Shown: positions 1 to 64,000 of the stretch, piece after piece
Layout of the letters: every line of letters starts with the position of its first letter
How positions within the stretch are numbered: position 1 is the first letter of the stretch
NCBI GenBank assembly: GCA_038065315.1
Contig: JBBTRF010000001.1
Coordinates: 33,642-97,641, forward strand
Source of the DNA: Patescibacteria group bacterium
Lineage (GTDB): Bacteria > Patescibacteriota > Minisyncoccia > Phycocordibacterales > JBBTRF01
Direction of reading: 5' to 3'
DNA length: 64,000 nt
The notes under the pieces: generated by a model
What the model was told of the DNA's origin: nothing
Database searches by the model: none
Seen by the model: the letters and a program-made list of their open reading frames with translations, nothing else
Made by a program: the position numbers and the translations under genes

Positions 1-7
1 AAATGAT

Positions 8-2308
8 ATGATGTTGGGTATGCTGAAAGGTCTGGAGATTGCGGGGTTCAAGTCGTTCGCGAAGAAGAGCGACTTGCATTTTAATACGCCGATCACGGCG
101 ATCGTAGGGCCGAATGGGTCGGGCAAGTCCAACGTGGCCGAGGCGTTTCGTTTTGTGCTGGGCGAGCAGTCGATAAAGTCGCTACGCGGGAAGCGCGGCG
201 AGGACCTCATTTTCAATGGTTCCAACAAGGCGTCAAAGCTGAATCGCGGCTCAGTGAAGGTAGTGTTCGACAATACTCGCCGCGCGATGAATCTCGACTT
301 CGACGAGGTGACCATTGAGCGCGTGGTGCACCGCGACTCTTCGAACGAATATTTCATCAACGGTTCGCTCGTGCGTCTCCGCGACGTCATCGAGCTTCTC
401 GCCACTGCACATGTAGGCGCCACCGGGCATCACATCATTTCTCAAGGCGAGGCGGATCGCGTGCTCAACACCAACATGTTTGAGCGACGCGAGATGATCG
501 AGGATGCGCTTGGTCTCAAAATATATCAATACAAGAAGCAGGAGTCGCTCCGCAAGTTGGAGAAGACCGAAGAGAATATCAAATCGGTGGAGTCTTTGCG
601 CCGAGAGATCGCGCCGCATCTGAAATTTTTGCGCAAGCAGGTGGAGAAGCTCGAGAAAGCGCGTGAGATGAAGTTGTCATTGGTGCAATTGTACAAGGAA
701 TATTTCAAGCGCGAGGAATCGTATGTGAAGCACCAGAAGGAGTTGTTGGAGAAGGAGCGGCACGCGCCGTTGGCGGAGATGAAGACGCTTGAAGCTGAAT
801 TGGCGCATGCCAAGAAGACCCTCGAAGCTTCACAGAAAGAAAGTGGCCGCAGTGGCGAACTGTTGGATGTGGAGGCGAAGCTGAAAGGCGAACGCGCACA
901 GCGTGAGGTGTTGAATCGCGAGCTCGGCCGATTGGAAGGCGAGATCGCCGGCGTCGAGCGCGCTATCCGCCGCATTGACCAGGCTTCGGCCGTGGAGGAA
1001 AACAAGACGGTATATCTGCGCGATGTGCGCACGCTCGTGCAGAGTATCGAGACCGAAATTGCTCAGGTGAATGAGGGAAATTTCCGTGCGGTGTTGGCGA
1101 AGATCCGCGAAGTGTTTGCAGGCTTCATTTCCAGCAATCGTGGCGATGTGGGTGAATCACAGAAGGAGGAATTGCAGAAAGAGCTTGCACGATTGCGTAT
1201 GGAAAAGTCCGATGTCGAGAAGCGCGCCGCGGCGGCGCGCGATGCCGAGCATGCCCTGAACGATGAATATCTCCGCCTGAAGAGCGAGATCGAAAAAGAA
1301 AAAGAAGGTGGCCTTGAGGCTGAGAAGACCATCTTGAAGATCATGGCTCGACAGAGTGAGCTCAATGGCAAATTGTCGAGTCTCCGTGCAGTGGAGGAGC
1401 GTGTACTCATCGAGGCTGAAGACTTGAAGCGGGAAATGGGCGAGGCTGGTATGTTGGTGGGCCGCGCTGCAATCGATTACGCCGCGCTGCTCTCGACTAC
1501 GGAAGAGATCGCGGCCGCGCTTGGCGAGGTTCGTACCATGCAGGTGGAGCGCCGCCGGGCCATCGAAAAGATCAAGATTCGCCTGGAGGAATCCGGCGGT
1601 GCGGGTGGCGACGAAGTGATGAAAGAATTTCGCGAGTCCGAGGAGCGCGACGCTTTCCTAGCTCGCGAGATCGAAGACCTGCACAAGTCTGCGGCTTCGC
1701 TCACGACACTCATCAAAGAGCTGGATGAAAAACTCAACAGCGAATTCCGCACTGGTATCGACAAGATCAATACGCAATTCCAAAATTTCTTTGCGCTCAT
1801 GTTTGGCGGCGGCACTGCTTCGCTTGCACTCGTGAAAGAGGAGAAGAAAAAGCGCCGCTCCGCGCTCAGCTTGCTCACAGGCGACGATGGCGGGGACGAA
1901 ATGTCTGAATCTGAAATGGGTGCGACCGAAGATGGCGAACCGGAAAAGCTGAAAGAGGGAATTGAGATCCAGGTGAGCCTACCGCACAAAAAGACCAAAG
2001 GCCTCATGATGCTCTCCGGCGGGGAACGAGCGCTCACTTCGATCGCGCTCCTCTTCGCGATGTCTCAGGTCAACCCGCCGCCATTTATCATCCTCGACGA
2101 AACCGACGCCGCACTCGACGAAGCCAACTCCCGCAAGTACGGAGACATGATCGAAAATCTTTCAAAATATTCTCAGCTCATCCTCATCACTCACAATCGT
2201 GAGACCATGTCCCGCGCCGGCGTCGTGTACGGCGTCACTATGGGCAGCGACGGTATTTCTAAGCTCCTCTCTATTGCCTTTGAAGAAGCGGTGAAGGTGG
2301 CGAAGTAA
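8..2308 (+). CDS. smc: SMC-family chromosome segregation ATPase (short form, 766 aa)
   Basis: N-terminal Walker A (GPNGSGKSN) after FKSF start; C-terminal ABC signature LSGGERALTSIALLFA and Walker B ILDETDAALD; long K/E-rich coiled coil in between; no clear hinge recognised. Confidence 0.8.
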   Translation: MMLGMLKGLEIAGFKSFAKKSDLHFNTPITAIVGPNGSGKSNVAEAFRFVLGEQSIKSLRGKRGEDLIFNGSNKASKLNRGSVKVVFDNTRRAMNLDFDEVTIERVVHRDSSNEYFINGSLVRLRDVIELLATAHVGATGHHIISQGEADRVLNTNMFERREMIEDALGLKIYQYKKQESLRKLEKTEENIKSVESLRREIAPHLKFLRKQVEKLEKAREMKLSLVQLYKEYFKREESYVKHQKELLEKERHAPLAEMKTLEAELAHAKKTLEASQKESGRSGELLDVEAKLKGERAQREVLNRELGRLEGEIAGVERAIRRIDQASAVEENKTVYLRDVRTLVQSIETEIAQVNEGNFRAVLAKIREVFAGFISSNRGDVGESQKEELQKELARLRMEKSDVEKRAAAARDAEHALNDEYLRLKSEIEKEKEGGLEAEKTILKIMARQSELNGKLSSLRAVEERVLIEAEDLKREMGEAGMLVGRAAIDYAALLSTTEEIAAALGEVRTMQVERRRAIEKIKIRLEESGGAGGDEVMKEFRESEERDAFLAREIEDLHKSAASLTTLIKELDEKLNSEFRTGIDKINTQFQNFFALMFGGGTASLALVKEEKKKRRSALSLLTGDDGGDEMSESEMGATEDGEPEKLKEGIEIQVSLPHKKTKGLMMLSGGERALTSIALLFAMSQVNPPPFIILDETDAALDEANSRKYGDMIENLSKYSQLILITHNRETMSRAGVVYGVTMGSDGISKLLSIAFEEAVKVAK

Positions 2309-2324
2309 TTGAGATTAGAAAAGG

Positions 2325-4322
2325 CTACTTCACAATCACGTAGTCAAGCGCCTTCCGCTCCATATCAGCAGCAATGATCTTGAACTTCACGATATCGCCG
2401 AGAGTGTACATCTTCTTGGTCTTGTCGCCAACGAGCCGGTAGTTTTTCTTGTCCAACGAATAGAAGTCGTCGCCGAGGTCGCGGATTTTGGCCATGCCTT
2501 CGCATTTGGTCGTATTTTCCTCGATATAGATACCCCATTCAGTGACACCGGTGATTGTGCCATCAAACGTCTGGCCAACCTTGTCTTGCATGTATTCCAC
2601 CTGCTTGTATTTGATCGAAGAACGCTCAGCTTCTGCTGCGATCACTTCGCGTTCACTAGACTTTGCTGCGGCACGCTCGTAGGTGGCGATCTCGTGTTCA
2701 GGGATCATGTGTCCATCGAGATAATGCTGAAGCACGCGATGCACCAACACGTCCGGGTATCGACGGATCGGCGAGGTGAAATGCGCATAGTGTTTAAAGG
2801 CGAGACCGAAATGTCCAATATTCTGGGTCGAGTAGATTGCCTTCGCCATTGAGCGGATGGTGGCGGTACGAATGAGTGACTCGTGCGGCGTACCGGTCAC
2901 GGAATTGAGCATTTTCTTGATCGCCTTGGAAGTGATCCGGCCATCATGCGACTCGAGCTCGTAGCCGAGTGCCTTGATAAATTCCGCAAGATCGGCAAGC
3001 TTTTCCGGATCTGGCAGGTCGTGGATGCGGTACAAAAGAGTAGGGCGCTTGGTTTCTTTTTTGCTGTCGATAGTGTGTACAAAAAGCGCGACCTCGCGAT
3101 TGGCAAGCAACATGAATTCCTCGACGAGCTTGTGTGCATCAAAACGCTTTTTTAGAATGACGCGGAGTGGTTTGCCGGTGCCCGGCTCGAGCTCGAATTT
3201 CACTTCGTCTTTTTCAAAATCAATTGAGCCGTCCGCAAAGCGCTGGGCGTTGAGCTTCTTCGCGATGCCGTTGAGGGTCGTGAGTTCTTTTGCGTACTGA
3301 TCGCCTGGACCCTTCTCTCCCACTATCACCGTCTGAGCACTCTCGTAGGTGTATCGATGATTTGAATTGATCACAGTGCGGCCGAACCAGCGCTCCTGCA
3401 CTTTGCCGGTGGCGTTCATCACAAATATCGATGAAAAGGCTGCCTTGTCTTCGTGTGCATTCAAACTACAGAGATCGTTCGACAGCACTTCGGGGAGCAT
3501 TGGAATAGTGCGGTCCACCATGTATACAGAACAAGCACGCTTCGTGGCCTCTTTGTCGAGTGCGCTACCAGGTCGGACATAGTGCGAGACGTCGGCGATG
3601 TGTACACCGATCTCAAAGAGTTCTTCGCCGTTTTGCGCAGCAACTTTTTTGAAAGAGATGGCGTCGTCGAAGTCCTTCGCATCGTGCGGGTCGATGGTGA
3701 AGGTGAGGGTATCACACATGTCGCGGCGCTTGGCAATTTCGGCCGGCGGGATCGGCTTCTGCGTGCGCTCAATCTCGTCTGCCTCGGCCTCGACTTCTTT
3801 CGGAAACACAGTGTCAAAACCTTTTTCCAGCACGATCGAATACATTTCGGCGTCGTTGTTGCCTTTCTTGCCGATGACGCTCAACGCCACGGCCTGCGGA
3901 TTTTTACCCTCAGTCCATTCAGTCATTTCCACCATCACTTTCATGTCTGCTGCGAGGTCTTTCAAGGCGACGTTTTTTGTGCCGGATTTTCCTTCCACAA
4001 TTTCAAAATCTCGATACATGCGCCGATCGTCTGGGATCAAAAAATGTTTGCCCTTTTCGATTTCCACCACGCCAACAAAACGAGTCTTCGCTCGCTGAAC
4101 AATCTTTGTGACTTCACCTTGTGGGCGAGGGGAGCGCGGGTCTTTCGCTGCAGACTTCACTTCCACCTCATCGCCGTGCATGGCGGTGTGGAGGCGGTCT
4201 GGCTGGATTTCGATATCGTCGGCGTCTTCGGGTGCACCCTCGACCGAGAGATATCCGACGCCCTTCGAGCTGACAGAGACGGTGCCGCGATAGAGGTCGG
4301 CAGGAGTTGTTGAAGATTTCAT
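2325..4322 (-). CDS. rnr: Ribonuclease R / RNase II family exoribonuclease (RNB domain plus C-terminal S1 domain)
   Basis: RNB motifs (HIADVSHYV, DRTIPMLPE) and C-terminal S1-like domain; likely start MKSSTTPADLY at 4322 rather than ORF-track start 4460. Confidence 0.85.
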   Translation of the reverse strand: MKSSTTPADLYRGTVSVSSKGVGYLSVEGAPEDADDIEIQPDRLHTAMHGDEVEVKSAAKDPRSPRPQGEVTKIVQRAKTRFVGVVEIEKGKHFLIPDDRRMYRDFEIVEGKSGTKNVALKDLAADMKVMVEMTEWTEGKNPQAVALSVIGKKGNNDAEMYSIVLEKGFDTVFPKEVEAEADEIERTQKPIPPAEIAKRRDMCDTLTFTIDPHDAKDFDDAISFKKVAAQNGEELFEIGVHIADVSHYVRPGSALDKEATKRACSVYMVDRTIPMLPEVLSNDLCSLNAHEDKAAFSSIFVMNATGKVQERWFGRTVINSNHRYTYESAQTVIVGEKGPGDQYAKELTTLNGIAKKLNAQRFADGSIDFEKDEVKFELEPGTGKPLRVILKKRFDAHKLVEEFMLLANREVALFVHTIDSKKETKRPTLLYRIHDLPDPEKLADLAEFIKALGYELESHDGRITSKAIKKMLNSVTGTPHESLIRTATIRSMAKAIYSTQNIGHFGLAFKHYAHFTSPIRRYPDVLVHRVLQHYLDGHMIPEHEIATYERAAAKSSEREVIAAEAERSSIKYKQVEYMQDKVGQTFDGTITGVTEWGIYIEENTTKCEGMAKIRDLGDDFYSLDKKNYRLVGDKTKKMYTLGDIVKFKIIAADMERKALDYVIVK

Positions 4323-4408
4323 AGAGGAATGTTCAATGAATATAGCAGAAAAAATAGAGATTGGCCACTTTGCGCTGGTCTCCAGGAGTTTGACATTCCG
4401 CCTCGAAA

Positions 4409-6040
4409 GTGGCATTTTTAGGTCAGCACAGTTCTCCACAACCCACGTTTTGGAGACCAACCCTCAACCCCCATACGAAGAATATGCTACTCACAGCTGA
4501 AAGCCTCTCGTCGGCCAAACGGCCGACGCCGGTGGGAAGCATGATTTGCCTCCCGCCACCGCACCAGTTTCTGATGCGTGGTATGCGTGCATTGCCGGAC
4601 GCCTGCAGTTCAGAATGGTTTGCTGAAGTCACTGCCCACGCCCAACTGAAAGGCGACCGTTCACCCGATGTTTTGTTCGGTGGACTCCTCAGTCATTATG
4701 GCCACATCCACGGCCAACATCACCGCGAACCGGCTTGGGTGAGAAAGATTCCGCCAACGGTGGTCCAAGAGATCCGCCGTCGGCACGCCATTAACGGTTC
4801 GGAAGAGACCGTCATCGAGCACTCTGGTGCTGGTGGCGTCCGCTTCTGCGTTCCCCACGGATCTTTGTTCGCCGCATCCGAAGAAGTCTTTGATTTCAGA
4901 CGCCTCGGCGGTATTGCCCAGCTCTCGACTCTGCGTGTCCCGGTCTCGAGCATCCCGTCTCCCAGTGCCCAGGCTCAGCCGATGCGCAAGCGCTTCTCGC
5001 ACACCCGAGTCGCACACTGCCGGCGCGTGGCAGGCTTCATGACGCTCATGGCGTCCAACCTTCTCCATGAGCAGGTTGCTCCGGCGACGGTTTCTGCTGT
5101 CGGCCACGACACTCTGACCGCTGCTGGTGGCGACATGACGCACGCTCTGGATCGTGAAGCATTCGACGAGGATCTGCACTTCGCGAGACTTCTCCAAAGG
5201 CCCGATTTCCAGATATTCCTCAAATGTTGGAATCTTCCCGGCGAGCTCATTGTCTCGACGGTGGCCGGACAGGGTGTGCTTGGCGACATGAACGATGCTG
5301 CCGACAAGCTCGGTTACGTCGGGCTCGATGCCGATCACTACCTAGCTGCGGTGAGAGAAAACTTGCCGCTCTGGTATCCGGATGGCTTCCTGGCTATCGA
5401 GGGGATGATCATTAAACATCCTGAGGTCTGCCGGATTTGGGAGTCTGCCCGGATTCGCGAGGGTCAGTTGGTCTTCGAAGATTCGGCTGGTCTCGCGGCC
5501 TTCCTCCGCCTCCGCATGCTCTTGTTCCGCTGGTTGTATTGCAACCCGATCTGCCTGGCCTGGGAACACGCTCTCGCTGAGTCGTTTCTTCGCCCGATGT
5601 ATGTTTCGGGTTTCGTCACCAGGGAACAACTGTGGTCGCACGACGACCGCTGGCTGTCACTCCAGTTTGATGAATTCCTCGAACGTCGTCCGCGCTTCCG
5701 TCCGGGCCTGCTCGAGGATCTCGAGCCGTTTCCGTTCGGCATCACCTTCGAACAGTATTCGACGCTGGAGGCTGCCCTCATCAGAGCGAGGGCCTTCAAC
5801 GACGATTCGTCCAAGACAGTGGTGGTGGACAAAATGACTCCGGTCACCAAGACCGGTGCGAACCGTTTCCGGGTCGTCGAGGGTGGCAAAGTGAAGAAAT
5901 TCTCCGAAGCCTTCACTCGGCAGACTGCAGAGCTCGAAGCTTTACTCCGTGGGGACCAAGTGGTCTCCGTCGCGATCCTCGACCTGCCAGAGCTTGGCAT
6001 CCCCCCGCGCGTGTGGCCGAAGGTGAAGCTCCGCCATTGA
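4409..6040 (+). CDS. Large hypothetical protein with no recognisable domain (alternative start about 4484)
   Basis: 543-codon open frame in GC-rich DNA with GC3 bias consistent with coding; antisense ORFs look like R/S-rich artefacts; no motif recognised by eye. Confidence 0.5.
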   Translation: MAFLGQHSSPQPTFWRPTLNPHTKNMLLTAESLSSAKRPTPVGSMICLPPPHQFLMRGMRALPDACSSEWFAEVTAHAQLKGDRSPDVLFGGLLSHYGHIHGQHHREPAWVRKIPPTVVQEIRRRHAINGSEETVIEHSGAGGVRFCVPHGSLFAASEEVFDFRRLGGIAQLSTLRVPVSSIPSPSAQAQPMRKRFSHTRVAHCRRVAGFMTLMASNLLHEQVAPATVSAVGHDTLTAAGGDMTHALDREAFDEDLHFARLLQRPDFQIFLKCWNLPGELIVSTVAGQGVLGDMNDAADKLGYVGLDADHYLAAVRENLPLWYPDGFLAIEGMIIKHPEVCRIWESARIREGQLVFEDSAGLAAFLRLRMLLFRWLYCNPICLAWEHALAESFLRPMYVSGFVTREQLWSHDDRWLSLQFDEFLERRPRFRPGLLEDLEPFPFGITFEQYSTLEAALIRARAFNDDSSKTVVVDKMTPVTKTGANRFRVVEGGKVKKFSEAFTRQTAELEALLRGDQVVSVAILDLPELGIPPRVWPKVKLRH

Positions 6041-6144
6041 GTCAATTACACAAGGCGCTGGGAAATCCCCGGCGCCTTTTTCTTTTCACTGTGCCGCCGC
6101 GGCCGTATTTGACCATTCTGTGGACTTCTGTTAGAATGGCCGAC

Positions 6145-6543
6145 ATGCTAAAAATACGAATGCAGCGCGTGGGACGAGTCAACAATCCATCATTCCGATT
6201 CGTCGTCACCGATTCTCAGAATGCCACCCGCAGCGGCAAGTTTTTGGAAGTGCTTGGTTCTTTCGACTACCGAAAGGGCGGCGCCGACACCATTGATGCA
6301 GAGCGCGTAAAGCACTGGATCTCAAAGGGCGCGCAGGTCACTGACAATGTGCACAACTACCTCATCGGCAAAAAGATCCTCACCGGCAAGAAGAAGAACG
6401 TCAACCCGGTCAAAGTCGTGAAGAAGGAAGAGCCGAAGGCAGAGGCGAAGGCTGCCCCGGCAGCCGCAGTAAAGGAGGCGCCAGCAGCAGCCGCGGCTCC
6501 AGTTGAGACAGCTGCTCCTGTAGCAGAAGCTCCAAAGGCGTAA
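6145..6543 (+). CDS. rpsP: 30S ribosomal protein S16 with K/A/P-rich C-terminal extension
   Basis: MLKIRMQRVGRVNNPSFRFVVTDS matches the S16 N-terminus; C-terminal tail KKEEPKAEAKAAPAAAVKEAPAAAAAPVE. Confidence 0.9.
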   Translation: MLKIRMQRVGRVNNPSFRFVVTDSQNATRSGKFLEVLGSFDYRKGGADTIDAERVKHWISKGAQVTDNVHNYLIGKKILTGKKKNVNPVKVVKKEEPKAEAKAAPAAAVKEAPAAAAAPVETAAPVAEAPKA

Positions 6544-6630
6544 TAGAGCCGTTTTCTCGTACACAGGTGCGTTTGACGCATCTTTTTGTGCATACTACAA
6601 TAGAAGTCGTTACTCCTAACATTCCGAACT

Positions 6631-6945
6631 ATGCAAGTAGAACATGATGCGCAATTTCTCGAGTATTCGATCAAGGCGCTGGTAGACAATCCGAACGATG
6701 TAAAGATAGTGCGAACCGTAGACGAAATGGGTGTTCTCCTGACTCTCACCGTAAACCCAGCGGATATGGGCAAGATTATCGGCCGCATGGGCAACACCGC
6801 AAAGGCGATTCGTACTTTGTTGCGAGTCGTCGGTATGAAGAATAACGCCCGCGTAAATTTGAAGATCAACGAACCGGAAGGTGGCATGCGCTCCGAGCGA
6901 CCATCGAAGACCGTCGATGAGGCAATGGCGGATTTGAAGATTTAA
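6631..6945 (+). CDS. KH-domain RNA-binding protein (YlqC/UPF0109 family)
   Basis: DMGKIIGRMGNTAKAIRTLL KH core; conserved position between rpsP and trmD. Confidence 0.8.
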   Translation: MQVEHDAQFLEYSIKALVDNPNDVKIVRTVDEMGVLLTLTVNPADMGKIIGRMGNTAKAIRTLLRVVGMKNNARVNLKINEPEGGMRSERPSKTVDEAMADLKI

Positions 6946-6982
6946 GTTGCGAACGCGCGAAAAAGACAGGAAATGAGAAAAC

Positions 6983-7014
6983 AAAAACCGCCGAAGGGGT
7001 GGTTTTTGTTTTTG
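6983..7014 (+). terminator. Rho-independent terminator-like hairpin after the KH gene
   Basis: aaaaaccgcc-gaag-gggtggttttt stem-loop followed by a T-tract. Confidence 0.5.
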
Positions 7015-7062
7015 TCCAAAGAATGTCCGAGGGAGAGGGGCGCCGCGACGTTTTTGAGTACC

Positions 7063-7110
7063 TGCGGATTTCTCATACTTTCCTCATACTTTCGTATGAC
7101 AAATCCGCAC
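7063..7110. repeat. Palindromic intergenic repeat element, copy A (gcggattt-tcatac ... gtatga-aaatccgc)
   Basis: Imperfect palindrome tgcggatttctcatactttcctcatactttcgtatgacaaatccgcac; near-identical copies at 37468-37534 and 62721-62775 (copy C is its reverse complement with 2-3 mismatches). Confidence 0.8.
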
Positions 7111-7217
7111 CTACCCGAAATCATTAGCAAGCCCACCTCGAGTCCTTGCCATACTTGTTTTCTGCAGAAAAATGTGTTTTAATCAATCCTCACTGAGGAA
7201 CATCCTCAAGAAACGTC

Positions 7218-7925
7218 ATGACCACGAAAACCTCTGTCACATTCCACATCGTTACTCTCTTCCCGCAGGCTTTCGACTCGTATCTCGCCGAGTCGATTTT
7301 GAAGCGTGCGATTGAAGACAAAAAGATCGTGGTGAAATTCTACAATCCGCGTGATTTCGCCGTGCAACCAAAGAATCGCAAGCAGACCTACGCCGAACGC
7401 CGCGTGGACGACAAGCCATATGGCGGCGGACCGGGTATGGTGATCGAGGCGTTGCCGGTGATCAAGGCGATCGATAAAGCTATTGGACGAAAGATGAAGG
7501 GGGCGACAAAGCCTGCCTTCATTTGGCTCACTCCGTCTGGTGCTCAATTCACTACGGAGGTCGCTCATGATATTTCAGTCACTGCTAGAGACATCGTCAT
7601 CGTCTGTGGCCGTTACGAAGGCATCGATGCTCGCGTGCAGGAAGTATTTCCGTTTCAGGAAATCTCTGTCGGACCATTTGTACTCACCGGTGGGGAATTG
7701 CCAGCAATGATTCTCATTGACTGTATCGCACGCCAGGTGCCCGGCGTGCTCGGCAACTTTGACTCGCGCGAAGAAGCCCGCAACGCTAGCCCAGACGTGT
7801 ACACCCGACCGGAAGTTTTTACTTACAAAAAGAAAAAGTATCAAGTGCCGCCGGTATTGCTTTCGGGCCATCAGGCGAAGATCGAGGAGTGGAAGAAAGC
7901 GCAGCTTGCCAAGCGCCGGGCTTAG
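7218..7925 (+). CDS. trmD: tRNA (guanine37-N1)-methyltransferase
   Basis: FHIVTLFPQAF...YGGGPGMV... typical TrmD; follows rpsP-KH as in many bacteria. Confidence 0.9.
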   Translation: MTTKTSVTFHIVTLFPQAFDSYLAESILKRAIEDKKIVVKFYNPRDFAVQPKNRKQTYAERRVDDKPYGGGPGMVIEALPVIKAIDKAIGRKMKGATKPAFIWLTPSGAQFTTEVAHDISVTARDIVIVCGRYEGIDARVQEVFPFQEISVGPFVLTGGELPAMILIDCIARQVPGVLGNFDSREEARNASPDVYTRPEVFTYKKKKYQVPPVLLSGHQAKIEEWKKAQLAKRRA

Positions 7926-7943
7926 TATGATATACTTTTCGGC

Positions 7944-8597
7944 ATGGAAAACCGAAATACAAACACCAATGTTGCGATTGCGGTCGCTCTCGTGGCAGTC
8001 CTCATCGCTTATTTGACTCTTGCGCCAAACAAGGCACCGACCGTGCCGACGCCTATTACTCAAAACACTCAAGCCACTTCAACCGTAACCACCAACACTA
8101 TGCCAACTTCAGCGACCACTCCGACTTCAGCAAAAACCGTCACTATCGAAACCAACAAGGGCACCATTGTCTTTGAGATGTTTCCTTCGGACGCGCCAAA
8201 GACTGTCGAGAATTTTGCGACACTCGCACAGAAGGGCTTTTATGATGGCGTCATCTTCCACCGAGTCATCGACGGTTTCATGATCCAGGGCGGCGATCCG
8301 ACTGGCACTGGTATGGGTGGTCCGGGTTACCAATTTGCAGACGAGCTCAATCCAAGCACCCCTTCATACAAACTCGGCTATCAGAAGGGTATGGTGGCGA
8401 TGGCAAACGCCGGTCCAAACACGAACGGCAGTCAGTTCTTCATCATGCTCAAGGACACTCAGCTCCCTCACAGCTACACTATCTTCGGCCGCGTGATCTC
8501 CGGACAGGATGTTGTCGATGCTATTGGCAAGGTTCAAGTAGGCGCCAATGACAAGCCTGTCGACGCGGTGGTGATGAGGAAGGTGACGGTTAAATAA
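7944..8597 (+). CDS. Cyclophilin-type peptidyl-prolyl cis-trans isomerase with N-terminal TM helix and T/P-rich linker
   Basis: FHRVIDGFMIQGGDPTGTGMGGPGYQFADE and SQFFIM cyclophilin motifs; hydrophobic N-terminus then Thr/Pro-rich spacer. Confidence 0.85.
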   Translation: MENRNTNTNVAIAVALVAVLIAYLTLAPNKAPTVPTPITQNTQATSTVTTNTMPTSATTPTSAKTVTIETNKGTIVFEMFPSDAPKTVENFATLAQKGFYDGVIFHRVIDGFMIQGGDPTGTGMGGPGYQFADELNPSTPSYKLGYQKGMVAMANAGPNTNGSQFFIMLKDTQLPHSYTIFGRVISGQDVVDAIGKVQVGANDKPVDAVVMRKVTVK

Positions 8598-8602
8598 CCG
8601 CC

Positions 8603-9550
8603 ATGGAAACTGCTCCTCAGCAGCCGGCGGTTCTCGATGAGGAGAAAAGCGCTTTTGAGCGAGTCGATTTGAAACAGGTTGCCGTATCAATCAATGAATA
8701 TTTTCCGAATATTAAAACGGAAAATATTGTACCGCTCGGCGAGGGTACCCACAGCTGGACGTTTTTGGTGAACGATGAATACGTATTTCGCTTTGCTCAG
8801 ACACCGGTGGCAGCAGAAAATTTAAAGAGGGAAATGGTAATGCTCCCTATTCTGAAGGAATATGTCACGTTGCCAATACCCGATTTTGAATATGTAGCAC
8901 TCGATATGAAAGGTCTCGGATTCTCCGGATATAAATGTATTCAAGGAGGAGGTTTTTCGCGTCGAGTCATTGCGTCGCTGACTTCAGAAGAGCTGGCCGG
9001 TGTCCAGGCGGATTTGAAAGAATTTTTTGACGAGGTTCATTCCATCCCAATCGAACTTGCGTTGGAAGCCGGGGTGCGAGATGTTGATAGCCGAAAAAGG
9101 GTAGAGAGAGTGAGGAAAAAGGCTCTGCCTGCAATAGCTGATTTATTTACTCAGGACGAAGTTCGTTATTTTGAGAAAGTAGTAGACGATTTTCTTGCTG
9201 ATGAAAGAAACTTCATCTACGAGAAGACCTTTCTTCATGGGGACGTGAATCGTTCCAATCTGCGTTTTGATGAAACAAAAAGAAGGGTATCGGGTGTTAT
9301 CGATTGGGGAGAAATGCAAATCGGTGATCCGCTTTTCGATTTGGTGAGGCCCTATTTTTGGCTCGGTAAGGAATTTGTTGAGCCGATGCTGGCACATCTA
9401 CCCGATGAGGAGTACCATTTTTCCGTAGCAAAGATACATAAAATGGCGGTTTTTCTCAGTCTAGGCGCGATTCACTACATGAAAGATACGTATGGCAAGG
9501 AAGCGGCCATTAAGAGAGTTGAGATTTTGAGAAAGATGAGTAATCTGTAA
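8603..9550 (+). CDS. Phosphotransferase-enzyme-family kinase (APH-like)
   Basis: HGDVNRSNLRF (Brenner motif) and VIDWGEMQIGDPLFD (DxG-like) typical of the APH/choline-kinase fold; AT-richer than flanks. Confidence 0.7.
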   Translation: METAPQQPAVLDEEKSAFERVDLKQVAVSINEYFPNIKTENIVPLGEGTHSWTFLVNDEYVFRFAQTPVAAENLKREMVMLPILKEYVTLPIPDFEYVALDMKGLGFSGYKCIQGGGFSRRVIASLTSEELAGVQADLKEFFDEVHSIPIELALEAGVRDVDSRKRVERVRKKALPAIADLFTQDEVRYFEKVVDDFLADERNFIYEKTFLHGDVNRSNLRFDETKRRVSGVIDWGEMQIGDPLFDLVRPYFWLGKEFVEPMLAHLPDEEYHFSVAKIHKMAVFLSLGAIHYMKDTYGKEAAIKRVEILRKMSNL

Positions 9551-9732
9551 GAGTTAAATACCAAAGAGAGAGGGTTTATTCATGAAATTGCAATCTTTTC
9601 GTAAAGTGCTATAATACTGATGTAACTATGAAAAAGACCCTTGTGCAGGTACGCCTGCATCGGGGGCTTTTTCTTTTAGGCATAAAATATTTTATAAATA
9701 CCCCAACAAATTGATTGTGCTAAAATAGGCAT

Positions 9733-11304
9733 GTGAACCTGAATATTCCGGAATCCGAGACAGTTGAATACAAGGAAACACTTGGAGATATCGAAGATAT
9801 CGCGAAGACTATTGTCGCATTCGCCAATACTAAGGGCGGTTGCATATGTATAGGCGTTGGAGATGACGGCTCTTTGCGTAAAATAGACATAGCAGACTCT
9901 TCTTTTAGAAAGATAAGTGATCTCAATCAGGCTTTTGATCCGCGTCTCCACGACTGCTTCTCCGTCCAAAAAGAAGATGTCGGTGGCTTTTCTATAATAA
10001 AGATAGTCGTCAGAAAAAGCAGTTATCACTGTCACACCTACAAAGGTGTTTGTTATGTGCGTCAGGGCAGTTCTAATCAGAAGCTATCTTCAAAAGAAAT
10101 AGCCGAGAGATACAACTACTCAGCCCGATACGACTGGAGTGCCCAGGTACCAGAAGACTCTTCGCTTGATTGGATTGATAAGAAAGCGCTAGGCTTTTTA
10201 AAAGAAAAGTATTTCGACTTGAAAGGGAATGCTCACAAAACATTAGATGACATACGTTTTTTAAACAGTCTGTCTCTTTTAGGAGATGATAGTGTTCCCA
10301 ACCATACATGTCTTTTGTTTATAGGAAAAGAGGACGTTCGTAGAAGAGTCTTTGGTGGCAGAGACAAAATAACGTGGATGTATAAAGATGATCTTAATGG
10401 TATTGAACAGAGGTTGCCTATTGAAGACGAAAATCTGCCGCTCATTTTTGGTATCCAAAATATTTTAAACAAGATAAATATTTTTAATACAACTCTTCAA
10501 GATGTGGATTTGTTCAGAAATGACGTCTCCCAGTACGATCCTAAAGTTATTGAAGAAATCGTTGTGAATGCTGTGGCTCATAGAGATTGGGGTATTGGCC
10601 TATGGGTAGAGGTGTTGCAAACTCCGGTCAGTCTCGAGGTCAGAAATCCTGGGAAATTTAGAGCAGATCTTAATAAGGTTTTATCAGAAAATAGAAGGCC
10701 CGAGTATCTTAATCCGGCTTTGGCTGACTTTCTGAAAAAAATGCATCTAATGGAAAAAGAGGGTGGTGGATTAAGGAAGGCCTTTGGTATACAAATCAAA
10801 AAAGGTCTAAGTATAAAACTGCGTTCCGATAATGCTAGTGCGAATCCACGAGTAGATTTTTTGTTGAGCGGAAAAGTATCGGACGCGGCTTTTGCCCGCT
10901 TTATGTTTACTGCAAAGGATTTGACACAAGAGCAGGTCGTTATTCTAGATAAAATAAACTCAGGAAAAAACATCTTATTAAGAGATGTTTCCAACGAGGA
11001 ATATTTCTTGGTGCAAAATTTGATCACTAAAACTGGTCGCGGCGGAATTTTCTTAAAAATAAAAGAACACTTACTTCGAAAATCAAATAAATATATAAGT
11101 AATTTCTCAAGCACCCACGCAAGCGTAGACACCTCAAAGGACATCATATTAGACTATGCGAAAAAGAATCTGGAATTCACTACCCAAGAAATTTACGGGA
11201 TTTTGAGCGGAAAATCAAAAGTGTGGGTCAGGGTTGCATTAATGGAAATGATTACGGCGGGGTTTTTAAGAAGGGTCAAAAGGGGCGTCTATACGGTCGC
11301 TTAG
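9733..11304 (+). CDS. Schlafen/AlbA_2 domain plus HATPase_c_4 plus wHTH protein (COG2865-like putative DNA-binding regulator)
   Basis: N-terminus ESETVEYKETL...VAFANTKGGCICIGVGDDGS (AlbA_2); middle EEIVVNAVAHRDW...LEVRNPG (HATPase_c_4); C-terminal winged-helix-like region; AT-rich. Confidence 0.7.
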   Translation: MNLNIPESETVEYKETLGDIEDIAKTIVAFANTKGGCICIGVGDDGSLRKIDIADSSFRKISDLNQAFDPRLHDCFSVQKEDVGGFSIIKIVVRKSSYHCHTYKGVCYVRQGSSNQKLSSKEIAERYNYSARYDWSAQVPEDSSLDWIDKKALGFLKEKYFDLKGNAHKTLDDIRFLNSLSLLGDDSVPNHTCLLFIGKEDVRRRVFGGRDKITWMYKDDLNGIEQRLPIEDENLPLIFGIQNILNKINIFNTTLQDVDLFRNDVSQYDPKVIEEIVVNAVAHRDWGIGLWVEVLQTPVSLEVRNPGKFRADLNKVLSENRRPEYLNPALADFLKKMHLMEKEGGGLRKAFGIQIKKGLSIKLRSDNASANPRVDFLLSGKVSDAAFARFMFTAKDLTQEQVVILDKINSGKNILLRDVSNEEYFLVQNLITKTGRGGIFLKIKEHLLRKSNKYISNFSSTHASVDTSKDIILDYAKKNLEFTTQEIYGILSGKSKVWVRVALMEMITAGFLRRVKRGVYTVA

Positions 11305-11756
11305 TTGGGACGATACAAGGTAATAACTTTTTATCAGGCTATGTATTGTGGCGAATTTTAAAAACAGCTAACAATAACGGTATTTTGAATATAGTTGAAG
11401 TTATCCACAATACAATCTAATTTTAGGTTGAACATGCCCGTATGACAGGTCACTGGTCCAGCCTTGACTTCTTTTCCGAGGTACTGTAAGGTACCCTTTA
11501 CCTAACGCAAGAGTGAGTTACGGCTCGTTTAGGGGGTTTAGAGAGGTTAATCATTGAATCCCAGCTTGCATACATTCTATCGATAAAGAAAACAGAGAGA
11601 AGCCTCATCCGAGGTCTTTTTGCGTTTTGTTTTTGTCGAGAGGGGCGTGCGCATCGTGGTATTCGATGATTGATGAACCATTATTAACGCGACTAGCATT
11701 TTCATACGATGTCAGTACACACAGAGGCACCACGCATTGAAGACCCGGCGGCAAAG

Positions 11757-14700
11757 ATGTCGGTGGGCAAGCGCGAGAAGAAGCACTTCTCAAAATATCG
11801 CGAATCGCTCATCGCGGTTCCGAGTCTCGTAGAGGCGCAGACCAAGTCCTTTCAGTGGCTTGTGGAGAACGGCCTCAAGGAAGTTTTCGGCGAGTTTTCA
11901 TCGATCAAGGATTACGCGAACAAAAAGTTTGAGCTCGACTTCACCGGTTTCAGCCTCGCTGAGCCAAAGTACGACGAGCACTACGCAAAGCACAACAAGC
12001 TGTCGTACGAAGCGACCTTGAAGGCGACCGTTCGTCTCAAGAACAAAATGCTCGGCTCTGTAAAGGAGCAGGAGATCTTCATGGCGGATTTTCCGATCAT
12101 GACCAATCACGGTACCTTCATCATTGGAGGTATCGAGCGAGTCATCGTGCCACAGCTGGCGCGTTCGTTCGGCGTGTTCTTCACTGATCAGGAAGTGAAG
12201 GGGAAGACACTCTTCGGCGCAAAGATTATCCCTGCACGAGGTGCGTGGATTGAAATCGAAACTGATGCAGACGGTTCTCTCTATGTCCGCATCGATCGAA
12301 AGCGCAAGTTCGGCGTCGCATCTCTCTTGCGAGTGCTCGGCGCGCAGACCGACGGCGATATCCAGGCGCTCTTTGCGGGTACCGCTTTCTCAAAGCAGCA
12401 TATTGACGTGTCTTTGGCGAAGGATCATGCGAAGACTATGGATGAAGCGTACGTGGAGATCCACAAGAAGCTCCGAGATGGCGACATGGGTACTGTCGAC
12501 AACGCGAAGGAATTCATCAAGTCTATTTTTAGCGCAGAGCGATACGACCTCCACAAGGTGGGCCGTTTCCGATTCAACAAGCGCTTCGAGAAGAGCATGG
12601 AAGACAAGGCTCTCGAGCGACGCACTATCAACTTGGACGATGTCGTGACAATCATCAAGCATGTCATCTATTTGAACAACACCCCGAACGCAACCGCCGA
12701 TGACATCGATCACCTCGGTTCACGACGAGTGCGCTATGTTGGCGAGCTCATTCAGCAGAAGATCCGAGTTGGTATGTCCCAGATCAAGCGCAACATTCAG
12801 GACCGAATGTCGACTGTTGAGCCAGACATCACTCAGCCTTTGAACTTCATTTCTCCGAAGCCGCTTCAGGCTCGAATCAAGGAATTTTTCACGACCAACC
12901 AGCTGTCACAGTTTATGCAGCAGGAAAACGTGCTCCAGGAGCTCGAACACTTGCGCACCTTGTCTGCGCTCGGACCCGGCGGTCTCACCCGAGAGCGAGC
13001 CGGCTTCGAAGTGCGAGACGTGCATCCTTCTCACTATGGCCGACTCTGTCCGATCCACACTCCTGAAGGTCCCAACATCGGTCTTATCTTGCGCCTCTCA
13101 ACCTACGCGCGCATCAACGACTTCGGTATGATCGAAGCACCGTATGCAGTGGTGAAGAACGGCAAGATCACCAAAGAAGTGCGATACCTCAACGCGCTCG
13201 AAGAAGAGAACTACAACATTTCTCACGCCGCGATCAACTATGACGCGCAGGGTAGCATCACCGACGACGTGGTGGAGGTTCGCAACAACGGTATCCCAAG
13301 CTTCGTGCCAAAGAACAACGTGCACTTCGTGGACGTCGGCACTGGACAGCCGTTCTCGATCGCGACCTCGATGATTCCGTTCGTCAACCATGACGACGCG
13401 AACCGTGCACTCATGGGTTCGAACATGCAGAAGCAGGCCGTGCCTTGTTTGGTACCAGATGCGCCGCTCGTAGCGACGGGTATTGAAGAGGTGGCAGCGC
13501 GAGACTCTGGCCGACTCATCATTGCTGATGAAGACGGTACTATCACCGCAGTTGATTCAACTAAAATCTCTCTCAAGAATGCAAAGGGCAAGGAGAAGAC
13601 CTGGAACCTCGTGGCCTTTTCACGAACCAACGGCTTCACTGCTTTCCACCAGCGACCAATCGTGAACCTCGGACAGAAAGTGAAGAAGGGCGATGTCCTC
13701 GCGGATACGTCTTCTTCCGATAATGGCCAGGTGGCGCTCGGACAGAACATCCTCGTCGGCTTCCTCTCTTGGTCTGGTTCAAACTACGAAGACGCGATCA
13801 TTCTCTCTGAGCGATTGGTGAAGGACAGCAAGTTTACCTCGATCCATATCGAAGAGTTTGTCATCAACGTACGCGACACCAAGCTCGGACCCGAAGTGAC
13901 CACTCCGGATATTCCAAACGTCGGCGAGGCGAAGCTCAAAAACCTCGATGAAGACGGTATTGTCCGCATCGGTGCGGAAGTGCGATCTGGCGACATTCTC
14001 GTCGGCAAGATCACCCCAAAGGGTGAAACCCAGCTTACTCCAGAAGAGCGACTCCTCAAGAGCCTCTTCGGCGAGAAGGCACGAGATGTGAAGGATACAT
14101 CGAAGCGAATGGAAGGCGGCAAGCGAGGTCGTATTATTTCCGTAAAGATCTTCTCACGAGAGAAGGGCGACAAGCTCGAGTCTGGCATCATCAAGCGAAT
14201 CCATGTAGAGATCGCACAGCTCCGAGCCGTATCAGTGGGCGACAAGCTCGCGGGACGACACGGTAACAAGGGTGTTATCTCAAAGGTGCTCCCAGTAGAG
14301 GATATGCCATACATGGCAGACGGTACCCCAATCGATATTATTTTGACACCGCTCGGTGTGCCTTCTCGTATGAACCTCGGACAGATTCTCGAGTTGCACT
14401 TGGGTCTCGCAGCAAACACTTTGAACTACCAGGCGATCGTGCCTCCTTTTGCAGGCGCGACCGACGCGGAGATCAAGAATGAGCTCGTGAAGGCAGGCTT
14501 CGCGGCAGACGGCAAGATGAAGCTGTTTGATGGCCGCACCGGCGAAGCGTTCCAGCAGAATGTCGCAGTCGGCTACATGTACATCTTGAAGTTGCACCAC
14601 ATGGTGGAAGACAAGATCCACATGCGATCTATCGGACCCTACTCGCTCATCACTCAGCAGCCATTGGGTGGAAAGGCTCAGGCCGGCGGACAGCGATTTG

Positions 14701-14942
14701 GAGAAATGGAAGTCTGGGCGCTCCTTGGTCATGGTGCCGCTCACACATTGCGAGAAGTATTGACGATCAAGTCCGACGACATTGTCGGCCGATCCGCAGC
14801 CTTCGACGCTATTGTGAAGGGTCAGCGTATTCAGCAGACCAACGTACCGGCTTCATTTAACGTGCTCTTGAACAACCTTCGAGGTTTGGCACTGGATGTC
14901 GACATGAAACGGGGCGATGGCCTTAATGGGGATACTAAATAA
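11757..14942 (+). CDS. rpoB: DNA-directed RNA polymerase subunit beta
   Basis: Full-length RpoB homology (e.g. GDKLAGRHGNKGVISK, NMQRQAVP-like regions); start chosen at second Met (ORF-track start 11709). Confidence 0.95.
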   Translation: MSVGKREKKHFSKYRESLIAVPSLVEAQTKSFQWLVENGLKEVFGEFSSIKDYANKKFELDFTGFSLAEPKYDEHYAKHNKLSYEATLKATVRLKNKMLGSVKEQEIFMADFPIMTNHGTFIIGGIERVIVPQLARSFGVFFTDQEVKGKTLFGAKIIPARGAWIEIETDADGSLYVRIDRKRKFGVASLLRVLGAQTDGDIQALFAGTAFSKQHIDVSLAKDHAKTMDEAYVEIHKKLRDGDMGTVDNAKEFIKSIFSAERYDLHKVGRFRFNKRFEKSMEDKALERRTINLDDVVTIIKHVIYLNNTPNATADDIDHLGSRRVRYVGELIQQKIRVGMSQIKRNIQDRMSTVEPDITQPLNFISPKPLQARIKEFFTTNQLSQFMQQENVLQELEHLRTLSALGPGGLTRERAGFEVRDVHPSHYGRLCPIHTPEGPNIGLILRLSTYARINDFGMIEAPYAVVKNGKITKEVRYLNALEEENYNISHAAINYDAQGSITDDVVEVRNNGIPSFVPKNNVHFVDVGTGQPFSIATSMIPFVNHDDANRALMGSNMQKQAVPCLVPDAPLVATGIEEVAARDSGRLIIADEDGTITAVDSTKISLKNAKGKEKTWNLVAFSRTNGFTAFHQRPIVNLGQKVKKGDVLADTSSSDNGQVALGQNILVGFLSWSGSNYEDAIILSERLVKDSKFTSIHIEEFVINVRDTKLGPEVTTPDIPNVGEAKLKNLDEDGIVRIGAEVRSGDILVGKITPKGETQLTPEERLLKSLFGEKARDVKDTSKRMEGGKRGRIISVKIFSREKGDKLESGIIKRIHVEIAQLRAVSVGDKLAGRHGNKGVISKVLPVEDMPYMADGTPIDIILTPLGVPSRMNLGQILELHLGLAANTLNYQAIVPPFAGATDAEIKNELVKAGFAADGKMKLFDGRTGEAFQQNVAVGYMYILKLHHMVEDKIHMRSIGPYSLITQQPLGGKAQAGGQRFGEMEVWALLGHGAAHTLREVLTIKSDDIVGRSAAFDAIVKGQRIQQTNVPASFNVLLNNLRGLALDVDMKRGDGLNGDTK

Positions 14943-14953
14943 CTCACATCACC

Positions 14954-17900
14954 ATGAAAGAATTTACACCAACAAACAACAAGGCAAAGGCAGCGTTCAA
15001 CGACTTCAGCTCGATCGTCTTGAAGGTTGCATCCCCAGACCGCATCCGCGAGTGGTCATACGGTGAAGTCACCAAGCCAGAGACCATCAACTACCGAACT
15101 CAGCGTTCAGAAAAGAGTGGACTCTTTGATGAAAAAATCTTCGGACCAGACAAGGACTACGAGTGTTACTGTGGAAAGTATCGAGGTATTCGCTACAAGG
15201 GCATTGTCTGTGAGAAGTGCGGAGTGGAAATCACCCGCAGCATCGTACGACGAGAGCGCATGGGCCACATTGAGCTTGCGTCGCCAGTATCACACATTTG
15301 GTTCCTTCGCAGCATGCCGTCTCGCATTGGCTTGCTCATGGGTATGCCGACAGCAGATCTCGAAAAGGTCATCTACTTCGCTGGCTACATTATTACTTCG
15401 GTGAACGAAGATGAGCGATCAAACCTGCTCAAAGATCTCGACTCAGAATACAAGTCGAAGGTGAAGAATCTTCAGGATGAGAAGTCAAAGGAGGCGATAA
15501 AGGAACTGTTGACCAACGCGAAGAAGGAGATCGAAAACGTGCAGGCTGGTGTCGTGCTCGACGAAGTGTCATACCACAACTATTCAGTGAAGTACGGCAC
15601 GCTCTTCGAGGCGAAGATTGGCGCCGAAGCGATCTACGAAATCCTCAAGACTCTCGACCTTCAAAAGCTCCAGGTCAAGCTCGAAACCGCGCTCGAGAAG
15701 GCAAGCTCTCTCGACAAGGAGAAGATCAGCAAGCGACTCAGCACCGTGAAGGCGATGATCTCTTCGGGTATTCGACCTGAGTGGATGTTCCTTACTACCA
15801 TCCCGGTGATCCCTCCAGCACTTCGACCGATGGTCCCATTGGACGGCGGACGATACGCGACTTCTGATGTGAACGACCTCTATCGACGCGTCATCAACCG
15901 AAACAATCGTCTCAAGAAGCTCATCGAGATCAATGCTCCGGATGTGATCTTGCGAAACGAAAAGCGTATTTTGCAGGAGGCTGTGGACGCTCTGATCGAT
16001 AGCTCGATCCGACACGGTAGTGCGAGTGCTGGTGCGCTCACACAGGCACAGCGACGACCGCTCAAGTCTCTCGCCGACAATTTGAAGGGTAAGCGAGGTC
16101 TCTTCCGTGCAAACCTCCTCGGAAAGCGCGTGGACTATTCAGGACGATCGGTGATCGTTGTCGGTCCAGACCTCAAGCTTAGTCAGTGCGGACTCCCAAA
16201 GCACATGGCATTGGAACTCTTCCGACCATTTGTGATTTCGAAGCTCCTCGAACGCGAGTTGGCATACAACATCCGCGGTGCGGGACGACTCATCGACGAA
16301 GATATTCCAGAAGTCTGGGCGATCCTCGAAGAGGTGATCAAGGGTAAGTACGTTCTTTTGAATCGTGCTCCAACCTTGCACCGACTCGGTATTCAGGCCT
16401 TTATGCCAATCCTCATCGAGGGCAATGCGATCCAGGTGCATCCACTCGTGTGTACCGCTTTCAACGCGGACTTCGACGGAGACCAGATGGCGGTCCACGT
16501 ACCGCTCGGTGAAGAAGCGCAGGCAGAAGCACGAGAGATCATGGCTTCTGATAAAAATATTCTCAAGCCAGGTTCTGGTGAGCCGACCGTGACTGCAAAG
16601 CTCCTCGATATTATTCTCGGCTGTTTCTGGATCACCAAAGAGATCAAGGGGGCCAAGGGTGAGGGTAGCTACTTCGGCACTCCTGCAGAAGCGATCACTG
16701 CTCACGACTTCGGCGAGCTCGACTTGCGAGCGAAGATCAAGCTTATCGCGCCAGAAAACGCAAAGTACGCGAAGCTCGAGGGCAAAATGTTTGAGACGAC
16801 TGTCGGCCGAGTGCTTTTCAACGAAGTGCTCCCAGCGGATTACGCATTCATCAACAAGGAGATCACTCGAAAGTTCATGGCCACTATCGGCGATGATTTG
16901 ATCAACAAGTACGGCATGAAGAATGTCGCACCGATCCTCGACGCAGTGAAGACGTTCGGATTCAAGTACGCGACCTATTCAGGTGTTACTTGGGGTATCG
17001 ACGATGTGCAGGAACCAGAAGGCAAGCATGCGATCATTGACGCTTCAAAGCTGCTCGCCGATGAAGTGCAGAAGAATTACGATATGGGCTTCTTGTCGAA
17101 AGAAGAGAAGACCGAAAAGATCATCGAGGTGTGGCTTGGTGCGAAGATCGAAGTGGAAAAGCTCATCCCAGCGAGCTTGCCAAAGGACGGTTCTGTTCAC
17201 GACATGGTGAACTCCGGTGCCCGAGGTTCTCTTGGTCAGATCACGCAGATGGCAGGTATGAAGGGTCTCATTCAGAGTGCATCCGGTGCGACCATTGAGT
17301 TCCCGATTTTGAGCTCGAACAAGCAGGGTCTCTCTCCAGTAGAATACTTCATCACCACTCACGGTTCTCGAAAGGGTCTCACTGACACCGCATTGAACAC
17401 TGCGAAGGCCGGATACCTCACTCGAAAGCTCTTCGATGTATCTCAGGATGTCATTGTGGCAGAAGCAGATTGCGGATCAAAGGAAGGCATGGTGATCAGG
17501 AAAGAGACTGCGTCTGGTATGGAAGTCGCTCTCGCGAAGAGCACCAAGGGCCGAGTGTTGGCAGAAGATGTATTGAATGCTACTGGGAAAGTACTCTTCA
17601 AGCGCGGTCATCTTTTGAACAAAGAAGATGCCGACAAGATGGAAGCTTCTGGTATCACTGAAGTGAAGGTTCGTTCACCTTTGGCTTGCAAGGCGCTCTA
17701 CGGTGTCTGTGCGCAGTGTTATGGTAACGACGTCGGCCGAGGCGAGCTCGTACAGCTCGGTGAAGCTGTCGGTACTGTGGCAGCGCAGGCGATCGGTGAG
17801 CCTGGTACTCAGCTCACGATGCGTACCTTCCACGCCGGAGGAGCCGCATCAGCAGGCGGAGACATCACTGCCGGTTTGCCTCGAGTCGAGGAAATCTTCG

Positions 17901-18706
17901 AGAAGCGTTCTCCAAAGAATCCTGCGGTGGTGAACCGTGTAGACGGCATGGTCACTGAGATCAAGGATTTGGGCAAGGAAAAGGTTTTCACGGTCATTCC
18001 TGAAATACACGACAAATCGAAGACCAAGAAGAAGGCGGAAAACGAATATGTCGCAAGCTTCCGACGAACCCCGTTGGTGAAGGTGGGCGACAAGGTGGTG
18101 AAGGGTCAGCTCCTCACCGACGGTTCTGCGGATATTGACGAGCTCTTCAAGTATGCCGGCCACGAGAAGACCGAGCAGTACATCATCAATGAAGTTTCAA
18201 AGTTGTACGAATTGCAGGGTGAGCCAGTCTCTCGAAAGCACATCGAAGTGATCGTGCGCCAGATGTTCTCTCGCCGAAAGGTGAAGCACGGCGGCGACAC
18301 CAAGCTCTCTTCAGGAGATGTGGTCAGCTCAGCATACTTCGCAGAAGAGAATACTCGCGTGAAGGCGGCGGGCAAGGATGAGGCGAAGGGCGAGGCGGTT
18401 GTCATGGGTATCACTGAGATTTCATTGACCCGACGAAGCTTCCTTTCAGCCGCTTCCTTCCAGCACACTACTCGAGTACTCATCAACTCAGCGATCCGTG
18501 GTACAGAAGACCATCTCGCTGGTTTGAAGGAGAATGTTATCATCGGCCGATTGATCCCTGCGGGTTCTGGCTTTGCAGCCAGCCCAAAGGCGGCGATCAC
18601 TGCCAAGGCGGCAGCCGACGCGACTCCGGTGTACCAGGTGGACACCATCGCCCCAGCCGCTGTCGCGGTGACGGTGAAGAGCGAGGCGGAGGTGGAGGAG
18701 AAATAA
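14954..18706 (+). CDS. rpoC: DNA-directed RNA polymerase subunit beta-prime
   Basis: Zn-finger CYCGKYRGIRYKGIVCEKCG, NADFDGDQMAVHVP catalytic motif, bridge/trigger-loop regions. Confidence 0.95.
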   Translation: MKEFTPTNNKAKAAFNDFSSIVLKVASPDRIREWSYGEVTKPETINYRTQRSEKSGLFDEKIFGPDKDYECYCGKYRGIRYKGIVCEKCGVEITRSIVRRERMGHIELASPVSHIWFLRSMPSRIGLLMGMPTADLEKVIYFAGYIITSVNEDERSNLLKDLDSEYKSKVKNLQDEKSKEAIKELLTNAKKEIENVQAGVVLDEVSYHNYSVKYGTLFEAKIGAEAIYEILKTLDLQKLQVKLETALEKASSLDKEKISKRLSTVKAMISSGIRPEWMFLTTIPVIPPALRPMVPLDGGRYATSDVNDLYRRVINRNNRLKKLIEINAPDVILRNEKRILQEAVDALIDSSIRHGSASAGALTQAQRRPLKSLADNLKGKRGLFRANLLGKRVDYSGRSVIVVGPDLKLSQCGLPKHMALELFRPFVISKLLERELAYNIRGAGRLIDEDIPEVWAILEEVIKGKYVLLNRAPTLHRLGIQAFMPILIEGNAIQVHPLVCTAFNADFDGDQMAVHVPLGEEAQAEAREIMASDKNILKPGSGEPTVTAKLLDIILGCFWITKEIKGAKGEGSYFGTPAEAITAHDFGELDLRAKIKLIAPENAKYAKLEGKMFETTVGRVLFNEVLPADYAFINKEITRKFMATIGDDLINKYGMKNVAPILDAVKTFGFKYATYSGVTWGIDDVQEPEGKHAIIDASKLLADEVQKNYDMGFLSKEEKTEKIIEVWLGAKIEVEKLIPASLPKDGSVHDMVNSGARGSLGQITQMAGMKGLIQSASGATIEFPILSSNKQGLSPVEYFITTHGSRKGLTDTALNTAKAGYLTRKLFDVSQDVIVAEADCGSKEGMVIRKETASGMEVALAKSTKGRVLAEDVLNATGKVLFKRGHLLNKEDADKMEASGITEVKVRSPLACKALYGVCAQCYGNDVGRGELVQLGEAVGTVAAQAIGEPGTQLTMRTFHAGGAASAGGDITAGLPRVEEIFEKRSPKNPAVVNRVDGMVTEIKDLGKEKVFTVIPEIHDKSKTKKKAENEYVASFRRTPLVKVGDKVVKGQLLTDGSADIDELFKYAGHEKTEQYIINEVSKLYELQGEPVSRKHIEVIVRQMFSRRKVKHGGDTKLSSGDVVSSAYFAEENTRVKAAGKDEAKGEAVVMGITEISLTRRSFLSAASFQHTTRVLINSAIRGTEDHLAGLKENVIIGRLIPAGSGFAASPKAAITAKAAADATPVYQVDTIAPAAVAVTVKSEAEVEEK

Positions 18707-18742
18707 AGGGTATTATACTTTCAGCGCATGCGCGCTGACGCA

Positions 18743-18774
18743 AAAGAACACACCTTTTTGGGTGTGTTCTTTTG
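18743..18774 (+). terminator. Rho-independent terminator after rpoC
   Basis: aagaacacacc-ttttt-ggtgtgttctttt hairpin plus T-tract. Confidence 0.6.
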
Positions 18775-18928
18775 CGCACGGCTTTGCCGTGAAGTATCTA
18801 CCCTTTGTTACGACTTCGACTCGGACGCTGTGTATGTTCGGAAACATCCACGCGCTCCTCGCTCGTCGTAATAGTCACGTATAGGTCTCGAAATACCGAC
18901 ACTTTTACTTCATGATAGAATACCCCTA

Positions 18929-20770
18929 ATGTCTTCACAGGTAGAGCAGATCAAGGAGCGCCTCGGCATCGCCGATGTGGTCGGGGCGTATCTCAAATTG
19001 GAGAAGGCTGGCGGCAATTACAAGGCCCGCTGTCCTTTTCATAATGAAAAAACACCGTCGTTTTTCCTCTCGCCGGCGCGCAGCAGCTACTACTGCTTCG
19101 GTTGCGGGGCAAAGGGTGACATCTTCACCTTCGTACAGGAGTTTGAGGGGTTGGATTTTGTCGGTGCGTTGAAAGTGCTCGCGCAGAAGGCAGGTGTGGA
19201 GCTCACGAAGGAGGACCCAAAAATGCGCAGCGAGCGGCAGCGACTCTTTCTGTGTTTGGAGTCGGCGACGATCTTTTTCCAGCGTACGCTGTACGAGAAC
19301 GCACAATACAAGGCTGTGGTGGAGTATCTCACTGGCCGCGGACTCACTAAAGATACGATAAAAGAGTGGCGTATCGGCTACGCTCCGGATGCGTGGCAGA
19401 TTCTATCGGATTATCTAAAGTCGAAGCGCTTCACCGAGCAAGATATGGAGAAGGTTGGATTGACTAAGGCGCGAGAGCCGAAAGATGGATCGGTGGGCGG
19501 CACTGGCCACTATGACCGTTTCCGCGGGCGCATCATGTTTCCGCTGTTTGATAGCTCGGGGCGAGTGATCGGTTTTTCTGGACGTATCTTTGGTCCCGAC
19601 GATGGGAAGAGTGCGAAGTATTTGAACAGTCCAGAAACTGAACTCTTCAAAAAGTCGGAAATGTTGTACGGTTTTCACAAGGCGAAGCAGGGGATTCGCG
19701 AGAAGGGGTATTCGATTTTGGTGGAAGGGCAGATGGATATGTTGATGTCGCAACAGGTGGGATTTACGAATACGGTGGCGGTGTCGGGGACAGCGCTCAC
19801 GTTGCAGCATTTGGAGATGTTGCGGCGATTGTCGGAACGGGTGGTGATGAGTTTCGATCCGGACGGCGCCGGCGTGCGTGCCGCACTGCGCGGCGCCGAG
19901 ATGGCGATTGGCCTTGGCATGGAAGTGCGCGTGGCGGAATTGCCAAAGGGGGAGGATCCGGCCCTTTTCATTTTGAACCATCCAGAGCAGTGGCGCGAGA
20001 CGGTGGAGAAGAAGGCGATCCATGTTGTGGAGTTTGTCACCAATCATCTGCTTTCGCAGCAGCTCGACCCACGTGCCCTTGCCAAAGAAGTCGGCGCCAA
20101 AGTGCTGCCGTTCATCGTCCGCATGCAGAGCTCGATGGAGCGTTCGCATTTCGTGTCGATGATCTACAAAAAAACAGGCATCAAGGAAGAGGCGATCTGG
20201 GAAGACCTGAAGCGATTGGAAAAAGTGTTGCCGGTGTCAGTGTCCGTCTCCGCCACCCAGACTGCGCAAAAAAGTGCAGGCGCTTCGGCTGCTTCATCCG
20301 CAACATCTGGTTCATCGACCACTGGTAGCACCTATGCCGACTTCGTGCAGAATGCGACACGCCGAAAACACATCGAGCGTCGACTCGCGAGTATTGTACT
20401 GTGGCAGAATACTTTGCCGGCGAGAGTGTTTGGAAATGAAGAAATGATCAAGAAACTCTCAAGTGCACTCCAGACGATTCAATCGGCTGTTCCTGATAAT
20501 GGTCTGGATGCGGAAAAGATACTCGCCGCTGTTATGGCGGAATTTCAAAAAGAGACAGAGGAATTGATCGTCGAGGCGGAGCTTTCGTATGACAAATCGG
20601 AGAAATTGGCTGAGGAAGTGAAAGAATTGCTCGAGAATTTTGTAACAGAGTGCAGCAACGAGCTCTGTGCGAAGCTGCTCTCCGAGCTTCATAAGGCCCA
20701 ACGGGATGGTGACGGGCCGAAAGTAGACCAGCTGGTGGGCGTGCTTGCCAAGCTTAAAAAAGTGAGATAA
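18929..20770 (+). CDS. dnaG: DNA primase
   Basis: Zinc ribbon CPFHNEKTPSF...YCFGCGAKGD; TOPRIM region EGQMDMLM...DPDGAG. Confidence 0.9.
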   Translation: MSSQVEQIKERLGIADVVGAYLKLEKAGGNYKARCPFHNEKTPSFFLSPARSSYYCFGCGAKGDIFTFVQEFEGLDFVGALKVLAQKAGVELTKEDPKMRSERQRLFLCLESATIFFQRTLYENAQYKAVVEYLTGRGLTKDTIKEWRIGYAPDAWQILSDYLKSKRFTEQDMEKVGLTKAREPKDGSVGGTGHYDRFRGRIMFPLFDSSGRVIGFSGRIFGPDDGKSAKYLNSPETELFKKSEMLYGFHKAKQGIREKGYSILVEGQMDMLMSQQVGFTNTVAVSGTALTLQHLEMLRRLSERVVMSFDPDGAGVRAALRGAEMAIGLGMEVRVAELPKGEDPALFILNHPEQWRETVEKKAIHVVEFVTNHLLSQQLDPRALAKEVGAKVLPFIVRMQSSMERSHFVSMIYKKTGIKEEAIWEDLKRLEKVLPVSVSVSATQTAQKSAGASAASSATSGSSTTGSTYADFVQNATRRKHIERRLASIVLWQNTLPARVFGNEEMIKKLSSALQTIQSAVPDNGLDAEKILAAVMAEFQKETEELIVEAELSYDKSEKLAEEVKELLENFVTECSNELCAKLLSELHKAQRDGDGPKVDQLVGVLAKLKKVR

Positions 20771-20782
20771 AATCAACACCCT

Positions 20783-22000
20783 ATGAAGAAACAATCAAAA
20801 ACCAATCAAAAGAAGCTCAAAAAGGCATCAAAAACGCCTAAAAAGGCCCCTAAGAAGGTTGTTTCCAAGAAAGCGGTCAAAGTCACGGCCAAGCCCGCTC
20901 CAAAGCTCCGTGGGGCCAAAAAGGCCCAAGATTTCGAGATTCGTACCCTTCGGCTCATGGCCAAGGGCAAGGATCGCGGTTTCGTGACCTATGACGAGAT
21001 TTTGAAGGAGTTTCCACATATCGAAGACGACATCACTTTTCTCGATGAATTGTATGGCAAGCTCAGCACTTCCGGCATCGACGTGCTCGAAGGTGGCGGC
21101 ATGCTCGATATCAAGAACGAAGATTTGATCGTCGAGAAGAAGCATAGCTACGGCGGCAAGTCGGAGTCTTCATACGACTCGATTCAAATGTATTTGAAGG
21201 AGATCGGCCAGTACCCGCTCATTCCGGCGACCGAAGAGAAAGAGCTCGCGCGACGCATCGAGAAGGGCGACATTGAAGCGAAGAATTTGCTCGCACGTGC
21301 GAACCTCCGATTGGTGGTTTCTATTGCGAAGAAGTATGTCGGCCGTTCTCCGGACCTCACTTTGCTCGACCTTATCCAGGAAGGCAACCTCGGTCTCTTC
21401 AAGGCTGTCGACAAGTTTGATTGGACCAAGGGATACAAGTTTTCAACATACGCAACCTGGTGGATCCGTCAGGCGATCACTCGTGCGCTCGCCGACCAGT
21501 CTCGTACTATCCGCGTGCCGGTGCACATGGTGGAGACGATCGCGAAATACAAGCAGGTGGTGCGACGATTGTCTCAGGACCTTGGACGTGATCCATTGCC
21601 AGAGGAGATTGCCGTAGAAATGGGACTCGATGTCGAGAAGGTGTATCAGATCGAGAAGATTGACCAGGACACTGTTTCGCTTGAAAGCCCTGTTGGTGAT
21701 GACGGTGATGAGAAGTCTGTGCTTGGCGACTTTTTGCCGGATGACAAGATCCTCTCGCCAGCCGAAGAGTCTTCACGACGTATTTTGTCCGACCAGGTGA
21801 AAGAGATTTTGAGCGATTTGTCTGAAAAGGAGCGCGAGATTTTGGAAATGCGACACGGCTTGGTGGACGGTATTACTCACACCCTCGAGGAGGTGGGCCA
21901 GAAGTTCGGCGTCACTCGCGAGCGTATCCGACAGATCGAGGCGAAGGCGCATGAGAAGATTCGACAGCACGAGAAGATCAATCAGTTGAAGAATTACTAA
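20783..22000 (+). CDS. rpoD: RNA polymerase sigma-70 factor with lysine-rich basic N-terminal tail
   Basis: Regions 2-4 conserved ([13 protein letters not shown]; [20 protein letters not shown]); the first ~50 aa are K/A/P-rich instead of an acidic region 1.1. Confidence 0.9.
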
Positions 22001-22003
22001 AGA

Positions 22004-22111
22004 GCAAAACAAAAACACTTTTTTGAGAACAGCATAAATCCCTGCTGGGATTTTGCTTCGCGCTCGGCCCGTCGGCCTGCGCGATGTCTCAAAAAAGTGT
22101 TTTTGTTTTGC
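22004..22111. repeat. 25-bp perfect inverted repeat flanking a 58-bp GC-rich spacer
   Basis: gcaaaacaaaaacacttttttgaga (22004-22028) is the exact reverse complement of tctcaaaaaagtgtttttgttttgc (22087-22111); lies between the rpoD stop and the RhuM gene. Confidence 0.85.
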
Positions 22112-22162
22112 TTGCATTTTTCCTTGCAATTGCCCTCTTCCGAAAATGGTATAATGGGAGGG

Positions 22163-23200
22163 ATGAAAAAGAAACTTGGACAACCAAAGGTGACCCAGAA
22201 GTCTGGTCACGCAGAATTCTTATTGTACACGGCGCCAAATGGCAAGGTGAGCGTGGAGATATTCCTGCACAATGAGACTATCTGGCTAACACAGAAGACG
22301 CTGTCGGAGATTTTTGATTGTTCCGTGGACAATGTTTCACTGCATTTAAAAAATATCTTTGATGACGGAGAACTTTTCCCCGAGGCAGTTATCGAGGAAT
22401 TCTCGATAACTGCCAGTGATGGTAAAAAGTACAAGACGAAACACTACAACCTCGACGCCATCATCGCTGTCGGCTATCGGGTGAACAGTAAAAGAGCGAC
22501 CCATTTTCGTATGTGGGCAACGAGTATACTCAAGGAGTATATGATCAAGGGGTTTGTGATGGATGATCATAGGCTCAAAAATCCAGACGCTACTTTCGGT
22601 GGCGATTATTTCGAAGATCAACTTGCTCGCATTCGAGATATTCGTTCTAGTGAACGTAGGTTCTATCAAAAGATTTCTGATATTTATGCGACTGCTATTG
22701 ATTATGATCCGAACGAAGAATGTACGAGGAAATTTTTCGCTACGGTGCAGAACAAGCTCCATTTTGCCATAAACGGAAAGACGGCCGCAGAGATTGTTCA
22801 TGAAAGGGTAGATAGCACAAAACCGCATCTTGGTTTAACCGCATGGAAACATGGTCCGACTGGTCCGATTCGGAAGATGGACGTGATTGTTGCAAAAAAC
22901 TATCTCGACCATACAGAATTGGATGGGCTCAATCGTATTGTGACAATGTATCTTGATTATGCCGAGTCGCAAGCGAAAAGAGGAGTAGCAATGCACATGA
23001 GAGATTGGGTAGAAAAACTCAACGCCTTTCTGCAGTTCAATGAAAGAGAAATATTGCTTGACAATGGCGTCGTGAGCCACAAGATCGCCGCGGCTTTAGC
23101 TGAAGAAGAATTTGAAAAATATAGGATCGTCCAAGATAGGCTGTATGAAAGCGATTTTGATAAGGAGATGAAGAAGATTTTGGATAAAAAGAAGAAATAG
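22163..23200 (+). CDS. RhuM-family protein (virulence protein RhuM family, PF13310-like)
   Basis: ETIWLTQKTLSEIF...LHLKNIF..GEL....YNLDAIIAVGYRVNS conserved RhuM N-terminal block; AT-rich; TATAAT sits immediately upstream of ATG 22163 (ORF-track start 22097 is probably an over-extension). Confidence 0.7.
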   Translation: MKKKLGQPKVTQKSGHAEFLLYTAPNGKVSVEIFLHNETIWLTQKTLSEIFDCSVDNVSLHLKNIFDDGELFPEAVIEEFSITASDGKKYKTKHYNLDAIIAVGYRVNSKRATHFRMWATSILKEYMIKGFVMDDHRLKNPDATFGGDYFEDQLARIRDIRSSERRFYQKISDIYATAIDYDPNEECTRKFFATVQNKLHFAINGKTAAEIVHERVDSTKPHLGLTAWKHGPTGPIRKMDVIVAKNYLDHTELDGLNRIVTMYLDYAESQAKRGVAMHMRDWVEKLNAFLQFNEREILLDNGVVSHKIAAALAEEEFEKYRIVQDRLYESDFDKEMKKILDKKKK

Positions 23201-23219
23201 ACGTAAATAAACACATTGC

Positions 23220-26200
23220 ATGTCAGAAGAATTATTTCATACAAAATACAAGAACCTGAACCCGGCGCAGAAGAAGGCGGTGGATACGATCGATGGGCCA
23301 GTAATGGTGATTGCGGGGCCGGGTACCGGCAAGACCACTATTTTGACGCTGCGTATCGCGAATATTTTGCGGCTCACAGATACGCCGGCGTCGGGGATTT
23401 TGGCTATTACCTTCACCGACGCCGGCGTGAAGGCGATGCGGCTCAAATTGCGCGAAGTGATCGGCACGCGCGCCGACGAGGTGCGCATCTACACCTTTCA
23501 CGGGTTTGCCGCGGCAGTCATCGCAGAGTTCCAGGAGCATTTCGTACACATCGCCCGCGCGCAGCAGATGACCGATATCGAAGCACAAGAACTCGTGCGC
23601 GGTATTTTGAAAGATAAAAAATACAAGTTGATTCGTCCACTTGGCGAGCCGGACCACTACGTGGGTGGCATTTTGAAGGCGATCAGCGATGCGAAGCGTG
23701 AGGCACTGACACCGGAGATGGTGCGGGATTTTGCGCGAAGTGAAGCGGAGCGAATCGCGGCTGACCCCGACTCGCTTTCGACTCGTGGTGCAACCAAGGG
23801 CCAACTCAAAGCCGATGCTCGAAAGCAGATCGAGAAGGCGGAAAAAACCCTATTGCTCGCCGATGTGTACGAAGCGTACGAGGCGAAAAAGCGGGCTGCC
23901 GGAAATAGTGGTGCGGCAGCGGCGCGAAAGATCGACTTCGATGACCTCATCTTTGAGTTGCTCCAGGCGATCCGCACCGACGAACTGCTCCGATCGCTGA
24001 TCCAGGAAAAATACTTGTATCTGTTGGTGGACGAGCATCAAGACACCAACGACTCGCAGAACGCGATCATCCGCGCCATTGCCGACTTTTTCGATTCGCC
24101 GAATCTCTTTGTGGTGGGCGATGAGAAGCAGGCGATCTATCGTTTCCAGGGCGCGTCGGTGCAAAATTTCCTGCAATTTCAAAATGCGTGGAAAAACATG
24201 CAGGTGATTTCGCTCGAGGAAAACTATCGTTCACACCAGCATATTTTGGACGCGAGCTTTTCCCTCATCGAAAACAACTATGCCGACGGGGAGCATCCGT
24301 TGCTGCGAGTGAAGTTGCGCGCCGGCGGTGAAGAAGCTGCGCGGCCGATCGAAGTAGTGACGGCAGGGAATTCGACGGCGGCCGACATGGCACTGGTGGA
24401 GAGGCTCAAGGAATTTGTCGCGATAAGCGCGAAAGACTGTGACGAAAAAACCGCAGCCATCATCGTGCGACGCAATCGTGATGTGGAGCGGTTGGCGACA
24501 TTGTGCGAAGCGCATGGTGTGCATGCGGCATCGGAGCGCGGGATCAATATTTTCTTGCACCCGATCGGTGCGCTCTTTTTTGATCTGATTCATTTTTTGC
24601 ATGACCCGTCGCAGACGGAGGCCTTGGCCGTGACTCTGGCTTCAGGCTTGTGGGGCATGGAATTTGCACGTGCATCTGAGATGATTCGCTTGGTGAAAAG
24701 CGGCAAGACGGCCGAAGTGCTTAGTGCGCTACCGCTCGTGGCGACCGTGCGGGAAGAAATGACCCAACGTGGCGGACTGGCGTTTTTGGTGTACGCGACA
24801 GGACAAAGCGGTCTGCTGCCGGTGATAGCAAAGAGTCCGGCCAATACAGAAGTGTGGCGGGGAATTGTTGCTTTGGCGACTGAGCTGGCAGCTCGCGATC
24901 GTGCCTATGCCGATGACCCACGCAGGCTCATCGAGGCGTTGCTTTCATATCGCGCCACTGCGGAGACGCGCAGCGTGAAGATCCTTTCCGGCACGCCCGA
25001 TGCGCCGGTGCGCATCATGACCGCGCATGGTTCGAAGGGTTTGGAATATGATGAAGTATTTTTGCCGTATGCGGTGAATGAATCGTGGCTCACGCGTCTG
25101 CGCTCGGCGTCTTTCTTACTGCCAGGCCAAGTGAAAAACGAGGGCGACGAACTCCGCGATGCCCGCCGCCTTTTCTATGTGGCACTCACGCGCGCTCGCA
25201 AGCGTGTCACTATTATTACGCCGCTCGAAGATGGCTCCGGCAAGGCTTTCACGCCATTGGGTTTTGTAGAGGAGTTGGTGGATGGGCCAGAAAGCACAAA
25301 CGTTTCTCGCACTGAGATCCCTGCGATTTCGGACGACGCTTTTGTGCTCGCAAAAACTCGCGGCAAAGAACGACGCAATGAAGAGCTTGCCGCATACGCA
25401 AAGACGATTTTGTTCGAAAAGGGTTTATCAGTGACCGCCCTCAACCACTTTTTGGAGTGTCCTCAGCAATTTTTGTACAAGAGCATCATCAAGGTGCCGG
25501 AGCCACCGTCGGCAAAGTCTGAAGGGGGGAGTGCGATGCATTTGGCGATGGATCGCGTGTGGCATTTGGTGCGGGCGAAAAATCGAGAAGAGGGCGATGG
25601 CGCGAGTGCCGTGTCCGGAGGAGTTTCGACCAAAAAAATCGAGGCTGAAATTCTCTTGGCGACCGGCGAGTATTTGGACCAGTCGCTCTTGCCGTCATTT
25701 GAAAAAGAGGCGATTCGTGAGGAGTTGAAAGAAACCGCGCCGGAAGTGGCGGTCGCACTGGCGCCACATTTTGCCTTGCGTGGCGAAGTGTTCACTGAGA
25801 CGTGGTTTGAGGCGCAAGAGGCAGGTATCCGACTGCACGGAAAAATGGATGCTGTCATCGATATGAGTGGTTCTGCTGAGGGCGATGTCGTGCGCGTCTT
25901 CGACTACAAAACGAGCCAAGCGAAAAGTGAGGCGGCGATTAAGGGCGAGACGAAATCCGACAGTAGCGGCAACTATTTCCGCCAACTTGTCTTCTATTAC
26001 ATTCTCTTGTCGGCCCAGAGCAAGTACCATGGCAAACGGATCGAGCCAGCACTCGTGTTTATCAAACCCGACGATAAGGGTCGATGTCAGACGGTGACTT
26101 TGCCAATTGGTGTGGGCGATGTCGCGCGAGTGAAAGGAGAAATTGCGAAGCTTGTGGAATCGGTTCAATCCGGCGCTCTCGTGAATGCTCGATGTGAAAG

Positions 26201-26243
26201 TGAGGACTGCGAGTGGTGCCGATTGGCGAGGATGGTTAGATAA
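23220..26243 (+). CDS. UvrD/PcrA-like SF1 helicase fused to C-terminal PD-(D/E)xK Cas4/AddB-like Fe-S nuclease
   Basis: Walker A AGPGTGKTT, DEHQDTN, helicase motifs; C-terminal VFDYKTS (D-YK) and Cys cluster C..CESEDCEWC. Confidence 0.8.
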   Translation: MSEELFHTKYKNLNPAQKKAVDTIDGPVMVIAGPGTGKTTILTLRIANILRLTDTPASGILAITFTDAGVKAMRLKLREVIGTRADEVRIYTFHGFAAAVIAEFQEHFVHIARAQQMTDIEAQELVRGILKDKKYKLIRPLGEPDHYVGGILKAISDAKREALTPEMVRDFARSEAERIAADPDSLSTRGATKGQLKADARKQIEKAEKTLLLADVYEAYEAKKRAAGNSGAAAARKIDFDDLIFELLQAIRTDELLRSLIQEKYLYLLVDEHQDTNDSQNAIIRAIADFFDSPNLFVVGDEKQAIYRFQGASVQNFLQFQNAWKNMQVISLEENYRSHQHILDASFSLIENNYADGEHPLLRVKLRAGGEEAARPIEVVTAGNSTAADMALVERLKEFVAISAKDCDEKTAAIIVRRNRDVERLATLCEAHGVHAASERGINIFLHPIGALFFDLIHFLHDPSQTEALAVTLASGLWGMEFARASEMIRLVKSGKTAEVLSALPLVATVREEMTQRGGLAFLVYATGQSGLLPVIAKSPANTEVWRGIVALATELAARDRAYADDPRRLIEALLSYRATAETRSVKILSGTPDAPVRIMTAHGSKGLEYDEVFLPYAVNESWLTRLRSASFLLPGQVKNEGDELRDARRLFYVALTRARKRVTIITPLEDGSGKAFTPLGFVEELVDGPESTNVSRTEIPAISDDAFVLAKTRGKERRNEELAAYAKTILFEKGLSVTALNHFLECPQQFLYKSIIKVPEPPSAKSEGGSAMHLAMDRVWHLVRAKNREEGDGASAVSGGVSTKKIEAEILLATGEYLDQSLLPSFEKEAIREELKETAPEVAVALAPHFALRGEVFTETWFEAQEAGIRLHGKMDAVIDMSGSAEGDVVRVFDYKTSQAKSEAAIKGETKSDSSGNYFRQLVFYYILLSAQSKYHGKRIEPALVFIKPDDKGRCQTVTLPIGVGDVARVKGEIAKLVESVQSGALVNARCESEDCEWCRLARMVR

Positions 26244-27063
26244 TTGCTTCGATTAGCACCCGCATCATTTCTAGAGGTAGCGCGCCGCTGAAAGTAATTT
26301 TTGTGCCGTCGTCTGAAAAGCCCACGAGGTCAGCAGGGATGGTGCTGCCTGGAGACTGCTTCGCCACCGTTTTCACGATGTCGTTGAGCACCTGCTGTCG
26401 AGCCTTCTCGCTGAGTGGTTTTTTCAAGATGAGGATGTTGTACGGGGTGCCTTGGGCGCCGGCGATGAAGGCTTCGTCGTAGCTTTTGGAGATCGCCTCA
26501 GTATATTTACCAGAAGAGAGGCAGGAATTGAACTCTGCAACATTCAAGCCGACGCTTTTTGCCATGACAGGGAGCTGTGCCAGGTCGAGGGTATTGTTGG
26601 ATTTTGTCTTTTGGTACAACACATCGATAAATTTCCAGAAGGCGTCGTTGCCACCTTGGTCAAAAGCACATTCGGTCGCCTCTGATTCTTTGCCGGCTTT
26701 CGAGTGGAGGGCGCGACCTTGCGCATCTGGTCTGTACAAAGGCAGATGTCGATACACCCAAGCGAGCTGATTTTTCGGTCCATATTCGCTGATCAAAGTG
26801 TGCATGGTGCCGTGGAAGACCTTGCAGAATGGACACTCGGTGTCGGAATATTCGACAAGGACAATGTCGGCATTGGTCTGGCCGATGATGTGGTCTGCGG
26901 CAGAGACGGCTGGCAGGGTGACGGTCGTCGTCTGGGCTTGGGTGCCGGCGGCAGGCGCGATGGCTGGCGAAACATATCGTGAGGCAATGATGCCGCCAGC
27001 GATGATGGCTCCAGCAATAATGATGGCTAATGGGACAGTGAGTGGGGTGTTGTTTGATTGCAT
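26236..27063 (-). CDS. DsbA-family thiol:disulfide oxidoreductase with N-terminal membrane anchor
   Basis: Thioredoxin-fold CPFC active site (ECPFCKVFH); N-terminal hydrophobic segment. Confidence 0.75.
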   Translation of the reverse strand: MQSNNTPLTVPLAIIIAGAIIAGGIIASRYVSPAIAPAAGTQAQTTTVTLPAVSAADHIIGQTNADIVLVEYSDTECPFCKVFHGTMHTLISEYGPKNQLAWVYRHLPLYRPDAQGRALHSKAGKESEATECAFDQGGNDAFWKFIDVLYQKTKSNNTLDLAQLPVMAKSVGLNVAEFNSCLSSGKYTEAISKSYDEAFIAGAQGTPYNILILKKPLSEKARQQVLNDIVKTVAKQSPGSTIPADLVGFSDDGTKITFSGALPLEMMRVLIEAII

Positions 27064-27101
27064 GGCTGGGATTATACCATATGCCATGCTACGATATTCC
27101 C

Positions 27102-27845
27102 ATGATACTTATTTTCATTGCAATCGGCGCTTTCGCCGCGACGTTTCTTGGCGGCTTGTTTGCCCTGCGCTTTCGGGACACGCTGCATTTGGTGCTCGGC
27201 TTCAGCGCGGGCGCGGTGATTGGTGTGGCTTTCTTCGATCTTCTGCCGGAGGCGCTGGAACTGGCAGCACCTTTTTCCGCATCGACCGTCACCACTGCAG
27301 TTGCCATAGGCTTCGTGCTGTATATGCTCCTCGACCGATTGATCGTGCCACATGTGCATGTTGAAGATGATCATTGTGCCAATGAAGAGCACGCGCCGGC
27401 AGCGAAAGTCGCCCGCGGCTGGCTGGGGGCAGGGAGTTTGTCTTTCCACAGCTTTCTTGACGGCATCGCGATCGGCCTCGCTTTCCAAGTGTCCGCAGCC
27501 GCGGGCTTGGTGGTCGCCATCGCCGTTCTCGTCCACGATTTCTCCGATGGTATCAACACTGTAGGTCTTATTTTGAAAAACGGCGGTACCAAAGCGCAAG
27601 CGTTCAAATGGTTGGCGCTCGACGCGTCCGCGCCGGTGCTCGGTATTATTGCTGCGAGCTTTTTCACCCTCGAAAGCTCGACACTCGGCCTCGTTCTCGC
27701 GCTCTTCTGCGGCTTCTTTTTGTATATCGGCGCCAGCGACCTTCTACCGGAAAGTCACCATGCACATCCGACCAAGTGGACAACCTTCATGAGCGTCCTC
27801 GGTATTGCTGTGTTGTATGGAGCCGTGACTCTTGCAGGGATCTAG
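27102..27845 (+). CDS. ZIP-family metal (zinc) transporter
   Basis: Multi-TM protein with HSFLDGIAIG and HDFSDGINTVG ZIP signatures. Confidence 0.8.
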   Translation: MILIFIAIGAFAATFLGGLFALRFRDTLHLVLGFSAGAVIGVAFFDLLPEALELAAPFSASTVTTAVAIGFVLYMLLDRLIVPHVHVEDDHCANEEHAPAAKVARGWLGAGSLSFHSFLDGIAIGLAFQVSAAAGLVVAIAVLVHDFSDGINTVGLILKNGGTKAQAFKWLALDASAPVLGIIAASFFTLESSTLGLVLALFCGFFLYIGASDLLPESHHAHPTKWTTFMSVLGIAVLYGAVTLAGI

Positions 27846-28417
27846 AACGGCAACGTATGGGTCATACCACTCGCTTCGAGCGAGTTCCATTTTGAGGTGT
27901 CGATTTTGATGCCTTTCACCTCTTTGCCCTCGAGATATTTTACGCCACCGTTTTTGAGCATGTATTCGTAGAGCTCCTTGGTGATCTTCACGTCTTCGAG
28001 ACAGTATTTGATCACCTTGTCCTTCTCCCCCTTGCGCCACCATTCTATAGCCTCGAGACCGTGGCCGATCTTCTTTTTGCCGAGCGATGCTTCCGCCAAT
28101 GTGTCGAGCTTGATGCGGCGGCCGAGCGCGATCTTAACCTCGGCCATGAGGTCGAGGCTTTTTATTTTTCCGAGATCGCCGGAATAATATTTGTTGAGCA
28201 GGGGAATGTCGAAATGGTCGGAATTGAAGCCGATGAGCATGTCGGCTTTTTCGATGACCGGCCAGAGTTTTTTCAAATCCTCTTCGAGATATGCGGTGTA
28301 GGTATCAGTCTCGGAATCGTACACGCCGACGACGGAAATGTGGAGCGCGGTGGGGTCATTGCTGCCGACTTCCAGGAACGTATCTTTCGTTTCAATATCA
28401 AAAATAATTTTGCGCAT
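27842..28417 (-). CDS. DEDD-type 3'-5' exonuclease (RNase H-like fold, YprB/PolB-exo-like)
   Basis: FDIET, FNSDHFDIPLL and YCLEDV motifs in DEDD exonuclease order. Confidence 0.6.
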   Translation of the reverse strand: MRKIIFDIETKDTFLEVGSNDPTALHISVVGVYDSETDTYTAYLEEDLKKLWPVIEKADMLIGFNSDHFDIPLLNKYYSGDLGKIKSLDLMAEVKIALGRRIKLDTLAEASLGKKKIGHGLEAIEWWRKGEKDKVIKYCLEDVKITKELYEYMLKNGGVKYLEGKEVKGIKIDTSKWNSLEASGMTHTLPF

Positions 28418-28564
28418 GAGGGTAATTCTAACAGGGGAGTGAGGCGAGCGATAGAATTGACATAAGGCATCATATCGTGATATGATACTTTTTGATGAAA
28501 TCGTTCTTTGACGATTGTCCTTGCTGCATTCGGTGGTTCAACAATTTCAAGCGGAAAATTCATT

Positions 28565-29179
28565 ATGACGACTGAGTTCACGACGGAGGTAATGACCCCT
28601 GATCAAGAGAAGCTACTGGTCGATGTTTTGTTGGGCATCCACGGTGGCCGCGAATTGGAAACTTTCTTTTTTGGAGATGCCGCAAAGGTGGGCAGTAGTG
28701 AACCAAAAAAACTTCCACTGCTAGAGGCCTTCTTTGAAATGTTACAGGCGCAAGAAACCAGATTTGGTTGGAATGCGTCATCGCCTGTGCCTCTTGCGAG
28801 TCGTATCCTGTTCCATTCTGTCGCCAAACACTTTGACCGCATGCGGGATAAGAAGCGGTTGAGACTCTACGTTGCTACGGGCATTAGTCTCGATTGGCAT
28901 CATCACATGGACGCAGTGTTTGCTTGCGGGCGTCGTTTCGTGGGGTTAGACATCACCACTGAGTGGCGAGTAGACAAGCTCGATCTGAAGGATGCAATAA
29001 TCGCTCGGTGCCAATTGCCGATCGTATTGATCCCGAGAAATGAGATTGCCGTTGTCGGAGGCTTCAACGCATTTAGCGAAAGGATCGCTGAAAGGATGAA
29101 GCACGAACTCTCGTTGTCGCCACCATCACCGCCCCAGAAGTGCTGGTATACGGCAAGAAGCTTGGCTGGGGCTTCCTAG
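28565..29179 (+). CDS. Hypothetical protein, paralog 1 of a tandem pair (unknown family)
   Basis: Shares ordered motifs with the downstream paralog: FFGD, RFGW/RFDW, LYVA.G...D..HH.D.AF, VG.DLT. Confidence 0.55.
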   Translation: MTTEFTTEVMTPDQEKLLVDVLLGIHGGRELETFFFGDAAKVGSSEPKKLPLLEAFFEMLQAQETRFGWNASSPVPLASRILFHSVAKHFDRMRDKKRLRLYVATGISLDWHHHMDAVFACGRRFVGLDITTEWRVDKLDLKDAIIARCQLPIVLIPRNEIAVVGGFNAFSERIAERMKHELSLSPPSPPQKCWYTARSLAGAS

Positions 29180-29210
29180 GAACCCAATCTTTCACCATGT
29201 ACCCCCCCCT

Positions 29211-29245
29211 GCAGCCGGACCTAGCGTCCGGCTGCTTTTCATTTT
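29211..29245 (+). terminator. Rho-independent terminator between the tandem paralogs
   Basis: gcagccggac-ctagc-gtccggctgc 10-bp stem followed by ttttcatttt. Confidence 0.6.
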
Positions 29246-29317
29246 GGCGCCTTGCTTTTCGGACATAAGAGAGTACGCTTATTCCCAGCGGTAAACCAAC
29301 AAACGAAAGGGCATCAA

Positions 29318-29932
29318 ATGGCGTGTCTGGATAGTTGTTTGACAAAAGAGGTCGTGGCTGAAATGGCAAGGATTCGGAGCGGGAGGAAATTCGAACAATT
29401 CCTCCTTGGAGACAAGGCGGTTGATTTGGGCGGTCCAATCCCGGACATTCCTTTTGAGCCGGCATGGCAAGAGGTGCTACGTGTGCAAGTGTCGCGCTTT
29501 GATTGGGATACCAAAAAACCGAAGACACTTGCTGGACAGGCGCTGTTTCAGGCGGTGGCTGCGGAGCTGCCAAACGAGGCTTGGCGCAACGCGTTGGAGC
29601 TGTATGTCGCCGTCGGCCTCGCTTTTGATCGCCGACATCACGCGGACTGTGCCTTCTTGGTGAATGGCATGAAACGTGTCGGTGTTGATCTCACCGTCGA
29701 GGAGTATCCATACAAACTCGCTAAAAAACGGCGCGCTGCGGAATCTTCGCCGATCCCAATGGTGATCCTCACTCGGGCGAAGATCACCAGAGAGACGGGT
29801 TTTGCCGAATACGGCAGGGAAATCGCCGCAAAGCTTCTCCACGGAACTTTCGCACATGAGCGCCTGCTTCGGCAGATTCGCGATCATGATTTCGAAACGG
29901 TTCGCCGATCCATGGCACGCCGCCGGCGGTGA
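29318..29932 (+). CDS. Hypothetical protein, paralog 2 of the tandem pair
   Basis: Collinear similarity to 28565-29179 (LELYVAVGLAFDRRHHADCAFLVNGMKRVGVDLTVEEY vs LRLYVATGISLDWHHHMDAVFACGRRFVGLDITTEW). Confidence 0.55.
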   Translation: MACLDSCLTKEVVAEMARIRSGRKFEQFLLGDKAVDLGGPIPDIPFEPAWQEVLRVQVSRFDWDTKKPKTLAGQALFQAVAAELPNEAWRNALELYVAVGLAFDRRHHADCAFLVNGMKRVGVDLTVEEYPYKLAKKRRAAESSPIPMVILTRAKITRETGFAEYGREIAAKLLHGTFAHERLLRQIRDHDFETVRRSMARRRR

Positions 29933-30367
29933 GCTCAGCCCGTTTCGGTGCATAGGTGCAACAGCACCTTCAATTCAAGACTGGTCTCGCAAGGGGCTGG
30001 TTTTTTGTTGCCTCAAATTGCAAAACAAGATAGAAAAGAAAAAAGCGCGCCTCCGGTGAAGGTGGCGCGCTGTTTGGATACCCGGGGATATCCGACGGGT
30101 TTTCTCTCCCGTTCGCTGCCTGTTTTTTGGAACAGACAGCTTAGCCGGTGCTGTTGGTGTACTAGCTCCAGACGCTTTCATCTACTAGCGGGAACGCTTT
30201 CGATGAGCTCTTCTGGACGTTCATAAGTCCTTTCTGTCATCCCGAAAGTGGGGTGACGGGGGATTGCTTTGTTGGGAAGAACTGCACTGACCTGTATACT
30301 ATAGCACCTATTACATAAAATGTCAATACCCTCAGCGGGTACTGACAAAATACGTTGAAAAACAAGG

Positions 30368-31711
30368 CTATTTTACCAACTTCGAAATCTCTTCGATCTT
30401 CACCGTCTTCTCCTCACCACTCTTCAGATTTTTGAGCTTGAACACGCCGGTCTTTATTTCCTCCTCGCCAATCACGATCACAAAAGGAATGTTTTGCTTG
30501 TCGGCATACTTGATCTGGTCACCAATTTTGCGGCCGGAATAGTCGACGGCCACGCTCACACCCGCCGCGCGGAGCTCCTGGGCGATCTCTTGCGCGCTGT
30601 CGTCGAGCGAGGCGGTGCCGGTGACGCCCATCACCGCCAAATACAAATCTGCACTTTTTGCGGCACCCGGGAGCAAGTTGCGAGATTCGAGAAGGTCGCG
30701 GAGCACGACATCGCCGGCACCAAAGCCGAAAGCAGCCACTTTTTCGGCGCCAAAAATATCAAGGAGGTCGTCGTAGCGACCGCCGCCGAAGACGGATCGG
30801 CGATTCTCTGGGCTGGTATCGAATACTTCAAATACGATGCCGGTGTAATAGTCGAAGCCGCGCATCAACGTCTGGCTGAAGCGGGCATTGGTGATACCGA
30901 GCAACTCGAGCTTTCCGAGCAGTGTTTGTATTTCGATGAAAGCCTCGTGTCCCTTGGCCGCGGCCCGCGCGCTTTCCGGCAGGTGCGAGATAAATTCGTC
31001 AAAATTCTGCGAATTGAGCAAGGCCAAAAACTTTTGAGTCTTCTCGTGATCGTGTTTGATTCCGATCAAAGCTTCAATCTTCGCAGCAAAATCGCTGGCC
31101 GGCATTTTCTCCTTGCGGTCGATGAGTTTGGAGACGGCGCGAGCGGTCTCCGCGTCGAGACCAAAGACGTCGCTGAGAATGTAGTTCATCACTTTGCGGC
31201 TGTTGATCAAAATTTCAAAATCAACATCCTTCAAGCCGAATTCGCGGAGCAGGGCAGAGGCGATCGAGATTACCTCGACTTCGGCTTGCACGGTTTTTAC
31301 GCCAAAAATATCGACGTTGAGCTGCCAGTGTTCGCGGAGACGGCCCTTCTGTGGCTGTTCGTATCGAAAAAGATTGGGGATCGAATACCAACGGAGCGGG
31401 AAGCTGAGCACTTTGCGCTCGGCGGCGATCATGCGGGCCACGGTCGGAGTCATTTCAGGGCGGAGAGTGACCTCGCGTTCGCCGCGGTCGATGAAAGTGT
31501 AGGTCTGCTCGTTGACGATCTCCTCGCCGGACTTGGCTTTGTAGAGCTCGGCCGGTTCGAGGACAGATGCGCCGTATTCAGTGTAGCCGAAACGCTCCAC
31601 TACGCGGCGCATGGTGCCGAAGATATGATTCTGCACCGCCATCTCGGCCGGATAGAAGTCGCGGACGCCCTTGTATGGGTCGGTGGACAGAGGTTTTTTC
31701 GGTGTAGACAT
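30368..31711 (-). CDS. hisS: Histidine--tRNA ligase
   Basis: Class II aaRS motifs; start MSTPKKPL at 31711 (the ORF-track extension to 31825 is unlikely). Confidence 0.9.
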   Translation of the reverse strand: MSTPKKPLSTDPYKGVRDFYPAEMAVQNHIFGTMRRVVERFGYTEYGASVLEPAELYKAKSGEEIVNEQTYTFIDRGEREVTLRPEMTPTVARMIAAERKVLSFPLRWYSIPNLFRYEQPQKGRLREHWQLNVDIFGVKTVQAEVEVISIASALLREFGLKDVDFEILINSRKVMNYILSDVFGLDAETARAVSKLIDRKEKMPASDFAAKIEALIGIKHDHEKTQKFLALLNSQNFDEFISHLPESARAAAKGHEAFIEIQTLLGKLELLGITNARFSQTLMRGFDYYTGIVFEVFDTSPENRRSVFGGGRYDDLLDIFGAEKVAAFGFGAGDVVLRDLLESRNLLPGAAKSADLYLAVMGVTGTASLDDSAQEIAQELRAAGVSVAVDYSGRKIGDQIKYADKQNIPFVIVIGEEEIKTGVFKLKNLKSGEEKTVKIEEISKLVK

Positions 31712-31868
31712 AGTGAGGATATTGTAGCAAATCAGCCTTATTTTACGAAGTTTTCTGGAGCATTGACACATAGTACTATAAGGTGATATAATACATCTCG
31801 AACAGGGATTGCGGCATGTCGCCAAAATCTAGACTGTTCTTTGGAAATCAGAACAAAAAGGAAACACC

Positions 31869-32696
31869 GTGAAAGGTACACCCTTGTCGGATGCAAATGA
31901 TGTCGCGCTCACAGTGCGCGCCATCGCTCTCGGTATGAAATTGGCACTCAATCTGCCGAAAGTGTTCACGCTCAGAGAGCTTGAGCATTACGAAGCCAAT
32001 CTTGATGAGCTTCCCGGGATTCTCCGGAACGGCTCTCGCTTTACCGCGACAGCCACCCAAGAAGGTGCGACTCAGACAGAACCTCCCCCGCGTCCCTCCT
32101 TCGCCTTTGCTGACACGAACGCCCTCAAGGCGATCGAGGAAGCCGAGGACTTTGCCGAGAAACACTTCGGCCATCGCCCCGACTTGCGCAAGCAGTTCAC
32201 GATGCCGAAGGTTTTGCCCTGGAAAATTGTGATCGCGGTCTATGATCCCGGCACTTTGACCCATCGCCAAGCAGTGGAGCAGGCCCTCAAGGCCCAGCCC
32301 AAGCTTAAGAGTGTGTATGAGGAGCGGGACCTGATGGACTACAAGGACGCGAAAGCTTCCGGCAAGCCCACTCTTCGCTTCGTTGAACGCTCGACGCAGC
32401 CGACACCGGACACGATGAATCTCACCGCAGACGAGATGGTGGCCACAGGGCGCGTCTTCCTCGATCTGCGCGGTTACATCATCGCCTTCGGCATGTATCA
32501 CAAGGTGACCGGCCACTTCCTCGACCCGAAGACGTGGACCCGGTTCCCAACATCGAGGCTCCCCGACGGCGGGGTGGCGAGTGGCTACTGGTTTCCGGGC
32601 TACTCGAAGGTCCGCTTCGACTGGGACTACGCCGGCTATCGCGGCTCCGACATCGGTGGTCGCGAGGCAGTCAATTGTGCCCTTGCAACTCCTTGA
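31869..32696 (+). CDS. DGR target (variable) protein; the C-terminal ~38 aa are encoded by the variable region
   Basis: GTG start with upstream AAAAAGGA; the C-terminal coding 116 nt matches the template repeat downstream except at TR adenines. Confidence 0.8.
   Translation: MKGTPLSDANDVALTVRAIALGMKLALNLPKVFTLRELEHYEANLDELPGILRNGSRFTATATQEGATQTEPPPRPSFAFADTNALKAIEEAEDFAEKHFGHRPDLRKQFTMPKVLPWKIVIAVYDPGTLTHRQAVEQALKAQPKLKSVYEERDLMDYKDAKASGKPTLRFVERSTQPTPDTMNLTADEMVATGRVFLDLRGYIIAFGMYHKVTGHFLDPKTWTRFPTSRLPDGGVASGYWFPGYSKVRFDWDYAGYRGSDIGGREAVNCALATP
32557..32672 (+). repeat. DGR variable region (VR)
   Basis: 116-nt match to 32982-33097; all 19 mismatches are at positions where the TR has A. Confidence 0.9.
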
Positions 32697-32981
32697 GCCC
32701 CTTGTTTCCTTCGACTTCTCCTCTTCACCCCTCGGCTTGCTATGGCAGGTCGGGGGTTTTTCTATGCGACAATGTGACAAAAGCAGCTCGTTTACGCTAT
32801 ACTTTTTGCAGGCTGTTAAATTGGTCCGATATTTTCAATCTGTGAAAAATGTCTGACAACAATTTGCCTAACAATAGAAACTGCTTGCTCACGTTTATAT
32901 TACGCATGCTCTGCCGCACGCATTCTCAACTCAGGAGTTTTTGCAAAAGGACTCCGGTGATACGGACGAATGTGGGCAATA

Positions 32982-33097
32982 AGGCTCCCCGACGGCAAGG
33001 TGGCGAATGGCAACTGGAATCCGGACAACTCGAAGGTCAACTTCAACTGGAACAACGCCGACAATCGCAACTCCAACATCGGTGGTCGCGAGGAAGT
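32982..33097 (+). repeat. DGR template repeat (TR)
   Basis: AAC-codon-rich (encodes NGNWNPDNSKVNFNWNNADNRNSN); 97/116 identity to VR, differing only at TR adenines. Confidence 0.9.
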
Positions 33098-33100
33098 TTC

Positions 33101-33484
33101 TCACAACAAAGAGCCACTAGGCTCTTTTTGTGTCTGGCTCGGCAGTGCGCCTGTTTGGATCGCATATGTCAGCCAGCCGTTGGTCATTTTCGAAATCTCG
33201 ATGAGTTGCTCGTAGAATCGAAAATACGTTTTCTCGGGGATGATTTGCAGTTCATGTTCAGTTCGGACAAGGTGTTTCAATATCTCGACTTGCAATCGCA
33301 GCTCCTCCAGCGCGCTTTGTTTTTCTTGCCGCGGCCGGAAAGCCGCTTCTACAGCGAGCGCAAGGCAGGCGAGAGACTGCTTTTCTATCTGTGCATGGAT
33401 ACCGAGTTTGTCTCGCTTCGATAATTTTTCTGCGCTACAATACAAGTCCTTATGCAACAGGCGAATAGCACGGATGATGGGCAA
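33101..33484 (-). CDS. avd: Avd-like accessory variability determinant (four-helix-bundle protein), probable TTG start
   Basis: LSKRDKLGIHAQIEKQSLACLALAVEAAFR and EISKMTNGWL align with the TIGR02436/Avd consensus (kyglTsQirRAavSIpsNIAEG ... mLngLi); the ORF-track start 33628 would overlap the RT N-terminus. Confidence 0.55.
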   Translation of the reverse strand: MPIIRAIRLLHKDLYCSAEKLSKRDKLGIHAQIEKQSLACLALAVEAAFRPRQEKQSALEELRLQVEILKHLVRTEHELQIIPEKTYFRFYEQLIEISKMTNGWLTYAIQTGALPSQTQKEPSGSLL

Positions 33485-33552
33485 AGTGGTATCACTGGGA
33501 GCGGTTTTGGTAGTAGCGGGGGGGGGGTATTCATGGTTTTGATTTTCGTGAT

Positions 33553-34590
33553 GTAATATTTGACGACATCGTATCGCTAAGAAGTCTTTTTTCGGCTTGG
33601 CGCCGGTTTTCAAAAGGGAAGCGGTCAAAGAAGGATGTTACCCTATTTGAGCTCCATTTGGAAGACAATCTCTTTTCTCTGCATCGTCGGCTGGTCTCGG
33701 GAGAGTGGCGTCCTGACCCGTATCAGGCTTTTTTGGTGCAGGATCCGAAGCTCCGACGAATCCATAAGGCGAGCGTCGGCGACAGGGTGCTGTATCAAGC
33801 TGTGTATCAGACGCTGTATCCGCTGTTCGACAAGCATTTTATCCATGATTCATACGCCTCTCGCGATCTGAAAGGTACGCATCGGGGTGTCGAGCGGTTT
33901 GGGGTGTTTGCGAAAAAAGTAAGTGCCAATCATTGCCATGCAGCTTTTGTGTTGAAGTGTGACGTGCGGAAATTTTTCGACTCCATTGATCACGACATTT
34001 TGTTGGAACTGCTGGGGCGGAAGCTTGGCGGCCGCGCGTCGGGCACTCCACACCTGCTCAGACTTCTCGAAAAGATCATCCGCTCTTTTGAGGCTTCACC
34101 TGGCAAAGGGCTGCCGCTCGGAAATGTCACGAGCCAGATTTTTGCGAATATCTACCTCAACAAACTCGATCAATTTGTGAAGCATTTCCTGCGCGCGCAA
34201 TACTATATACGATACTGCGACGATTTTGTATTGCTATCGTCGTCGCGCGAGGAGCTCGAGGGTTGGACTCGGGAAATCGGCCAATTTTTGCAGGAGCATC
34301 TGAAACTTTCATTGCATCCGAACAAGGTCACGATACGCAAGCTGCTCCAGGGAACGGATTTTCTCGGGTATGTGAGCTTGCCGCGCTATCGCGTGTTGCG
34401 GACGAAAACCAGAAACAGGATGTTCAAAAAGATCGTTGGACTCGCGGCTGAGGTGAAGAGTGGAAAGATTTCTGAGGATCGTTTTTGCAATTCACTCGCT
34501 TCCTATCTCGGCATGTTGAGACATTGCAAAAGTAAGAAGGTGTTGGCGGAACTCGGCACGCTACTTGGTACCGCTGACCAACCCCGATGA
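33553..34590 (+). CDS. DGR-type reverse transcriptase (probable GTG start upstream of ORF-track start 33658)
   Basis: LPLGNVTSQIFANIYLNKLD (DGR-specific SQ motif), YCDDFVL (YxDD); an upstream in-frame AWRRFSKGKRSKKDV matches the usual DGR RT N-terminus. Confidence 0.85.
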   Translation, partial: VIFDDIVSLRSLFSAWRRFSKGKRSKKDVTLFELHLEDNLFSLHRRLVSGEWRPDPYQAFLVQDPKLRRIHKASVGDRVLYQAVYQTLYPLFDKHFIHDSYASRDLKGTHRGVERFGVFAKKVSANHCHAAFVLKCDVRKFFDSIDHDILLELLGRKLGGRASGTPHLLRLLEKIIRSFEASPGKGLPLGNVTSQIFANIYLNKLDQFVKHFLRAQYYIRYCDDFVLLSSSREELEGWTREIGQFLQEHLKLSLHPNKVTIRKLLQGTDFLGYVSLPRYRVLRTKTRNRMFKKIVGLAAEVKSGKISEDRFCNSLASYLGMLRHCKSKKVLAELGTLLGTADQPR

Positions 34591-34857
34591 ACTAAAAAAG
34601 CTGGAACACAAGTTTCCAACTGTTTTTAGTTCTGGCGAGACTCCCGGTCCTCGCATGCGTGCCTCTCAGTGAAGAGAGCGCTGGGGAGAGATTTTCCAGT
34701 CTTCAGATGACCCTTCTTTACCCCTAAAGTATAAATAATCGGGGAGATTTTTGCAAGCTTAGAAAAGAAGATTGGCAAAAGAGAAATGCCGCGTCCTTTC
34801 AGGCGCGGCATTTGAATTTGTCGGGAGGTTTTTGAGTGACTCAGTTTGTGGCAATGA

Positions 34858-35310
34858 TCAGCTCGCCGAGACCTTCTTGCAGGTAGTGATGAGGTAGAGC
34901 CCCGCAGCGATGAGGCCGCCACCAGCGCAGAATTTCCACAGCACCACCTTGTCCCATTCCTTGAAGATCGTGGCGCTGATGAGCACGGCGATGAAAGGGT
35001 TGGTGCCGACGATGAGGAAGATCGTGGAAGCCGTAGACTGCATGTCGGGGGCAAGTGCGCGGGTCCAGAGCAGCATCGCGATAGTCCAGATCGCGCCGAC
35101 CATGACTCCAACGGAGCAGGCTTGCAGAGACGGCAGGGGCACGTCGCGGTGGTTCCACCAGTAGACGATGCCGATGATTAGGCCACCGAGCGAGCTACTG
35201 AAAATGGTGCTACTGGTGGTGAGGCCGAGGCGCTGGCCGATACCCATGAGGGGATTGGCGATGCCGTAGAGGACAGAGGCGATGAGGGAGAGCCAGAGGT
35301 AGGTTTTCAT
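34858..35310 (-). CDS. EamA/DMT-family small membrane transporter (4-5 TM)
   Basis: Hydrophobic multi-TM profile with EamA-like pattern. Confidence 0.6.
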   Translation of the reverse strand: MKTYLWLSLIASVLYGIANPLMGIGQRLGLTTSSTIFSSSLGGLIIGIVYWWNHRDVPLPSLQACSVGVMVGAIWTIAMLLWTRALAPDMQSTASTIFLIVGTNPFIAVLISATIFKEWDKVVLWKFCAGGGLIAAGLYLITTCKKVSAS

Positions 35311-35413
35311 GTGCTATATTGGGTTGACGAACCGTTGTAGTCCGAGCAATTTTCTGAGCCAGCATCAACACTAAACATTTTTGGAGTTTTGTCAACAAAG
35401 TCGCAGAACGCAC

Positions 35414-36205
35414 ATGCCTTTCCTCATCAACAAAAAGCTCGGCGAAACGCCGCTCAAATGTCTCGAGCGTTTTTGCGCTGAAAGAGCTGCTGTGGGCAAG
35501 GTTGCTTTTGCCGATGCTCGCTCTATGCCATTTACCTACGCTGGCCGACTTGATCCAATGGCTGAAGGCCTGCTCGTGGTGCTCGCGGGCGAAGAGTGTA
35601 AACAGAAGGAAAAATATCTTGGTTTGGACAAAGTGTATGAGACAGAATTTTTGCTCGGAGTGGAGACGGATACGCATGATGTGTTGGGAATGGTGCAGGA
35701 TTCCGCGCTGGCCGCAACCTCTCAACAGTCCTCGAACACTTCTTTAGAACAATTTGAGACGGTCTTGAGAACATTTTTAGGTAAACGCATACAGGTGTAC
35801 CCGGCGTATTCTTCGAAGCCGCACAAGGGTCGGCCGTTGTTCGAGCTGGCGCGTGCTGGCGAGTTGCCAACTGAAGGTGAGATGCCGAGCAGGGAGGTCG
35901 AGATCTATCAGATCGAGGTGCTGGGTGAACGCATCGTGACAGCCGACGAGCTAGAGCAGCAGATCCTCGAAAGGATCGCGCTCGTGAAGGGCGATTTTCG
36001 GCAGCCGGAGATCGCAGTAAGGTGGCGGCAGTTTTTCCAGACGAATCATGATCGAAATTTTCAGGTGTTATCGCTCCGTATCCACTGTTCAAGCGGCACC
36101 TATATCCGCTCACTGGCGCAGGAAATAGGGAAACGTCTTGGCACTGGCGCCATCGCTTTTTCGATCAAACGCACGCAGGTGGGTGATTTTTTGCTATCGG
36201 CGTAG
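35414..36205 (+). CDS. truB: tRNA pseudouridine synthase TruB-family protein (paralog 1)
   Basis: GRLDPMAEGLLVVLAGEECK catalytic Asp motif; C-terminal SGTYIRSLAQEIG. Confidence 0.75.
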   Translation: MPFLINKKLGETPLKCLERFCAERAAVGKVAFADARSMPFTYAGRLDPMAEGLLVVLAGEECKQKEKYLGLDKVYETEFLLGVETDTHDVLGMVQDSALAATSQQSSNTSLEQFETVLRTFLGKRIQVYPAYSSKPHKGRPLFELARAGELPTEGEMPSREVEIYQIEVLGERIVTADELEQQILERIALVKGDFRQPEIAVRWRQFFQTNHDRNFQVLSLRIHCSSGTYIRSLAQEIGKRLGTGAIAFSIKRTQVGDFLLSA

Positions 36206-36391
36206 CCAGACCCGTTTCACCTCTCCAAAACCCTTGACGCCGCATCGTTTTTATCGTAAAACTTGACTTTCCGACTCGCCTGTGCTATACTTCTTTTGTT
36301 GTAGATTTCTCAGTGTTTTCAAGCGCAACGCGCATTTTGGAGCTTTTGGGAAGGTCGTCTACACGTATTAGATTTCATTCAAAAGTACCCA

Positions 36392-36697
36392 ATGGCAAAG
36401 AAGTTGTACATCGGTGGTCTTTCGTACGGAACTACCCAGGACGGTCTCAAAGAGGCATTCTCTAAGGCTGGCATGGTGAGCTCTACTACGATCATCATCG
36501 ACAAAATGACCGGAAAGAGCCGAGGTTTTGGATTCGTTGAAATGCCAAATGACGCGGAAGCGGATGCGGCGATCAACATGTTCCACGGCCAGCAGCTCGA
36601 CGGTCGAACTCTCACCGTCAATGAGGCACGTCCGATGGCTCCTCGAACTGATCGCCCAATGCGATCATTCGGCGGCGGCGATCGACGAAGCTTCTAA
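36392..36697 (+). CDS. RRM-domain RNA-binding protein
   Basis: RNP2 KLYIGGL and RNP1 RGFGFVEM motifs. Confidence 0.85.
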   Translation: MAKKLYIGGLSYGTTQDGLKEAFSKAGMVSSTTIIIDKMTGKSRGFGFVEMPNDAEADAAINMFHGQQLDGRTLTVNEARPMAPRTDRPMRSFGGGDRRSF

Positions 36698-36795
36698 CAA
36701 GAGACAAAAAAGCTCCCGCAAGGGGGCTTTTTTGTTTGGCGCAAGTGTGGGATACTACTCCTGTTATCAGCGAATATCAGCAAAATAAAATCGAT

Positions 36796-37269
36796 ATGAA
36801 TTTTATCTCAAAAGTCGCAGTGTGGTTTCGAAATGAGGACGCGGGCCTCCTCGTGCTCCGAGTGGCGGTGGCGATTCCGTTTATTGTTCACGGATATGCC
36901 AAGCTTGCCGATCATGGTATGTATGTGCAGGCATTTGCGAGCATGGGCATCTTTGCTCCAGCTTTCATGGCCTGGTTTGTTGGCTTGGTTGAGTTTGTTG
37001 GCGGCATTGTGGTCTTGCTCGGCATTTTCGTGCGAACAGCGGGGGTCCTCCTAACTGTGGTGATGGTGGTAGCAATTGCGACTGTCCACGCAAAGAGCGG
37101 ATATTCAGCAATGACCGGTGGCTACGAGTACCAGCTCACTCTTTTGTTGACAGCGTTGGCGGTGGCTTTCACTGGCGCTGGCAAGTATGTTCCAGCTCCG
37201 TTGGCGAAGCTTGAAGCGAAGTGTTGTGCTGGTTGTGCTAGCACCTGCGGTTGTGACGAGACGAAGTAG
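36796..37269 (+). CDS. DoxX-family membrane protein with Cys-rich C-terminal tail
   Basis: 4-TM DoxX-like profile; C-terminus AKCCAGCASTCGCDETK. Confidence 0.65.
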   Translation: MNFISKVAVWFRNEDAGLLVLRVAVAIPFIVHGYAKLADHGMYVQAFASMGIFAPAFMAWFVGLVEFVGGIVVLLGIFVRTAGVLLTVVMVVAIATVHAKSGYSAMTGGYEYQLTLLLTALAVAFTGAGKYVPAPLAKLEAKCCAGCASTCGCDETK

Positions 37270-37467
37270 CATACTTTTTTCTTGAGAAACAAAAAACCGC
37301 CCAGACAAGACGGGCGGTTTTTTGTTTGGGCACATCTTCATACAAAATTGAACAAAAATTGAGTATCTCTTTAACAAAAATTAGGCATTTCTTGAACCTT
37401 TCTTAGCAGTTTCTCTACCGATGCTTTGCTAGAGTATGGGTTCAGCGGGGGTGGTGAGGCAAAAAAC

Positions 37468-37534
37468 AGTAGATGCGGATTTCTCATACTTTGTATGAAT
37501 TTGTATGAGAAAGTATGAGAAATCCGCATCTACT
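37468..37534. repeat. Palindromic intergenic repeat element, copy B (25-nt perfect arms)
   Basis: agtagatgcggatttctcatacttt ... aaagtatgagaaatccgcatctact with a 17-nt loop; same core as 7063-7110 and 62721-62775. Confidence 0.85.
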
Positions 37535-37614
37535 AAAAAACATCGGCAGACACCCTCTCGGATGTTTTATTACTAATCTCAACCGCTACTTTTCGGCTGT
37601 CTAGTTCAAATACT

Positions 37615-37941
37615 ATGAGAAAAAGAATCACACTATCCCTGTCGAATAATTTGCTAGAAAAGGTTCGTGTTGCCAAAGACGAGCGAGAAATTTCAACTAC
37701 AATGAGCGCAATGTTCGAAAACATTATCGTTGTGTGGGACCACGCGCGGAAACTCAAAACTGTTGAAAAGAAAAAGACGAACAGAGCTTTTTCTGAGTCA
37801 TTTGCTCGAGAAATGAAAGAACACCCCGAGTGGTATATCGGCGACGGGCCGGATGATCCAGGTCACGATGAAGACGAAGGAGTTGGATTTTGGCGTAACT
37901 ATTATGCGAAACAAAAACCGCCGCCTCCTCGCGGTTTTTGA
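37615..37941 (+). CDS. Ribbon-helix-helix (CopG/antitoxin-like) DNA-binding protein with acidic C-terminal tail
   Basis: KRITLSLSNNLLEKVRVAKDEREISTTMSAMFENII fits a beta-alpha-alpha RHH pattern. Confidence 0.5.
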   Translation: MRKRITLSLSNNLLEKVRVAKDEREISTTMSAMFENIIVVWDHARKLKTVEKKKTNRAFSESFAREMKEHPEWYIGDGPDDPGHDEDEGVGFWRNYYAKQKPPPPRGF

Positions 37942-37947
37942 CCGACA

Positions 37948-39756
37948 CTACCCCTGCTTCTGCGACTTCAACCGATCGCCTTCTTTCAAGAAGCGCTTGC
38001 GGAGGCGGGTTTTGGTAGGGGTGATCTCGAGATAGTCGTCCTCGGCCATGATTTCCATGCCGCGTTCAATATTGAGTTTCAGGGGCGGCGTGAGCAACAC
38101 CAAGCCGTCGGAACTCTTCTGTCGCATGTTGGTGAGCTGCTTGGCTTTCACAGGATTCACCGCCATGTCCTCACCCTTGGTGACATTACCCACGACCATA
38201 CCCTCGTACAGCTCGTCGCCCGGTTCGATGTATAGCGAACCACGTTCCTGCAATTTTTCGAGAGAATAGGCGATCGCCTTGCCGTTTTCCATAGACACCA
38301 TTGAGCCAAAAGAAGTGCGCTGCACTTCGCCGGCCCATGGTCGGAACTCCAAGAATCGGGAAGACATAATACCTTCGCCTCGAGTGTCCACCACAAACTG
38401 TCCGCGATAGCCAAGCAGACCTCGAGTCGGCATTTCGAAGACGATACGAGTCGTGCCATCGCCTTCCTTCATCTGTGTCATCATGCCACGTCGCTCCGAA
38501 AGTGTCTTAATGATCGCACCCGTCACTTCCGGCTTCACATCGATGATCACTTCCTCAAACGGCTCGAGCTTCTTGCCACCCTCTTCCTTCACAATGACCT
38601 GCGGCTGAGAGATCTGCACTTCGTAGCCTTCGCGTCGCATATTTTCAAGCAAAATAGAAATGTGAAGCTCGCCTCGGCCGTACACCTTGAAAAAGTCGTT
38701 GGCGGCGAAATCCACCTTGAGACCGACGTTCACTTCGAGCTCTTTTTCGAGTCGCTCACGGATCTGTCGGCTGGTGACAAATTTGCCTTCGCGGCCGGCG
38801 AAAGGTGAGTCGTTGACCAAAAAATTGAGGGAAATAGTCGGTTCGTCGATCTTGATGGTCGGCAACGGGGTGGCATCAGCCGCACCGCAGATGGTCTCGC
38901 CGATGTAGATCGAAGGAAGACCGGCGATCATCGCGATGTCGCCTGCGAATGCCTCTTGCACCTCCTTTCGAGCGGTACCTTCGAAGGTGAAAATCTTGGT
39001 GATCTTTCCAGTGACGGTTTCCGCCCCGTCCTTCTTAATGAACACCTGCTGCGCCATCTTCACGCTACCTTCCTGGATGCGGCCGATCGCCATACGTCCG
39101 AGAAAGTTGTCGTATGCGAGGTTAAACGCCTGCATGCGGAGTGGCTTGGCTTCGAGCGCGTCGTGAGTGGCCTGGTCGGTGCCGTTGGCTGAAGGGACAA
39201 GCTTCAAAATAGTATCCAAAAGCGGGGTGAGGTCGGCACTTTCGTCGGTGAGCTTCATTTTCGCGATACCCTGGCGGCCGATCGCGTAGACGGTGGTGAA
39301 ATCGAGCTGCTGGTCGTTGGCGCCGAGCTCCATGAAGAGCTCGAGGATTTCTTCGTGCGCTTCTGCGGGTCGAGCGGCCGGCTTGTCGATCTTGTTGAGC
39401 ACGACGATCGGCTTGAGTCCCAATTCGAGAGACTTCTTGAGTACGAAACGAGTCTGCGGCATTGGACCTTCCTGCGCGTCTACCACGAGCAGCACCGTGT
39501 CGATGGATCGCAACACACGCTCCACTTCGGAACCGAAGTCGGCGTGACCCGGGGTGTCCACGATGTTGATCTTGGTGTCCTTGTAGTAGAGGGAAGTGTT
39601 TTTCGCGTAAATAGTAATGCCGCGCTCTAGTTCGAGAGCGTTGGAGTCCATGCTGGCACCTTCTTCAGCCGCTCCATTTTGTTTCAATAGAGCGTCGGTG
39701 AGGGTGGTCTTACCATGGTCCACGTGGGCGATGATGGCGATGTTGCGAATTTCCAT
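37948..39756 (-). CDS. typA: Translational GTPase TypA/BipA
   Basis: AIIAHVDHGKTTL, DTPGHADF, NKID G-motifs plus BipA C-terminal domain. Confidence 0.9.
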   Translation of the reverse strand: MEIRNIAIIAHVDHGKTTLTDALLKQNGAAEEGASMDSNALELERGITIYAKNTSLYYKDTKINIVDTPGHADFGSEVERVLRSIDTVLLVVDAQEGPMPQTRFVLKKSLELGLKPIVVLNKIDKPAARPAEAHEEILELFMELGANDQQLDFTTVYAIGRQGIAKMKLTDESADLTPLLDTILKLVPSANGTDQATHDALEAKPLRMQAFNLAYDNFLGRMAIGRIQEGSVKMAQQVFIKKDGAETVTGKITKIFTFEGTARKEVQEAFAGDIAMIAGLPSIYIGETICGAADATPLPTIKIDEPTISLNFLVNDSPFAGREGKFVTSRQIRERLEKELEVNVGLKVDFAANDFFKVYGRGELHISILLENMRREGYEVQISQPQVIVKEEGGKKLEPFEEVIIDVKPEVTGAIIKTLSERRGMMTQMKEGDGTTRIVFEMPTRGLLGYRGQFVVDTRGEGIMSSRFLEFRPWAGEVQRTSFGSMVSMENGKAIAYSLEKLQERGSLYIEPGDELYEGMVVGNVTKGEDMAVNPVKAKQLTNMRQKSSDGLVLLTPPLKLNIERGMEIMAEDDYLEITPTKTRLRKRFLKEGDRLKSQKQG

Positions 39757-39877
39757 TTGATTAAAAAGGGCCCCAATAGGCTAGGCGGGGCCGGATGAGG
39801 CTTATTTTTAACAAAAAAGCTCGCTTTTGTCAAACTGGGCTGTGGAAGCCGTGGTCGGACGAGGCGAGCTGTCCCAA

Positions 39878-40204
39878 TTATCCATTGGGGTATTTGGCGG
39901 AGGCGTGTGCTTTGGCGAGCCTGATCAGATCTCGCAGGCCCATCTGTGCGCCGTTGCTGGCGACTTTATGGATGGTTTCTGCCTTGTAGTGGCCATCCAT
40001 GATGAAATCCCAGCCAGTTTTTCGGAAACAGAGGCAGAAGATTGGCGTGGGTGTCTGGGTGGTGCTGGGCTGTGTTGTTTCGTGCGTGGTGGGTGGTGTG
40101 GTCGTCGGTGCCAAAAGCCCAAAGAGAATGACTTCTCCCGGACCTTGGCCACGCGTCCGCTCCATCTCCACCACCTGATACGGGGTGTCGGTCGGAGTGC
40201 TCAT
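39878..40204 (-). CDS. Hypothetical small protein
   Basis: Protein-like C-terminal half; weak support. Confidence 0.25.
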   Translation of the reverse strand: MSTPTDTPYQVVEMERTRGQGPGEVILFGLLAPTTTPPTTHETTQPSTTQTPTPIFCLCFRKTGWDFIMDGHYKAETIHKVASNGAQMGLRDLIRLAKAHASAKYPNG

Positions 40205-40321
40205 GAGGTAAGGTCCTTTCCAAGAAACTCAAATAGACAAAGAGCTGTTGAGTTTCCTTCTATTATTACATAGAATGCCAAGCATATGGGAGAAGCACCG
40301 AAAAATCCTCCGGCGGAGCTA

Positions 40322-40981
40322 ATGTTGGTCGACAAGCCAGCCGGTATCAGCTCTTTTGACGTGATTCGCCGATTGCAGAGAGAATCCGCCTACGCTGGCC
40401 GAAAAATGGGGCATGCCGGTACTCTCGATCCTTTGGCGACAGGGTTGATGATCATTGGTATTGATGGTGGGACGAAGCGTTTGGCGGAACTGCTCGGGCT
40501 GTCGAAAGTGTACGAAGCAGAATTCGTGGTCGGTATGCGGACCGATAGCGGAGATACGGACGGGCGGGTATTGGAGCAGTGGTCGACCGAGCAGGTGGCG
40601 ACATTTGGTGCTGGCATTACGGCAGAGCATATCGAGGCGGTGTTGGTTGGGATGAAGGGCGCGCTGCACTTGCCGGTACCGATCTACTCGGCGATTAAGC
40701 GCGGTGGGAAAAAGTTGTACGAATTGGCTCGCGCGGGGCAGACGGCAGAAGAGATCAAGCCACCGATGAAAGAAATGACGGTCGAGTCCGTACGATTTTT
40801 GGGATGGGAAAATACCGCCAATGGTCCGCGAGTGCGAGTGGAGCTCGGTGTGTCTAGTGGTACCTATATCCGCTCACTAGGAGAGGAGTTTGGCCGGCGC
40901 ATTGGCGCGCTGGTGACGATGAGTGCACTGCGGCGCACGAGTATTGGCGAATTTTCAGTGAGAGACGCGCGGAAAATCTAG
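40322..40981 (+). CDS. truB: tRNA pseudouridine synthase TruB-family protein (paralog 2)
   Basis: LVDKPAGISSFDV ... GHAGTLDPLATGLMII; C-terminal SGTYIRSLGEEFG. Confidence 0.8.
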   Translation: MLVDKPAGISSFDVIRRLQRESAYAGRKMGHAGTLDPLATGLMIIGIDGGTKRLAELLGLSKVYEAEFVVGMRTDSGDTDGRVLEQWSTEQVATFGAGITAEHIEAVLVGMKGALHLPVPIYSAIKRGGKKLYELARAGQTAEEIKPPMKEMTVESVRFLGWENTANGPRVRVELGVSSGTYIRSLGEEFGRRIGALVTMSALRRTSIGEFSVRDARKI

Positions 40982-41415
40982 TCGCGGAGTCCTTTTAGTT
41001 TGTGGGTCGGTCCGTATTCATTGGCCGAGTAGACAAAGAGAGCGAGAGCAACAAGAACAACATTTTTGATGATGTATTGGCCTTCGAGTGTTGGCGTGAG
41101 AAAGCCCTGCCAGGTCATCGCTGGAATAAAGAAGAGTGGCATCACGGTGGTGGCCATATGAATTACAAAAAGCCAGAAGGCGATTTTTTCGCAACGCGGA
41201 ATCAAAAAGAGGAGGCCGATGAGCATTTCAAAGAGGGCAAACCAAATAATAAAATTATCAAAAGACCAGAACGGCATTGTGGCGTGGAGCAGACCGGCGA
41301 CCAGCGGATTGGCGGGACTGAGGTCAAACAGCTTGAGGGCACCGAACCAGAAGTAGACGATAAAAAGTGCGAGTCGTCCGATAAGTGATGAGAGATGGAT
41401 GTGTTTTGGATTCAT
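40978..41415 (-). CDS. Small integral membrane protein (DoxX/YkgB-like)
   Basis: 4 predicted TM helices; start at MNPKHIHL. Confidence 0.5.
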   Translation of the reverse strand: MNPKHIHLSSLIGRLALFIVYFWFGALKLFDLSPANPLVAGLLHATMPFWSFDNFIIWFALFEMLIGLLFLIPRCEKIAFWLFVIHMATTVMPLFFIPAMTWQGFLTPTLEGQYIIKNVVLVALALFVYSANEYGPTHKLKGLRD

Positions 41416-41657
41416 TAAGCTAGTATAGCGCGCTCGCCGCTCGCGCGCTGTGGATTGCGAGAAGGTTTTGAGAATATTACGACCACAGACCGCCCCACCA
41501 CTCAAAGGTGTGGTGCATCAAAAGTGCCATAGGGATATAGATCGGCGCGAGAAGGATGAAGATGACTTTATTCACAGAAAAGAATCATAGGGTAAAATCA
41601 CCGCTTTGCCAAGGGAAATGTGGCCTAGACTGTGGACAAAATGCTATACTACCGAAC

Positions 41658-42815
41658 ATGGAAGCAAAGGATGGGGGACTTCATGTGGTGATCGCGACCG
41701 GCATTTTTCCGCCACAATCCGGCGGCCCGGCGACGTATTCGAAGTTGTTGGCCGATCGTCTGCCCGATTTCGGTCACACGGTAAAGGTAGTCAATTTTGG
41801 TTCGGTCTTGCATTGGCCGAAGGGTGTTCGACATGCGTTGTATTTCGCGAAGCTATTCACGGCCGCACTGCAGGCCGATGTTATCTATGCTCAGGACCCG
41901 GTTTCGGTTGGGTTGCCGGCTAAATGGGTGGCACACCTGCTTCGAAAACCGTTTTTACTCAAAATCGTCGGCGACTACGCGTGGGAGCAAGGCAGCCAGC
42001 GGTATGGTGTAACTGATACGCTCGATCATTTCTCGCTCGGTTCGGATTATCCGCTTGCTGTCCGCAAGCTCAAGCAGATTCAATTGGGAGTTGCGCTTGC
42101 CGCCGACAAAATCATCGTGCCAAGCGAATATTTGAAACGCATCGTCTCTGCGTGGGGTGTGCCGGCAGAAAAAATCACCGTGATTTACAATGGTTTCGAA
42201 TTGTCGAGTGTGGCAAAGGTTCCGGCGAAGCAACTAAATCTCGGCGCTCACTCTGTAGTGAGTGTTGGCCGCCTCGTGCCATGGAAAGGGTTTGATACGC
42301 TGATCGAGGCTGTCGCCAATCTCGCAGGACACATTACGACATCCGGGCAGAAGTCGTATTCGGACCTGCGTCTCTACATTCTCGGCGATGGTCCGGACCG
42401 TGCGACATTGGCACAAAGGGCGTCGGAGCTGAAAGCACCCGTCACGTTTTTGGGCAAGGTGGATCACGGGACGGTTTTGCAATATCTCGCTTCAGCAAAC
42501 GTCTTCGCTCTCAACACGGCCTATGAAGGTTTCTCGCATTTGTTACTTGAGGCGATGGCGATGGGTGTACCGATCATTACGACTCCAGTCGGGGGTAATG
42601 TTGAGCTTATCGCCGATGGCAAGAATGGATTGTTTGTGCCACAAGGCGATGTGCGCTCACTCGCGGATACGATTGAGAGAGTTTTGAAGGATGACCATCT
42701 CGCTCGACAGCTTTCAACGGCCGGGAAGTCGCGGGTAGCGGAATTTAGTGACGAGAAGATGCTGAGGGAGTTGCAGATCGTGCTCAGTTCACTCAAGGCT
42801 TCGAACTCGAAGTAG
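41658..42815 (+). CDS. GT4-family glycosyltransferase
   Basis: GT-B fold; EGFSHLLLEAMAMGVPIITT...GGNVELI motif. Confidence 0.8.
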   Translation: MEAKDGGLHVVIATGIFPPQSGGPATYSKLLADRLPDFGHTVKVVNFGSVLHWPKGVRHALYFAKLFTAALQADVIYAQDPVSVGLPAKWVAHLLRKPFLLKIVGDYAWEQGSQRYGVTDTLDHFSLGSDYPLAVRKLKQIQLGVALAADKIIVPSEYLKRIVSAWGVPAEKITVIYNGFELSSVAKVPAKQLNLGAHSVVSVGRLVPWKGFDTLIEAVANLAGHITTSGQKSYSDLRLYILGDGPDRATLAQRASELKAPVTFLGKVDHGTVLQYLASANVFALNTAYEGFSHLLLEAMAMGVPIITTPVGGNVELIADGKNGLFVPQGDVRSLADTIERVLKDDHLARQLSTAGKSRVAEFSDEKMLRELQIVLSSLKASNSK

Positions 42816-42893
42816 CTGAATTGTTGGAAAAAAAGAACCGACTCATCCCCTCACTTGTATGCAAGTGTTGTCGTGGGGTTGAGTCGGTTTTGC

Positions 42894-43151
42894 CTACCAC
42901 TCGGTTTCCGAAAAGTAGGCCCGGCCAGCTTTGTAAGTAAGGATGAACTTCCTTCGAACGGCAGGGAACTTGATCGTGAATACTTCGGCCGTCAGTTTCT
43001 TGAAGACATCTTCCGGCATGGAGATGCCATTTTTCCCGCCGGTGTGAATCAGCTCAGTCAGCTGAGCTTGGGCGAAGGCCGAAATCTTTCCTTGCCGTTT
43101 CAATTCTGCCAACTCCACGGCCCAGTTTCCTTCCGTCAGTTCGGGGGTCAT
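42894..43151 (-). CDS. Small hypothetical protein
   Basis: Strong SD (AAAGGAG) 4 nt upstream of the ATG; 85 aa. Confidence 0.5.
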   Translation of the reverse strand: MTPELTEGNWAVELAELKRQGKISAFAQAQLTELIHTGGKNGISMPEDVFKKLTAEVFTIKFPAVRRKFILTYKAGRAYFSETEW

Positions 43152-43265
43152 GAGACTCCTTTAGGTTGAGGGTTGTCTGCCGCAGGTAAGAGTATTCCTA
43201 TGATGACAAAGTGTCAATAAAGAGAGGTTTTCTCGACGAGAAATGGAGTTATCCACAGCGAGGGC

Positions 43266-43296
43266 TTTGACAGGTGAACGGATGTTCACCTATACT
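43266..43296 (+). promoter_or_regulatory. Promoter (TTGACA ... TATACT) overlapped by a Cheo-type LexA box GAAC-N4-GTTC
   Basis: ttgaca at 43266-43271; palindrome ggtGAACggatGTTCacc at 43273-43290; tatact at 43291-43296; upstream of the small ORF and lexA. Confidence 0.6.
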
Positions 43297-43352
43297 ATAT
43301 CCATACCAACGAAGAGACTTTATCAAACATATCAATATCCAAACACACCCCC

Positions 43353-43577
43353 ATGACCACCAACAAACAAGCGCAAAAGATGATCCGCTCAGAGATCGGC
43401 CTCCTCAACGCTATTATCGACCAGAAGATTGTCTACGGTCGATCCTACCGCCGAGAATCGCTCCGTCACCGCCAGCTGCTCGCTCAGCTCACTCGCCTTG
43501 AACGTACGCAGCTCGCGGGGTCTCAATGGGGCTGGCTCTCCCGATCGATGCGAACGGTTACCAGTTTTGTACTATAA
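43353..43577 (+). CDS. Small ORF upstream of lexA (possible SOS-regulated peptide)
   Basis: 74-aa ORF between the LexA box and lexA; no clear SD. Confidence 0.25.
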   Translation: MTTNKQAQKMIRSEIGLLNAIIDQKIVYGRSYRRESLRHRQLLAQLTRLERTQLAGSQWGWLSRSMRTVTSFVL

Positions 43578-44165
43578 TTGGGTATTGCAATTGCGACTAC
43601 CATGTATCCGCAGTACAAACAAAAGATCATCGCCTTCTACGAACGCCACAAGCGCATGCCGGCCTATGCCGAGATCATGGCACTTGTCGGTTTCAAATCG
43701 AAGAACGCGGTGTATAAATTGGTGAATCGTCTGGTGGAGGAGGGGATCGTGCAGAAGGATGCTACCGGCCGCCTCGTGCCGAACAGTCTCTTCAGTGAGG
43801 TGCCGTTTCTTGGATTGGTGGAGGCTGGTATTCCAACCAACGCAGACACGCTTTCAGATACCATGAGTCTCGATGATTATCTGGTCGGTGAACGCAGCAA
43901 GACCTTTGTTTTGGAAGTGAAAGGCGATTCAATGATCGAAGAGGGGATTAAAGAGGGCGATCTAGTAATCGTCGAGCGACGTGGTGAGCCGAAGGATGGT
44001 GATATTGTGATCGCCGAGATCGATGGTGGTTGGACGATGAAATATTTTCGCAAGCGCGGTGGTAAAACATATCTTGAGCCAGCCAATCGCACCATGAAGG
44101 CGATGTATCCAGAATACGACCTCAAGGTGGCTGCTATTGTGCGCGGAGTGGTGCGAAAGTACTAA
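43578..44165 (+). CDS. lexA: LexA repressor (S24 peptidase)
   Basis: N-terminal wHTH; VKGDSMIEEGI (Ser) ... WTMKYF (Lys) catalytic dyad region. Confidence 0.9.
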   Translation: MGIAIATTMYPQYKQKIIAFYERHKRMPAYAEIMALVGFKSKNAVYKLVNRLVEEGIVQKDATGRLVPNSLFSEVPFLGLVEAGIPTNADTLSDTMSLDDYLVGERSKTFVLEVKGDSMIEEGIKEGDLVIVERRGEPKDGDIVIAEIDGGWTMKYFRKRGGKTYLEPANRTMKAMYPEYDLKVAAIVRGVVRKY

Positions 44166-44236
44166 AATACTACAGAACGAAACCAGGCAGGCGTGAACTA
44201 TACGGGATGCTTTTTGAGGCGTATAATCATCCCATT

Positions 44237-44485
44237 ATGCAAGACACAAACAAAAACGCTATCTGGATTTTCGTCGTTATTATCGTTGTTCTTGGCCTTA
44301 TCTGGGCAACCAGCTCAAAGTCAAAGAGCGACACTTCAATGGAGACCGCGTCTACCACCCCTATAGTGAGTGATGAAAATGTCATTGATATGACAGATTC
44401 AGACGTAGTCACGACTCCTGGTGCTGTGGACTCAACAGTGAACACCCCAACCCTTCCTGCGGCAGGCGTGGGTCCAAAGAACTAG
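44237..44485 (+). CDS. Small membrane-anchored protein with T/S-rich ectodomain
   Basis: Single N-terminal TM (IWIFVVIIVVLGLIW). Confidence 0.4.
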   Translation: MQDTNKNAIWIFVVIIVVLGLIWATSSKSKSDTSMETASTTPIVSDENVIDMTDSDVVTTPGAVDSTVNTPTLPAAGVGPKN

Positions 44486-44528
44486 TTTCGAACTGTAATA
44501 GAGGAGTACGGCATTCGGCTTCAGTGGT

Positions 44529-45128
44529 GTGCAAGATACGAACACCATTTCTGTCTCCTCTGTGCAACTGATCCCATACACATTGTTTGGTTTGTTTCTC
44601 GTATCTAGCATTCTTTGGACACCTTTCTTCATGAGTTTTTTCGAGACAGCCCCTCGAGCTGCCGCTTATTCTGATGTGTCTATCGGAATTCCCGTTCAAA
44701 TCAAAATACCAAGTATACATGTTGATGCTCCCATCGAAGCTGTCGGCCTCACTTCTGGAAGTGCACTGGGCATTCCAAAAGATTCAGCGAATGTCGCTTG
44801 GCACAAACTCGGTCCTCGCCCAGGAGAAAAGGGAAGTGCAGTCATCACCGGACATTTTGGCTGGAATAATAATCTGCCGGCAGTGTTTGATAACCTGTCT
44901 CTCATGCAAAAAGGTGACCTCATTTCTACCGAAGACGGAAATGGTCGAATGACGGAGTTTGTTGTGCGCTCAATTCGAATCTATGGCTCGGACGAGACTA
45001 TCCCCGAGGTGTTTGTCTCAGATGACGGAAAAGCGCACCTCAATCTCATCACTTGTACAGGAGTTTGGGATGTCTTGAAGCAGACATATTCTCAGCGACT
45101 TGTTGTGTTTGCCGAACGAAAAATCTAG
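44529..45128 (+). CDS. Sortase-family transpeptidase
   Basis: N-terminal TM; ITGH ... LNLITCTG (TLxTC active-site Cys). Confidence 0.75.
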   Translation: MQDTNTISVSSVQLIPYTLFGLFLVSSILWTPFFMSFFETAPRAAAYSDVSIGIPVQIKIPSIHVDAPIEAVGLTSGSALGIPKDSANVAWHKLGPRPGEKGSAVITGHFGWNNNLPAVFDNLSLMQKGDLISTEDGNGRMTEFVVRSIRIYGSDETIPEVFVSDDGKAHLNLITCTGVWDVLKQTYSQRLVVFAERKI

Positions 45129-45673
45129 GCGCCGCTATGGAGGATTTTCATCTTTTCGATTCCGCGATGCACCTGCACGGCCATGGCATTTCTCGATTGT
45201 CCGGTGAGAGTCGCCATTTCTTCGAGTGACAAATCTTGCACAAAGCGCATGCGCATGATTTTCTGGTATTTCACCGGCAAAAGCTGGATCAAGGCGATCG
45301 CTCGCTTGCCGTCCAATGTGTTGATGAGACGCTCAGAGTCGGGTGCTGCGGGCTCAAAACCTTTTTCGAGAAGATCGTCGAGTGACGAGGCTTTATTTTT
45401 TCGATACTGGTCGATAATGAGGTGGTTGAGAACGTGATAGAGGAAAGACTTCATGACATCGATCTTGCCCCCCTTGGCGAGATACTTCCATGTTTTCAAA
45501 AATGTGTCCTGTACTAGGTCTGCTCCGATCTCACGGTCGTGGACTTTAAAGTATGCATGCGAATTAAGGCCTTTCTCAAAGTCGTGGTGGTGCCAGATGC
45601 ACTTCGTAACGCGCCAGGTGTTCAGCAAAACGCGAGTGAGCCTGTCACCGTCAGTTACACACTCGATACTCAA
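45125..45673 (-). CDS. ECF-type sigma-70 family factor
   Basis: Region 2 (DLVQDTFLKTWKYL) and region 4 HTH (LSLEEMATLTGQSRNAMAVQVHRG). Confidence 0.7.
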   Translation of the reverse strand: MSIECVTDGDRLTRVLLNTWRVTKCIWHHHDFEKGLNSHAYFKVHDREIGADLVQDTFLKTWKYLAKGGKIDVMKSFLYHVLNHLIIDQYRKNKASSLDDLLEKGFEPAAPDSERLINTLDGKRAIALIQLLPVKYQKIMRMRFVQDLSLEEMATLTGQSRNAMAVQVHRGIEKMKILHSGA

Positions 45674-46660
45674 GGGAAATTGATCGCGACTCCAATATTG
45701 CCAAGCACAACCGCAGATTGGAAAACGTACAGAAATGAGAAGTATGGCTTTGAGCTAAAGATCCCTTCTTTTTTCGGAGAATTTGCAGATCGGACCGCAC
45801 AAGGTGCACTGTACAGTGCACGAGTCTCGGGAGTCATGTTGCCTGAAGAAAGTGGCCACGCTCTAAGTGTAACTATCGGTGTCTATAATCTCGATAAATA
45901 CTCTTTTGCATCGGGTGATAAAAAAGTGTATGCGTATGATATCAGTTCAAATAAATGCGTTACTTATACCAAAGGGACTGAGGCAAACCTGGTGAATAAG
46001 GATTCGATCAAAATAAATGGTACGGAATGGTGTTATGTTGAAAATAAAACATATCCAGATGTTGGTTCCTATGGTTACTTCTTTGTAAATGAAACTGCGG
46101 ACTTGGTCATCGAAGTTCTGTACACATATGAAATGAATCCAGTATCAGATCCGAGACCAGCGAAGCCAAAGGTTGATTTAAAGGACATTGTTTCTACCTT
46201 TAAATTGAGCCATCCTTCCACTAAAACGACGACTGAAATGAGTGTGAATATTATGGTTCCCAGGGATATGGATGCGTATGAAAAGGCGATGAATGAGTAT
46301 ATCTTCGACGGCAAGCCCAATCCCTCAGGTTCGTGGCCCTTTGTTAAAAAGCAGGTCACTGTCACTGTTCCAAAGGATACAGATATAATGAAGGCGAGTG
46401 TACAGGCTGTTGCCGAGGTAATAGATACACAGGGAGGTTTTCAAGGGTCGCGAGTTGTTTACTTTAAATTGGTGAATGGTACAGCATACATATTACTTGG
46501 AATGGACCTCGATGGATGGGCCGGCGTATCTGTGAGTCTTGCGAAAATTAAACCGTTGGTAGAAAAGACCTTGCTCCAGTTTCCAGGAATCACTTCTGTA
46601 ACATTCAGCCCAGCGCCAGGTGATACCATGGATTCGATTTCACATTCACTCCTCGATTGA
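45539..46660 (+). CDS. Secreted hypothetical protein (start uncertain; overlaps the sigma gene on the opposite strand)
   Basis: ADWKTYRNEKYGFELKIP motif common in small-genome bacterial secreted proteins; C-terminal GerMN-like region. Confidence 0.5.
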   Translation: MDFKVCMRIKAFLKVVVVPDALRNAPGVQQNASEPVTVSYTLDTQGKLIATPILPSTTADWKTYRNEKYGFELKIPSFFGEFADRTAQGALYSARVSGVMLPEESGHALSVTIGVYNLDKYSFASGDKKVYAYDISSNKCVTYTKGTEANLVNKDSIKINGTEWCYVENKTYPDVGSYGYFFVNETADLVIEVLYTYEMNPVSDPRPAKPKVDLKDIVSTFKLSHPSTKTTTEMSVNIMVPRDMDAYEKAMNEYIFDGKPNPSGSWPFVKKQVTVTVPKDTDIMKASVQAVAEVIDTQGGFQGSRVVYFKLVNGTAYILLGMDLDGWAGVSVSLAKIKPLVEKTLLQFPGITSVTFSPAPGDTMDSISHSLLD

Positions 46661-46780
46661 TCAACGGTGAACATGTGTTCAGATAGTTGAATAAAAAACC
46701 GCCGTGGTCCAGCAGTGTGCCAGACTCGTGCGGTGATGGGAGGGATTGCCGTGCAGTGCAGCGCAATGCACCGACTTCGG

Positions 46781-47605
46781 CTATCGGCCAGTTTGCGCCT
46801 TCAGCCAAGGGTCGAAGGTGAAGGGTTTGACCAGTCGTTCATGCAGACAGAGGTGAATGATCTCCGTCGTATCCATGACGACATCTCGTTCGAGCCCGTC
46901 GATTTTTTCGAAAGCCTCGCGAGAAAGCCGCCGTGTCAATTTCTTTCTCCGGTCTTCGACCCTGCCGATGGGGATGTTCAGCGCCTCCGCAATTTCCTTG
47001 TTGTCGGAACCTCGGCCGACGAGCAAGAGGAGTTGGAATTCCCCGTCACTCAATTGGACAACGGGGGTCAGTCGTGCACCCCCGCGAGCGGTGATCGTGC
47101 GGACCCTTGTCACACCGAGTGCGAGACCAATGCGGATCAGCCTACCTGTCGTGCCAGGAAAGTTTGGCACGAGCTTCCGGATCTTCCGGTTGAGGCTCGC
47201 GCATTGCGTTTCCACGATCGGAGGACTTTTCCGGTCGGTATTCCTGATCGCCGGGTGGACCTCTCCTCTGCAGATGTCAAACAGAACAGCACGTTCTTCT
47301 TGGTCGAGGCTCTCGAGCAGTTTCTTCAAAGGATCTTTTTCCTGAGGCCGGCCATTTTTCAGGCCATGACCGTTTGTCTGGCCGTTCCCGTCTTCCACCC
47401 CGACATACCTCAGGGATCTCCAGGGGGCCTGGTCTCTCGATTGCCAGCGACCGTTCAGTTTTCGTTGCAGACCACTTTCTATGATCTCACCAAGTGTTCC
47501 GAGTGCCATAGGGGGAGGTTCCTTTCTCAAGGTCGCGTTTCTTGGCTGCCGTTGTGGCAAAAAGCAAAGCATCAACAGGATGCTGCCGACTTTCATACTA
47601 CTCAA
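46781..47605 (-). CDS. LuxR-family HTH regulator with N-terminal signal/TM segment
   Basis: LSDGEFQLLLLVGRGSDNKEIAEALNIPIGRVEDRRKKLTRRL LuxR/GerE HTH. Confidence 0.6.
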   Translation of the reverse strand: MSSMKVGSILLMLCFLPQRQPRNATLRKEPPPMALGTLGEIIESGLQRKLNGRWQSRDQAPWRSLRYVGVEDGNGQTNGHGLKNGRPQEKDPLKKLLESLDQEERAVLFDICRGEVHPAIRNTDRKSPPIVETQCASLNRKIRKLVPNFPGTTGRLIRIGLALGVTRVRTITARGGARLTPVVQLSDGEFQLLLLVGRGSDNKEIAEALNIPIGRVEDRRKKLTRRLSREAFEKIDGLERDVVMDTTEIIHLCLHERLVKPFTFDPWLKAQTGR

Positions 47606-47785
47606 AAACAGAGGTTTTGCAAGGTTTTTATTGCACAGGTTTCGGGCCTCGTCGTCAGTGCCCGCCCACTCAATTTTGATGAAATTTCTATCGAAAAATA
47701 CGGCGCATATCGCTTTGAGATAAAATCCGTATGAGTTTTTTGCTTGCGTTTTAACAATTGGCTCTTGTATACTATTGCAACAAAG

Positions 47786-48049
47786 ATGATATCAAAAAAT
47801 ACAAAAGAAAATCAGAAAGCACTCATCTACCAGGCGAAAGACGGGGCCATCGAGCTGCGTGGCGATTTTCCCCATGAGACGGTCTGGGCGACGCAGGCGC
47901 AAATCGTCAGGCTATTTAACATTGATCAGTCTGTAGTATCTAGGCATATCAATAACCTTTTCAAGGATGGTGAGATTGAAGAAAAAAGCAATATGCAAAA
48001 AATGCATAATGCAAATTCCGATAAACCAGTGAGTCTTTACTCACTGTAA
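47786..48049 (+). pseudogene. Truncated RhuM-family N-terminal fragment
   Basis: ALIYQAKDGAIELRGDFPHETVWATQAQIVRLF...HINNLFKDGEI aligns with the N-terminus of the full RhuM protein at 22163-23200 but stops after ~88 aa. Confidence 0.6.
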
Positions 48050-48073
48050 TATTCTCCTCGCCCCAGCGTCTGT

Positions 48074-48598
48074 ATGGGTATGAAACCCCAGAGCGAAATA
48101 CATTCATTGTTGAATGCTCGACCGTACCTCAAAACCCTCTTGAGCGTCTCTTTTTCGGTCTTTGCGATCGGTATTCTCTCGCTTTCTTTCAGCCTGGTGC
48201 CACCACGCGTCGAAATCGCGCAGGCTCAGGGATTGGAGACAGATCAGGTCACTGTACAGCCGGCACGGGTATCTCAGGTCAAGAAAGCTCCAATTTTGGA
48301 AATCCACGTTGCCAACAACGGCATGGTGTATATTCAGGGCGCCCACGTCGAATCTGTCTCCGGCACAAACATCAAAATAAGCACCTCCTGGAATACCGTG
48401 AAAATGTCGTGGACGATCCGCACAAATGAAACCTATTACGGCCCTCGCCACTTCGGCACTAGCTTTTTGGATCAAAAGGGTAGCCGGCTCGCGATCGGAG
48501 ATATTCAGGTGGGCGATGTGGTGGCGGTGAATGGCATGTTTGAAGCAGGGCAGAGCGAATTGGTGGTGAAGGCGGATACTGTTCGGGTCACGCAGTAG
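48074..48598 (+). CDS. Secreted hypothetical protein
   Basis: N-terminal signal/TM then beta-rich region. Confidence 0.45.
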   Translation: MGMKPQSEIHSLLNARPYLKTLLSVSFSVFAIGILSLSFSLVPPRVEIAQAQGLETDQVTVQPARVSQVKKAPILEIHVANNGMVYIQGAHVESVSGTNIKISTSWNTVKMSWTIRTNETYYGPRHFGTSFLDQKGSRLAIGDIQVGDVVAVNGMFEAGQSELVVKADTVRVTQ

Positions 48599-48621
48599 GG
48601 AACAGGAGAAATAAAAGATGC

Positions 48622-49248
48622 GTGCTATCCTTATTACATATGTCACTTAGCCTTGGCCTAGTCATCGTCCTCATTGTCGTACTCGGCTACGCGAGTAATT
48701 GGCTGAATTGGCAGTTTTTGAATTATCGCCTCACCCACGCTTTGTACTATATTGGTGCGTTTGTGCACGAGTCGTCACATGCGCTCCTGTGCCTGGCGAC
48801 GGGGGCGAAGATCGAGGAGTTCAAGGTGTTTTCGTATCAGCCGCATGTCATCCATCGGCCGTCAAGACTGCCGATACTGGGAGCGTTGCTCATCTCGGCC
48901 GCGCCGATCGCTGGCGGGCTTGCTTTCCTCTATGCGATAAATCACTTTTTGCTCGACGGATATTTTATAGCAACGGGAGACGTCTTCGCCCAACTGACGC
49001 AACTCAATCCATTCCATTGGCAGAGCTGGGTGATGATCCTGCTGTGCCTCAATGCGGGAGCAATGCTTGGGCCGTCGCCGCAAGATATCAAAAATATATG
49101 GCCACTGCTCATACTGCTTTTCTTTGTGCAATCCAACTTTCTGATGAACATTGGCCTGGCCGCACTCAGCTTGATCGTGGCGAATATTGCGATTCAACTC
49201 GTATTGATCCTGCTGGTGAAGATGTGGCGAATCGTCCGGCAGAAATAG
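48622..49248 (+). CDS. Multi-TM membrane protein with HExxH motif (putative membrane metallopeptidase)
   Basis: FVHESSHALLC (HExxH) inside a polytopic membrane protein. Confidence 0.45.
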   Translation: MLSLLHMSLSLGLVIVLIVVLGYASNWLNWQFLNYRLTHALYYIGAFVHESSHALLCLATGAKIEEFKVFSYQPHVIHRPSRLPILGALLISAAPIAGGLAFLYAINHFLLDGYFIATGDVFAQLTQLNPFHWQSWVMILLCLNAGAMLGPSPQDIKNIWPLLILLFFVQSNFLMNIGLAALSLIVANIAIQLVLILLVKMWRIVRQK

Positions 49249-49281
49249 CCGCTCCGGCTCCCAGGTTCCTAGTGTTTCTGG

Positions 49282-50145
49282 TTATTTACGAATCTTTCCC
49301 AAGATGACACCGACTACGAGGCCAATGATGACAGCACCTACGAGGAGTATGCCAAAATTGAGTGCGCTTCCGGCGTTTTGAGAAGCGGTATTTGTCGTTG
49401 TGGACGCAACGACTTTGTTGTCAGCCGCAAACACCTCAATGGTACCATTGGCCGCGATCAGTGGTGAGTTGTCTTTGGCGAAATCCACGACCGATGCTCT
49501 GTCGAGTACTGTGACTCCGCCGACAACATGGAGGTTTTCGTTAATATAGCCGCCTTCCCAACAATCGCCCTTCGCAGAAAGGAGGAGGACGATCTTTTTC
49601 TCAAAACCAGGGATTGCGTAGCCAGCGAGAGTGAATGGCTGTGTTTCCTTGCAACCGACGATGGGGAATTCGACAAGCTTCTTGCCGGCCTGAGAGACCG
49701 AAGCGATAAAATTGGCCTTCAGAATCTCGCTCACCTCCGGACTGATGTTTTCGTAATTCACAAAACGGACGTCGACAGAAAGATCATTTTTCTTCAGGTG
49801 TATCGGTGTGAGTGGCTTGAAGCCGTTGGTGAGCGAGGCGATCTTGGCGTTGACGGGGGAGATGCTGTAGCCGTTTGCAGGCACAATGAGCCTCTCGCCT
49901 TCGTCGCAGGAATAGGCGACTTGCGAATTGCCTGTAGCCAAAGATATTTTCAATAACTCCGGTGGGCAGCCTCGGCCACTTTCGGAATTTTTTACGTAGT
50001 ACACCGATTCGTTTGCCGGGTTGTAGGTGAAGTCGTAGACGAAAGTTGGTCCGCCGACGGTGGCATGTGCGGCGTTGGTGCCGGCGAGGAGGATGAAGAG
50101 GCAGGTCACACTAAATAGCAGTCCAGCAGATTGAGGTGTTTTCAT
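49282..50145 (-). CDS. Secreted hypothetical protein with C-terminal membrane anchor
   Basis: Signal peptide MKTPQSAGLLFSVTCLFILLAGTNAAHA; C-terminal TM plus KIRK. Confidence 0.5.
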   Translation of the reverse strand: MKTPQSAGLLFSVTCLFILLAGTNAAHATVGGPTFVYDFTYNPANESVYYVKNSESGRGCPPELLKISLATGNSQVAYSCDEGERLIVPANGYSISPVNAKIASLTNGFKPLTPIHLKKNDLSVDVRFVNYENISPEVSEILKANFIASVSQAGKKLVEFPIVGCKETQPFTLAGYAIPGFEKKIVLLLSAKGDCWEGGYINENLHVVGGVTVLDRASVVDFAKDNSPLIAANGTIEVFAADNKVVASTTTNTASQNAGSALNFGILLVGAVIIGLVVGVILGKIRK

Positions 50146-50231
50146 AAGGGAAGTATAGCAAACATCAGGGATATAAAAACCGCCGCAGGAGCCTCTCCTG
50201 CGGCGGTGAACTGTTGTTGCAAGTCATTGGG

Positions 50232-51077
50232 TCAAGTGAGCACTTCAGCGCTTTGGCCGACATTGACCATGCCAGGCTTTGTCACAATGAAGTTGCGGCC
50301 GAATTCCACCCCTCCGTCAGTGCCCTTGCGGTAGGTGGCGAGAGTTCGAAGTGGTTCGTGGCCGCGCTTGCCGGTGAGCTGGTCTGCTGTGGTCACAACA
50401 CAGCGCACGCACTTGTTTGCCGCTGTGAGCACAACATCGCCGATCCTCAGCCTGGGCCAAAGATCTTCGTCGTAGGCATCACAACCATCCAAAACAATAT
50501 TGGGACGGAAGCGGTCCATCGGCACTGGCTCGGCACCTCTCTCATGAATGCGGCGATTGAGGTCTGCGAGCGAGGCGACTGTGGTGACGAGGAGCGGATA
50601 GCCGTCGGCGAAGCTGACCTGAATCTCGTGTCCGACCGAACTCGGCGTGCGAAGACGTGGTTGCTTGGAATTTTGTCTCACTAGGCGGCATGATCGACCG
50701 AGGAAGGTCGAGAACCATCGTGCGTGGGTGTCTCCCAGGTCCACTGCCTCGCATTGATCCTTGTGGATCGTGACGGTGCGCCTTTTGAATTCGGGAAGCA
50801 AGACGGATTCTCCATGCGAAACAGGGATGAAGTAGCGACACATGTTAGGCGCCGAGACTTGAAGAGCGAAACCGCTTTCCGGACTGCGGCCGACAGATGC
50901 ACGAATCATGGCCATTTCCGGCACTGTTCGCTGGGAGAGGAATAGCCCGTTCTCATCCGTTAGGACATAGCTTCGGTCCATGAAAGGGCCAGAAAGTCCA
51001 AGGTTGAGAAAGTCGGTCAATACGCCCTGACAGGACTTGATTGGGTAGAGGCGGAGACTTGCAACTGTGAGGTTCAT
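50232..51077 (-). CDS. MOSC-domain protein (MOSC_N beta-barrel plus MOSC)
   Basis: LRLYPIKSC N-terminal motif; conserved Cys in the C-terminal MOSC region. Confidence 0.75.
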   Translation of the reverse strand: MNLTVASLRLYPIKSCQGVLTDFLNLGLSGPFMDRSYVLTDENGLFLSQRTVPEMAMIRASVGRSPESGFALQVSAPNMCRYFIPVSHGESVLLPEFKRRTVTIHKDQCEAVDLGDTHARWFSTFLGRSCRLVRQNSKQPRLRTPSSVGHEIQVSFADGYPLLVTTVASLADLNRRIHERGAEPVPMDRFRPNIVLDGCDAYDEDLWPRLRIGDVVLTAANKCVRCVVTTADQLTGKRGHEPLRTLATYRKGTDGGVEFGRNFIVTKPGMVNVGQSAEVLT

Positions 51078-51282
51078 CGGTGGGCCTTTCGTTTGGTGGT
51101 TTGGCTGACTACGCTTGGTTCAGACTAGCGTTTTTGCTTGGCGAGGTCAAGTTGTGTAAAGGTGAATTCGCCACGTGACTATTGACAGCAACCCACGTTA
51201 TAGTGTAGTTTGACGCCGGAACCTTGAAACAAGCTTCTCCGGCCCAGACGGCATTCTGGCACCAATTCGGAAAGAACACCCC

Positions 51283-51810
51283 ATGAACCAAAACCCTTGC
51301 GGACACCCCGTGTCTGCCACCTGCGAACGCTGCACCTACGACTTGGCGACCGCCTTGGCCGCCGGCCAAAACCGTCAGCTGACCTACGAAGAACTCAACT
51401 TCGTCTTGGTGGCCTCACTCCTCCGCACCGACTATGTGGATGCTCGGAAGGTGCTCGACGTCTTCCAGCGTGATTTTACGGCCAGCGAGCTTGAACAGAT
51501 GCTCGCGACTCGCGTCGAAAGCGGGTCGTATGACTTGGCGCTTCACGCTTCGCATATGGCAGGGCGGCCCTTGGCCCAGTTCGAGATTGACCAGGTAGCC
51601 ATCATTGGTCTCCGGGTGCACAACAACACTCATCAGGTCGTCCAGATGGCCATGCAGGGACTGCTGTCGGTGGCGGCCTTGAAAATCTTGGTGGACATCG
51701 CTGTCACCAAACAGCTTCGCCAGACTGCCGGCTTCCTTCGCAAGAAGCTCGATGAGCTGGAGAAGTTGCTTGCACCCGCCACAGAGGCGCGTGAAGGCGT
51801 CACAGCCTGA
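51283..51810 (+). CDS. Hypothetical protein
   Basis: 175-aa ORF with coding-like composition; no motif recognised. Confidence 0.4.
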   Translation: MNQNPCGHPVSATCERCTYDLATALAAGQNRQLTYEELNFVLVASLLRTDYVDARKVLDVFQRDFTASELEQMLATRVESGSYDLALHASHMAGRPLAQFEIDQVAIIGLRVHNNTHQVVQMAMQGLLSVAALKILVDIAVTKQLRQTAGFLRKKLDELEKLLAPATEAREGVTA

Positions 51811-51886
51811 GTCGCACTCGTTGTGTCTGCAAAATTGCAGGCGCAACACCGTCCGACGTCATTGTCGGCCGGTTTTTTCTATAAAA

Positions 51887-52477
51887 TTATTTCTGCGCGT
51901 AATACATCTGGATATCGTAACCTTGAAGGACGACTTGGATGCGCTTGAGCCCAAACATTTTTTCAGCAAAGGCCGTCATTTCCTCTTGAATTTTCTCGGC
52001 GCCCTGCTGCGCGGCTTCCTGGTCGGTGATGACTCGCTCTATCTCAATGAAGTTTCCGAGCTTTTCGACGGCGTCGAGAGTAAAAGCGTAGTCTTGGAGT
52101 GAGGTGGTACGACGAACCTTCTTTACGGTGACACCCTCTTTGTAACCAAACATATCCATCATTCCACGTACTTCCTCAGGGTCATCCACGTGAAGCTCGT
52201 GTTCACGGCAGTCGCTCTCGTTCCTGAGAGGTTTTTTGATCGTGAATATGAGCGTCTCGGTTTCCTTGTTTCCATTTGTGTCTGTTTGGCTTTGGATACG
52301 GAGACGTGGATACACCCATTCGCTGTCTAATGGCTCGAACCACCTCACATCATCCCGATGAATAAAATTGATGTCGGTCTGGGTGAGTGGGGCAGAGATG
52401 GCACAGCCAAGTGCCCTCAGCTTAGCCTCTATGGGCTCGAGGTCAGGCACTCGCAGCTTAATCTCAATCTCGCGCAT
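51887..52477 (-). CDS. CYTH-domain protein (CyaB/class IV adenylate cyclase-like triphosphate tunnel enzyme)
   Basis: EIEIKLRV N-terminal motif, EHELHVDD, FIEIE acidic motifs typical of CYTH. Confidence 0.7.
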   Translation of the reverse strand: MREIEIKLRVPDLEPIEAKLRALGCAISAPLTQTDINFIHRDDVRWFEPLDSEWVYPRLRIQSQTDTNGNKETETLIFTIKKPLRNESDCREHELHVDDPEEVRGMMDMFGYKEGVTVKKVRRTTSLQDYAFTLDAVEKLGNFIEIERVITDQEAAQQGAEKIQEEMTAFAEKMFGLKRIQVVLQGYDIQMYYAQK

Positions 52478-52641
52478 GATGAAAGAAGTATAGCGCAATG
52501 AGCTGGCGAGGGGTAGGCGATTTTAAGGCAGGTCATTTTTTGGTGGCGCAGAGGTGGTTCGGGATAGTTGAACCTCTGTGTACCTGCCTATATGTTCACA
52601 GAGTGCACATGTTAACGTCTCGCCAAGGTCTCTGAGTCTAT

Positions 52642-53484
52642 TTATGTGAAAAAGAAAAGTGTCAAGATCATTATCGAGAAGGCCATTCCACTGATGTATT
52701 TTGTCTTCATAATTTTTTTATAAGCACTCTCGTCTGAAGACACCTTCTTTAATACGGTATATACATATAACCCAACGCAGACTTCCACTAAAAGAGAAAT
52801 CACACTAACAGAATTTGAAATTTTTAAAAAAGAGTATGACAAAAGTAATCCGCCTAAATCAAAAAACGCAATAAAAGAAGTCCTAACCCCTTTCAGGCCG
52901 TATTTAACAGCAAATGTGGTATCCCCACGTTTTTTGTCTGCCTCGATCTGATATAGCTGTGATAACGGATACATACTTAGGACAAGACAGGTGGCACCGA
53001 ATGCTGCTATTAGTAGGTTGTAGTTAAAAATCTGACCACCAAAAGAAATATACCCAAAACCAAAAGAACATACTACCGTTGCTATTCCGATGGCTACGAA
53101 ACTCATAGTGGGGCTGCCTTTCCAGCGGGTATGTGGGCTGCTGTATAGCCAGAAAAATAGGACACTGATTACATAAAGAATGCTAAATACCCAGCCACTC
53201 ACCAAAGCAATAAGAAGACCAGCGCCTTGAAGTCCCCAAGATGCATAGAGCATCCACTTTTTCATTATCGGTGGGTGTTCCAATCCTCCGATTGGGCCAG
53301 TATCCTTGTCGTAGTAGGAATTATATGCAGTGACGCCTCCAAATAAGAGTCCGTGGATTGAGATGAACTGGATCAAAAATTGCAAAATGGTTGTTCTAGG
53401 GGAAAATAAGCCGCCCAGCAAAAATGGCCCTGAGAGAATAAAAAACTGATAATTCAATCTGAGGTGCTTAAGAAAATCTAGCAT
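52642..53484 (-). CDS. UbiA-family prenyltransferase
   Basis: Polytopic membrane protein with NSYYDKDTG Asp-rich motif. Confidence 0.65.
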   Translation of the reverse strand: MLDFLKHLRLNYQFFILSGPFLLGGLFSPRTTILQFLIQFISIHGLLFGGVTAYNSYYDKDTGPIGGLEHPPIMKKWMLYASWGLQGAGLLIALVSGWVFSILYVISVLFFWLYSSPHTRWKGSPTMSFVAIGIATVVCSFGFGYISFGGQIFNYNLLIAAFGATCLVLSMYPLSQLYQIEADKKRGDTTFAVKYGLKGVRTSFIAFFDLGGLLLSYSFLKISNSVSVISLLVEVCVGLYVYTVLKKVSSDESAYKKIMKTKYISGMAFSIMILTLFFFT

Positions 53485-53594
53485 GTTAAAAAGTATAGCA
53501 TTTTGGGATAAGGATTCTGTCAAAGTCGTCTCAAAAGTTCGCAACAAGTTCTATGTACGTCAAACACCTCTTGAAATTCATGGCTTTTAAAATG

Positions 53595-53666
53595 CTCCGG
53601 GAGTTGGGATCGAACCAACGACCAATCGCTTAACAGGCGATTGCTCTACCGCTGAGCTATCCCGGA
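53595..53666 (-). tRNA. tRNA-Asn (GTT anticodon)
   Basis: Reverse complement reads TCCGGGATAGCTCAGCGGTAGAGCAATCGCCTGTTAAGCGATTGGTCGTTGGTTCGATCCCAACTCCCGGAG; cloverleaf with anticodon loop CTGTTAA; 7-bp acceptor stem pairs perfectly. Confidence 0.85.
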
Positions 53667-53731
53667 ATATCGCGCTACTGAGTGCATCAAAAAGACCTTC
53701 TGCGAGCTATCTTATCAGAAACCGTGGAAAA

Positions 53732-54295
53732 GTGAAGTGGTCGTTCTGTCGAGGGCGGGATAAAAAAGTTCTAAAGAAAATGCTGGCTTTTTGCCATTCC
53801 ACTTCGATACAATTGTCTCCCATGGTCGATGTGTCCAAATTCGAATCGGTCAAAGAGAAAGGAGAGTTGTTCTATCAAAACATAGGGCAGGTGTACTGTC
53901 CGTACTTCAAGGAGAAGGTCTCTTTCAATGCTCAGGGTATCGGGCACTTGAAATTTAAGCAAAGAGGCAAAGCTCGGAGTCTTGAGGATCAGTACATGCG
54001 CTTTAAACTCATTGCGTTTGTCCCTAAAATACTCGGAGCATCCGGTACGCTCCAGGGTCTTTTGCGCACTAATGTATTTGAGAGGGTGAAAATTCACAGC
54101 AGGACCGACACGGTTCTTAAGTTGGTGAGTTATTACGAATTCATTGCAATCATTGAACAATTCAGGATAAAGATATTGGTGAAGCAGGTGGAAGATGGAG
54201 AAAAGTTTTTCTGGAGCATCATTCCTGTCTGGGGTACCAACTCGAATACGAAAGAGCGCGCGTTGCACGATAAGGATTTGCTAAAAGACCTTTAA
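53732..54295 (+). CDS. Hypothetical protein (AT-rich, tRNA-adjacent)
   Basis: 187-aa ORF with no recognised motif. Confidence 0.45.
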   Translation: MKWSFCRGRDKKVLKKMLAFCHSTSIQLSPMVDVSKFESVKEKGELFYQNIGQVYCPYFKEKVSFNAQGIGHLKFKQRGKARSLEDQYMRFKLIAFVPKILGASGTLQGLLRTNVFERVKIHSRTDTVLKLVSYYEFIAIIEQFRIKILVKQVEDGEKFFWSIIPVWGTNSNTKERALHDKDLLKDL

Positions 54296-54446
54296 GTATG
54301 AAAACAAAAAACACCGCATTTTGGCGGTGTCCTTTGTTCGCGTTTGGTTACAGCTTAGTGCCGTGAGAGGGCGAACCCTCCAAACGCTGGGATAAGTATA
54401 TTTGAAAGCACGCTTTTGGTCAAGAAAATGATAAAATGGGAAGGCG

Positions 54447-54674
54447 ATGTATGTAAAAATCCGGGTAAAAGCCAGCGCCAAAGAGGAGAGGTTTATGCGG
54501 AAGACCCGCGATCATTTTGAGATTTCGGTGCGCGAGGCGGCGGAGCGTAACTTGGCGAATGGCCGAGTGCTCGAGCTAGTCGCCCGACATTTCAAGTTGC
54601 CGGTAGGGAAGGTCAGGATCATCTCTGGACATCATTCGCCCTCAAAAATCTTGAGTGTCGATGTTGGTGATTGA
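54447..54674 (+). CDS. DUF167/YggU-family protein
   Basis: ISVREAAERNLANGRVLELVARHFKLPVGKVRIISG matches UPF0235. Confidence 0.7.
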   Translation: MYVKIRVKASAKEERFMRKTRDHFEISVREAAERNLANGRVLELVARHFKLPVGKVRIISGHHSPSKILSVDVGD

Positions 54675-54766
54675 AAGAGATTGAGTCGCGTTGCCGAATC
54701 TGCTAAAATAGAGAGGTAAGAGCCCTGCAGTACAACGTCGGCCATACTCACTAACCACACACCCAC

Positions 54767-55144
54767 ATGCGTATCACTACCAAAGCGACGAACACCACGC
54801 TCACTCCGGCCATCCTCCAATACGTCGAGAAGAAGATAGGTAATGTGGAAAAGCTTATCGATGAAGCGCACCGAGATGCGGCGCGGGCGGATGTTGAAAT
54901 TGAAGTCACTACCCATCACCACAAGGCGGGTGAGTCGCAGTTTCGCGCTGAAGTAAATCTTCACGCCGGCGACATGCATTTGCGCGCAGAAGAATTACAC
55001 GCGGATCTGTACGCGGCGATTGATGCAGTGAAAGACGAAATCACTCGCAGTATCGTCTCAAAGAAGGGAAAGCAACAGAGCCGATTGCGACGTGGCGGAC
55101 AGAAGATCAAGGATATGCTTAAGGGTTTTCCTTGGCGAGGTTAG
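54767..55144 (+). CDS. hpf: Ribosome hibernation promoting factor (HPF/RaiA/YfiA family)
   Basis: beta-alpha-beta-beta-beta-alpha S30AE fold sequence pattern (TPAILQYVEKK...VEIEV...AEV.L...HL.AEE.H.DLYAAIDAV). Confidence 0.8.
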   Translation: MRITTKATNTTLTPAILQYVEKKIGNVEKLIDEAHRDAARADVEIEVTTHHHKAGESQFRAEVNLHAGDMHLRAEELHADLYAAIDAVKDEITRSIVSKKGKQQSRLRRGGQKIKDMLKGFPWRG

Positions 55145-55147
55145 TCG

Positions 55148-56011
55148 CTAGGCTTTTTGCGTTCGATAGGTCGCGTACGTCATTTCCTTTTTGCCCTCGG
55201 GGATCACTTTGTGGATGGTGAGCTCGTTGTTTTCAAAAGTCGCGTCACTGATAATGACACGCTTGTTTTCGGGTTCCATAAAATACGCACCTGGCCAGCC
55301 GGCATAGGCTTGGATTTTTCGAAAGGCGGCGAAGGGGTCGGCGGCGATAGTTTCGAGGTTGATCAGGCCGTCGATCTTTGAAATCTTTTTGGTATAGGTT
55401 GCAAGATGGTGCTCCTGGGGTACGGCTTCGATGGTGCGGTCGATCCATTGCGGGATGAGGCGCGCGAGCAGGGCTCCGCCCTTTTGCGCGAGCGCGCGTT
55501 CGAGTTCATCCACTTTTGGCCATTCCTTCACAACATGTTCTTCTTGGCCGAGGATTGGCCCATGGTCCATCTCCTCATCGAGCATCATAATAGACACACC
55601 GGTATGCCTTTCGTCCGCGATCACGGCTGATTGGATCGGTGAAGCACCACGGAATTTTGGTAATAGCGACGGATGTACGTTCAACGTGCGATGAAGCGGC
55701 AGGTCGACGTATTCCTTTGGGATGATCTTGCCGTATGCAGCAACGATGAAAAGGTCCCATCGCTCTTTACGTAATTCTTGAAGCAGCTTGCCATCTCGCA
55801 GGGTGTCGGGCTGAGCGACCCTGACGCCACGCTTCTCGGCCCACACTTTCGTAGGCGGGGGAGTGAGGACAAGCTTGCGGCCTTTTGGTTTGTCTGGGTT
55901 GGTGACCACGAGTGCCGGCGAGAGCCCGACTTTTTCTAATTCATTCAAAATATCGACGGCGAATTCTGGCGTACCGAAAAAAGCGATATGCAATTTTGGA
56001 TCAGTGCTCAT
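55148..56011 (-). CDS. fmt: Methionyl-tRNA formyltransferase
   Basis: IAFFGTPEFAV, formyltransferase core (NVHPSLLPKFRGASPIQ); start MSTDPKLH at 56011. Confidence 0.85.
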   Translation of the reverse strand: MSTDPKLHIAFFGTPEFAVDILNELEKVGLSPALVVTNPDKPKGRKLVLTPPPTKVWAEKRGVRVAQPDTLRDGKLLQELRKERWDLFIVAAYGKIIPKEYVDLPLHRTLNVHPSLLPKFRGASPIQSAVIADERHTGVSIMMLDEEMDHGPILGQEEHVVKEWPKVDELERALAQKGGALLARLIPQWIDRTIEAVPQEHHLATYTKKISKIDGLINLETIAADPFAAFRKIQAYAGWPGAYFMEPENKRVIISDATFENNELTIHKVIPEGKKEMTYATYRTQKA

Positions 56012-56558
56012 GTGTCTGGATCTGCTCCGGTACGGGCATTTCTCGGATGTCTTTCGCTTTGTCGATGAAAAGGATGCCATCGAGATGGTCGACTTCGTGT
56101 TGGAAGATCTGGGCCAAAAGTCCGCTGGCGCCGCGCTCAAAGGCGTTGCCGTGCTCGTCGTATGCTCGGATCGTGGCCTTTGACGCGCGGCGCACCTTGC
56201 CAAACAACGGCCGAACGCTCAAGCACCCTTCCTCCATTTGCTTTTTGTCTTTCGAGGTCGCGATAATCTCCGGATTGATATATACAAGCTGTCGAGCGGC
56301 CCCGGTATCTCCTTTTTCATCGGTACCTCCTTTCTCGCGGAGTGAGGAGAACACGAGTTCGGAGATAACGAACATGCGCAGCGGCACTCCGATCTGCGGG
56401 GCGGCGAGACCCACGCCATCGGCTTCTTTGGCGAGAGCCTCGCGCATGTCCTTCAGGATCGCGTTCAGACGAGCACCGCCGATGTCCTTCAGAGGCACCG
56501 GTTTGGCATGTTGGCGGAGGACAGGAGCCTCCTTTTGGAGTATCGGCTTCATTGCCAC
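56001..56558 (-). CDS. def: Peptide deformylase
   Basis: GVGLAAPQIG, EGCLS, HEVDHLDG motifs; 3' end overlaps the fmt start by 11 nt. Confidence 0.9.
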   Translation of the reverse strand: MAMKPILQKEAPVLRQHAKPVPLKDIGGARLNAILKDMREALAKEADGVGLAAPQIGVPLRMFVISELVFSSLREKGGTDEKGDTGAARQLVYINPEIIATSKDKKQMEEGCLSVRPLFGKVRRASKATIRAYDEHGNAFERGASGLLAQIFQHEVDHLDGILFIDKAKDIREMPVPEQIQTHEH

Positions 56559-56921
56559 ATACTAGCCGATTTTGTCAAAAAAAACCAGCGCAACCTCAAG
56601 GGTGTGCGCTGGGGGTGGTATGCGATCAGTCGGGAAGAGTGATCAGCGTACCTGTTGCGGAAAGAGCAGTGACAGCTGGGGCGGGACGGGGAGAGAGCGG
56701 GATGCCCAGCTCCCCGTCCAACCTTGGTCCAAGGCTGGTCAAAGACCTTGGGACGACGGTTTTCTCGTTTGGCACTTTCTCTCGGGGTGGGCGAGAGACG
56801 CTGTGGGAGGAACCGGGGCTGTTTTTGTCGGGGCCAGTGTTAGTATAGCACACCATCCAAGGGTGTCAATAGGTTGTAGATGGCAAAAAACTACCCTAAC
56901 TGAGCCATTCCCTGGTACCTC

Positions 56922-58823
56922 CTAGAGCAAGCTATCCGGATCAACCTTGATCGTCCAACGTGGCGACAGGCTCTGAAGACGCTCGATGAGCTGCGGTTTA
57001 GGCCACTCTTTTTTTGGCACCTTGATGAGTGCATGAAGGATTGATGTGCCATTCTTGCCCTTCACAAAAGATGGAAACACGTCCATTTCTTGATCGGCAA
57101 ACACAGTCTTCGCTCTGCTCATCTCGGCGACAATGTCGTCCTTCTTGCCTTCGATCGACAGCTTGATGAGCGTGCTGAAGGGCGGGTAGTGAAATGTTTT
57201 TCGCAAGGCGATCTCTTCGCGGTAGAAGTCGAGGATGTTGCCTTTCAATGCGTAGCCGAAGAGTGGTTGGTCGGGGTTACGGGTCTGCAGCAGGAGCATC
57301 TTCTGCGTGCAAGAGCGAATGTGAAGCAAAATGCTGAGCACTTTTTCGCTGATCTTGAAATCGGGGATAGAGAAGAGAGAGTCGATGGAAGCGATGGCGC
57401 TATTTTCGACGGGAGCATCCAAATACAAGAGCGCCATCTCCGTGCCGATCAAAATGCTACCAGGGGTGTCGTAAAACGCGGCGACCACCTTCGCGCCTTG
57501 CTTGTGCGTGGTGATGGAATCCCGATTGAGTGAGAAAATGTGCGCGTCAGGGACGATCTTGCGTATCTCCTCCTCGATTTTTTCTGTTCCCGCACCGAGC
57601 GTCACCAGCTTCCAGCTATCGCAATTGGTGCAACGCTCCTCGGCTGAACGTCGCTCGCCGCATTTGTGGCACAAAAAGAACGGGCCATTTTTCGAAGCGT
57701 GCAAGACCACAGGGCTCCGGCACTCACGACACACCACGATAGTGCCGCAGTCGCCGCAGATGGTGGTGGGTGACAGACCTTTGCGGGCGACGAAGACGAA
57801 GAGGTGTTCGTTGTTGCGCTGGTTGGCGCGCACGAGCTCGGCAAATTCATCGCTAATGATCTGATATTTTTTCGCAACACCATTGGCTGGCACTTCGGTT
57901 TTGTATCGGCGGAGGTCGGCGACGAAATATTCGCTGGTAGTGAGGGAGCGAAATTTGATTGGATATAATTCTTGGAATTCGCCGTTTTGGTAGCGGTGGA
58001 CAGTCTCGGTCTGCAAAAAGATATCGCCAAAGATGATTTTCGAACGCAGCTGCTTGGCGACGTATTCCGCAAAGGTACGGATATCGAGGTATGGCCGCTG
58101 TTGGGTTTTATATGAACGTGAACTCTCTTTCTCCACGATGATGGCACCAATATCTTTGCGTGGAAGCGATAAAAATGGCCCGGTGGCGATGATCAGTACC
58201 GGGTGATCGATGGCGAGCAGAGCTTTGCAGCGTTGCACCAACTCTTTTTTGCTGAGAGAGCCGTGGAGAATGAACGTGTATTCCTCGATACCTTTTTCGA
58301 GCTTTTTGGCGACAGCGTGAATGTCGTGGATGGTGGGCAGGCAGAAAAAGACCGAGCCTTTGCGTGCGAAGGTCTCGCGAATCAGGCTCTTGTAATGGCC
58401 GAAACGTTCTTCCTCGTCAGTCTGCAAGATGAAGGCTTCGTGGAGCGGCTGCTGACGACGGTCGGTGTGTGTGACGGGGAAGTCAGAGGGGTTTTCGGTA
58501 AGTGCCTTTGGAATGGTGGCGCTGAGGACGGCGCCGGTAGTAGTGGCGAAATAGGTTCCCGCACGTTTGGCAGCTTCGATGAATTCCGGGAGGAAGAAGG
58601 GTGCACTTTTGGTCGAGGAGAGTTTTTTCAACTCAAAAGAGGCGGATTTGATCTCCGATTTTAAATGTTCGGCGCTCTCGCAGGAGACGACCATACCAGA
58701 GACGGCACGTTTGTTGATCGGCACCGTGACGATCGAGCCGAGGACGATTGGCTCTGCGCTGAAATAGGAAAGCGTCTCTCGGCCAAGGCCTTTGGCGAAG
58801 GGGATAACATGGATGATCTGCAC
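56922..58823 (-). CDS. priA: Primosomal protein N' (PriA) with degenerate helicase ATPase motifs
   Basis: N-terminal 3'BD-like region; Cys4 zinc ribbon CGDCGTIVVCRECRSPVVLH...CHKCG...CTNC; the expected Walker A and DExH positions read QTDEEERF and IIVEKES. Confidence 0.8.
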   Translation of the reverse strand: MQIIHVIPFAKGLGRETLSYFSAEPIVLGSIVTVPINKRAVSGMVVSCESAEHLKSEIKSASFELKKLSSTKSAPFFLPEFIEAAKRAGTYFATTTGAVLSATIPKALTENPSDFPVTHTDRRQQPLHEAFILQTDEEERFGHYKSLIRETFARKGSVFFCLPTIHDIHAVAKKLEKGIEEYTFILHGSLSKKELVQRCKALLAIDHPVLIIATGPFLSLPRKDIGAIIVEKESSRSYKTQQRPYLDIRTFAEYVAKQLRSKIIFGDIFLQTETVHRYQNGEFQELYPIKFRSLTTSEYFVADLRRYKTEVPANGVAKKYQIISDEFAELVRANQRNNEHLFVFVARKGLSPTTICGDCGTIVVCRECRSPVVLHASKNGPFFLCHKCGERRSAEERCTNCDSWKLVTLGAGTEKIEEEIRKIVPDAHIFSLNRDSITTHKQGAKVVAAFYDTPGSILIGTEMALLYLDAPVENSAIASIDSLFSIPDFKISEKVLSILLHIRSCTQKMLLLQTRNPDQPLFGYALKGNILDFYREEIALRKTFHYPPFSTLIKLSIEGKKDDIVAEMSRAKTVFADQEMDVFPSFVKGKNGTSILHALIKVPKKEWPKPQLIERLQSLSPRWTIKVDPDSLL

Positions 58824-58876
58824 ATACCTATAGTAGCTGTTGCATCGACAAAAAGGAAGTTCCGCCTTACAATCGT

Positions 58877-60232
58877 GTGATGCATAGAGATTGCTTGATT
58901 ATCGAGGGATTGGCAGGAAAAAAGTCGCTGAAAGGGAAGGTGCAGATTAATGGCGCCAAAAATGCCGTACTCAAGGCCATGGCGGCGAGTGTGCTGTTTG
59001 CCGATGAATTGGTGATTGCGAACGCGCCGGATACCGAGGATGTGAAAAAACTCGCACATTTGTTGCACTTGGCCGGTGCAGAGGTGTCGATGGACGCGGC
59101 AAAAAAAGAAATTCGCATCAATGCTTCGACGATTGTTTCCACCGATCTTGACCACGAGACTACCAAAGCAATGCGAGGCTCGGTGATGCTCACTGGCCCG
59201 CTGCTCGCACGTTTCGGCAAGGTATCTTTCAATGTTCCTGGCGGTTGCGTGATCGGTGCGCGGCCGATCGACCTGTATATTGATGCCTACAAAAAGCTCG
59301 GCGCGAAGGTGGTGGTGAGCGGTGATCATTACACAATCGATGTCGGTCAAGAGAAAAATCTTGTCGGCGCGGAGATCTTCTTTGCGTTGCAGACCGTGGG
59401 TGGCACTGAAACTTTGATGATGGCCTCGGTATTGGCGAAAGGTACGACCGTTTTGAAAAATTGTGCGATGGAGCCGGAGATCGTGAGTCTCGCTGAATTT
59501 TTGGTGCAGTGCGGTGCGAAGATTTCGGGAATTGGTTCGCCGACCATGACCATTGTTGGCGTAGGTCTTTTGAATGCCGATGGCAAAAAGTATCACACGA
59601 TCCCTGATCGCATTGAGGCGGGAAGTTTCTTGTTGCTTGGTGCGCTGTGTGCAGATGATTTGCTCATCGAGCGTTGCAACCCGCTTCATCTTGAGTCGGT
59701 CACTTCGGCTTTGCAGAATGCCGGCGTGCTTCTGGTGATCGGCAAAGACTCAATTTATATTACAGCTAATGCGAAGACGAAATGGGCCAATGTTTCCAGC
59801 TTCAGTGTGCGGACTCATGAGTATCCAGGGTTTCCGACCGACCTACAGCCGCAGATGGTGGCGTTTCTTGCGCACACGGCAGGCGAGGGGATTATGTTTG
59901 AGACGATCTATGAAGGACGATTTAAATATGTGCAGGACCTCATCCGTATGGGCGCCGATATCACCGAAATGAATCCGCGAGAGGTGTTGGTGCGAGGGTT
60001 TGGTGGCGAAGATGCGACTCAAAAAAATGGCGAAACAAAAATGCTGCTTGCGCTCGGCAAAGATGAACCGTTACAGGCACACGACATTCGCGCCGGCTTT
60101 GCGGTGGTGATGGCGGCTTTGGTGGCGAAAGGCACTTCGGTAATCCAGAATGCTTACTACATCGATCGCGGGTACGAGAAGCTCGAAGAGCGCCTCGCTG
60201 CGCTCGGCGCCACTATTCGACGGGAGAAATAG
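58877..60232 (+). CDS. murA: UDP-N-acetylglucosamine 1-carboxyvinyltransferase
   Basis: Full-length EPSP-synthase-fold MurA homology (INGAKNAVL..., active-site Cys loop region). Confidence 0.9.
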   Translation: MMHRDCLIIEGLAGKKSLKGKVQINGAKNAVLKAMAASVLFADELVIANAPDTEDVKKLAHLLHLAGAEVSMDAAKKEIRINASTIVSTDLDHETTKAMRGSVMLTGPLLARFGKVSFNVPGGCVIGARPIDLYIDAYKKLGAKVVVSGDHYTIDVGQEKNLVGAEIFFALQTVGGTETLMMASVLAKGTTVLKNCAMEPEIVSLAEFLVQCGAKISGIGSPTMTIVGVGLLNADGKKYHTIPDRIEAGSFLLLGALCADDLLIERCNPLHLESVTSALQNAGVLLVIGKDSIYITANAKTKWANVSSFSVRTHEYPGFPTDLQPQMVAFLAHTAGEGIMFETIYEGRFKYVQDLIRMGADITEMNPREVLVRGFGGEDATQKNGETKMLLALGKDEPLQAHDIRAGFAVVMAALVAKGTSVIQNAYYIDRGYEKLEERLAALGATIRREK

Positions 60233-60324
60233 TCCCACGTCTTCATTTTTTCTTGATTCTTTTTTGATTGTTCCTTTAGCACTTTTTAGCAGTTTCTCTA
60301 TCACCCTTTTGCTAGGCTTATTGG

Positions 60325-60744
60325 GTGGAAAACGATCGGAAACATACTGAAATAGGATACAAGAAAGATTTCGACGCATGGAATGCGCTGCAGATACGAA
60401 TTCACTCTGATTTCAAGGGGAATGCGTTTGTTCAGGGTGAGGTGTGGTTGGCCTATCTCGGTGTGAACATCGGCCGTGAGCAAGATGGACCACCCCCAGC
60501 TTTTCTACGTCCAGTTCTGATTATCAAAAGATGCAATCAAAGGTTGTGTTGGATACTGCCACTTACACGCCAACGTCCAAAATATCTAACGCATCACGAA
60601 ATTACACGTGTCGGTGAGCCGCCTAGTTTTGTCGTATTTGAACACCTCCGTTCGGTCGACTCCCGTCGTCTCAAAAAGAAGTTGTTCCAATTGGCTGCGG
60701 AAGAGGTCGAGGCGATACGAAAACGCCTCAGAGATTTGCTCTGA
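60325..60744 (+). CDS. PemK/MazF-family toxin-like protein with ~45-aa N-terminal extension (no adjacent antitoxin)
   Basis: GEVWLAYLGVNIGREQDG...RPVLII resembles Kid/PemK GEIWLVSLDPTAGHEQQGTRPVLIV; downstream ILPLT and SFVVFEHLRSVDSRRL blocks. Confidence 0.6.
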   Translation: MENDRKHTEIGYKKDFDAWNALQIRIHSDFKGNAFVQGEVWLAYLGVNIGREQDGPPPAFLRPVLIIKRCNQRLCWILPLTRQRPKYLTHHEITRVGEPPSFVVFEHLRSVDSRRLKKKLFQLAAEEVEAIRKRLRDLL

Positions 60745-60937
60745 GGCGTTTTCGGATTTGGCTCCGCACAGTTATTTCAGCGGAGGGGGCACACCCTCAC
60801 TTGAAGGTGGCCAAGGCATATTTGAAATGACAGCGAAACGCTCCTTCGAGCAGGTTCTGTCACTTGCAATCATATCCTACGACAAAAAAGCGTCAAGTTG
60901 CCGAATACGGCTGCTCGGCGTATGATAACGGCACATT

Positions 60938-61951
60938 ATGGCGCTTTTCACGAAGAAAATCGGTATTGACCTTGGCACGGCGAACACGCTCGTTTTTTTG
61001 CCTGGGAAGGGAATTGTGTTGAATGAGCCCTCGGTGGTGGCCGTGTCCGAGCAGGACAATCGCATTCTCGCGGTGGGTCTCGAAGCGAAGGCGATGATCG
61101 GTCGCACACCCGACAATATCATCGCGTATCGTCCGATGAAGGACGGCGTGATCGCGGACTATCGCGTGACCGAGGCGATGCTGCGCTACTACATGAACAA
61201 AGCGTTGGGGAAGTGGAATCTGCTCAAACCGGAAGTGATGATCTCCGTGCCGGCGGGCGTGACCTCGACTGAACGGCGAGCGGTGATCGAAGCGGCGATC
61301 AAGGCCGGCGCCAAAAATGCGTACGTCGTGAAGGAGCCGATCCTCGCGGCGATTGGCGCCGGCATTCCTATTTATGAAGCTCGCGGGCATATGGTGGTGG
61401 ATATTGGAGGTGGTACCACCGACGTGGCAGTGATCTCGCTTGGCGGCATCGTGTCTTCGACTTCAGTGAAGTGTGCAGGTAATCGTATCGACGCCGCTAT
61501 CGCCGACTATGTGAAGAAGACCTTCAACCTTTCGATCGGCGACAAAATGTCCGAAGATATCAAAATCAATATTGGTTCAGCGGTGCCTCTCGATGAAGAG
61601 CTGGTGATGGTGGTGAAGGGCCGTGATTTTATTACTGGTCTGCCGCGCACTGCCGAGGTGAAGACGAACGAGATCGTGAAAGCGATTGGCAAGGAACTCC
61701 GCGACATGATCAAGGCGATCAAAGATGTATTGCAGGAGACCCCGCCGGAGCTTTCGGCCGACATCATCGACAACGGCATCACGATGACCGGCGGCTCGAG
61801 CATGCTCCGCAATTTCCCCGAGCTCGTGTATCGCCGCACCGGTGTGAAAGCTGTGCTTGCGAAAGATGCTTTGTACTGTGTGGCGAAAGGCACCGGCATC
61901 GCCCTCGAACACCTCGACACCTACAAGAAATCGATTATTACAAAGCGGTAA
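60938..61951 (+). CDS. mreB: Rod shape-determining protein MreB
   Basis: Actin-fold motifs IGIDLGTANT, DIGGGTTD. Confidence 0.95.
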   Translation: MALFTKKIGIDLGTANTLVFLPGKGIVLNEPSVVAVSEQDNRILAVGLEAKAMIGRTPDNIIAYRPMKDGVIADYRVTEAMLRYYMNKALGKWNLLKPEVMISVPAGVTSTERRAVIEAAIKAGAKNAYVVKEPILAAIGAGIPIYEARGHMVVDIGGGTTDVAVISLGGIVSSTSVKCAGNRIDAAIADYVKKTFNLSIGDKMSEDIKINIGSAVPLDEELVMVVKGRDFITGLPRTAEVKTNEIVKAIGKELRDMIKAIKDVLQETPPELSADIIDNGITMTGGSSMLRNFPELVYRRTGVKAVLAKDALYCVAKGTGIALEHLDTYKKSIITKR

Positions 61952-61974
61952 TCTGCGCTAATTTTTATACATAC

Positions 61975-62673
61975 ATGAGCCAGTATCTCCTCGCTCACAT
62001 CCACCTCGAGACGCTTCATCACGCCTACTGCCTTCATGGCTCGAATGATCTTGCACGTTTTTTTATTTTCCTTGAAGAGCATCTGAATATTCCGACCCAC
62101 GGCAACCCAGATTTTTGGCATGGACAATTTGAGTCGCTAGGAATTGATGAAGCTCGCACGATCAAAGAGATGCAACAGCGCTCCGCAGCTAATGTTGGTG
62201 CGAAGAAAGTGTTCGTAATCTACACTGACACGATCACACATGAAGCGCAGAATGCGTTGCTCAAAGTGCTTGAGGAGCCGACACCCGATACACACTTTTT
62301 TCTGCTGATGCCATCTGTTGAGGTGTTGTTGCCGACGTTGCGTTCGCGACTCGTGATCATGCCTGCCGGTTCGCACAGGGTTGATGCCGACGGGTCGACC
62401 GAAGAGAAAGACGCAGTAAAAATTGCGGAACAATTCCTTGCCTCATCAAAAGGGAAGCGGATGGCACTAGTGAAGACGATTGCCGAAGAAAAAGACAAAC
62501 GCGGTGCGCGGGCCCTCGTTGACGCACTTCTAAAGAACCTCTCAAAAAGTACTCAAGAGACGCAGGTGCACCGCAAGGATCTTGAGGCTTTGCTCGAGAT
62601 GCGTGGGTACCTCAATGATCGTTCGGCGAGCGTGAAGATGATTCTCGAATATCTCGCTCTGACCTTGAAGTGA
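61975..62673 (+). CDS. holB: DNA polymerase III delta-prime-like clamp-loader subunit
   Basis: AAA+ fold with degenerate Walker A (HAYCLHGSND), sensor region KVLEEPT, SRL arginine finger (TLRSRL). Confidence 0.7.
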   Translation: MSQYLLAHIHLETLHHAYCLHGSNDLARFFIFLEEHLNIPTHGNPDFWHGQFESLGIDEARTIKEMQQRSAANVGAKKVFVIYTDTITHEAQNALLKVLEEPTPDTHFFLLMPSVEVLLPTLRSRLVIMPAGSHRVDADGSTEEKDAVKIAEQFLASSKGKRMALVKTIAEEKDKRGARALVDALLKNLSKSTQETQVHRKDLEALLEMRGYLNDRSASVKMILEYLALTLK

Positions 62674-62720
62674 TCAAGGTGGCCAGTCGAATTGGCAGGG
62701 TGTCTGACAGTGAAGTTTCA

Positions 62721-62775
62721 TACGTGCGGATTTGTCATACGAAAGTATGAGAAAAGTATGAAAAATCCGCACGTA
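62721..62775. repeat. Palindromic intergenic repeat element, copy C
   Basis: tacgtgcggatttgtcatacgaaagtatgagaaaagtatgaaaaatccgcacgta is the reverse complement of copy A with a few substitutions. Confidence 0.85.
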
Positions 62776-62990
62776 CTCAAAAGAGCCTCAACAGAGGGCT
62801 TTTTTGTTGTTCATCTGCCCACATCCGGCGGCATGGCCAAGCTATTGACAAATAGCTTCATTTGTGCGAGAATAAAGCAAGTTCGCCAAACCTTGAAATC
62901 TTGGCGGCTCAGCCTAAAACAGGGGGTTTCACCTAATCGGCCGTTGTTCGGTCGGCTCTCTGTGGCGGTTGTGTGTGGCACTTTGTAATT

Positions 62991-63539
62991 ATGAAATTGA
63001 ACCTTGTCGGTATCGGCCGCGGCCTCTTTCGCCGCGGGTTCCTCGCTCTCATCCTCCTCGCCTTCGTCGTCGCACCCTTCACCGGCTGCGTCACGATGTC
63101 CGAGGGCGGCAGCGAAACTCTCTATGTGTCGGTGGACGAAAAGAACGCGAGGATCTACCTCAACGACGTTCTTCTCTCGCCGAATTCATACGCCGCGATC
63201 AGGCTCTCGAAGCGCGGCGGGCCCTACCGGCTCACGGCGCGGAAGATTGGCTTCCACGACAAGAACGCCACGGTCACCTCGCGCGTCAATTGGCGCCGCA
63301 CAGGTGTTCAGTTCCTGGACAATTTGTTTGGGGTGGTCAAGATGGCGTCGTTTGTCGTCGAGGCCAGCACGGGCGGGCTCAAGCAGCTCGACGAGCATAG
63401 CGTGCGACTCGAACTCACTCCACTGAATCAGCCTCCCACCCCGCAGTCATCGACGACAGATAATCGTCGAGATCCCGTCGGTGACCTTCAGCGATGGCGC
63501 TCCGCGGGCAACCCCGGCTACCCACCTGACTGGAAGTAA
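62991..63539 (+). CDS. Putative lipoprotein
   Basis: Signal peptide with lipobox-like FTGC; P/T-rich C-terminus. Confidence 0.5.
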   Translation: MKLNLVGIGRGLFRRGFLALILLAFVVAPFTGCVTMSEGGSETLYVSVDEKNARIYLNDVLLSPNSYAAIRLSKRGGPYRLTARKIGFHDKNATVTSRVNWRRTGVQFLDNLFGVVKMASFVVEASTGGLKQLDEHSVRLELTPLNQPPTPQSSTTDNRRDPVGDLQRWRSAGNPGYPPDWK

Positions 63540-63647
63540 CTCTCCATCCTCCGTGAGAAGGAAGTCTCACTCAAGCCCCAGCGACCACGTGTTGCTCGGG
63601 CTTTTCTTTTTGCGCGACCGTTTAAATTTTGTTATGATTGCTCCACT

Positions 63648-64000
63648 ATGGCATACAATTTCGCTCCGTTTAAAGACAAGATCAAGCACACCGAAGATTG
63701 GCTTCGCAAGGAATACACTGCTATCCGTACTGGTCAGGCGAGCCCTGCTGTGCTCGACAATGTGATGGTGGAATCATATGGCTCAATGATGCCGGTTTCG
63801 CAAGTGGCGAGCATTGCGATCGAGGATTCGAAGTCGCTGCGAGTCGCGCCGTGGGACGCATCGCTCATTAAAGAGATCGAGAAGGCATTGGTCGCTTCCG
63901 GCTTGGGCTTGTCGATCCGTACCGATGAGAAGGGTGTGCGAGCATCGTTCCCGGCTCTCACCGAAGAGCGTCGTACTGCCCTTATTAAATTGGCGAAAGA
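63648..64000 (+). CDS. frr: Ribosome recycling factor (3' end truncated by the window)
   Basis: MAYNFAPFKDKIKHTEDWLRKEYTAIRTGQASPAVLDNVMVESYGSMMPVSQVASI... matches the Frr N-terminus; runs off the window end. Confidence 0.85.
   Translation, partial: MAYNFAPFKDKIKHTEDWLRKEYTAIRTGQASPAVLDNVMVESYGSMMPVSQVASIAIEDSKSLRVAPWDASLIKEIEKALVASGLGLSIRTDEKGVRASFPALTEERRTALIKLAK

Follow-up and report, generated by a model that had tools for sequence, protein, structure and literature searches.

To our knowledge, how a cell restrains a retroelement that rewrites its own gene is largely an open question, and it is raised in concrete form by a locus within the stretch of 64,000 nucleotides analysed here (hereafter the window), whose uncultured groundwater source is labelled in its record as 'Patescibacteria group bacterium'. 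An earlier note, made from the sequence alone, had read this locus as a complete diversity-generating retroelement (DGR) of chromosomal rather than phage origin. Is that reading right, and is the element in a state to act? The DGR interpretation is supported, and we consider it very probable that the locus is a chromosomal CPR/Patescibacteria DGR of B3 architecture, working by the retrohoming mechanism proposed below and carried in the window as a likely phase-OFF allele with a G10 tract. All parts of a DGR were found (Table 1), so that the word 'complete' holds for the inventory; it does not hold for the RT of the G10 allele, which has no ATG, GTG or TTG upstream of its conserved N-terminal extension. 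The element as such is of an ordinary type, and the poly-G tract is its unexpected part, worth pursuing.

Table 1. Features of the locus in window coordinates; promoter and terminator sites are consensus pattern matches only.
Feature	Position	Strand	Details
Sigma-70-like promoter of target gene	31763..31792	+	TTGACA, 18 nt spacer, TATAAT, TG before -10; 12/12 consensus
Target (variable protein) gene, 275 aa	31869..32696	+	Helical N-terminal part; predicted C-terminal C-type-lectin-fold domain with VR
VR	32555..32671	+	117 nt; ends 25 nt before target ORF end; match to TR
Candidate IMH-like core, 14 nt, GC-rich	32654..32667	+	CGGTGGTCGCGAGG; VR 3' end; same in VR and TR
GC-rich inverted repeat, then T-run	32729..32756	+	57 nt 3' of VR; 12-bp stem, 8 GC pairs, then TTTTTC
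Promoter-like site upstream of TR leader	32774..32803	+	GTGACA, 18 nt spacer, TATACT; 10/12 consensus
Conserved non-coding leader of putative TR RNA	32853..32980	+	Nearly invariant across three lineages
Long-range RNA helix, 5' strand	32876..32882	+	AGAAACU; pairs with 33095-33101; conserved G at 32883 follows
TR	32981..33097	+	35 adenines; Asn-rich reading in VR frame
Long-range RNA helix, 3' strand	33095..33101	+	AGUUUCU; straddles TR 3' boundary; within conserved GAAGTTTCTC motif
avd (accessory variability determinant)	33101..33535	-	Conserved body 33101-33484, 127 aa from TTG 33484
Strong hairpin, A-run and T-run flanks	33103..33132		Core 33108-33127, AAAGAGCC-ACTA-GGCTCTTT; terminator scan
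DGR-type RT	33452..34590	+	Conserved frame open from 33517 to stop 34590
Poly-G tract, G10 (C10 on avd strand)	33518..33527		In overlapping 5' ends of RT and avd
Terminator-like hairpin	34599..34621	-	Between RT stop and convergent EamA-like gene; terminator scan

The locus occupies the interval from hisS to truB, with synteny in three related lineages, and the closest viral RTs are no more than 46% identical to that of the window. Housekeeping flanks, synteny in related species and this distance from viral RTs thus support a chromosomal location, in agreement with the earlier note; of the two flanking genes that it had named, hisS stands, and the supposed DMT transporter corresponds to an EamA-like ORF of half size, with a score under the Pfam cut-off. 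The order of parts, namely TR, avd on the reverse strand and RT, matches the B3 layout TR-(avd)-RT with avd reversed that is typical of CPR DGRs (Wu et al. 2018, PMC5758913), and 59 of 67 related loci share this layout, their VR/TR mismatches being at A only.

The adenine-restricted repeat is confirmed. The maximal VR/TR pair aligns without gaps over its full length with 20 mismatches, all of which sit on TR adenines, the VR having G at 12 of these sites, T at six and C at two; the other 15 TR adenines are retained in the VR. A chance calculation gives p = 1.9e-13 for 20 mismatches falling exclusively within 35 A positions of 117. As many as 18 of the 20 changes affect codon position 1 or 2, mainly in AAC/AAT codons, and the TR translated in the VR frame reads NGNWNPDNSKVNFNWNNADNRNSN, the Asn-rich peptide already pointed out. 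Nineteen mismatches over 116 nt, all at TR adenines and with 15 adenines unchanged, had been counted before, and this count is reproduced, with zero mismatches outside adenines, for VR 32556-32671 against TR 32982-33097. The TR had been placed correctly at 32982-33097, whereas the VR at 32557-32672 was off by 1 nt: the VR-TR offset is 426 nt, not 425, and the pair out of register gives 84 mismatches. Further VR copies had been envisaged in the rest of the genome; a scan of both strands of the 64-kb window gave no second copy. By analogy with IMH/IMH* (PMC5758913), the GC-rich segment at the 3' end of the VR is a candidate IMH-like core; the base that follows it is C in the VR and A in the TR, fixed in three lineages, and further on the two sequences diverge.

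Comparison with related elements extends this pattern in time. Syntenic elements carry 27 (L003) and 18 (L005) VR/TR mismatches, again at adenines only, the TR is near-identical among L003, L004 and L005, and non-A substitutions of the TR are mirrored in the cognate VRs of the sister lineages L003 and L005. In a second lineage, two loci (L098 and L103) differ at five VR positions, all of them TR-adenine sites. Within the population of the window, all assemblies carry one and the same VR, and just one member makes up the target-protein cluster, on 6 contigs, which counts against ongoing diversification there. Read as sequence evidence, the comparisons with related elements support adenine-site retrohoming over evolutionary time.

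The start codon of the target gene lies 77 nt downstream of the sigma-70-like promoter, and the VR occupies the 3' end of the ORF, within the predicted C-type-lectin fold. The target belongs to a family of about 200 clusters, all without annotation and of no recognisable sequence family, to which a confident C-type-lectin-fold assignment can now be given by prediction. Beyond the ORF, the inverted repeat at 32729..32756 is kept in L003 and L005, and could act as a DGR target-recognition hairpin, as the terminator of the target gene, or as both.

Is the RT of the DGR class? Its ORF carries LGNVTSQIFANIYL and YCDD, and its motif 4, LGNVTSQ, fits the [I/L]GxxxSQ of the DGR clade, so that both motifs highlighted in the earlier note are present. 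The best relative in the PDB is the Bordetella phage bRT (8ub7, E 2.4e-37, with an alignment beginning at bRT residue 8), with which the K29-equivalent GK, TSQ and YxDD are conserved, and group II RTs (E 1e-19) follow 17 orders of magnitude behind. The RT also matches RVT_1 (E 1e-22) and phrog_1423 (E 3e-106), and clusters with hundreds of Patescibacterial RTs. It might instead be a non-DGR enzyme (retron, group II intron, Abi/DRT) beside an ordinary duplication of a gene fragment, as matches to generic models (RVT_1, PADLOC 'RT', a group II model at 136 bits) and the name 'retron-type reverse transcriptase' given by JGI to some homologues could suggest. Against this, no retron, Drt, Abi or group II NCBIfam model reaches its curated cut-off on this RT: the 136 bits of the group II model compare with a cut-off of 300 bits, the St85 retron model stays at 60 bits against 235, and the other non-DGR models lie below the group II score. 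Together with the lead of bRT, the [I/L]GxxxSQ motif, the adjoining avd gene and mismatches whose restriction to adenines has a p of about 1e-13, these scores refute the combination of a non-DGR RT and an ordinary duplication, whose probability we regard as practically nil. Profile comparison thus favours the DGR type proposed in the earlier note.

The Avd-like ORF expected between TR and RT is present and is matched by three libraries; it runs on the minus strand, which had gone unstated. NCBIfam DivGenRetAVD (NF033474) aligns over profile positions 1-103 of 104 with E 1e-13 and 51 bits, under its 80-bit cut-off, PHROG 'Avd protein of DGR' gives E 4e-15, and Pfam bAvd gives E 3e-8, under its gathering score. 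The head-to-head arrangement avd(-)/RT(+) recurs in about 70 related loci.

The TR appears to form its own small transcription unit. Of the promoter-like site upstream of its leader, the -10 element is invariant and the -35 element nearly invariant in L003 and L005, and three lineages with target proteins of just 63-72% identity agree at 92% in the spacer from VR to TR. Three leader blocks, GATAACAATTTGC, AGAAACTGCYTG and CGGTGATACGGACGAA, are kept across 35 loci. The core of the long-range helix shows compensatory changes at 4 of its 7 pairs among 44 loci, with a covariation score of 0.163 against 0.101 +/- 0.013 in shuffles (none of 500 as high) and 90.5% of the helix cells paired, against 55% or less after sliding of the partner. 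A hairpin stands at the equivalent position 3' of the TR in 36 loci, with stem sequences that differ and covary (mean z -4.5; 34 of 36 below -2); here it may be a stem-loop that binds Avd, a bidirectional terminator serving the TR RNA (+) and avd (-), or both. For 207 DGRs, CPR included, Avd-binding stem-loops have been described immediately 3' of the TR, and the RNA elements of BPP-1 comprise a stem-loop 3' of the TR and a duplex of the TR 3' end or its flank with a distal segment (bioRxiv 10.1101/2023.10.23.563531). The hairpin and the 7-bp helix match both elements, the BPP-1 counterpart of the helix being either the template:primer duplex or the cPRT stop. For cDNA synthesis, BPP-1 requires about 140 nt 3' of the TR; if the TR RNA of the window ends at the hairpin, the corresponding elements must therefore be located at another place, unless transcription continues through the hairpin.

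In the mechanism that we propose, an RNA of roughly 325 nt, made of the conserved leader, the 117-nt TR and the 3' stem-loop, would start at a promoter of its own (about 32810) and extend to the hairpin with its U-run (about 33135), both ends being inferred. The 7-bp helix between leader positions 32876-32882 and the TR 3' boundary at 33095-33101 would close the TR into a loop and bring the first templated nucleotides beside the conserved G (32883), near which priming would take place. An RT-Avd complex would then copy the TR into cDNA, misincorporating opposite adenines, and the cDNA would replace the VR within the last 47 codons of the 275-aa target, so that the variable residues would come to lie in its predicted C-type-lectin-fold ligand-binding domain. 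The covarying helix between leader and TR 3' end thereby marks a likely minimal RNA (about 325 nt) for the in vitro reconstitution of a CPR DGR.

The state of the element hinges on the poly-G tract, the longest homopolymer in the window. Since RT and avd overlap head-to-head at their 5' ends, and the tract falls within this overlap, tract length sets both reading frames. The conserved N-terminus of the RT begins two codons past the tract, with no start codon between. With G8 or G11, ATG 33452 opens an RT of 379 aa (P0283), and the conserved avd ATG at 33535-33533, which is in frame with these two lengths only, opens avd as well; with G9 only the RT has its start, ATG 33476, giving 371 aa (P0001); with G10 neither ATG is in frame, and the first canonical RT start is TTG 33658, giving the 310 aa of P0282, identical to NCBI MEK7644743.1, a call without the conserved N-terminal extension. 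As G10 leaves both genes without an in-frame ATG, the window most likely holds the phase-OFF allele of a functional element. An 'OFF' state of this kind may be leaky, since avd could here start from the TTG at 33484 and the RT, in the second lineage, from a GTG.

Tract length varies between assemblies whose flanks are otherwise identical: G10 in the window, G9 in L001, L002 and L086, and G11 in L094, and the contig L087 terminates within the tract. Of 81 related loci, about 69 have G8-G12 at the equivalent junction, the genomes lying at 32-53% GC, and G/C runs of at least 8 elsewhere number about 4 in 709 kb. We treat the tract, on sequence grounds, as a candidate phase-variation switch that may control the DGR. 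That G8-G12 is a selected, hypermutable switch of retrohoming, acting through frameshift of RT and/or Avd in a large Patescibacterial clade, and, independently, that the TR RNA may be permuted relative to the phage prototype, we judge about evenly balanced between true and false. If true, one mutator would be gated by a second, simpler mutational device, and an OFF allele (G10) in the window would coexist with ON alleles (G9, G11) in the same aquifer population.

The polymorphism is known at the assembly level, where coverage, as taken from contig names, is about 4-9x, and hence the homopolymer call may be wrong in any single assembly. All length differences could then be sequencing or assembly errors around a true G9 allele with an intact RT, the tract encoding nothing more than Gly3 (RT) and Pro3 (Avd) and having no regulatory role; G9 in three of five assemblies, the general difficulty of sequencing long G runs and the contig that breaks at the tract are in keeping with this. 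On the other hand, three consensus lengths occur where 21 kb show 0 other indels and 1 substitution, and a C8 tract at 29202 is constant between assemblies. In the second lineage, independent projects have yielded at least 6 contigs with G10, and 2 contigs carry G9; G9 and G10 go there with Avd gene calls of 120 vs 73 aa. Lengths of 8-12 across 65 species-level loci show no 3-nt periodicity, and 18 of these loci are without an in-frame RT start upstream of the conserved N-terminus. A need for Gly3/Pro3 in the proteins would not preserve a pure G run at 32% GC. The related loci also include GW2011- and RIFCSP-named contigs. These two projects presumably predate two-colour sequencing chemistry. 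Error as the whole explanation is in our estimate unlikely, though it keeps some weight.

Could the G10 allele instead mark a decaying, frameshifted remnant, a pseudogene in which target diversification has ended? It offers no canonical start for a full-length RT, L003 and L004 are likewise G10 and out of frame, and the VR is invariant in all assemblies, as noted above. Yet the RT ORF is otherwise unbroken, with 100% identity to the in-frame alleles P0001 and P0283; strong conservation marks TR, leader, helix and hairpin; the VRs of sister lineages mirror non-A changes of the TR; and the tract is kept clade-wide, unlike a one-off lesion. Decay of this kind is very improbable.

Homopolymer-dependent transcriptional slippage is established in bacteria, and is best documented on A/T runs. 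Programmed slippage of RNA polymerase or ribosome on the G/C run would yield some in-frame RT and Avd at any tract length, making the tract an attenuator and not a heritable switch, and tract lengths that at many loci seem free of frame constraint would fit it. The run here is of G/C, however, and an RT start is in frame in 47 of the 65 species-level loci, where about one third would be expected; this excess indicates that the genomic frame matters and speaks against slippage, to which we assign a rather low probability. The preferred reading remains that of a candidate switch set by tract length.

CPR DGRs are reportedly the subject of Paul et al. 2017, as cited by Wu et al. 2018, and the DGR of the window is a further chromosomal CPR member of a class on record since 2017-2018. 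A length-unstable yet conserved homopolymer in the first codons of RT and avd provides a concrete hypothesis of regulation, in which the fraction of in-frame alleles may track VR heterogeneity, and which is testable in existing metagenomic reads. Because gene callers truncate or mis-start RT and avd, as in the 310-aa NCBI call, surveys that need intact ORFs may miscount 'functional' CPR DGRs. Truncated RT calls may also be antisense-overlap artefacts, P0297 having been called on L096, which has G9.

Among known systems, the closest are the CPR B3 DGRs (PMC5758913), which share with the window element a target with a 3' VR, the TR, a reverse-strand avd, the RT, a groundwater Patescibacterium host and a target outside recognisable families, with zero differences in layout. 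The word 'homopolymer' has 0 occurrences in that paper, and neither the avd/RT poly-G tract nor the helix between leader and TR 3' end was found there; our literature searches found no paper on the tract, on the helix, or on a connection of DGRs with phase variation or homopolymer tracts.

With the DGR of BPP-1 (mtd-VR, avd, TR, brt), the mechanistic prototype, the element shares adenine-specific transfer from TR to VR, an accessory protein of the pentameric Avd family, an RT (E 2e-37) in which the N-terminal extension is accompanied by TSQ and YxDD, a candidate IMH-like core (14 nt, GC-rich), a stem-loop immediately downstream of the TR, and a helix with the TR 3' end beside the initiation site. 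BPP-1 is phage-borne, whereas the window element is chromosomal; its avd is inverted, with a 5' end overlapping that of the RT; its TR apparently has its own promoter and terminator, with only about 35 nt from TR to U-run; the pairing partner of the TR 3' end is located about 105 nt 5' of the TR instead of in a downstream spacer; and a poly-G tract occupies the 5' ends of RT and avd.

In retron ncRNA (msr-msd) priming occurs at a nucleotide 5' of the template, with a conserved G after the 5' strand. The likeness is in topology only, a 5' strand pairing with the 3' end of the template; as the TR 3' end likewise pairs with a strand 5' of the template, the priming nucleotide may perhaps also lie 5' of it. 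The RT is not retron-type by the St85 score given above, and the product would here be used for adenine-mutagenic homing.

The divergent pair hifA/hifB is controlled by one repeat, and here too a single tract would serve two divergent genes, avd and RT. Contingency loci of Neisseria, Campylobacter and Haemophilus include poly-G tracts in lgt genes (PMC2192423), and the window element is like them in having a G/C run of at least 8 in the first codons of an ORF (G10 at 33518-33527), with length shifting the frame between otherwise identical genomes, as seen at the assembly level in two lineages. This likeness is one of sequence, and switching is here a candidate only. Contingency loci control surface structures, whereas in this Patescibacterium host the tract lies in the genes for the RT and the accessory protein of a retroelement.

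The repeat pair of this diversity-generating retroelement (DGR) was recounted base by base. The earlier note had placed the template repeat (TR) at 32982–33097, which stands, and the variable repeat (VR) at 32557–32672, which is one base off; at that offset of 425 the copies do not line up, giving 84 mismatches, and the correct VR is 32556–32671, at an offset of 426 nt. With this VR, the previously reported 116 nt, 19 mismatches, every one at a TR adenine, and 15 unchanged adenines were recovered identically. The maximal pair (VR 32555–32671, TR 32981–33097) spans 117 nt with 20 mismatches, 20 of 20 at TR adenines, where the VR has G twelve times, T six times and C twice; the probability of all 20 landing by chance on 35 adenines among 117 positions is 1.9e-13. 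Codon positions 1 or 2 take 18 of the 20 changes, mostly in AAC or AAT codons. Neither strand of the 64-kb window holds a further VR copy, and the consensus sequence of the VR does not differ between assemblies of the window's population. Two second-lineage contigs that are 98.9% identical, L098 and L103, differ at five VR positions (684–752, L103 coordinates), all five at TR-adenine positions; a sister DGR within the clade has thus diversified recently. In a comparison of L103 474–517 with L098 and L101, at least 12 clustered substitutions are present in two contigs, within the target gene and upstream of the VR; these are without adenine specificity, and a recombination tract is one possible cause.

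The view that the element is a chromosomal, non-phage DGR is correct; it is syntenic with related lineages, and the closest RTs on viral contigs are at most 46% identical. Of the flanks named earlier, hisS is confirmed, and the supposed DMT transporter is only a half-size EamA-like ORF; truB, an RRM protein, DoxX and typA are also found in the surroundings. Two genes with a TruB_N domain lie less than 5 kb apart downstream of the DGR (35381–36205 and ~40321–40980, the latter being 16848–17507 on the same-population contig L001). A 314-kb Hainich groundwater contig is 99.99% identical to the window, and the protein labels read 'Patescibacteria group bacterium'. The order hisS-target-TR-avd-RT-truB is kept in two further lineages, with RTs 89% and 80% identical and VR/TR pairs of 27 and 18 mismatches, adenine-only. 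The TRs of the three syntenic lineages are nearly identical, and each non-adenine TR substitution is matched in its own VR, which directly shows that VRs were rewritten from their TRs after the lineages diverged. The same layout with adenine-only pairs recurs in 59 of 67 testable loci (80 species-level loci, all from Patescibacteria-type MAGs), and the arrangement TR-(avd)-RT is architecture B3, to which 90% of CPR DGRs belong (PMC5758913). Synteny, clade-wide layout, distant viral RTs and the published B3 class thus place the element on the chromosome and in an already described class. An Rfam scan of the window returned tRNA-Asn only, and none for the DGR.

The RT frame carries the DGR-type motifs LGNVTSQIFANIYL and YCDD, as had been proposed. 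Among profiles, RVT_1 (E 1e-22) and a phage RT PHROG (E 3e-106) recognise it, and group II, Drt, retron and Abi models all score under their curated cut-offs. Its closest solved relative is 8ub7_A (E 2.4e-37; group II RTs reach 1e-19), identified as the Bordetella phage BPP-1 RT (bRT) by its chain sequence and residue numbering (K29, Q187, D215/D216). The expected Avd-like ORF is present between TR and RT, on the minus strand, with full-length matches to NCBIfam DivGenRetAVD (E 1e-13), PHROG 'Avd protein of DGR' (E 4e-15) and Pfam bAvd (E 3e-8), all three scoring under curated cut-offs where cut-offs exist; a sequence search of the PDB gave no relevant match to Avd.

Features of the DGR locus in window coordinates, with poly-G alleles of the same population
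Feature	Position	Strand	Remarks
hisS	30368–31711	−	upstream flank
Promoter before target gene	31763–31792	+	perfect consensus match (scan)
Target ORF	31869–32696	+	275 aa; ends 25 nt past VR
GC-rich hairpin with T-run after target gene	32729–32756	+	consensus scan
Second promoter-like site	32774–32803	+	consensus scan
Hairpin with T-run, ten bases past TR	33108–33127		consensus scan
avd conserved body	33101–33484	−	three profile libraries
RT open frame	33517–34590	+	LGNVTSQIFANIYL and YCDD motifs
G10 tract	33518–33527		directly before RT extension; longest homopolymer in window
G9 allele (L001, L002, L086)			RT 371 aa, ATG 33476 (P0001)
G10 allele (window; P0282 recorded on 2 NCBI/ENA contigs)			310-aa call, TTG 33658 (P0282 = MEK7644743.1)
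G11 allele (L094)			RT 379 aa, ATG 33452 (P0283)

Within the window, the RT frame holds no ATG, GTG or TTG between the stops at 33511–33516 and TTG 33658, and a conserved N-terminal extension (corresponding to bRT residues 8–30, the K29 equivalent included) lies in frame upstream of 33658. The tract preceding this extension varies from G9 to G11 among same-population assemblies, as read at consensus level from low-coverage assemblies; outside it, these assemblies show one substitution and zero other indels in 21 kb. The conserved avd ATG (33535–33533, minus strand) is in frame solely with 8 or 11 residues. Tract length therefore sets the frames, such that both genes are in frame with G8 or G11, the RT alone with G9, and neither gene with G10. 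Unlike the G9–G11 tract, a C8 tract at 29202–29209 is of constant length in the four assemblies examined; it separates paralogous plus-strand ORFs of unassigned function (28508–29179 and 29252–29932), which are called as two 204-aa genes on L001. The 12.5-kb contig L087 (ENA Hain_H52_01um_R1) terminates in the poly-G tract, at window position 33520; in that sample the assembler could not get past the tract.

Across the clade, the avd/RT junction carries a run of 8–12 G (13 in one case) in ~69 of 81 species-level loci, in genomes of 32–53% GC; comparable G/C runs elsewhere number ~4 in 709 kb. Tracts of 8, 9, 10, 11 and 12 residues were counted 7, 24, 24, 12 and 3 times, with no 3-nt periodicity. 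An upstream start lies in the RT frame at 47 of 65 loci; at 18, both ORFs read through the tract in frame. In relatives that lack the tract, the two starts (CAT...ATG) are separated by a few bases, and 40 of 41 viral DGR RTs are without the tract. In the second lineage, G9 contigs have an RT from ATG and an Avd call of 120 aa, and G10 contigs (at least six independent assemblies) an RT from GTG and an Avd call of 73 aa. Some members of other 90%-identity RT clusters differ solely in the frame upstream of 'GGG'. One RT, P0299 of the P0068 cluster, reads MNNKGCAGGGG-VIVVIF-DVINIR, vs ...AGGG-RHSCNFY-DVINIR; this looks like a +1 tract change followed by a compensating shift ~20 nt downstream. Literature searches and the B3-defining paper (PMC5758913) turned up no report that connects DGRs with homopolymer tracts or with phase variation.

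The best-supported reading of these sequences is a functional B3-type DGR in which expression of RT and Avd would depend on a hypermutable tract, the window representing a putative OFF allele. An RT start at ATT 33529, with the G run acting as a Shine-Dalgarno sequence, was rejected, as a near-cognate start codon is missing there in relatives such as L008. The tract as a plain intergenic spacer between divergent starts was likewise rejected, since the interval from tract to conserved RT N-terminus almost always lacks a start codon. Truncated RT gene calls are unreliable as indicators of OFF alleles because a call of this kind occurs on the second-lineage contig L096, which is G9; such calls can be artefacts of antisense overlap. 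With alternative starts, namely TTG for the avd of this lineage and GTG for the second-lineage RT, the switch may be leaky or act on one of the two genes; less probably, the tract may act by transcriptional slippage instead of as a heritable switch. The DGR itself is of a known kind; the locus becomes a better lead through the conserved unstable tract and a helix between leader and TR, both directly testable in public reads.

The target protein sequence has zero matches in Pfam, NCBIfam, PHROGs, PADLOC and the PDB. A word-indexed search returned 13 relatives and an exhaustive profile search 204 cluster representatives, each of 200–280 aa. A first AlphaFold2 model from the 13-sequence alignment was unusable (pLDDT 49), and one built with 87 homologues from the exhaustive search reached pLDDT 93.5; by itself, this model gave no significant Foldseek match. 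A 58%-identical homologue, P0132, lies between prfB and ftsE/ftsX (L088 3001–5967; also L089–L093), with a same-strand Avd-like gene (PF05635) 1.8 kb downstream; an RT is absent within 3 kb. This homologue may be an orphaned DGR target or one served from a distance.

The VR-to-TR spacer is 92% identical over the three lineages, whose target proteins are just 63–72% identical, and conserved spacer blocks are still found across 35 loci. The motif GAAGTTTCTC stands directly 3' of every TR and is followed by a strong hairpin of locus-specific stem sequence (mean z -4.5; z below -2 in 34 of 36 loci). An Avd-binding stem-loop 'just downstream of TR' has been described in 207 DGRs, CPR included (bioRxiv 10.1101/2023.10.23.563531); the post-TR hairpin fits as a candidate of this type and is in addition shaped like a bidirectional terminator. 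Together with the conserved opposite-strand GAAGTTTCTCA motif (33101–33127), it contains the final eight codons of avd (KEPSGSLL) and the TGA stop, so that in this lineage one DNA stretch ends avd, forms the hairpin and flanks the TR on its 3' side. Within the GAAGTTTCTC motif, AGUUUCU (33095–33101) can pair over its whole length, as reverse complement, with a conserved AGAAACU (32876–32882) ~105 nt upstream of TR. Over 44 loci, this helix shows compensatory changes in four of seven pairs (e.g., C-G in 36 and U-A in six, none unpaired) and pairing in 90.5% of cells, vs at most 55% with the partner slid; its covariation score lies above all 500 shuffles. Extension by an additional wobble pair (13–21) found no support, these positions being unpaired in 27 of 42 sequences. 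The conserved G32883, next after the 5' strand of the helix, stands opposite TR A33094, the sole TR position with a fixed C in the VR of all lineages; adenine 33091 is the last one demonstrably mutable. In the BPP-1 template:primer duplex, the TR 3' end is paired beside the initiation site and a G is required after the priming nucleotide. The local helix geometry mirrors that duplex, and a functional correspondence to it, like the placement of the ends of the ~325-nt TR RNA at ~32810 and ~33135, is putative. The systems differ in that the helix partner strand here lies 5' of TR, a partner-5'-of-template topology that resembles that of retrons.

Follow-up and report, generated by a model that had tools for sequence, protein, structure and literature searches.

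A probable Avd gene antisense to TR and RT in a chromosomal DGR of a Patescibacteria group bacterium

The prototype of the Avd proteins is that of the DGR of Bordetella phage BPP-1 (4DWL; RT-Avd-RNA complex 8UB7). Its avd gene lies upstream of TR on the same strand and contributes the 3' end to the DGR RNA; a spacer of 140 nt that separates TR from brt holds the priming site, and a stem-loop follows directly 3' of TR. For the CPR (candidate phyla radiation), Wu et al. 2018 (NAR 46:11, PMC5758913) described an architecture B3 with the order TR-(avd)-RT, in which avd is located on the reverse strand, and reported that this architecture makes up 90% of the CPR DGRs. Handa et al. (bioRxiv 10.1101/2023.10.23.563531) detected a stem-loop just downstream of TR in 207 of 278 Avd-containing DGRs, those of the CPR included, and read it as a putative Avd-binding element. 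The locus of the present study lies in a stretch of 64,000 nucleotides from a Patescibacteria group bacterium (contig JBBTRF010000001.1), which we refer to as the window. It agrees with the CPR-type B3 cassette (PMC5758913) in order, orientation, the presence of a single target gene and a CPR/Patescibacteria host, and no difference in architecture is apparent. With BPP-1 it shares a predicted four-helix bundle of ~110 residues, the gene of which adjoins TR and RT, and a stem-loop directly 3' of TR as for an Avd-binding element. In contrast to BPP-1, a reversed avd stands in the place of the spacer between TR and brt, and a conserved, putatively structured RNA is present 5' of TR instead. The predicted fold is also that of the 23S rRNA intervening-sequence/TIGR02436 proteins (2GSC), to which a weak PF05635 match points as well, but the context in the window is that of a DGR and not of an rRNA intervening sequence.

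The features of the locus are given below by position in the window, together with the strand and the evidence for each of them.

31869 to 32696, plus strand: DGR target gene of 275 aa with VR at the C-terminus (open reading frame; 275 aa in public assemblies, too)
32556 to 32671, plus strand: VR, a 116-nt direct repeat of TR with 84% identity
32729 to 32756, plus strand: terminator-like hairpin 3' of the target gene, 12-bp stem followed by TTTTT (by consensus match)
32774 to 32803, plus strand: promoter-like site GTGACA-18-TATACT ahead of the TR leader (by consensus match, 10 of 12 positions)
32811 to 32979, plus strand: putative structured leader RNA 5' of TR (29-locus alignment, RNAalifold)
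32877 to 32884, plus strand: motif GAAACTGC of the leader, invariant in the alignment and complementary to the 3' edge of TR
32982 to 33097, plus strand: TR (direct repeat), 426 nt downstream of VR
33101 to 33484, minus strand: probable avd, 127 aa from TTG 33484, stop TGA 33103-33101 (profiles, homologues, predicted fold)
33108 to 33132, either strand: hairpin AAAGAGCC-ACTA-GGCTCTTT with T run, after TR (terminator-like call on the plus strand, folding energy)
33474 to 34590, plus strand: DGR RT, 371 aa from ATG 33474 (P0099) given 9 G (RVT_1, E 1.2e-22)
33518 to 33527: G10 homopolymer, read as C10 on the minus strand, where the 5' regions of RT and avd overlap in antisense (sequence)

The cassette around 33101-33484 is a complete DGR in which both the TR/VR adenine pattern and a DGR-type RT are present. 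All 19 mismatches between TR and VR fall on adenines of TR and on the first or second position of a target gene codon, and since these adenines are on the plus strand the template RNA corresponds to the plus strand. Reverse transcriptases of the DGR clade are recognised by an RVT_1 domain in combination with an [I/L]GxxxSQ motif; the RT of the window carries the DGR-type sequence LPLGNVTSQ, which is kept in its relatives, and the nearest of these relatives belong to CPR loci that have A-biased TR/VR pairs of their own. No family in Pfam or NCBIfam was matched by the target gene (31869-32696). The window is the same as a Hainich groundwater contig in ENA except for one base, and VR is the same in the window and in two further assemblies (L001 and L002), that is, in three independent assemblies.

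The open reading frame of interest on the minus strand spans 33628..33101 and has 175 aa from its first start codon. A reading of the sequence alone had assigned it to an Avd/TIGR02436 pattern on the basis of the peptides LSKRDKLGIHAQIEKQSLACLALAVEAAFR and EISKMTNGWL, both of which are indeed found in this frame, and had derived a 127-aa product from an in-frame TTG, which is present at 33484-33482. The Avd part of the assignment is supported. The NCBIfam model NF033474 (DivGenRetAVD) matches the frame with E 3e-13 and significantly over its full length, albeit below the curated cut-off (50 bits versus 80), and aligns ORF residues 49-153 to profile positions 1-103 of 104. Residue 49 aligns to position 1 of the profile, and the Avd domain therefore starts exactly at TTG 33484. 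Pfam family PF22296 (bAvd) is matched with E 3.2e-8 and 34.5 bits, likewise under its gathering score of 40. The TIGR02436 part of the assignment did not hold, as an NCBIfam search gave no match of the frame to this model at E <= 1; the match to PF05635 (23S_rRNA_IVP; E 0.011) reached 16.4 bits and stayed under the gathering score of 33.8. A database search yielded 98 homologues at E <= 1e-3 (best E 3.5e-53, best identity 77%), nearly all of which were already annotated as PF22296, carry the name 'four helix bundle protein' and originate from Taylorbacteria/Paceibacterota/Patescibacteria MAGs. The NF033474 E-value over the whole profile and the 98 homologues together place the Avd match far beyond chance. 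The exact Avd sequence of the window is absent from a collection of 5.8 billion proteins, where the nearest match is 77% identical.

An AF2 model built from 95 sequences (pLDDT 92.1, pTM 0.81) predicts four helices at residues 2-20, 23-49, 52-78 and 84-112. In a Foldseek comparison with the PDB this model superposes on Bordetella Avd (4DWL; TMq 0.74-0.77, TMt 0.84-0.88, rmsd 1.8-2.1 A, E ~2e-3, 14-16% identity), and the Avd chains of the DGR RNP 8UB7 are among the top matches; the best match is 2GSC (Xcc0516, an uncharacterised Xanthomonas protein) with TM 0.79-0.89. PDB sequence searches with either the single protein or the 95-sequence profile recovered no Avd, and the link of the frame to bAvd rests on the predicted structure. 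The predicted pI of 8.9 is mildly basic and, along with the neighbouring stem-loop, is consistent with an Avd that would assemble into a pentameric barrel, bind RT and the DGR RNA and be needed for cDNA synthesis. In the window avd lacks an in-frame ATG, and TTG 33484 is not preceded by an obvious Shine-Dalgarno sequence.

Several details of the sequence-only reading had to be adjusted. That avd runs antisense to TR and RT and abuts TR is borne out by the coordinates, but the stop codon is 3 nt and not 4 nt from the end of TR, the last VR-aligned base of which is 33097. The frame is open up to position 33628 and, as had been claimed, overlaps there with the N-terminal coding region of RT; the codon at this position, taken for a Met, is TTG. 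Neither is the minus frame the only one between TR and RT: a plus-strand ORF of 191 aa (32849-33424) spans TR and the antisense of avd. This ORF is without family support, and in the public ENA assembly of the contig it is a spurious call made in place of avd. Taken together, we regard it as very probable that the product of the minus-strand frame 33101-33484 is Avd, and that this four-helix-bundle accessory protein belongs to a chromosomal CPR DGR of architecture B3.

The cassette was compared with related ones in 87 loci, comprising 80 GTDB species loci obtained with an RT profile, six found by exact protein and the window itself. All relatives of the window locus belong to CPR/Patescibacteria. 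An avd was detected in 80 of the 87 loci, and in each of these 80 it is located directly upstream of RT on the opposite strand; among the seven loci without a detected avd, RT lies at a contig end in four. The gene callers, too, put avd opposite to RT in L003-L006 and in L087-L100, and the gene calls of L003-L006 show the same order and synteny as the window. L004 has HisRS, target gene, avd, RT, TruB, RRM, DoxX and BipA in common with the window, a flanking synteny from which we conclude that the cassette is chromosomal and inherited. TR/VR pairs were detected in 66 loci. The adenine-bearing strand was the RT strand in every one of them, and the end of TR precedes the stop codon of avd by -25 to +104 nt. 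The antisense avd had been considered an unusual cassette arrangement. This applies in comparison with the Bordetella prototype, but the reversed avd is ordinary for a CPR host, and the claim finds no support because TR-(avd)-RT is the described CPR standard (B3), in line with the 80/80 loci above. An avd homologue that has no RT next to it was observed in L101-L103.

The arrangement had also been taken to imply convergent transcription across TR. This does not follow and is unlikely; a hairpin with a T run lies between TR and the body of avd, abuts TR and probably stops transcription there. The hairpin at +11..+30 after TR (33108-33127) falls within the last 10 codons of avd and has folding energies of -16.1 kcal/mol on the plus and -17.1 kcal/mol on the minus strand (z -3.8 and -4.7). 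An equivalent hairpin was found after TR in 60 of 64 non-redundant related loci, with a median of -16 kcal/mol versus -8 kcal/mol in control segments, and in the relatives A and T runs often border it. A hairpin at +39..+77 after TR, which had been picked automatically, was rejected as the conserved element; the homologous one is that formed by AAAGAGCC and GGCTCTTT at +11..+30, as in L004. We consider it more likely that TR RNA and avd mRNA converge on the hairpin than that they read through each other, because a stable hairpin with a T run separates TR from the avd body and is kept in 60/64 loci.

The 5' ends of avd and RT have a property that is less ordinary. In intact relatives RT starts with M-x(8-14)-GGG and Avd with M-x-PPP, both ORFs overlap in antisense by 36-66 nt, and a G/C homopolymer is located inside the overlap. 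Of 76 non-redundant loci, 65 carried a run of 7-13 nt here, and runs of at least 8 occurred 61 times at the junction versus twice elsewhere in 547 kb. As the tract sits between each ATG and the domain encoded downstream of it, a single indel changes the frame of both genes. The frame states of the 65 loci with a tract are as follows.

Both ATGs in frame: 19 of 65 loci
Both ATGs out of frame, with an equal offset: 25 of 65 loci
RT in frame, avd out of frame: 8 of 65 loci
Other frame combinations: 13 of 65 loci

Loci without the homopolymer have intact starts. In the window the tract consists of 10 G. L001 and L002, two independent assemblies of the same population, have 9 G and show no difference from the window besides the tract over 9117 and 2832 nt, respectively. 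The 9-G allele encodes an RT of 371 aa from ATG 33474. With the 10 G of the window, two TAG stops (33511-33516) interrupt the RT frame, which does not open until 33517; no ATG, GTG or TTG occurs before 33658, where TTG is the first canonical start, and the minus-strand ATG 33534 does not share the avd frame and leads into an ORF of 49 aa. The 10-G copy may thus not express either protein normally, given the lack of a canonical RT start upstream of 33658 and of an in-frame ATG for avd. Tract length was constant in the independent assemblies of three other populations (8/8, 5/5 and 3/3), in each of which at least one of RT and avd has its ATG out of frame. Random assembly noise was ruled out on these grounds as the cause of the frame disruptions, and the constancy identifies the out-of-frame states as genotypes. 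Dual coding of Gly and Pro was likewise rejected as a full account of the homopolymer, since the codon registers differ between loci and the runs reach 13 nt.

Poly-G tracts are known from the phase-variable contingency loci of Neisseria and Campylobacter, and slippery CCC-C proline codons from recoding sites. The CPR DGR tract resembles both in being a G/C run of 7-13 nt within coding sequence, the length of which sets the frame and differs between assemblies (9 versus 10). It differs from them in that a single tract is part of two oppositely oriented genes, and in its invariant length in three populations with 3-8 assemblies each. The tract states may reflect slow phase variation, slippage dependence or silent cassettes. 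In the limited literature collection searched, no paper tying DGRs to homopolymers, phase variation or frameshifts was found.

The state of the tract bears on how the presence of avd is to be read. The gene may be real while the cassette in this copy is off or decaying: 10 G leaves both RT ATG 33474 and avd ATG 33534 out of frame, and little or no RT-Avd complex would be formed. The two TAG stops, the lack of an RT start before 33658 and the 49-aa out-of-frame ORF behind ATG 33534 are what would be expected of such a copy, as are the 25/65 tract-bearing species loci with both ATGs out by the same offset, the recurrence of out-of-frame states in independent assemblies (8/8, 5/5, 3/3) and the identity of VR between the assemblies compared. 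Against this, the two ORFs show no other damage and are conserved, the 9 G of sister assemblies from this population restore the 371-aa RT, TTG 33484 is the first residue of the Avd domain and independent of the tract, and the 19 A-to-N differences show past activity. The intact starts of loci without the homopolymer also speak against decay and point to a tract-specific, possibly reversible or recoded state. We hold an off or decaying cassette to be rather unlikely.

Two further explanations concern the identity of the frame itself. The minus frame could be a generic four-helix bundle of the TIGR02436/23S rRNA intervening-sequence kind that happens to neighbour a DGR without taking part in it. 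Its 23S_rRNA_IVP match (E 0.011), the best Foldseek match 2GSC, which is of that fold, the public naming of its homologues as 'four helix bundle protein' and the orphan homologue in L101-L103 would fit, but the best profile is the DGR-specific Avd model and TIGR02436 is not matched at E <= 1. In addition, the gene lies between TR and RT in all 80 loci where it is detectable, its 5' end overlaps that of RT, and the stem-loop at its 3' end corresponds to the Avd-binding element of Handa et al.; a bundle unrelated to the DGR is very improbable in view of this. Even less credit can be given to the possibility that the minus ORF is a non-coding shadow and the 191-aa plus-strand ORF 32849-33424 the real gene. 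The gene caller did pick the plus-strand ORF in the ENA contig, and the window Avd is missing from the 5.8-billion-protein collection (best match 77%). That ORF crosses the non-coding TR and has no family match, though, whereas the minus frame is matched by a profile significantly and over its full length, has 98 homologues and is assigned a fold with confidence, and L003-L006 and L087-L100 annotate avd opposite to RT.

Upstream of TR, the alignment of 29 loci suggests a structured leader RNA that consists of a P1 hairpin (32811-32868), a long-range helix P2 (32885-32896 with 32968-32979), the 3' strand of which abuts TR, and a P3 hairpin (32934-32955), with a conserved motif GGTGATACGGAC at 32956-32967. 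According to RNAalifold, 32 of 38 pairs show compensatory changes across the 29 loci; 93% of the cells are paired compared with 72% in shuffles, none of 500 shuffles reached the observed value, and 33-50% are paired in a control with slid partners. An Rfam scan of 32650-33650 at E <= 1 yielded no family. A TATAAT-like -10 box is kept at one position ahead of the leader in the same 29-locus alignment, and the GTGACA-18-TATACT site of the window may act as a promoter.

The AGTTTC motif at 33095-33100 straddles the 3' edge of TR, and in 24/29 loci this edge holds an exact 6-mer complement of the leader motif. Leader and TR edge pair with each other in the MFE fold of 32808-33135 and likewise in its centroid fold, and covariation (GAAATT with AATTTC) was found in L019 and L061, two loci that are perhaps related. 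The motif also belongs to the TR/VR homology. As a hypothesis drawn from the template:primer duplex of the Bordetella RNA, CPR elements could carry the priming and positioning RNA upstream of TR, which would fit an avd on the downstream side.

Judged from sequence features, the locus would be organised in three transcription units, namely the target gene with a terminator of its own, a free-standing TR RNA made up of the -10 box, a structured leader of ~170 nt, TR and a terminal hairpin common to the avd 3' end, and the divergent avd/RT pair, whose 5' coding ends would overlap in antisense across the G/C homopolymer. If Avd acts like its homologue of the Bordetella phage, it should bind both RT and the RNA that contains TR. 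The RT-Avd-RNA complex would then copy TR RNA into cDNA with misincorporation opposite adenines, and the mutated cDNA would replace VR of the gene at 31869-32696.

As a joint reading we tentatively propose, and consider possible though still doubtful, that the reversed avd is part of a distinctive control and RNA design of the CPR. The G/C tract (7-13 nt) would frame RT and avd together, so that the RT-Avd complex would depend on tract length, as in phase variation, or on transcriptional or ribosomal slippage. The free-standing TR RNA, with its conserved structured leader 5' of TR and leader sequence GAAACUGC pairing to AGUUUC, could take over the priming and positioning roles of the Bordetella spacer. 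A term search of Wu et al. 2018 (PMC5758913) gave no hit for the antisense overlap with a G/C homopolymer, the TR leader or the hairpin shared by TR and avd.

The avd finding in itself adds one more case of the standard CPR DGR cassette, and its practical value is an annotation correction. The G/C tract, the structured leader and the complementarity of leader and TR are less ordinary side observations, which we offer as leads and not as conclusions. The conserved tract common to the start regions of RT and avd provides a testable hypothesis on the regulation of DGR activity, and the covarying leader with its complementarity to the TR 3' edge one on cDNA priming outside the Bordetella element; both concern the largest and least studied DGR clade. 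In a second subfamily of CPR DGRs, a conserved CTCTCTTCATTTCTC was observed after TR.

The template repeat (TR) of the DGR cassette is flanked on its 5' side by a conserved structured RNA leader, which is preceded by a conserved -10 box and consists of two hairpins and a long-range helix adjoining the TR. The following elements surround the TR:

32811-32979, plus strand: conserved structured RNA leader directly 5' of the TR, with covariation in 29 loci
32877-32884: invariant leader motif GAAACTGC; the 3' edge of the TR bears AGTTTC (33095-33100), to which the motif is complementary
33108-33132: strong hairpin with a T run directly 3' of the TR, overlapping the 3' end of avd

Covariation within the leader is strong: 32 of 38 pairs are compensatory across the 29 loci, a value that was reached by none of 500 shuffles. 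No matching Rfam family was found for the leader. An exact complement of the motif GAAACTGC is present at the TR 3' edge in 24 of the 29 loci, and in L019 and L061, two of the related loci used for comparison, motif and edge covary. The pairing also appears in both the MFE and the centroid fold of the predicted 328-nt TR RNA. It is possible that this pairing represents a counterpart, positioned upstream of the TR, of the template:primer duplex of the Bordetella phage BPP-1 DGR. A second subfamily of CPR DGRs (L041, L042, L051, L052, L063, L067 and L083) is without the GAAACTGC leader motif; in these loci, the 3' end of the TR is followed instead by a conserved segment, CTCTCTTCATTTCTC, and then by a CTCTCC...GGGAGAG hairpin.

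On the 3' side, 60 of 64 related loci have a strong hairpin within the TR-proximal 50 nt; it carries a T run and, in many cases, an A run as well. This hairpin resembles a terminator for both directions, and it is the equivalent of the stem-loop that Handa et al. (bioRxiv 10.1101/2023.10.23.563531) regard as the putative Avd-binding element.

The 5' coding ends of RT and avd overlap in antisense, and this overlap contains a further conserved element:

33518-33527: G/C homopolymer, 10 G in the window

Across the avd/RT junctions of the window and of L003-L086, such a homopolymer of 7-13 nt lies within the RT/avd antisense overlap in 65 of 76 CPR loci, and a single tract simultaneously fixes the frame of both genes. 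The ATG codons of RT and avd are in frame together in 19 loci; in another 25, the two are out of frame with an identical offset. The tract comprises 10 G in the window versus 9 G in two sister assemblies, the rest of the compared sequence being identical; in three other populations, an out-of-frame tract length is constant over 3-8 assemblies. A single MAG of Candidatus Taylorbacteria (GCA_016188455.1) harbours three separate DGR loci of the B3 type, i.e. TR-(avd)-RT with avd reversed (L043, L088 and L095), with junction tracts of 11, 10 and 6 nt and differing frame states. The short metagenome contigs L104-L107, L092, L094, L117 and L118 terminate upstream of the avd start, at a distance of no more than about 100 nt; the contig ends upstream of avd in L117 and L118 are without a G/C tract.

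The avd gene is unannotated in the public ENA assembly because another frame was called there:

32849-33424, plus strand: 191-aa ORF that runs across the TR and antisense to avd

The window's Avd sequence was not found in a collection of 5.8 billion proteins. In Hainich H52 groundwater, an Avd homologue with 49% identity is encoded at positions 1501-1827 of L101, and also in L102 and L103; its gene follows an S1-domain gene in the same orientation. Within the 3.3 kb examined, no RT was detected near this homologue, which is possibly an orphan avd or a remnant cassette.

Two adjacent ORFs lie further upstream in the window:

28508-29179, plus strand: ORF of 223 aa
29252-29932, plus strand: ORF of 226 aa

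Compared by eye, they look like paralogues of one another, with common motifs that include RF(G/D)W and LYVA.G...HH.
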